Part shown: positions 1 to 27,375 of the stretch, piece by piece
Layout of the letters: each line of letters starts with the position of its first letter
Numbering within the stretch: the first letter of the stretch is position 1
Assembly (NCBI GenBank): GCA_964608785.1
Contig: CAZSPM010000001.1
Coordinates: 1-27,375, forward strand
Reading direction: 5' to 3'
Origin: an uncultured Eubacteriales bacterium
GTDB lineage: Bacteria; Acidobacteriota; Aminicenantia; Aminicenantales; Aminicenantaceae
DNA length: 27,375 nt
Notes under the pieces: generated by a model
What the model was told of the DNA's origin: nothing
Database searches by the model: none
The model's input: the letters and a program-made list of their open reading frames with translations, nothing else
Program-made: the position numbers and the translations under genes

Positions 1-306
1 CGCTTGATCAGAGAGAGGTGTTATTCTTTCCTGATTTTTCCTGAGGGAACCAGGAGTAAGGATGGTAAACTCCAGCCGTTCAAGAGGGGCGGCTTTTTTT
101 TGGCGCTTGCCAGCCAGGTTCCCATTGTTCCTGTGAGCATAGAAGGAACTTATGAACTCATGCCTAGAGGGAGTTTTTTTATAAAGAAAGGGAAGATTAG
201 AACCGCTTTTCACTCCGCTGTTCCTGTTGAAGGATTCGATCGCAATAACCTTTCCCAACTAATAGACAGAGTCAGAGGCGTTATACAGACTGAATTGAGA
301 AATTGA
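1..306 (+). CDS. plsC: 1-acyl-sn-glycerol-3-phosphate (lysophospholipid) acyltransferase, C-terminal part; gene is cut by the window edge
   Basis: Frame is open from base 1 and contains FPEGTRS..G.L.PFK.G.F.LA and PIVPV, the PlsC-family motifs III/IV. The HxxxxD motif would lie upstream of the window. Confidence 0.85.
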   Translation, partial: RLIRERCYSFLIFPEGTRSKDGKLQPFKRGGFFLALASQVPIVPVSIEGTYELMPRGSFFIKKGKIRTAFHSAVPVEGFDRNNLSQLIDRVRGVIQTELRN

Positions 307-358
307 TTTTATGATTTAATATTTTTTGAAAAATGATTAATTGCTGTGAGGAGGAGAG

Positions 359-919
359 ATGGATCATCAGACTATAATAGATGAGTTGAAACAGAGTGTA
401 GAAGGATTTTTTATCGCAAAAAAAGGCCTTTTCGAAGAAGTTATAAACAAGATTACTGAGAATTTAGAGTCAGGCCATAAGATTCTAGTATTTGGAAATG
501 GTGGAAGTGCTGCTCAGGCACAGCATTTTGCTGCAGAGCTGGTCAATAAGTTTTTAGAAATAAGACCTGCTATTCGAGCGATATCCTTAGCTACTGATAC
601 CTCAAGCCTTACCTCGATTGCCAATGATACTTCTTTCGATTTTATCTTTAGCCGTCAGATCGAAGCCCTAGGTGAGGAAGGGGATGTGGCGCTGGCTCTA
701 TCCACAAGCGGAAATTCATCCAATGTGATTGAAGCTGTAAAGGCGGCCAGGGAGATGAAAATTATCACATTTGCTTTTACTGGAAAGGGAGGGGGAAAAC
801 TTGCCTCTTTTGCCGATTATCTCTTGGATGTGCCTTCAGAAAGTACGCCTCGGATTCAGGAGGCTCATCTTTTCCTCCTCCATCTTTTGGCTCAAGAGAT
901 AGAGAAAAGGATGGGATAA
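359..919 (+). CDS. gmhA: Phosphoheptose (sedoheptulose-7-phosphate) isomerase, SIS domain
   Basis: Motifs GNGGSAAQAQHFAAE, SIAND, FSRQIEALG, STSGNS.NV and RIQE.H. A GAGGAGG Shine-Dalgarno precedes the ATG. Confidence 0.93.
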   Translation: MDHQTIIDELKQSVEGFFIAKKGLFEEVINKITENLESGHKILVFGNGGSAAQAQHFAAELVNKFLEIRPAIRAISLATDTSSLTSIANDTSFDFIFSRQIEALGEEGDVALALSTSGNSSNVIEAVKAAREMKIITFAFTGKGGGKLASFADYLLDVPSESTPRIQEAHLFLLHLLAQEIEKRMG

Positions 920-925
920 ATCCCC

Positions 926-2758
926 TTATTTTGACCTCCAGAACCCTCCCCGGCGCGGTCTTGATTTGGATTCCCAGTAATAAAACGGCCTCTCCTCTTC
1001 ATCAGGGCGTTCAGGGACTTCTGCCTTTTCTCCTTCACTGCTTTTATCGATGCGGAAGGAGCGTTCTGCCGCATAAAAGATTTCTTGGCGGAGCCCTTCC
1101 GAAGCAATTTCCTCAGTGAAATTTCGCCTTCCATCTACCAGATCATGAATATAATGCTGAATCTGTTCCTCAGAATATAATTTACGGATGTCGTATTCAT
1201 CGAGGCTTTGTCCTTCACAGAGCTTTATTTCCTTTGTCCCGAGTATTCCCTTTTCGTAGTGATTGGTGCCGCGCAGATCGCCCCTCTGGATTTGAGCCAT
1301 CAAGTTTATGGGAATACGAGTGACCTTGCGTACCATTCTTTTTTTCTTTTGGCCGTTTTCTTCGTGAGTTTCGATAATCTCACCGATACCGCCTGTATTG
1401 TACTGCATGAACTTAAGTTTCCCAGGAAAGTTGCTGACCAGGGTCATAATTATTTCATAGAAACGATTCACCTTTTTAGCTCTGGATCCGATGATGAAAG
1501 GGTCGGTTCCCACGATACGAACCGATTCACCGGCTTTAAGGGGCTGGCTGGCGTAACTGTGAGTGCTTTCCCCCCAGAGATAGGCCAGGACAGCCTGCTC
1601 TGGGGTGAGCTCTTGAGCGAAATTCATGATGGTGTTTCTGCGGGTGATAAAGGCAAAGACCACTCCATCCAATTCTTCGAGAGGGGGGAGGTTGATGGAT
1701 TTTGATGCAATCCCTTCCATTTTTCCGTTTATCCTCACTTTGAGTTTATCGCGCTGTATAACGGCTCTTCCGTTTGCGGTAAGGGTTTCATCCAGAAAGT
1801 CAACGTCTCCGTTGGATTTGATCATGACATTTTCATAGAGGGCAGATTTGTCGATCAAGGCATTGTACATCGCTTCTTGGTTTTCTCTCTCAACATCTGT
1901 TTTAACAAAAAAGCCACCTTCTGTGCCCAGAGCCGACCCATCGGTCTTAAGGAAAACGATGTCATCCTGAGTCACTTCTGTTTTTTCGCCTTTTTTGTGG
2001 TCAAGGCCAAGCTGATGACAGGACCAGGTGGATTTGCCAGTTGCAGTAAGACCAAAAAGGAAGACTCCATAGGTCTTGAGCTTGTTATCGGCATCCCTGA
2101 CTATGACGAGTTTTGTGCCAGAGTGAAGCCCCAGCATGCCCAGTTTGTCCGCACTCCACATGGCCTGACGGAGAAAACCTTTTTTATCTTCTCCCATGTA
2201 ATCCGTTCCCAGAGCAACATTGATATTGTCTTCAGGAAGAACAAGAACCTGTTGCCGCAGGGGATGTTCTTCTGGGATATGAATCATGGTGAACTCAGGA
2301 CCAGGTCGCTTGCCTGGCTTGAACATCGTATTCCCCCACATATATCCTTGGCGGTAGTTGATGAGGTCAGCTTCGGAAAAATAGAGGTTGCAGAATGGAT
2401 TGTAGGAGTCATTCTCTCCCATCTGCCGGCGGATGTGGTATAAAGGAAGAGTTCGCAGAAGGTGGAGTACTTTGTCTAGCTCTTCAGGAGCTTTTGCGAT
2501 AAGTGATTGCTGCTCGACTGTAGGCCTGGGAAGCCGAACATCTTCGCTCCCTAAGTAGACAGTCTTGGGAGCGATTCGGCTAGAAATGGCTGCTCGCCAG
2601 CCATAGGAGCCGTATTTAGTCTTTGTTCCTGCGGCTTTGGCTCTTGGTTCGAGCCATTTGAGGTCCACGGTTCGGATGTTTGGTCCCTTGAGGACCCGTG
2701 GAAGCTCCTCAGCAAATTTTTTATAAGCTTCTATATTATAGATGTTTTTTTCATACAT
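926..2758 (-). CDS. pckA: Phosphoenolpyruvate carboxykinase, ATP-type fold (divergent subfamily)
   Basis: Catalytic motifs appear in order: SSR(61), YMGEDKKG (Y187, K192, K193), LHSG (H212), P-loop FGLTATGKST, QDD (D265, D266), EGGFFVKT, ENV, TANGR(331). Confidence 0.85.
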   Translation of the reverse strand: MYEKNIYNIEAYKKFAEELPRVLKGPNIRTVDLKWLEPRAKAAGTKTKYGSYGWRAAISSRIAPKTVYLGSEDVRLPRPTVEQQSLIAKAPEELDKVLHLLRTLPLYHIRRQMGENDSYNPFCNLYFSEADLINYRQGYMWGNTMFKPGKRPGPEFTMIHIPEEHPLRQQVLVLPEDNINVALGTDYMGEDKKGFLRQAMWSADKLGMLGLHSGTKLVIVRDADNKLKTYGVFLFGLTATGKSTWSCHQLGLDHKKGEKTEVTQDDIVFLKTDGSALGTEGGFFVKTDVERENQEAMYNALIDKSALYENVMIKSNGDVDFLDETLTANGRAVIQRDKLKVRINGKMEGIASKSINLPPLEELDGVVFAFITRRNTIMNFAQELTPEQAVLAYLWGESTHSYASQPLKAGESVRIVGTDPFIIGSRAKKVNRFYEIIMTLVSNFPGKLKFMQYNTGGIGEIIETHEENGQKKKRMVRKVTRIPINLMAQIQRGDLRGTNHYEKGILGTKEIKLCEGQSLDEYDIRKLYSEEQIQHYIHDLVDGRRNFTEEIASEGLRQEIFYAAERSFRIDKSSEGEKAEVPERPDEEERPFYYWESKSRPRRGGFWRSK

Positions 2759-2794
2759 TTTATTTGTATTTTAATTTATTATTACACACCATTA

Positions 2795-5149
2795 TCATTC
2801 ATCGGTTTTGGTCTCGCCTGTCACGATTTGTTTGATCTCCTCTGAGGAGGCAACTCCGCTGTTAAAAAGATAACAGGAAATGTTCTCAAGGAGGCGCTCG
2901 AAAAAACGCCTCTGATGTTCCATTCGCTCAGGAGCGGTTAAGAGAAGATGAGGGTTATAATATGGCTCACTTTTAGAAGGAGTCAAGTCTCCTGCTATGC
3001 CCAAGCTTTGCCCCGATTCAAGCATGCGCACGGCGTCTTCCGCTTCGACCTCAACCACCGGCGGTGAGACATTGTCGTACCGGAGGATAAACATCCAGCG
3101 AAGTGTACTGCGTTTGACGTGCAGGGTTGCTCCCTCAATCCAGTATGGATCGAGAAGGGCGTGGGCATTCTTCGAGGCTTTATAACAGTAAGGCGACCCC
3201 CGGTCAAGACGGCAATCATCCAGGCGCAGGCATTCTGCGTCCTGACAGTCATCTTTGCGCGTAATTACATTTTCACACTTACTGTTGTTGAAAAGAGGAG
3301 CTAAGCGTGGATAGGATTCTACAGTATTTGTTGGTATAAAGAGCTTCCTCTCTGAGGAGTCAGCCTGGGTTATGCCTCCTGCAAAACGGACAAAGACGAT
3401 ATCATTGGAGTGAAGGCGGAATCTTTTATCAGAGAACAAGGTGAAGAAAATTTCGGTTTTCTTTGTTCCTTTGGGTCCGACGAGGATCAGTCCATTGCCA
3501 TCAATGTCTGCTGACATCCCGCGGATCGCATGGACGTTAAATAATCTTTCCGAGACATCCATGACAAGACCCAGAGCCAGGCTGCGCAAGGGGGGGTAGT
3601 TATCTGTATTGACCAGCACTCCTGTTTTTGTTTCTGAGTTGTAAAAAGCACGAGGTTCTCGGCCGGCTATGCCATCAACGGCATAGATTATGCCGTGGGG
3701 TTCCAGGTCAGCTTCCAGTTGAGCCGGATACCAGTTCTCGATCCAGAAGTCATTGAGGTGGGAGACATTCGTCCGTAATTGAACGATGACGCCGTTGATA
3801 TTCGCATTCCACTCAAAATAGTTTTCATAGCTGAGGTGGTTTTCCAGCTCAGCTACCAGAGCATTCCTCATCTTGACATCGATCGTAGAATCTACAGGAA
3901 CTCGCTTCTTTTCTCGTGTTATGGTGTTGTTCAAAGCGAGGCGGATGACTTTTTTGGGCGTTTTAAGGTGGGAAAGAGCCTCAGCGATTCTATCCAAGCC
4001 CTTTTCCAGGTTTTCCAGGGAAGTAGCATAGGAGATACGGCTGTAATCGTCAGCCCCAAAGGCATCTCCAGGAACGATCGCCACATTTGCTTCTTTCAGG
4101 AGATAGTAAGCCAGGCCGTAGGAGTTTCGGATCTGGACATTGTTGAATTCTTTATCATGATAATGGGAAAAATTGGGAAAAAGATAGAAAGCTCCCTGTG
4201 GCTTGAAACAGGAGACATTGGGAATGGTCTGAAGACGCATTAGGGCATAATTCCTGCGCCTCTGAAATTCAGAAGCCATTTTGGAAATTTCATACTGCGG
4301 TCCTGCCAAAGCTTCCATACTAGCCTTTTGTGAGATAGAGCATGGATTGGATGTTGTGTGGCTCTGGATTTTGGCCATGCCATTGATGATATCTGCAGGA
4401 CCGGCGGCAAAACCTATTCGCCATCCAGTCATGGAATAGGCCTTTGACACACCGTTGATGACGATGGTTTTCTTTTTAATTTCCTCTCCAAGAGATGCAA
4501 AGCTCACAAACTTGAAGTCATCGTAGACGAGTTTTTCATAAATTTCATCTGCAATGACATAGATGTCCTCTTCAAGGACAACGTCTGCCAAGGCTTCTTG
4601 CTCATGCTTCTGGTAAGCGGCTCCTGTAGGATTAGAGGGATTGTTTAAGATCAGAGCCCTGGTGGATGGAGAGATGGCAGATTTAAGCTGGTCAGCGTTT
4701 AAGATAAACCCATTTTCTTCCTTTGTTGGGATGATAACAGATTTGCCTTTAGCTAACGAAACGGCATGGGGATAGGTTACCCAATAAGGGGAGGGAATGA
4801 TAATTTCCTCATCCTCATTGATAAGGGCCTGGATGAGATGATAGAGGGAGCTCTTGGCGCCAGTGGATAAGATGATTTCTTCCTTCTCATAGGAAAGTCC
4901 CAAATCCTCCTTCAGCCTGTTAATGACAGCCTCTTTAAGGGCAGGGATTCCATCATTCTGTGTATACTTGGTAAAGTTTTCCTCGATAGCTTTCATGCCT
5001 GCTGATTTAACGTTATCCGGAGTGGGAAAATCTGGCTCTCCAACGCTGAGGTCAACGATATCTATTCCCTCAGCCTTCATAGCCATGGCTTTGGCCGATA
5101 TTTTAAGGGTGGGAGATTCGCCGATTTTATTGACTTTTTCTGAGACCAT
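2795..5149 (-). CDS. Fusion: PLP-dependent class I aminotransferase (aspartate aminotransferase family, aa 1 to ~396) plus a degenerate PEPCK/HPr-kinase-like domain (aa ~400-784)
   Basis: N-terminal half has GEPDF, NNPSNPTG, DEIY, SKAYSMTGWRIG (PLP Lys236) and RISYA. C-terminal half has IRG..ADIDG.GLILVGPKGTKKT, SNDIVF and CENV, which parallel PEPCK/HPrK motifs. It is one continuous ORF. Confidence 0.9.
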   Translation of the reverse strand: MVSEKVNKIGESPTLKISAKAMAMKAEGIDIVDLSVGEPDFPTPDNVKSAGMKAIEENFTKYTQNDGIPALKEAVINRLKEDLGLSYEKEEIILSTGAKSSLYHLIQALINEDEEIIIPSPYWVTYPHAVSLAKGKSVIIPTKEENGFILNADQLKSAISPSTRALILNNPSNPTGAAYQKHEQEALADVVLEEDIYVIADEIYEKLVYDDFKFVSFASLGEEIKKKTIVINGVSKAYSMTGWRIGFAAGPADIINGMAKIQSHTTSNPCSISQKASMEALAGPQYEISKMASEFQRRRNYALMRLQTIPNVSCFKPQGAFYLFPNFSHYHDKEFNNVQIRNSYGLAYYLLKEANVAIVPGDAFGADDYSRISYATSLENLEKGLDRIAEALSHLKTPKKVIRLALNNTITREKKRVPVDSTIDVKMRNALVAELENHLSYENYFEWNANINGVIVQLRTNVSHLNDFWIENWYPAQLEADLEPHGIIYAVDGIAGREPRAFYNSETKTGVLVNTDNYPPLRSLALGLVMDVSERLFNVHAIRGMSADIDGNGLILVGPKGTKKTEIFFTLFSDKRFRLHSNDIVFVRFAGGITQADSSERKLFIPTNTVESYPRLAPLFNNSKCENVITRKDDCQDAECLRLDDCRLDRGSPYCYKASKNAHALLDPYWIEGATLHVKRSTLRWMFILRYDNVSPPVVEVEAEDAVRMLESGQSLGIAGDLTPSKSEPYYNPHLLLTAPERMEHQRRFFERLLENISCYLFNSGVASSEEIKQIVTGETKTDE

Positions 5150-5175
5150 GGTTTACTTGTCTTTTAAGAAAGAAA

Positions 5176-6582
5176 TTACTCTTCTTCTTTTTCTTCAGGA
5201 GAGAGTTTCTCTTTCAGATATTTTTTCAGGTCCACACCTGTCAGGGATTTGACGATCTCAGGCATTTGAGCAAGAGTTTCTGCAACCTGAGATGTAATCT
5301 TTGAAGTCCCCAGGCCTTTATCTCCGCTAACGACCACGATCTTATGCACCTTGGAAAGGGGTTCTGAGACTGCCTTGGCCAGCTCGGGAAGGATATTAAG
5401 ATAAATTTCAAAGAGAGCAGCCTGGTTGTACTTTTCCCAGGCCTGGGCTTTTTTCAGCATGGCTTCGGCTTCAGCTATTCCTTTTTGCTTGGCCGTTTCT
5501 GCTTCTGCAACTCCTTCGAGTTTTATTCCTTCGGCCTTTCCTTTTGCCTCAGATTGGAGGCGGTATTCTTCAGCTTCAGCTTCTGCCTTCATCTGGTATT
5601 TACGGGCTTCGGCAGGTTTAATCACGGTGGAGTCGAGTTCCTTCTCTTTACGGGAAGTCTCTAATTCTTCGATTTTAATAGCTTGTTCTTTTTCGATGAA
5701 TTTGACCTTGGCTTCTTCTTTCTTTATTTCCTGGTTGAGGCGGAAACGCTCAATTTCGTAGGAAAAATCTGCCTGGGCTTTTTTCTGGTTGACTGCCACT
5801 TGGGACTCTGCTTTTTTGCCTTCGTTTTCCCATTGAGCCTTAGCGATTAAGGCTTCAGATGCGAGACGGGCAACTTCCCCCTCTTTTCGAGCTTCCGAAG
5901 ATTTGATCACCGCCTCTTTTTCTGTCTCGGCTTCAGCGATTACCGCATCGCGTTTGGCGGCAGATATTTGAGGCTTTCCGAGGGCATCAAGATATCCCTG
6001 AGTGTCGCTTATGTCTTTAAGGGCAAAAGACATCATGGTAAGGCCCATCAGGGAAAAATCCTTCTGCGTAACCTGGGTAACTTTATTTGAAAATTCTTGT
6101 CTTCCCCGGAATATTTCTTCAACTGTCATGGCTCCCATGACTTCCCTCATTTTTCCCTCCAAGATTGTCATAGAAACATCCCGGATGCCTTCTTTTCCCA
6201 AGCCTAGAAACTGTTCAGCGGCCAAGCGAATGGAGTGGTCGTTAGAATCTATTTTGACCTGAGCGGCAGCCTCGGCCATGATAGGAACCCCACCATGAGT
6301 GAGAACCTCGGGGGTTTTCACATTCAACGTTATGACTTCCATGGGCAAAACATCAACTGTCTCCAGGAATGGGATTACAAAAGTTCCCCCGCCCAGCCGG
6401 TATCGATAGCCTACTTTTTTTCTTGTTCCATCGGGCTCAATGGCTGTCCTTTTCCTTCCTCCAGAAATGATAAGGGCTTCATGGGGGCCAACTTTTCTGT
6501 ATTGCTTAGCGATTAATAAAGAAATTAAGACCAGTATTACAACTATGATTCCTATTAAAATTAATTGGGAGACTAGGGACAT
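5176..6582 (-). CDS. Flotillin-like SPFH-domain membrane protein
   Basis: N-terminal TM helix, then SPFH domain (GGGTFV.P, EG..R...G.MTVEEI...R..F) and Ala/Glu-rich coiled coil with EAEAE repeats. AAGGAGG Shine-Dalgarno at 6588-6594. Confidence 0.92.
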   Translation of the reverse strand: MSLVSQLILIGIIVVILVLISLLIAKQYRKVGPHEALIISGGRKRTAIEPDGTRKKVGYRYRLGGGTFVIPFLETVDVLPMEVITLNVKTPEVLTHGGVPIMAEAAAQVKIDSNDHSIRLAAEQFLGLGKEGIRDVSMTILEGKMREVMGAMTVEEIFRGRQEFSNKVTQVTQKDFSLMGLTMMSFALKDISDTQGYLDALGKPQISAAKRDAVIAEAETEKEAVIKSSEARKEGEVARLASEALIAKAQWENEGKKAESQVAVNQKKAQADFSYEIERFRLNQEIKKEEAKVKFIEKEQAIKIEELETSRKEKELDSTVIKPAEARKYQMKAEAEAEEYRLQSEAKGKAEGIKLEGVAEAETAKQKGIAEAEAMLKKAQAWEKYNQAALFEIYLNILPELAKAVSEPLSKVHKIVVVSGDKGLGTSKITSQVAETLAQMPEIVKSLTGVDLKKYLKEKLSPEEKEEE

Positions 6583-6641
6583 CGTAACCTCCTTAGAATC
6601 ATGCTTCTATAATATAGTTATAATTTATTTGAGTGAGAATT

Positions 6642-6670
6642 ATTATAAGTTTTTACTATATTTTTTTAAA
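6642..6670 (-). promoter_or_regulatory. Possible sigma70 promoter for the flotillin / aminotransferase / PEPCK operon
   Basis: TTTAAA-17 nt-TATAAT on the minus strand. The -35 is weak and the region is AT-rich, so chance matches are likely. Confidence 0.3.
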
Positions 6671-6691
6671 GCGTTTTTTTTAAAAGTTTAA

Positions 6692-6801
6692 GGGGACGTT
6701 CCCCAATCAAGTTGGGGACATGCCCCCAAAGTGCCACCCTGTGATTTGAAATTGAGGAACTTTCCCTTTTTGACAGGGTGGCACTTTGGGGAACGTCCCC
6801 A
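6692..6801. repeat. Nested palindromic repeat element, copy 1 (REP/REPIN- or MITE-like)
   Basis: Perfect 19-bp inverted arms at 6724-6742 and 6773-6791, extendable imperfectly to 6713-6801, around a 30-nt loop. An extra GGGGACGTTCCCC motif lies at 6692-6704. Homologous to 23815-23900. Confidence 0.9.
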
Positions 6802-6805
6802 TTAG

Positions 6806-7492
6806 TTAGTCGAAAAACTTAAATCTGATGATATGGAGGATGGCGGCTACTCCATCTTTCCACCCGATCTTCTTCCCTTCGCTGTAATCTCTGCCAGAGT
6901 AAGAGATGGGAACTTCGAAGATTTTGCATTTGAGTTTGGAAAATTTGATAGTGATTTCAGGTTCGAAGCCGAATCTTTTTGATTTGATAGTAATTTTGTT
7001 GAGGAATTCCCTTTTGAAGACCTTGTAGCATGTTTCCATGTCGGTCAGGTTTAGGTTAGAGAACATGTTGGATAGTGTTGTAAGAAGTTTATTGCCGACA
7101 TAATGCCAGAAAAAGAGAACACGGTGAGGGCCTCCTAGAAAACGGGAACCGTAGACGACATCAGCCCGACCATCCAGGAGAGGCTCCAGAAGTTTAGAAT
7201 AGTCTCTTGGATCATACTCCAAATCAGCATCCTGGATGAGGATAATATCGCCTTCTGCTATAGAGAATCCGGTCTGGAGCGCAGCTCCTTTTCCCTGGTT
7301 TTTGGAGTGAAGGCGGACCTTTAGGTTGGGATGTTCTAAATTTTCCAAAATCTGTCGAGTTCCATCTGAAGAGGCGTCATCGACAATGATTATTTCCTTT
7401 TCTAATCCGACCTCAACTTCTTGAACTCGATGCACTATCTCTTCTATAGTATTCTTTTCGTTGAAAACTGGAATAATGATTGAAAGTTTCAT
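6806..7492 (-). CDS. Glycosyltransferase family 2, polyprenol-phosphate glycosyltransferase (DPM synthase-like)
   Basis: LSIIIPVFNE, VDDAS.DGT, N.GKGAAL, QDADLEYDP, VVYGSRF, DMETCYK, FGFEPEIT. Confidence 0.92.
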   Translation of the reverse strand: MKLSIIIPVFNEKNTIEEIVHRVQEVEVGLEKEIIIVDDASSDGTRQILENLEHPNLKVRLHSKNQGKGAALQTGFSIAEGDIILIQDADLEYDPRDYSKLLEPLLDGRADVVYGSRFLGGPHRVLFFWHYVGNKLLTTLSNMFSNLNLTDMETCYKVFKREFLNKITIKSKRFGFEPEITIKFSKLKCKIFEVPISYSGRDYSEGKKIGWKDGVAAILHIIRFKFFD

Positions 7493-7501
7493 TGCGCTAG
7501 A

Positions 7502-8446
7502 CTATTTTTTCTCCGCGCTTAATTTTTCTTTGAAATAATCAATAGTATTAAGCAGTCCTTCTTCCAGGTCAATTTTGGGCGTCCAGGCCAATTTTTCCTT
7601 AGCTAAAGAGATATCGGGGCATCTTCGGACAGGATCATCTAAAGGCAGAGGCTTATGGACGATTTTAGAGGAGCTTTTTGTCAGCTTGATGATTTTTTCG
7701 GCGAGTTCTATTATAGTGAACTCAGCCGGATTTCCAAGATTTATGGGCCCTCGAAATTTTTCTGTTTCCATTATTGCTATAAGAGCTTGGATCAGGTCTG
7801 AGACATAACAAAAAGAGCGTGTTTGGCTTCCATTCCCATAGACTGTAAGGGATTCTTTTTTTAAAGCCTGGACGATAAAGTTGCTGACCACTCTGCCATC
7901 GTCTACGGCCATACGAGGACCGTAGGTGTTGAAAATCCGAGCGATCTTGATGTCGACCTTGTTCTGACGATGATAATCCATCATCAATGTTTCTGCCACT
8001 CTTTTTCCTTCATCGTAGCAGCTTCGGATCCCGATGGGATTGACATTGCCCCAATAACTTTCTGGCTGGGGATGGACATAGGAGTCACCATAAACTTCTG
8101 AGGATGAGGTAAGGAGAATACGCGCTTTTATCCTCTTAGCCAGCCCAAGCATGTTTATGGTTCCCATGACATTCGTCTTGACTGTTTTTATTGGATTGAG
8201 TTGGTAGTGTATTGGAGAGGCAGGGCAGGCAAGGTGGTAAATTTTGTCTACCTCCACAAAGAGAGGGTGGATAATATCATGTCGGATTAATTCAAAGTAA
8301 TGGTGAGAGAAAAGATGGCTGATGTTATCTTTATTTCCTGAAAAAAAGTTATCGATACAGACAACATCCGCTCCTTTTTCGAGAAGAGCATCACAGAGAT
8401 GGCTTCCAAGGAAACCAGCTCCTCCTGTTACCAGGAAACGGTCCAT
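7502..8446 (-). CDS. UDP-glucuronic acid decarboxylase (UDP-xylose synthase), SDR family
   Basis: [68 protein letters not shown]. Confidence 0.9.
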
Positions 8447-8459
8447 TATTTTTCTCCTT

Positions 8460-9206
8460 TTATTGTCCGTAAGCCATGAAGAGAAGACTCTTTTTTTTGA
8501 GGATATCCCTTTGAATCTGGGTGAGTTGTTTTATTCCTTTGTCAGCCATACTCAAGAGAGCGCTCAGTTCTTTTTTTGAAAATGGATTCTTCTCTGCGGT
8601 AGCCTGGACTTCCACAAGTTGTCCTTTCTCTGTTTCGACAACATTCATATCGATCTCTGCTCTTGAATCTTCGCTGTAGTCAAGGTCAAGGAGCAATTCT
8701 CCATCGACTATTCCCACGCTGGCGCTGCTGACTAGGTTTTTGAGAGGCATGATTTCTATTGTGTTTTCATCCAACATCTTCTTCAATGCAAGAGCTAGAG
8801 CGATACAACCAGCAGTGATAGAAGCTGCTCTTGTTCCGCCATCGGCCTGGATGACATCACAGTCGAGAATGATGCTCCTCTCTCCAAGGAGGCTCAGGTC
8901 AGTCACCGCTCGAAGAGATCGTCCTATAAGACGTTGAATCTCTTGGCTTCGTCCCGAAAGTTTTCCTGTAATTCGTTCTCTGACATTTCGTTTTTCTGTT
9001 GATCGGGGAAGCATTGAATATTCGGAGGTTATCCACCCAGTTCCTGAGTTTTTCAAAAAAGGAGGGATCTTCTCCTCGACGGTGGCAGTAGCTATGACTC
9101 TGGTCTTGCCGATCTCTATATAGGAAGAACCATCAGCAAACTCGATGTAATCTGGCTTGATTTTTACAGGTCTCAATTCGTCGAAGGAGCGGTTTTTGGC
9201 TCTCAT
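8460..9206 (-). CDS. rph: Ribonuclease PH
   Basis: [60 protein letters not shown]. Confidence 0.96.
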
Positions 9207-9210
9207 AATA

Positions 9211-10107
9211 TTATTCTTCTCCTTCTGGCCTTGTCTTCCATCTGTTATGGAACCAGAGCCAATAGCTGGGTTTTTTTCGGATTTGATCCTCTATAATCTT
9301 AGTGCATATCTGGGTGATTTTCAATATATCCTTGTCGTAATCTTCTTCTAAAGAGATTTTCAGAGGGGAGAATATCTTTAGATGATACTTGTGGGAAGAA
9401 GCCGGATAACAGAAGACAGGAATGAGGGGGGACTTTGTCCTGAGAAAGAAAGCAGCAAGGCTTGGAGTTGTGGCTGCCTTTTTACCAAAAAAATCCACAA
9501 AAACGGCTTGGGATCGGAGGACATTCTGGTCAATTAAAAGAGCCATCATTTCTTTTTCGCGGAGAGATTGGAGAATTTGTCTTGTGGCTTGATGCTTGTA
9601 GATGACTTTTATTCCAAGACTCTCTCTGAGTTCGAGAAGTTCTTCCTCTAGAAGCTTGTTGTCCAGAGGACGGGCCACAACGCTCATTTTTCCTTGCTTT
9701 GTCAGGAAAAACGGTGCGATTTCCCAGTTTCCGTAATGAGCAGAGAAAAGCAAGGCACCCTTTTCTTTGCCCATGGCTTCCTGTAGGTTTTCTTCTCCTT
9801 CAACCAGAAAAAGTTTATTCTTTTTCTCCTCATTGAGGCGAGGAAATTTAACGATTTCTGCAAGAAGCGCGCCGAAATGCATGAATGATTCCCGTGCGAT
9901 CTTTTTAAGCTCTGAGGAAGATCGCTCAAGCCCAAGGGCCATATTGAGGTTAATCGAGGCTATCCGGCGATGCCTTTTATCCAGGGAGTAGAAGATCAAG
10001 CCTAATATTTTCCCCGCAAATATGCAAAGCTTTCTAGGCGGAAGAGCAAAGAGAAGCTTGACTGTTTGGAACAGGAAAAATTCTAATCGTTCTTTGAAGC
10101 TAGCCAT
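9211..10107 (-). CDS. lpxL: Lipid A late acyltransferase (LpxL/HtrB family)
   Basis: HYGNWE, DQN, V.FFG..A.T and W.W.H.RWKTRP; adjacent to lpxK. Acyl-chain specificity (LpxL vs LpxM-like) cannot be resolved. Confidence 0.8.
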   Translation of the reverse strand: MASFKERLEFFLFQTVKLLFALPPRKLCIFAGKILGLIFYSLDKRHRRIASINLNMALGLERSSSELKKIARESFMHFGALLAEIVKFPRLNEEKKNKLFLVEGEENLQEAMGKEKGALLFSAHYGNWEIAPFFLTKQGKMSVVARPLDNKLLEEELLELRESLGIKVIYKHQATRQILQSLREKEMMALLIDQNVLRSQAVFVDFFGKKAATTPSLAAFFLRTKSPLIPVFCYPASSHKYHLKIFSPLKISLEEDYDKDILKITQICTKIIEDQIRKKPSYWLWFHNRWKTRPEGEE

Positions 10108-10115
10108 TTGGATGT

Positions 10116-11108
10116 TTAACCTTTATTTTGAAGAGGAGAGAGAACTTCTTGGTAAAATTCCTCCCTTAGTGAAATGTCGATCTTCAAATAATATACTGGG
10201 ATTTTTTCAAAGCCTTCGAAATCAGAAATCTTCAGAGCGTCTTTCTCTGTAGTAATTAACGCTTCGGCATTGGCTTTCTGGCATTTTGCCACGATCTTTT
10301 TTAGAGAAGAAGGCGGGTAGGCATAATGGTCAGGAAATTTAAAGAAAGATACAATCTCCAGGCCTTTTTCTTGGAGAAGGGAGGAGAATCTTTCAGGGCG
10401 AGCTATGCCGCAGAATGCAAAAAATTTTTTTCCTTTGATTTCTTCCTCTTGAATCACCTCATTCCCGTGCAGGTCGAAGAAAGTTTTAGGAATGACATCA
10501 TATTCAAATGCGGCTGTTCGTGGAAAACGATCTTCTAACCTGCTTGTCGCTCGCTTACTGACTCCTTTCTTTATCAACAGAATGTGGGCTCTTTTAAGGG
10601 AGGAGATAGGCTCTCTGAGTGGCATTTTTTCCGATGCGTCATAGAGGACAACATCCAGGTCTCTGCGAAGGCGGCGGTGCTGGAATCCATCGTCCAAAAT
10701 AGCTGGTGAAAAGGATAGATCATGGGCCTTGATGCAGGATTTATAACGGTTTTTTCCAAGGAAGATGCCAGCCTGAGGAATGTTCTTGGCAACCATGAAA
10801 GGTTCATCACCAGAATCCTTCCATGTTCCGAACAAGCCTTTGCCGTCGGAAAGAACGCCTCCCCTTTTTTCCCATTTTCCTTTATAGCCTCGCGAGATCA
10901 AGGCCGGCTTAAATCCCTTCGTAGAGAGGAACGAAATAAGATTCATGACCAAAGGAGTTTTCTCTGTTCCTCCAAAGGCGATGTTTCCGATACTGATCAC
11001 AGTCAATGGAGCTTTCTTTGGTTTGAGGATTTTCCAACTATAAAGCAAATTTTTTGCCCGGCATCCGAAGCGATAAAAAAAGGAAAGGCTAGAAAGAAGA
11101 AAATTCAT
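10116..11108 (-). CDS. lpxK: Tetraacyldisaccharide 4'-kinase
   Basis: VISIGNIAFGGTEKTP, SRGYKG, GDEP, LDDGFQH..L.RDLD, LREP, FCGIARP.RF, FPDHY.Y, ITTEKDA.K. Confidence 0.92.
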   Translation of the reverse strand: MNFLLSSLSFFYRFGCRAKNLLYSWKILKPKKAPLTVISIGNIAFGGTEKTPLVMNLISFLSTKGFKPALISRGYKGKWEKRGGVLSDGKGLFGTWKDSGDEPFMVAKNIPQAGIFLGKNRYKSCIKAHDLSFSPAILDDGFQHRRLRRDLDVVLYDASEKMPLREPISSLKRAHILLIKKGVSKRATSRLEDRFPRTAAFEYDVIPKTFFDLHGNEVIQEEEIKGKKFFAFCGIARPERFSSLLQEKGLEIVSFFKFPDHYAYPPSSLKKIVAKCQKANAEALITTEKDALKISDFEGFEKIPVYYLKIDISLREEFYQEVLSPLQNKG

Positions 11109-11116
11109 CCTTTGGG

Positions 11117-11145
11117 ACTATACACCATTAGATTTTCTCTTTCAA
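11117..11145 (-). promoter_or_regulatory. Sigma70-like promoter of the lpxK operon
   Basis: TTGAAA-17 nt-TATAGT, ending 8 nt before the lpxK ATG. Confidence 0.55.
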
Positions 11146-11161
11146 CCCAACACGTCCCGAC

Positions 11162-11295
11162 GGGGTCAGGTCTTGTTTTTTGCTTTTTTATGGCGGCAGG
11201 GGCCTTTGACTTCCTTCTCTTTGCGCTTAAAAAAGTTAAAGAACAAGGATCAGATGCTATTTTATGAAAAAAAGCAAAAAACAAGACCTGACCCC
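11162..11295. repeat. 134-bp element with perfect 28-bp terminal inverted repeats (MITE/REPIN-like)
   Basis: GGGGTCAGGTCTTGTTTTTTGCTTTTTT at 11162-11189 is the exact reverse complement of 11268-11295. Spacer is 78 nt. No target-site duplication seen. Confidence 0.85.
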
Positions 11296-11305
11296 AATAA
11301 AGAAA

Positions 11306-11333
11306 TTGACTTTAGCGTGCTTCGTGTGATAAT
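11306..11333 (+). promoter_or_regulatory. Sigma70-like promoter of the BNR/VPS10 gene
   Basis: TTGACT-16 nt-GATAAT with an extended -10 TGn. Confidence 0.5.
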
Positions 11334-11428
11334 TATACAGCTACATTTTTGTACGGCCATTTCAGACAACAAATAATGAGTATTCCGATAAAATACTCAG
11401 TCACAAAAATAACAAAGGAGGGCAAACT

Positions 11429-14400
11429 TTGAGAAAAGAAAAATTTTCATCTCGTGTTTTATTAGTTTTGTGTCTTGGTTTTGTACTCGTCCTTTTTGTT
11501 GGTGCTAACAAAGCAGAAAAGAAGGCTGTACCCCTTAATATGGAGTCTGTACTTGAGGGTCTTAAATGGCGGTGTATAGGTCCTGCAAATATGGGAGGAC
11601 GGATTGACGATTTTGCTGTTGTGGAGAGTACGCCTCACATTATCTATGCAGGAACTGCCTCAGGAGGAGTATGGAAGACGACCAATAATGGTGTAACTTG
11701 GGAGCCTATTTTTGATGATCAACAGACAAGCACAATAGGGGATGTGACCGTCTCTCCTTCAAATCCTGATTTAGTCTGGGTAGGCACTGGCGAGCCGAAT
11801 AACCGTCAGAGTTCTTCATGGGGGAATGGTGTCTATAAATCGACAGACGGTGGAAGGACCTGGAGGAATATGGGTCTTATGGATACTCATCACATCGGTC
11901 GTATGCTCATTCATCCCACAAATCCAGACATTGTTTATGTGGCAGCCTTAGGCCATCTCTGGGGTCCGAACAAGGAAAGGGGTCTTTTTAAAACAACAGA
12001 CGGTGGTAAAACCTGGGTCAATACAAAATTCATCGATGAAAATACTGGATTTATAGATGTTGCTATGGATTCAGAGAATCCGAATACTTTATATGCGGCA
12101 GCTTATCAGAGACGCCGACGTGGCTGGGGCTTTAGCGGAGGTGGACCTGGGAGCGGTCTCTACAAGACAACCGATGGCGGAGAAAATTGGATTCTTCTTA
12201 CTGACGGACTGCCTGCAGGAGACATAGGCCGCATCGGGATCGATATATACCGCAGCAATCCTAATATAGTCTATGCCATTATCGAAAGCAGGCCAGGAGG
12301 AGTTTTCCGTTCCGAGGACAAGGGCCTATCCTGGAAAAAGATGTCGCCCACGAATCCCCGGCCCATGTATTACAGCCAGATACGCATAGATCCGAACAAC
12401 GACCAGAGGATCTGGGTTCTTGGAGCCCGGATGTATGTCTCAGAAGACGGAGGAAAAACTTTTAACACGAGTTATGTCGGTAGAGTTCACGGCGACCATC
12501 ATGCAATGTGGATTAATCCTGATAACTCCAATACCATGGTTCTTGGCTCGGATGGAGGAATTTATTTTTCCTATGACCGAGGCAAGACCTGGGATTTTAT
12601 CAATACCCTCCCTCTCGGACAATTTTATGAGATCGGCTTTGACATGCGCAAGCCCTATTATGTTTATGGAGGCCTGCAGGATAACGGAAGCTGGGGAACT
12701 CCGAGTGCGACGTTGTATCGATTGGGGGTTACAAACGAAGATTGGTTCAGAATAGGCGGCGGAGATGGATTCTACACTCAAGTCGATCACACAGATTATA
12801 ATACCATCTATGCAGAATCCCAGAATGGGAACCTTTTCAGGCTTGACTTAAGGACAGGAGAAAGCAAATCTATCAGGCCTCGGCCAGAGGATGACAATGA
12901 GCGCTATAGATTCAACTGGAATTCTCCGATACTGATTTCTCCTCATGATAGCAATACTATCTATTATGGCGGCAATAAACTCTTTAAATCCAAAGACAGA
13001 GGAGAGACATGGGAAGCTTCGGAAGACCTCACCACGCAACAGGATAGAGAAAAGCTTCCCCTTATGGGAGTCCTTCCGGACAAGAAGACTCTCTCTCGGC
13101 ATGACGGGATCGCTTACTATGGAGATATCACCACAGTTTCCGAATCCCCCATCCATGAAGGCCTCCTCTATGCGGGAACAGATGACGGGAATCTCCAGAT
13201 CTCTCGTGATGGCGGTAAAACATGGAAAAATGTCATAGGCAAGGTTCCCGGTGTGTCCAAGTATACCTATGTCTCGCGAGTCGTTGCTTCATGCCACGAA
13301 GAAGGGACGGCATATGCGACTTTGGATGGACACCGAAATGATGATTTTAAAGCCTATGTCTTCATGACAACCGATTATGGAGAAAGCTGGAAGGACATTT
13401 CTGGCAACCTGTCTGTAGGTAGTATTGTCAATGTTATCCGAGAGCATCATCGTAATCCTAATCTCTTGTTTATTGGCACAGAAAGAGGCGCCTACTTCTC
13501 GATTGATAGGGGAAAGAGTTGGATAAAATTTAAAGGGAACTTCCCTATGGTTCCTGTTGATGATATTAGCATTCATCCCCGCGAGAATGACCTGATTTTC
13601 GGTACTCATGGCCGGAGCATCTGGATTTTAGATGATATTACTCCTTTAGAACAGCTCACAAAGGAAACCCTGGCCTCTCCTGCTTACCTTTTTGACATTC
13701 GTAAAGCGACGATGTTTAATCCTTACAACCACAAGGGCAATCTTGGTCACAAATTTTTTGTAGCTCCTAACCCGCCCTTTGGTGCCATGATGAGCTACTT
13801 TCTGAACGAAAAGACAAAAGATAGTGTTGAAGTAATCATCCAGGACAGCTCTGGTCAGAAGATAAGGGAACTCAAGGGTCCAAAGAATAAAGGAATCAGT
13901 CGAATTGCTTGGGACCTTAGGTATGGTCCTCCCCCAATGGCTGGCCAGGCAGGCCGCCGCTTCAGAGCACAGGGTCCTTATGTTCTTCCCGGAAAGTACC
14001 AGGTCATCCTGAAAGCCGCAGGTCAGGAGATGACAAAAACCGTTGAGGTGGAGGGCGATCCGAGAATCGATATTTCTTTTGAAGACCGGAAAGCACAGCA
14101 TGATGCCCTTTTGAGGCTCTATAAACTGTATCCGAGCCTATCAACAACAAGCAGTACTATAGACAATATTAGAAAGGAAATTCAGAAACAGAATACAGCT
14201 CTGAAAAAAGTATCAGATGTGCCCGAAGCCATCACTGAGCAGATTAAAGCCATATCCAAGGAAATCGAAGACGTTCGGATTAAGTTGATGGGCGATCCGA
14301 GTGCAGGCCGCCGGGGAATGAGCCGTTCAATCAGAGGAAGGCTGTTCATGCTCGGAAGGGCTATCGGAGGATTCACCGGCGCTCCTTCTGAGCGCCAAGT

Positions 14401-14551
14401 TCAACAAATTGCCAAAGATTCTGAGGAATTAAAATCAATTATTGGGAGAGTGAACAAGATAATAGAGGTAGACATTCCCAAACTAAACAAGCTGATGAAC
14501 GAAAGCAATATCCCCCGTATTTTTCCTCCTAAGAAGATAAAGATTAATTAG
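11429..14551 (+). CDS. Exported BNR/Asp-box beta-propeller protein (VPS10/sortilin-like, often annotated glycosyl hydrolase) with C-terminal helical tail
   Basis: N-terminal signal peptide, WR.IGPA..GGRI start, many S/T-x-D-G-G-x-T-W Asp-boxes, GGLQDNG, GGDGF, FGTHGRS.WILDD. TTG start preceded by GGAGGG. Confidence 0.85.
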   Translation: MRKEKFSSRVLLVLCLGFVLVLFVGANKAEKKAVPLNMESVLEGLKWRCIGPANMGGRIDDFAVVESTPHIIYAGTASGGVWKTTNNGVTWEPIFDDQQTSTIGDVTVSPSNPDLVWVGTGEPNNRQSSSWGNGVYKSTDGGRTWRNMGLMDTHHIGRMLIHPTNPDIVYVAALGHLWGPNKERGLFKTTDGGKTWVNTKFIDENTGFIDVAMDSENPNTLYAAAYQRRRRGWGFSGGGPGSGLYKTTDGGENWILLTDGLPAGDIGRIGIDIYRSNPNIVYAIIESRPGGVFRSEDKGLSWKKMSPTNPRPMYYSQIRIDPNNDQRIWVLGARMYVSEDGGKTFNTSYVGRVHGDHHAMWINPDNSNTMVLGSDGGIYFSYDRGKTWDFINTLPLGQFYEIGFDMRKPYYVYGGLQDNGSWGTPSATLYRLGVTNEDWFRIGGGDGFYTQVDHTDYNTIYAESQNGNLFRLDLRTGESKSIRPRPEDDNERYRFNWNSPILISPHDSNTIYYGGNKLFKSKDRGETWEASEDLTTQQDREKLPLMGVLPDKKTLSRHDGIAYYGDITTVSESPIHEGLLYAGTDDGNLQISRDGGKTWKNVIGKVPGVSKYTYVSRVVASCHEEGTAYATLDGHRNDDFKAYVFMTTDYGESWKDISGNLSVGSIVNVIREHHRNPNLLFIGTERGAYFSIDRGKSWIKFKGNFPMVPVDDISIHPRENDLIFGTHGRSIWILDDITPLEQLTKETLASPAYLFDIRKATMFNPYNHKGNLGHKFFVAPNPPFGAMMSYFLNEKTKDSVEVIIQDSSGQKIRELKGPKNKGISRIAWDLRYGPPPMAGQAGRRFRAQGPYVLPGKYQVILKAAGQEMTKTVEVEGDPRIDISFEDRKAQHDALLRLYKLYPSLSTTSSTIDNIRKEIQKQNTALKKVSDVPEAITEQIKAISKEIEDVRIKLMGDPSAGRRGMSRSIRGRLFMLGRAIGGFTGAPSERQVQQIAKDSEELKSIIGRVNKIIEVDIPKLNKLMNESNIPRIFPPKKIKIN

Positions 14552-14573
14552 CGGAAAAAGTCTGATATTCAGC

Positions 14574-14602
14574 TTTACATAAAATTTCTGTTTTTTTATA
14601 AT
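14574..14602 (+). promoter_or_regulatory. Sigma70-like promoter
   Basis: TTTACA-17 nt-TATAAT upstream of 14636. An AAGGAG Shine-Dalgarno precedes the ATG. Confidence 0.65.
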
Positions 14603-14635
14603 ACATCCAAGTTTTAAGGAAAAAGGAGACAAGAG

Positions 14636-15502
14636 ATGGTAAAAAAAATATCGGTTGTGATTGTCTTGATAACAATGGTACTGGTTTCTTTTAATTGTCG
14701 TAAGAAAGCAGGAGTCAAAGGTGTTGACCTTGAGATAAAGTTTTCTGAGACTCCGCTGTCTGATTATTTAATCACAGATATCCAGTATACCTGGAAAACA
14801 GACAGTGAATATGTAAAAGTGAGCCAGGATTACAATGCTTTTGTTCACTTTTGGCACAAAGACAATCTGATTCTTCGAGATGATCATATACCCGCTGTTC
14901 CGACATCTTCATGGGAGCCTGAAAAGGAATACTCTTATTCACGAAGAATATATATTCCAAGATTTATAGATGAGTTCGATCCTGAGTTCGAAGGAGAAGA
15001 GGTCTTAAGGCTCTCTGCTGGCTTCTTCTCTCCCTATGATAGGACCGGAGAATCGAAGAGAGAAGTTTTAGAAAAGAAAATAAAAGTTGTGCCTCCTCCT
15101 CCTGATACTCCCGAAGTCATTTACGAAGATGGCTGGTATAATCATGAGATAAGCCCTGAGGCCTTTCTCAAAGAATGGAGATGGACTTCCAAGGAAGCCA
15201 GATGTATTGTCGATAATCCTCACCAAGATGCTCTCCTGGTCATAAGGGGGGGCGTTAACCTGGATGTGCTTGAAGATCAAAAGGTTATTTTCAAAATCAA
15301 CGATTTGGTTTTAGATGAGTTCATCCCCAGAGAAAGCTATTTTGAGAAATCTTACAAGGTAAAGAAAGAGATGCTTGGCGAAGGTGATGAATTTATTATC
15401 ACATTCTTGACGGACAAAACATTTATCCCGGCAAAAATCGTGCCGGGTTCTACGGACGATAGAGAGTTAGGAATTCAGATTTCCTTTATCTATTTTAGAT
15501 AG
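14636..15502 (+). CDS. Hypothetical exported protein, probable lipoprotein
   Basis: Basic N-terminus, hydrophobic stretch, then Cys21 (VSFN-C), followed by two predicted beta-rich domains. Has its own promoter and Shine-Dalgarno. Confidence 0.8.
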   Translation: MVKKISVVIVLITMVLVSFNCRKKAGVKGVDLEIKFSETPLSDYLITDIQYTWKTDSEYVKVSQDYNAFVHFWHKDNLILRDDHIPAVPTSSWEPEKEYSYSRRIYIPRFIDEFDPEFEGEEVLRLSAGFFSPYDRTGESKREVLEKKIKVVPPPPDTPEVIYEDGWYNHEISPEAFLKEWRWTSKEARCIVDNPHQDALLVIRGGVNLDVLEDQKVIFKINDLVLDEFIPRESYFEKSYKVKKEMLGEGDEFIITFLTDKTFIPAKIVPGSTDDRELGIQISFIYFR

Positions 15503-15529
15503 TACTTACCCTAGGCTCCTGGTCTTTGT

Positions 15530-16081
15530 CTAATTGCCTTTTTTCTTTATGACTCGAGTGCTTGATTGGTCTAGTTCTTTCTTCGCTTTGGCTACATCTT
15601 CTTTGGCTTTCTCGAGTTTTTGAAAAGTCTCGGCAATTTGTCTCTGAATGCTGCTTCTGTCAGTCATGTCATCCATACTGTAATACTCCTGCCATAGAGC
15701 GTTCAGCTTTGTGGTTAACAAATCTACGTATTCTTTGGCAGTGCTCCACTTCTGCTCGAGTTGATCTTTGCTGACTACAGTCCCAGTCTTATCTAACTCA
15801 GAAGTATTACCGGATAGTGTTTTTCCAGGTGGCGATTTTGGTTGAGAGCTTGATGGGCTTTTTGCTTTCGTTGTGGTAGCCGCAGGACGTGATGTAGTCA
15901 CTGCAGACTGCTTTTTAGTCTTTTTCAGACCGGCGTTGGTAATAACCACGCTTTTTTTCTTCTTTAATTTTTCTCTTCTTTCTTTCTCCTTTTTGGCCAA
16001 TTCCGCTACACTCTGGGAGAAGAGGAAAGAAGTGAATAGTAAGGGGAGGAACATCAGGGAAATAAATTTTTTGAAAGTCAT
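15530..16081 (-). CDS. Hypothetical secreted coiled-coil protein (183 aa; start moved from 16156 to 16081)
   Basis: MTFKK plus hydrophobic signal peptide, then QSVAELAKKEKERR, a low-complexity S/T/P/K linker and a helical C-terminus. A strong promoter lies inside the 5' extension given by the ORF track. Confidence 0.75.
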   Translation of the reverse strand: MTFKKFISLMFLPLLFTSFLFSQSVAELAKKEKERREKLKKKKSVVITNAGLKKTKKQSAVTTSRPAATTTKAKSPSSSQPKSPPGKTLSGNTSELDKTGTVVSKDQLEQKWSTAKEYVDLLTTKLNALWQEYYSMDDMTDRSSIQRQIAETFQKLEKAKEDVAKAKKELDQSSTRVIKKKGN

Positions 16082-16099
16082 TTTTGCTCTTCTATTTAT

Positions 16100-16128
16100 A
16101 TAATAAAGAACGTGGATATCTGTGTCAA
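16100..16128 (-). promoter_or_regulatory. Sigma70-like promoter
   Basis: TTGACA-17 nt-TATTAT, ending 18 nt before the ATG at 16081. Confidence 0.7.
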
Positions 16129-16277
16129 TCAGTATATGAACACTTATATCATTCAACTAAAGTTAAAGAAACAAGTAAATCCCCTTTACAGATGATTTCA
16201 AGGGTGATTTTTTACATCTCGAAAAGCTAGTCTGATTTATTTGGGTGATACTAAGATGAAAAAAGCAGTGATTCTTG

Positions 16278-18671
16278 CTATTCCTCAGATGATGTGTGCC
16301 TCGAACCGGTCCTTATTGAGATTCTGTGTCCGTCTGATGAAACTTCTACGGCGCCATGGAGGTCGGTTCTGTATATTTTCGCTCCAATCTTCACATATTT
16401 CTTTATGACGCTTTGGTCTGGCAGACCATACCTGTTTCCTTCACCGACAGAGATGACCACGATTCGGGGAGCAATTGCATTGAGAAATGTTGTAGAGCTC
16501 GAGGAGTTGCTTCCGTGATGGGGAGATTTTAGCACCTGGCTTTTAAGTTCCCTGGCGCTCTCTAATATTTCCCTTTCTGCATCTATTCCGATATCGCTGG
16601 GGAGAAGAAATGAAGTTTGATCGTATGATATTCTCAAAACAATTGATTGATCATTGTGTACTTTTTGTACATAGGGATTACTTTGTTGAGGATGGAGAAC
16701 CTCAATCCTTATGTTCCCTTCAAGATGCATATGGCCTTGAAACAATCTTTTCCGAGAAACAGAAAGAGGAAGCCGATTCCTGAATTCTGCATACGGCTCG
16801 CTTTCCAAGGGGATGAAAGCCTCCCAGTATTCACCGATTTTAAAGTTTCTGGCGACGGCTTTTAATCCGTTGATATGATCGGGATGAGCATGTGTTAGGA
16901 TCAAATAATCGATCTTCTTTATTCCTTTGTCCCAAAGGAAAGGCGAAACTACACTTTCACCTATATCAAAAGTTCCTTCAGGGATTCCACCACCGTCTAT
17001 GAGCATTTTTTTCTTCCCAGGAAATTCCACCAGTATCGAGTCTCCTTGTCCAACATCGATGAAGGTAAGCTTAAGGTTTCTGGAGAAGGATGGAAAGGGG
17101 TAAGATATAAGGATAGCAAAGATGAGGAGAAAACAGAGAAGGCTGATTAATTTTTGTCTCTTTATTCGGGAAGGCAGGAGCAGGAGATAGAGAAAAAGAA
17201 AATAGCCGATTACAATGGAAAGATGAGGTGTTGGAATTCGGTAAGAAACAAAGGAGAGAGGGTCAAGAAGGTGTGACGAGCCTGAAAGCAGGTCAATGAG
17301 AAATTTTATTCCGCCTGCAAGCAACCGGGAGAGAAGAGAGCTCACAAATGAGAGGAGGAGAAAGATGTAGCCGCAGGCCATGATCAATCCTAGAAGTGGC
17401 AGTGCCACGAAGTTGAGGATAAGAGATGAAAATGTTACCCGGTTAAAAGAGTTCACAACAAAGGGGAGAACGCCAAGCTGAGCCGTGAGTGAAAGGGCAA
17501 AAATTTCACTGATTCTAAGAGGAAGCTTGGGTAGATATTTGATGATCCTGGGGAAAAATAGAATAATGGAGAAGGTGGCCGCAAAGGTGAGTTCGAATCC
17601 CAGGCTGAAAAGACTAAAGGGATTGATTAGAAGCAGGAAGAATGCACTTAAGGAGATCGTGTTAATGAGATTGGCATCCTTCCAAATGAGTTTCCCCAAT
17701 AAAAATGCCAGAGTCATGATGGTGGCTCTCATGACAGAAGGTCTTCCTTCAACGAGGAATGCATAGAGGACGAGAAAGAGGATGAGCAGCAGAAAAGTTG
17801 CTCGTGTGGGAACTCTAAAGAGCTTAAAAACAGAGAAGAAGAGGAAGGATATAATGGCAATGTGAGCTCCCGAGATGGCAAAGAGATGATAAAGCCCTGC
17901 TTTTTGAAGAGAGCGGGAGATTGAAAGAGGGATTCTACCTCTTTCACCGAGGAGAAGAGCCTCGAGAACTCCTCCTTGAGGAGAAAGAGAATTAGCTTTT
18001 GGAGAGGGGAAATGGCTTTCAATTTTTTGTTGCAATTTTTGCCGGATGAAAGAGAGTAGGGGTAGAGGTAAATATTTTTTTCCATCTTCTAATTTTTCTA
18101 CAAGAAGAGGACTCTTTGTAAAGGCCCTGTTATGAATATTTTGAGTTTTGAGATACATTTCCAAGGAAGAATTTTTAAAGTTTCTGAATCCCTTATAGGA
18201 AAACAGACGAGCAGAGATTTTGACCTTGTCATGAGTAAAAAGGCTTAATTTTGAGGGAAATTCCTTAGAATGAGGGACAGTAATCCTCAGGTTTCCTCTT
18301 ATTTTTTCTTCTTTATTCTGGCAGAAGACTCTTTCAACTCTTAAAAAGATATAATCTTTATCATGCCCCCGCGAGAGGGATTTATATATCCTCCCATAAA
18401 AATCTACATAATCTGCATGTTTCATGTTGTGGAGAGAATTCTCTTCAAACCTCTTATTTTGGAGAGTAAAGAGGCTTGTGCCAAGAAGAGACGTTGTGAC
18501 CAGAATGAAAGCGAAAGAGATTTTATCTTTTCTGATGAGAAAGAAAAGCCAGACGGAACATAAGCACACTATGAGAGCAGAAACCGTAACCGCCAGAGAA
18601 ACATGTATATGAAAAGAGAATATGATTCCCAGGATTAAGGATAAAGCCAGAAAAAGGAAAGGAAAGGACAT
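16278..18671 (-). CDS. comEC: DNA internalization competence protein ComEC/Rec2
   Basis: N-terminal TM/OB region, competence domain HLFAISGAHI and PS..RA.IM, metallo-beta-lactamase domain DVGQGDS, THAHPDH, PHHGS, YRTD..GAV. Confidence 0.93.
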   Translation of the reverse strand: MSFPFLFLALSLILGIIFSFHIHVSLAVTVSALIVCLCSVWLFFLIRKDKISFAFILVTTSLLGTSLFTLQNKRFEENSLHNMKHADYVDFYGRIYKSLSRGHDKDYIFLRVERVFCQNKEEKIRGNLRITVPHSKEFPSKLSLFTHDKVKISARLFSYKGFRNFKNSSLEMYLKTQNIHNRAFTKSPLLVEKLEDGKKYLPLPLLSFIRQKLQQKIESHFPSPKANSLSPQGGVLEALLLGERGRIPLSISRSLQKAGLYHLFAISGAHIAIISFLFFSVFKLFRVPTRATFLLLILFLVLYAFLVEGRPSVMRATIMTLAFLLGKLIWKDANLINTISLSAFFLLLINPFSLFSLGFELTFAATFSIILFFPRIIKYLPKLPLRISEIFALSLTAQLGVLPFVVNSFNRVTFSSLILNFVALPLLGLIMACGYIFLLLSFVSSLLSRLLAGGIKFLIDLLSGSSHLLDPLSFVSYRIPTPHLSIVIGYFLFLYLLLLPSRIKRQKLISLLCFLLIFAILISYPFPSFSRNLKLTFIDVGQGDSILVEFPGKKKMLIDGGGIPEGTFDIGESVVSPFLWDKGIKKIDYLILTHAHPDHINGLKAVARNFKIGEYWEAFIPLESEPYAEFRNRLPLSVSRKRLFQGHMHLEGNIRIEVLHPQQSNPYVQKVHNDQSIVLRISYDQTSFLLPSDIGIDAEREILESARELKSQVLKSPHHGSNSSSSTTFLNAIAPRIVVISVGEGNRYGLPDQSVIKKYVKIGAKIYRTDLHGAVEVSSDGHRISIRTGSRHTSSEE

Positions 18672-18683
18672 TGTAAAAAATAA

Positions 18684-19982
18684 CTAAAGACTATCAAGTT
18701 GGCTCTGGTGTTCTAGGCCATCGAGTAGAAGATGGCACATGATCTTAATTCCGAGTGAAATACTTCTTTCATCAGGGTTGAAATAGGAGCTGTGAAGGGG
18801 AGCCATAGTTTTTTCCTCAGGATTTTTTACTCCCAGAAGAAAAAAGAAACCCGGGATATTCTGGCAGTAATATGCGAAATCCTCTGCTACCATTTGGGGC
18901 TTCAAATCTTTGACGTTCTTTTCTCCTAATACTCTCAAAAGAGTCGGACGCATTATTTTTGCCAGATCCGGGTGGTTATAGACAGAGGGAGAACCCCTGC
19001 GATAACTAAAGGTATAATCAGCTCCGAAAGGATGAGTGATTCCCCTTACAACATTTTCTATTATCAGGGGAATTTTTTCTCTGTTTGTTTTGCTCAATGT
19101 TCTCACCGTGCCTTCGAGCATCACTTCTTCTGCAATAATGTTAGATCTCCTTCCTCCGCTGATTTTTCCAATAGTTAAAACAGATGGGTCAGTGGGATCA
19201 ATGGTCCGGCTGATGATAGATTGGAGACTTAATACAACTTGAGAAGCGAGGACAATGGAATCTATGCCTTCATGCGGCTTTGCGCCATGGGAGCTTTTTC
19301 CCTTGATAATGATTTGAAACCAGTCAGAACTTGCCAACATTGGGCCTGGAGAAAAAAAGACTTCTCCCAAATTTTTAGGCCAAACGTGGAGCCCGAAAAT
19401 TGCTCCAACAGGAGGGTCATCAAGAACGCCTTCTTCTATCATCAGACTCGCGCCGCCTCTCTCGCCTGGAGGAGCTCCTTCTTCGGCAGGTTGAAAGATA
19501 AATTTGATATTGCCTTTGATTTCGTCTTTCAAAGAGCTCAATACTATGGCTGTACCTAGGGCTATGGATGTGTGGATATCATGGCCGCAGGCATGCATAA
19601 CACCAGGGTTTAGTGATTTAAAAGGAATATCGGTTAATTCGTTGATGGGTAAAGCGTCCATGTCTGCTCTGATGCCCACTGTATATTCATGCTGGCTACC
19701 GCGCAGCAATGCTACGACTCCTGTTTTTGCGACTCCAGTCTTTATCTCGAGGCCAAGGGACATGAGTTTGGAGGCGACAAGTTTAGCTGTTTCGAATTCT
19801 CTATTGCTCAGCTCTGGATTCATGTGAATGAATCGCCTGATTTTTATGATTTCAAGCTTGTGTTTTTCGATTTCCTCTTTTATTCGATCGGCCATATTTT
19901 TATCAACAGTTATTCCCATTAAGGGTAAGAAGAGTAGCTCAATGATGAGAAATGATATTTTAGGTATTCGGTTGTTTTTCAC
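18684..19982 (-). CDS. M20D-family amidohydrolase with a signal-peptide-like N-terminal extension
   Basis: H.NPELS..E, RADMDALP, MHACGHD.H, FQPAEEG, GLHV, EDFAYY and LHS. Start is GTG at 19982; downstream ATGs are alternatives. Confidence 0.9.
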   Translation of the reverse strand: MKNNRIPKISFLIIELLFLPLMGITVDKNMADRIKEEIEKHKLEIIKIRRFIHMNPELSNREFETAKLVASKLMSLGLEIKTGVAKTGVVALLRGSQHEYTVGIRADMDALPINELTDIPFKSLNPGVMHACGHDIHTSIALGTAIVLSSLKDEIKGNIKFIFQPAEEGAPPGERGGASLMIEEGVLDDPPVGAIFGLHVWPKNLGEVFFSPGPMLASSDWFQIIIKGKSSHGAKPHEGIDSIVLASQVVLSLQSIISRTIDPTDPSVLTIGKISGGRRSNIIAEEVMLEGTVRTLSKTNREKIPLIIENVVRGITHPFGADYTFSYRRGSPSVYNHPDLAKIMRPTLLRVLGEKNVKDLKPQMVAEDFAYYCQNIPGFFFLLGVKNPEEKTMAPLHSSYFNPDERSISLGIKIMCHLLLDGLEHQSQLDSL

Positions 19983-19988
19983 GAAGTT

Positions 19989-20017
19989 ATATTAGAATTG
20001 CTCTTAAAAAAAGTCAA
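19989..20017 (-). promoter_or_regulatory. Sigma70-like promoter of the amidohydrolase-comEC unit
   Basis: TTGACT-17 nt-TAATAT, ending 6 nt before the GTG at 19982. Confidence 0.6.
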
Positions 20018-20050
20018 GGAGGCTCAGGGCAGTGGGCTCTGAAAACACGC

Positions 20051-20077
20051 AGCTTTTGCCCCAGCGAGTCAAAAGCT
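20051..20077 (-). terminator. Possible 3' stem-loop or terminator after the mutase gene
   Basis: AGCTTTTG...CAAAAGCT 8-bp stem 9 nt past the stop codon. The U-tract after it is short and offset. Confidence 0.3.
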
Positions 20078-20086
20078 TCTCGGTTT

Positions 20087-21694
20087 CTAAATAGTAGTTA
20101 TTTCATCGAATGTGCCGTAAGATTGTTTGAGGACAGAGGAGATTTCACCGAGGGTGGCCTTTGCTGTTACAGCATCAATGATGAAGGGGAGCAGGTTATT
20201 TTGGGTCTCTACCGCTTCTTTTAAAGCATCTAACCGGTTTTTCACCTGTTTTTTTGATCTCTTGTCTTTGAGCTGCTGAAGTTTTTTGACCTGAGCTTTT
20301 TCTATTCTTTTGGGAGGATAGTAAAGATTGAGATGAATTTTTTCTTTATCATCGATATATTCATTGAGGCCAATGATGACCTGTTCTTTTCTTTCGATTT
20401 GTTTCTGATAGTTATACGCGCTTTCTTGAATTTCCTTCTGAATGAATCCTCTTTCTATAGCGGCTAGCATTCCTCCCATATTTTCTATTTTCTGGAGGTA
20501 CTCATTAACCTTTTCCTCAACCTGATTTGTCAGAGATTCGATAAAATAGGAGCCGCCTAAAGGGTCCACAGTATTAGCCACTCCGCTTTCGTGGGCAATG
20601 ATCTGTTGAGTCCGGAGAGCTATCTGGACTGAATCCTCACTCGGAAGAGCTAGGGCTTCGTCTCTGGAATTTGTGTGAAGGGATTGGGTTCCGCCTATAA
20701 CAGCGGCCATAGCTTGAAGCGTAACTCTAAGAGCGTTGTTTTCTGGTTGTTGAGCTATCAGAGTGACTCCGCTTGTTTGCGTATGGAATCTGAATTTCCA
20801 AGAGAGAGGATTTTCAGCGCGGAATTTTTCTTTCATGAGACGTGCCCAGATTCGTCGTGCGGCGCGGAACTTAGCAATCTCTTCAAAGAAATCATTATGA
20901 GAAGCAAGAAAGAAGGATAGACGAGGGGCAAAATTGTCCACATCAAGGCCTGTTTTCACTGCAGCCTCGATGTAAGTGATTGCGTTCGCCAAGGTAAAGG
21001 AAAGTTCTTGGACTGCCGTGGCTCCGGCCTCCCTAATGTGATAACCGCTGATGCTCATGGTGTTCCAGCTGGGGACATTATTTTGGCAAAAGGCCAGAAT
21101 GTCCGTGATGATTTTCAGAGAAGCTTGAGGTGGATAGATGTAGGTTCCGCGAGCTATGTATTCTTTCAGAATATCATTCTGGATTGTACCCGAGAGCTCG
21201 GTCCAGTCAATTCCTCGCTTCCGAGCTAAGGATAGATACATGGCCAGAATAATGGCCGCAGTGGAATTGATCGTCATGGAGACGCTGACCTTATCCAGAG
21301 GAATTCGATAGAAGAGGATTTCCATATCGTCGATGGAGTCAATGGCAACTCCCACCTTTCCCACTTCACCTCGGGCTTGGGGATCGTCTGAGTCAAGGCC
21401 CAATTGGGTGGGCAGATCGAAGGCGACACTCAGTCCAGTTTGACCCTGGGAGAGAAGAAAACAGTATCTTTTATTGGATTCCTCTGCAGTTCCAAAGCCT
21501 GCATACTGCCGCATGGTCCACAGCTTTCCCCTATACATCGTGGGATAGACTCCTCTTGTGAATGGATATTTTCCAGGTTCTCCCAGCTGTTCAGATTGGT
21601 TGAACTGGGCCAGATCTTTGGGGCTATAGACTTTTTTAACTTCTATCTGGGATGAGGTTAAAAATTTGGTTTTTCTCTCTTTATTCGAGGCCAT
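20087..21694 (-). CDS. Methylmalonyl-CoA mutase, large (substrate-binding) subunit of a split enzyme
   Basis: [71 protein letters not shown]. No DxHxxG B12-binding domain. Confidence 0.93.
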
Positions 21695-21697
21695 TAT

Positions 21698-23074
<1,377 letters not shown>

Positions 23075-23087
23075 CTAGTTCTTTGGC

Positions 23088-23405
23088 TCACTTCTCAGGG
23101 GGAAGTCCTTCGGCTGGTTTCTTTTGGAGTTCTTCCTTCTTTTTCTCTACGAAATCTTTTATAACGTCTATTCCTTCGGTGGTTTTTTCCTTTACAATCT
23201 TGATTCCTTTCTCAGCCTCTTTAGCAACTTTTTCATAGCCTTCTTTCGCTTTTTCTGCTGTTTTGGTGGCGCCTTCTTGGATTTTTTTCCTTGTTTCTTC
23301 TCCGCTTGCTGGAGCAAAAAGTATACCCAGTACGAAACCTGTGGCCGCTCCTACGAGAAAAGACAGAGTTACCTCCAAGGCACTCGAACACCTATCATTA
23401 GCCAT
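23088..23405 (-). CDS. YtxH-domain protein
   Basis: FLVGAATG..LGILFAP.SG.ETR signature followed by a charged amphipathic helix. Overlaps the upstream gene by 8 nt. Confidence 0.85.
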   Translation of the reverse strand: MANDRCSSALEVTLSFLVGAATGFVLGILFAPASGEETRKKIQEGATKTAEKAKEGYEKVAKEAEKGIKIVKEKTTEGIDVIKDFVEKKKEELQKKPAEGLPPEK

Positions 23406-23766
23406 TTTTATCCTCCTTTCGTTTTTTCAGCCGTCGCCAACCAACTCGAAGAACAGGGAGCAGAATGGGCCAGAATTTAGAGGAGGGCTTTATAACCTTT
23501 GCGGATAAAAACCATGCGATTTCTGATATGCTCTCAGCGGTTTTTTTAGTAGCTTTGACAACATCATCGACATCATCGATCTTGGCATTAATTTTTCGTT
23601 CAGTTTGCTTTAGATTATTGATGAGATTTCTCGCTTCAAACAGAACTTTTTCTCCCTCTCTGGCTGTCTTGCGGAATTGAATAAAGAGCGTTATGAGAAA
23701 AGTAACAGCGACCACAACGGCAATGGTTATCACGAGAAGCAAAAATTGGTTTAGGGTCAGCGACAT
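23398..23766 (-). CDS. DUF948/YtxG-like membrane-anchored coiled-coil protein (start moved to ATG 23766)
   Basis: One N-terminal TM helix then a coiled coil; sits directly upstream of a YtxH gene, the usual pairing. The TTG start at 23793 given by the ORF track lies just downstream of a TTGACA (23799-23804), within a putative promoter spacer. Confidence 0.7.
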   Translation of the reverse strand: MSLTLNQFLLLVITIAVVVAVTFLITLFIQFRKTAREGEKVLFEARNLINNLKQTERKINAKIDDVDDVVKATKKTAESISEIAWFLSAKVIKPSSKFWPILLPVLRVGWRRLKKRKEDKNG

Positions 23767-23814
23767 CGCATTTAATAAATAAAATAAAAACAAGACTTTG
23801 TCAATTAATTAAAA

Positions 23815-23900
23815 GGGGACGTTCCCCAAAATGACACCCTATCAAAAAGGGAAGCTCCCCAATTTCAAATCATAGGGTGTCACTTTGGGGAACGTCCCCA
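23815..23900. repeat. Nested palindromic repeat element, copy 2 (inverted relative to copy 1)
   Basis: 28-bp arms at 23815-23842 and 23872-23899 (27/28 complementary) around a 29-nt loop nearly identical to the reverse complement of the copy 1 loop. Confidence 0.92.
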
Positions 23901-24479
23901 CTATTTCCAGAGGACCTGGTGGATATTGCTGAGATCGTATTTTTTTGAGATTTTATCTAGAATTTTTGGAAAATTTTCCATTTTTTTAGATTCTAGGGCT
24001 ATATCCCATTCTTCAAGGAGTGGGGAGGAGATAAATTCATATTTCTTTTTTAAAAGTCTGGAAATTCCCCTGAAGGCCCGCCAATGAGTAATCATTAGAA
24101 GTGCTAATACACCAAAGAAAACGTTTGGACCGGGCAGCAAAACCGCCAATCCGCTTATGGGTAGAAGAAGAGTTTCGCCGATAAGAAGAAGAATATGTTT
24201 AGTTCTCTGCCTTTGGAGGAAAAAATAAAATTTAGTTCTTATCTTCTTCTCATTAAGTTGTCCGGAATAGAGAATCTGAATCTTATTTTCGTCCCATTTT
24301 AGGATTCTTCCGAACGCCTGTTCTTGCCTGAGAATTCTCTGGGGCAAAAGCATAAGCTTATTTTTAGCGAGTTCCCATATTTTCTTCCAGCGAGAAAATT
24401 TGATTTGAATTTGGGTGACGGGAACGGTAGAAAAATATCTATACTTATGCCGATAGTCCCGGACAAAAAAGAATTTCAT
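23901..24479 (-). CDS. Hypothetical membrane-associated protein resembling the Mit_KHE1 (mitochondrial K+/H+ exchange-related) family
   Basis: H...L....L.LP......LLPGPN.FF.......HWRA..G pattern and upstream IQILYS recalled from that family. Assigned from memory only. Confidence 0.55.
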   Translation of the reverse strand: MKFFFVRDYRHKYRYFSTVPVTQIQIKFSRWKKIWELAKNKLMLLPQRILRQEQAFGRILKWDENKIQILYSGQLNEKKIRTKFYFFLQRQRTKHILLLIGETLLLPISGLAVLLPGPNVFFGVLALLMITHWRAFRGISRLLKKKYEFISSPLLEEWDIALESKKMENFPKILDKISKKYDLSNIHQVLWK

Positions 24480-24490
24480 GAGTGCATTTC

Positions 24491-24520
24491 ATTTTAGCAT
24501 TTCGTTCGGAAAAGAGGCAA
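24491..24520 (-). promoter_or_regulatory. Sigma70-like promoter with extended -10
   Basis: TTGCCT-18 nt-TAAAAT preceded by TGc, ending 11 nt before the ATG at 24479. Confidence 0.5.
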
Positions 24521-24531
24521 GCTGATCCCGG

Positions 24532-25524
24532 TTATCTTCGCTGGTTCAGGAGATAGATAAAGAAAGGAGCACCTATTACTGCTGTAATGATACCGATAGG
24601 TAGCTCTGTAGAAGGGAGCAGAGTCCGAGCGAGGAGATCAGAGTAAACGAGAAAAACACCTCCTGTGAGAGAGGAAAAGAAAAAGAGATGTCTGTGGTCA
24701 GGCCCGATCAAAATCCGAACCCAATGGGGGACAATCAGGCCGACAAAACCGATTATCCCGGCGACCGAGACCGAAGAAGCGGCTAGCAGTGTAGAAGCAG
24801 CCAGGAAAACCTTTCTGATACGATTAACAGGACAGCCAAGAGATTGGGCTGTCTCGTCCCCGAGAACGAGGAGGTTCATATCTTTGGCTAGCCATTGAGC
24901 CACAAAAAAACAGAGGAAAAAATAGGGTAACATAGCAGTCACTTGATTCCAGCCAGCAAGAGCGAAACTTCCTAGGAGCCAGAAAACGGCCTGTTCGTAG
25001 GATTCTGATTTCAAGAATATCAAAAATGACGTTAAAGCCGAAGCCAGGGCTCCCGCCGCAATTCCTGTTAAGAGTAAAGTCTCAACTTTATAGACTCCTT
25101 TTCTCTGAGACAGGAGATAAACAAAGGAGACAATGGCAAATCCAGATGCAAAAGCAAAAACACTTTGGAGGGAGAAACCGAACAGTTGTATGTTCAATCC
25201 TAGATATATGGAGAGAATAGCTCCGAATGATGCGCCTGAAGACACCCCTACGACAAAGGGCCCAGCCATAGGATTTTGGAAATAGCCCTGGAGGACCGCG
25301 CCGGAGAGTGAAAGACTCGCTCCTACCAGAAAAGCGAGAAGCGCGCGGGAGAGCCTGAGATCGAGGAAAATTTTACCGTGTGTTTTGTCTTGATTGATAA
25401 TAAGGTCCCATAAATCCCGAAAATCCGTGTGAACAGGCCCTATAAGGAGAGAAATCAGGAGTCCTGATGTGAGGAGGACGAGGAGAATAATGAGGAAACC
25501 AGATTTTTTTAGATCTGTTCTCAT
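24532..25524 (-). CDS. ABC transporter permease, FecCD/BtuC family
   Basis: LRL.R.LLA.LVGA.LS.SGA.LQ..FQNP.A.P...G.SSGA, LGDE.A.SLG, G.IGFVGL.VPH, ELPIG..TA..GAPFF. Confidence 0.92.
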   Translation of the reverse strand: MRTDLKKSGFLIILLVLLTSGLLISLLIGPVHTDFRDLWDLIINQDKTHGKIFLDLRLSRALLAFLVGASLSLSGAVLQGYFQNPMAGPFVVGVSSGASFGAILSIYLGLNIQLFGFSLQSVFAFASGFAIVSFVYLLSQRKGVYKVETLLLTGIAAGALASALTSFLIFLKSESYEQAVFWLLGSFALAGWNQVTAMLPYFFLCFFVAQWLAKDMNLLVLGDETAQSLGCPVNRIRKVFLAASTLLAASSVSVAGIIGFVGLIVPHWVRILIGPDHRHLFFFSSLTGGVFLVYSDLLARTLLPSTELPIGIITAVIGAPFFIYLLNQRR

Positions 25525-26429
25525 GGTTTCTGTTCGAAGTATTGAGGATGGAGGAGGAGAGCCAGCTCGGTAAGGGCATCTATGAGCCGAGGACCGGGTC
25601 TTGTGGATAGGTTTTCATCTAGAAAATAGATTCTGCCTGTTGAAACTGCTTTGATTTGCCTAAGTTGGGTTTCGTTTTTAATCCGTTCTTTTGCTCTTAA
25701 AAACTCTTCTTGTGATTTGGATAAAATGATGATGACTTCAGGATCTTTGTGGATAAATTGTTCTCTGTTGTAATGAAGCCATTTCCTGGGTACATCTCCC
25801 GCAATATTTACTCCTCTAGCTTTTTTTATAAGGTCATTGAGGAAACTCTCTTTCCCACAAGTCCAGAGACCCATACCATGAAGAAGGAGGAAGACTCTGG
25901 GCTCATGGCGAACATATCGAAGTGCTTGCTGGATATCAGTATATTTTTTTCTCAAGGATCGGGTAAGAGTTTCGGCCTCTTCTTCCTTTCGGGTGATGGT
26001 TCCTATCTTCATGATCAGAGGAAATATGGATTCGAGATCCGACTTCATTTCTAAGGCAAACAGTGGAAGATCAAGACTCCTTATGCGGTTAAGGACCTTT
26101 AGAGTATTCCCCCGAAAGCCTATGACTAAGTCCGGGTTCAATGCTATTATTTTTTCTAAATTAGGATCAATCAGTCCTCCGATTATCTCCTTTTCCCTAG
26201 CCTCCTGTGGATGGTCACAATAGCGCGTGACCCCGACGATCCTTTTCCCTAGATCCAAGGCAAAAAGGATTTCCGTGATGTTGGGAGCCAGAGAGATGAT
26301 TCTTTGAGGAGGAGATTTGATAGTGTAAAGAGATCCTAAAGCATCCCTGATGATTTTGTTTTGACTCCCAAATGAGAGGAAGCATAGAAGAAGTAACAAA
26401 CAAACGAGAGGGATCTTTTTGCGGTTCAT
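25521..26429 (-). CDS. ABC transporter substrate-binding protein, BtuF-like (probably cobalamin)
   Basis: RIISLAPNITEILFAL, VGVT.YCD.P, E.IIAL.PDLV and C-terminal RPGPRL. ATGA overlap with the permease gene. Confidence 0.82.
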   Translation of the reverse strand: MNRKKIPLVCLLLLLCFLSFGSQNKIIRDALGSLYTIKSPPQRIISLAPNITEILFALDLGKRIVGVTRYCDHPQEAREKEIIGGLIDPNLEKIIALNPDLVIGFRGNTLKVLNRIRSLDLPLFALEMKSDLESIFPLIMKIGTITRKEEEAETLTRSLRKKYTDIQQALRYVRHEPRVFLLLHGMGLWTCGKESFLNDLIKKARGVNIAGDVPRKWLHYNREQFIHKDPEVIIILSKSQEEFLRAKERIKNETQLRQIKAVSTGRIYFLDENLSTRPGPRLIDALTELALLLHPQYFEQKP

Positions 26430-27217
26430 GTCTTCTCTGGTAGCTTTGGAATTAGAGATATTTCGGGAAGTCTGGAGTGAAGGTTTTCTCTTATGTCTAC
26501 ATCTGCCTGGAAAACTTTATTGATGTTTTCTTTTGTAATCAGCTCTTTTGGACTGCCTTGGGCTTGAATTTTGCCCTCTTTGAGAAACAGGAGTTTTTGA
26601 GAATAAGGTATAGCCAAGTTGATATTGTGTTCTGTCAAGAGTACAGTCTTGCCTTTCACCTCCTGGAGTCGCTTGAGAATATGGTAAATTCCCACTTGAT
26701 AGCTAATATCTAGGTGAGAGCTGGGTTCGTCAAGAAAAAGGAGCGGTGCGTCCTGGGCCAACGCGCGAGCAATGAAGACCCTCTGGCGTTCTCCACCGCT
26801 CAAATGAGCTATTTTTTTTTCTTTCAGATGGTCAATTTGCGTGAGACTCATGACTTCATCGATTATCTTGTGATCTGAGGGAGCAGATCGCAATCGACCT
26901 TGATGTATATACCTTCCCATGAGAACGATTTCCATCACGCTGAATTCGAATGAGAAACTGAATATCTGAGGGACATAGGCAATTTTTTTGGCAACTTTTC
27001 TTGGACTGAGAGAGAAGATATCTTCGCCCTCAACAGCAGTCTTGCCTGAGACATCCTTTAGCAGCCCCTGGAGAGCTTTCATCAAAGTGCTCTTGCCAGA
27101 GCCATTCCGTCCGAGGATGGAAATGAATTCTCCCTTTTTCAAAGAGAAGGAGATGTTCTCTATGACATGCCCGTTTCCGTATCCGGCAGAGAGGTTTTCA
27201 ACTTCAAGAATTGCCAT
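26426..27217 (-). CDS. ABC transporter ATP-binding protein, FecE/BtuD family
   Basis: Walker A GRNGSGKST, signature LSGGERQR, Walker B LFLDEP, switch His. ATGA overlap with the binding-protein gene. Confidence 0.93.
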   Translation of the reverse strand: MAILEVENLSAGYGNGHVIENISFSLKKGEFISILGRNGSGKSTLMKALQGLLKDVSGKTAVEGEDIFSLSPRKVAKKIAYVPQIFSFSFEFSVMEIVLMGRYIHQGRLRSAPSDHKIIDEVMSLTQIDHLKEKKIAHLSGGERQRVFIARALAQDAPLLFLDEPSSHLDISYQVGIYHILKRLQEVKGKTVLLTEHNINLAIPYSQKLLFLKEGKIQAQGSPKELITKENINKVFQADVDIRENLHSRLPEISLIPKLPEKT

Positions 27218-27375
27218 CTTAAATGGGTACTTTTCCGCTCAAATATTTATTCGAAAGAGGATTAGTTTTTTTATCAAGCAGAGACTTTTTCATCCTAATA
27301 CTTTTTAAAGAAATGTTCAAGGAGGCGAATCGAATCATGTAAAATCTAACCGTAGGAGTATCATCTTGTCATTTA

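Follow-up and report, generated by a model that had tools for sequence, protein, structure and literature searches.

What are the two nested palindromes that stand in opposite orientation in this stretch of DNA (the window, 27,375 nucleotides), and by what means would they have come to lie there? An original prediction, made from the letters of the window, took them for a structured, mobile, non-autonomous element of REP/REPIN or MITE-like kind, with a stem preserved by paired substitutions and a probable dependence on a HUH/RAYT-type or other transposase encoded elsewhere. We find that elements of this type are dispersed, have covarying arms, are associated with a RAYT-type Y1 gene, lack target-site duplications and are polymorphic at their sites. 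Very probably, the window copies are REPIN-type doublets, non-coding and moved by a RAYT-type Y1 enzyme that is encoded elsewhere.

Anatomy of the two window copies

Copy 1 occupies positions 6692-6800 and copy 2 positions 23815-23899, both intergenic, and reading both places together with an inverted-repeat search confirmed that the palindromes lie in opposite orientation, with homologous loops and 84% identity over 106 nt. On the plus strand, copy 1 opens with an extra outer mini-hairpin at 6692-6704 (GGGGACGTTCCCC), an exact match to the 13-mer GGGGA-CGT-TCCCC. A 9-nt spacer separates it from a degenerate inner left terminal hairpin at about 6714-6727 (GGGGACATGCCCCC, 2 mismatches to the 13-mer), followed by the left arm at 6724-6742 (CCCCAAAGTGCCACCCTGT), which holds the box-2 variant AGTGCCAC. 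The left arm, ending in AAAGTGCCACCCTGT, and the right arm at 6773-6791, ACAGGGTGGCACTTTGGGG, are complementary at 19 of 19 positions (inverted repeat I22) and enclose a 30-nt loop (6743-6772) with a degenerate third hairpin, GAGGAACTTTCCC, at 6754-6766. Right arm and terminal hairpin together span 6773-6800, the hairpin GGGGAACGTCCCC lying at 6788-6800.

Copy 2, also given on the plus strand, has a perfect 13-mer at each end and 28-nt arms that are 96% complementary (I5). Its left arm (23815-23842) consists of the terminal hairpin at 23815-23827, an exact 13-mer, and then AAAATGACACCCTAT; its loop (23843-23871) contains a degenerate hairpin, GGGAAGCTCCCC, at 23849-23860, and its right arm (23872-23899) carries the second terminal hairpin at 23887-23899. 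The terminal mini-hairpins, the degenerate version in the loop and the extra terminal motif of copy 1 that had been described were thus all present on re-reading. The minus strand of copy 2 reads GTGACACCCTAT and ATAGGGTGTCA at the stem positions that differ from copy 1. Two stem pairs are altered on both sides, from C-G to A-T (GTGC/GTGA position) and from G-C to A-T (CCTG/CCTA position), which bears out the claim of four substitutions that keep the stem; a third stem change between the copies, from G-C to G.T, is one-sided.

These features were compared with chance expectation. Exact occurrences of GGGGACGTTCCCC or its reverse complement number four in the window, in addition to the degenerate copy, and with up to 2 mismatches there are 6 matches against 0.37 expected, a count reached in 0 of 100 shuffles. 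When the window was scanned with the 26-nt arm at up to 8 mismatches, the four known arms alone were recovered (0.02 expected from shuffles). Folded as single-stranded DNA, the copies gave z values of -7.2 to -9.8, and 0 of 200 shuffles were equally stable.

The family outside the window

The two window copies have many relatives elsewhere. A scan of one genome per species with the pattern GGGGACGTTCCCC-N55-85-GGGGAACGTCCCC returned 59 loci, with 4-17 exact paired matches per genome, and a single-end scan of metagenomes returned at least 120 loci. Metagenome runs X1, X2, X3 and X5 were used in the form of assembled contigs, not of reads. In three of them (X2, X3 and X5), arms occur with different flanks, so that related genomes hold further copies, and the doubled left end of copy 1 (6690-6731) is repeated exactly at another locus on an X2 contig. 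An extra 13-mer lying 15-37 nt outside an arm is likewise found at five further loci (L039, L089, L155, L005 and L059).

The relatives fall into two architectures. Aminicenantes, Omnitrophota and Desulfaltia MAGs, along with MAGs labelled 'uncultured Eubacteriales', share the 26-nt end GGGGACGTTCCCCAAGGKRMCACCCT around unrelated middles. Judged by sequence, the Eubacteriales label is doubtful, because one such locus shares synteny and 89% identity with a locus of Desulfaltia. Elements of this architecture are 81-111 bp long, with ends of the form GGGGACGTTCCCC-AA-R-G-K-R-M-CACCCT and hypervariable middles. The second architecture occurs in high-GC Sandaracinaceae, Betaproteobacteria and Pseudomonadota MAGs, where the 13-mer is placed between A and T runs; in the high-GC genomes the 13-mers are clustered in alternating orientation, as in BIMEs.

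Paired and unpaired ends coexist. Of the 135 arms that we took from the metagenome matches listed, 80 have a second arm no more than 300 nt away and 55 lack one, some of these 55 being ends of transposase units; such a mix of singlets and doublets is like that of REP populations. Longer F...R pairs at L151, L107, L072 and L124 were considered as units and rejected, as they enclose ordinary genes and represent two separate arms. A common box-2 variant is GGGGACAC, others being GGTACCAC and GGTGCCAC and the window's own AGTGCCAC and AGTGACAC. Six Omnitrophota elements of 104 bp combine GGGGACAC on one arm with GGTACCAC on the other; because these mixed-arm elements exist in six copies, it is the doublet and not the single end that is the copied unit, and full complementarity of the arms is therefore not required. 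Clustering the ORFs of the first 59 loci yielded syntenic pairs alone and no recurrent neighbour protein, and these loci contained no full-length element save a REP-flanked RAYT gene in the Sandaracinaceae locus L023. The viral contigs that we scanned held no match to the element end and thus give no sign of a phage link.

Covariation of the arms

The paired changes noted between the two window copies extend to the wider family. Across 67 elements whose arms could be placed in one register, we compared four variable box-2 positions and found the same variant on both arms in 43 elements against 11.7 expected, with a maximum of 24 in 10,000 shuffles. In a 63-row alignment of arm pairs, 91% of cells pair and 11 pairs show two-sided changes; doubly changed cells number 166 against 90 ± 8 in shuffles, a value reached in 0 of 500, although kinship among the 63 rows inflates this figure. 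The signal collapses when the partner columns are slid. Covarying columns are 16, 18, 19, 20, 27 and 28, after which pairing ends; column 27 holds UA in 26 rows, AU in 12 and GC in 9, and column 28 holds UA in 26 and CG in 19.

Since relatedness inflates these numbers, orthologous copies are more telling than alignment counts. Between the orthologues L037 and L045, an A..T pair has become G..C by a double change, accompanied by two one-sided changes. The X1 orthologue of copy 1 carries G6733>A with its partner C6782>T, and also has one wobble and one uncompensated change.

A real though lesser possibility is that the compensated changes do not come from selection on the fold, but from each genome using one enzyme-specific box-2 variant, or from homogenisation of the arms by template switching or hairpin-directed repair. 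Arm variants do cluster by genome or subfamily, the heterodimeric Omnitrophota elements are replicated whole despite boxes that do not complement each other, and one-sided and wobble changes stand beside compensated ones at the orthologues in X1, X2 and L037. Against this, columns 27-28, which lie just inward of the conserved CACCCT, have no conserved sequence and still covary strongly, as would be expected if pairing or palindromy itself mattered and not a recognition sequence. Selection and homogenisation fit the covariation data alike, and these data do not separate the two.

Ends of the family flank a Y1/HUH transposase gene

Having defined the ends, we turn to the genes that they enclose. 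Among the metagenome matches listed, three units of 737-791 bp (L080, L110 and L170) have inverted ends around a single ORF of about 190-210 aa, with the HUH motif LMPNH[VI]H (NHVH/NHIH) and the tyrosine motif FQNRYKS. Searches by tblastn with the unit protein located the gene in L104, between two ends on each side, together with partial genes adjoining ends in L150 and L130; L079 and L126 gave weaker partial matches that have no inverted ends around them. The Sandaracinaceae locus L023 encodes a homologue (38% identity) that lies between clusters of the 13-mer. In an alignment of these proteins (A1), NH[VI]H, F-Q-N-R-Y (WQ in L023), Y-I-E-R-N-P and P-W-S-S are invariant or nearly so.

The unit proteins score 64-72 bits against the Pfam Y1_Tnp model (cut-off 23), which is the sole Pfam match at E <= 0.001, with no C-terminal HTH domain. 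The best NCBIfam model is REP_Tyr_transpos (RayT, NF047646) at 59-71 bits, below its equivalog cut-off of 80, and the NCBIfam IS200 model reaches 20-31 bits. Homologues number about 1,200, are typically 196 aa long and lie mostly on a single contig; some are named 'transposase' in Omnitrophota.

As an independent test, we picked four homologues (P0009, P0052, P0084 and P0026) by protein similarity alone and read their flanks afterwards. A repeat end lies 120-140 nt upstream of the start codon in 4 of 4 and an inverted end 12-15 nt after the stop codon in 3 of 4, with box 2 abutting the stop codon. The loci of these flanked genes are L181-L187, of which the P0009 locus carries AAAGTGCCACCCT, the variant found in window copy 1. 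Three of the test homologues are present in more than one assembly, each at the same locus throughout.

Sequence comparison with known structures was weak: a single-sequence search of the PDB with the transposase found nothing at E <= 1, and a profile search reached E = 2e-4. We therefore compared folds, using an AlphaFold (AF2) model of P0009 built from an alignment of database proteins only (pLDDT 91). Its best PDB match is E. coli TnpA-REP in complex with a REP hairpin (4ER8; E 1.6e-8, TM 0.74, 159 columns), ahead of the TnpA proteins of IS608 and ISDra2 at about 3e-6, and the model places C-terminal helices at 142-193.

Collectively, ends of this family flank a single-copy RAYT-type (TnpA-REP / TIRYT) Y1/HUH gene in related genomes, at L080, L104, L110, L170, L023 and L181-L187, the arrangement that the original prediction had proposed looking for. 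The suggested dependence on a HUH/RAYT transposase encoded elsewhere holds to the extent that relatives' ends enclose such a gene; the 27-kb window itself encodes no Y1/RAYT homologue, and a cognate enzyme in the source genome is assumed.

Filled, solo and empty sites in relatives

Both window sites occur in more than one state. In CP070825.1 (L199), a complete Aminicenantes genome, synteny with the window runs from ComEC to PEPCK, and the spacer between the GT2 and flotillin genes, 223 nt long in the window, measures 114 nt and contains no 13-mer, so that it represents an empty copy-1 site. At the same site, a contig of the mangrove run X5 has AAGGGGAATGTCCCCCTTC alone in place of 127 nt, a solo hairpin, and runs X1 and X2 hold filled orthologous copies. 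The copy-2 site was read in L191, the closest relative with the region (enolase 84% identical), where GGGGAACGTCTCC stands alone next to a downstream flank that matches the window's; in more distant relatives the site is taken up by unrelated hairpins or inserts, including terminator-type hairpins in L194 and L195. Relatives thus provide an empty site of the kind that had been sought, for copy 1, and a site with a solo 13-mer for each copy.

We found no target-site duplications or direct repeats at the ends of the 61 elements inspected. The site states would fit a mobile element, by way of either insertion or excision. REPINs of P. fluorescens are excised asymmetrically, part of one end remaining (PMC3116915), and the solo 13-mers that relatives have at both window sites resemble such remnants.

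Position behind stop codons

Two minus-strand genes have their stop codons next to the right ends of the copies: a family-2 glycosyltransferase (GT2) gene (6806-7492) at 5 nt from copy 1, and a Mit_KHE1-like gene (23901-24479) at 1 nt from copy 2. The genes of the window are ordinary housekeeping genes, and its enolase is 80-88% identical to enolases of Aminicenantes MAGs. For ORFs of 100 aa or more, the distance from the stop codon to the start of the element is at most 10 nt in 23 of 65 elements and at most 30 nt in 33 of the 65. On the minus strand, which is the gene strand, the copy-2 hairpin at 23827-23815 (GGGGAACGTCCCC) is followed by TTTTAATT, an arrangement called terminator-like.

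These positions raise the alternative that the elements are not mobile at all and are host 3'-end structures, intrinsic terminators or mRNA-stabilising hairpins selected on the transcripts of the upstream genes. The unrelated terminator-type hairpins that distant relatives have at the copy-2 site fit such a role, as does the sparing of box 2 in three orthologous pairs: 5 of 78 box-2 positions are changed, compared with 18 of 120 in the loops (p = 0.07) and 18% in the 300-nt flanks (p = 0.006), a figure for a box that the search pattern left unconstrained, yet one biased by ascertainment, since intact 13-mers were required in both members of a pair. As the sole cause, however, a host 3'-end function is improbable, because the same 26-nt ends recur in distant phyla and flank a Y1 transposase gene, the elements are present or absent at given sites and occur in both orientations relative to the upstream gene, and a good T-run is missing from the gene strand of copy 1. 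A 3'-end role is compatible with the REPIN-type explanation as an added function, and since most copies, both window copies included, adjoin a stop codon, they may plausibly serve in addition as 3'-end hairpins or terminators. The post-stop position may reflect targeting, tolerance of insertion there or the terminator role.

A classical MITE, that is, a deletion derivative of an insertion sequence with a DDE transposase, mobilised through its terminal inverted repeats, would also have inverted repeats of 26-28 nt, a short non-coding body and a dispersed distribution. We consider this origin very unlikely. In addition to the lack of duplications, no DDE gene lies between the ends at any of 180 loci (among the matches listed) or recurs near the elements, the gene bounded by the ends is the Y1/HUH enzyme alone (again among the matches listed), and each tip is complementary to itself and forms a hairpin, as is seen in HUH systems that recognise hairpins. 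Of the two kinds of mobile element first suggested, REP/REPIN is therefore retained, with ends that enclose a Y1 gene, and MITE is not.

Least credible of all is a structured non-coding RNA gene or one of the known sites of integron attC or Xer/dif-like type: the strong fold would suit any of these, but Rfam searches of the window gave no match at gathering thresholds and, at permissive thresholds, generic miRNA-hairpin models alone at less than half their cut-offs, the middles are hypervariable, the ends do not fit the attC core-site consensus RYYYAAC/GTTRRRY, and the copies do not stand in an array of one orientation. The attC, dif and DDE-MITE identities were rejected on anatomy.

Relation to known systems

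The class to which we assign the window copies, REPIN-RAYT, has been described (Bertels & Rainey 2011, PMC3116915; also Nunvar 2010, PMC2817692), and compensatory changes across the REPIN hairpin are common in it (PMC3116915). Like the GI-GIII REPINs of P. fluorescens SBW25, the present elements consist of two inverted REPs around a short, poorly conserved spacer that form a long hairpin, with singlets beside doublets and a single-copy RAYT gene between the same REPs. They differ in that each REP is a 13-nt mini-hairpin joined to a second box, the RAYT belongs to a different subclass, and they are hosted not by Gammaproteobacteria but by Aminicenantes-like and other uncultivated lineages. They also lack the conserved GTAG tetranucleotide that marks classical REPs, the ends here being GGGG... 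with A/T-rich flanks. By structural definition the family is a REPIN-RAYT system, two points apart: the GTAG tag and the score against the curated RayT model.

The fit to TIRtron/TIRYT is better still. TIRtrons comprise a RAYT-like gene and long inverted TIRs at roughly fixed distances with a GGGGWSAS box (Di Nocera 2013, PMC3733652); some TIRs are 'double palindromic', and TIR dimers or clusters of moderate copy number occur, including in Acidobacteria (PMC3733652). TIRYT has been equated with TnpA-Y1 subclass 2.1 (Quentin 2018, PMC6006769) and with Bertels' RAYT group 1 (PMC5581495). As in TIRtrons, the transposase here lies between TIRs of 26-39 nt, and the common box 2, GGGGACAC, fits GGGGWSAS; GGTACCAC, GGTGCCAC, AGTGCCAC and AGTGACAC fit it in part, the last two, which are the window's, keeping the SAS part alone. 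The protein motifs NH[VI]H, FQ/WQ, YIERNP and PWSS match the subclass 2.1 signature of NHVH, W[EQ]/FQ, YIELNP and SS (Quentin 2018, PMC6006769). The proteins are shorter than those of TIRYT and subclass 2.1 (about 196 aa versus a median of 238) and have no C-terminal HTH-like domain (Bac_DnaA_C, HTH_23 or HTH_28). Subclass 2.1 is listed as 'REP: no' (PMC6006769), whereas dispersed doublets are frequent here, and the flanking 16-mers linked to RAYT group 1 number only about 12 copies (PMC5581495).

The nearest predicted fold is that of E. coli TnpA-REP (4ER8; PMC3479197, PMC8266576), a HUH/Y1 enzyme that binds the REP hairpin in ssDNA, and the BIME-like 13-mer clusters of the high-GC relatives recall the E. 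coli REP/BIME system, although the proteins share 16% identity and neither the REP sequence nor its tag is the same. With IS200/IS605 elements (IS608, ISDra2) the family has in common Y1 HUH chemistry, ends that bear hairpins and the lack of target-site duplication. IS608 and ISDra2 are autonomous and multi-copy with asymmetric subterminal hairpins, in contrast to the symmetric inverted ends and apparently single-locus gene of the present family.

A literature text search with the 13-mer and its reverse complement found no match, and the 13-mer is not in those parts of the Di Nocera 2013 supplements (PMC3733652) that were available. The novelty first suggested for the element is thus qualified: the class and its GGGGWSAS box had already been described in 2013 (PMC3733652), and what the literature search did not find is the 13-mer itself.

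Discussion

Together, these findings favour a model in which each window copy is composed of two inverted REP/TIRs of about 26-28 nt around a 30-nt spacer, encoding nothing, with each REP/TIR made up of the 13-nt mini-hairpin, an AA linker and the box 2 R-G-K-R-M-CACCCT. By analogy with TnpA-REP, IS608 and ISDra2, a RAYT encoded elsewhere in an Aminicenantes-like genome would bind the folded ends in ssDNA, for example at the replication fork, cleave beside the hairpin through its catalytic tyrosine, and move or copy the doublet. Complementarity of the arms may be kept because the doublet must fold, because both ends must fit the same enzyme, and/or because the arms are homogenised; the compensated arm changes would be the visible outcome of any of the three.

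A more specific extension of the REPIN-type reading, which we offer as speculative and doubtful, is that the invariant 13-nt hairpin is at once the end of the element and its insertion target or excision footprint. The mobile unit would then comprise one hairpin, the two arms and the loop, about 72 nt in all, and would sit beside, or leave, a post-stop solo GGGGACGTTCCCC; in several phyla, terminator-like hairpins at the ends of genes would be what the RAYT-family enzyme targets, and doublets would be retained by the host as structures of the 3' end. A footprint or target is suggested by the solo 13-mers at both window sites and by the outer 13-mer that recurs beside at least 6 elements. The dual identity as end and target is hinted at by the third of elements that start within 10 nt of a stop codon and by the lower rate of change in box 2 than in the flanks at orthologous copies.

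The 13-mer family of Aminicenantes, Omnitrophota, Desulfobacterota and Myxococcota appears undescribed and is a new family of a known element kind in little-studied phyla. Work on REPIN-RAYT systems has so far been almost exclusively on Proteobacteria, and few or no associated repeats have been reported for RAYT group 1 / subclass 2.1 (PMC5581495, PMC6006769); the present family ties this group to frequent REPIN-like doublets in MAGs of these four lineages. Its highly conserved 13-nt hairpin is a simple substrate for biochemistry, and the natural series of filled, solo and empty sites offers a way to study how elements enter and exit genomes. For annotation, the family accounts for a class of strong post-stop intergenic hairpins in these uncultivated lineages.

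Additional repeats in the window

Besides the main REPIN-type family, the window carries a second palindromic element at 11162-11295, located in the intergenic region that separates the BNR/sortilin gene from a divergently oriented neighbour. Its two 28-nt arms (GGGGTCAGGTCTTGTTTTTTGCTTTTTT) are perfectly complementary and enclose a spacer of 78 nt, and its initial 8 nt, GGGGTCAG, match the TIRYT consensus GGGGWSAS (Di Nocera et al. 2013). We observed the same arm at four further loci (L101, L103, L113 and L150), as well as in the unaligned ends of contigs from the metagenome runs X2 and X3; L113 holds two copies, which adjoin a member of the main family. The 11162-11295 element probably belongs to another TIR-doublet family that has a putative transposase of its own.

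A third small repeat (20030-20095), located downstream of the methylmalonyl-CoA mutase gene, contains the palindrome AGCTTTTG...CAAAAGCT. It is present in three copies in L191, the closest relative that has the region of main-family copy 2, and also occurs in L014, L061, L171, L192 and L193, with 87-100% identity across these six loci.

Transposase units and settings of main-family elements

The L104 transposase unit (3437-4281) carries two ends per side, and three of these four ends bear a variant hairpin, GGGGACGTCCTCC / GGAGGACGTCCCC; this unit thus shows that the terminal 13-mer itself can drift jointly with its cognate enzyme. In the transposase loci L181-L185, the interval from the upstream end to the transposase start codon contains a conserved segment of the TTATAATAGAAAG type and, after it, a purine-rich ribosome-binding site; together these probably constitute the promoter and leader of the transposase gene.

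The sequences on either side of the main-family element at L008 (48-181), CTCCCAAAAAAATTA ... TAATTTTTTTGGGAG, make up an inverted repeat of 15 nt without mismatches, as though an older hairpin held the element in its loop. Another occupies an orthologous site in two MAGs (L042 6377-6581 and L059 1162-1367), where a tRNA-Met gene lies some 40 nt away, with the terminal motif tandemly duplicated in L059. These MAGs bear different labels, 'uncultured Eubacteriales' and Desulfaltia, yet share 89% identity over 2.8 kb, which makes the former label doubtful.

Occupancy of the same intergenic sites in relatives

Repeat-rich inserts of 385-413 nt, composed of units such as GCAATCCTCYGTTGCGAGYGAAGCG, occupy intergenic sites in L192 (2850-3230), L193 (1850-2260) and L199 (9604-10000), and the corresponding sites of the window are short. 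Where the window has main-family copies after the GT2 and Mit_KHE1 genes, close relatives carry GTAG-tagged hairpins of a distinct family (L196 2634-2759, GTAGGGGCTTGATTCATCAAGCCCAC with an inverted partner; L194/L195 about 3123-3170, GGAGGGGCTTTATTTATCAAGCCCTCC). In Aminicenantes, the same gene-end sites are thus contested by several REP-type families.
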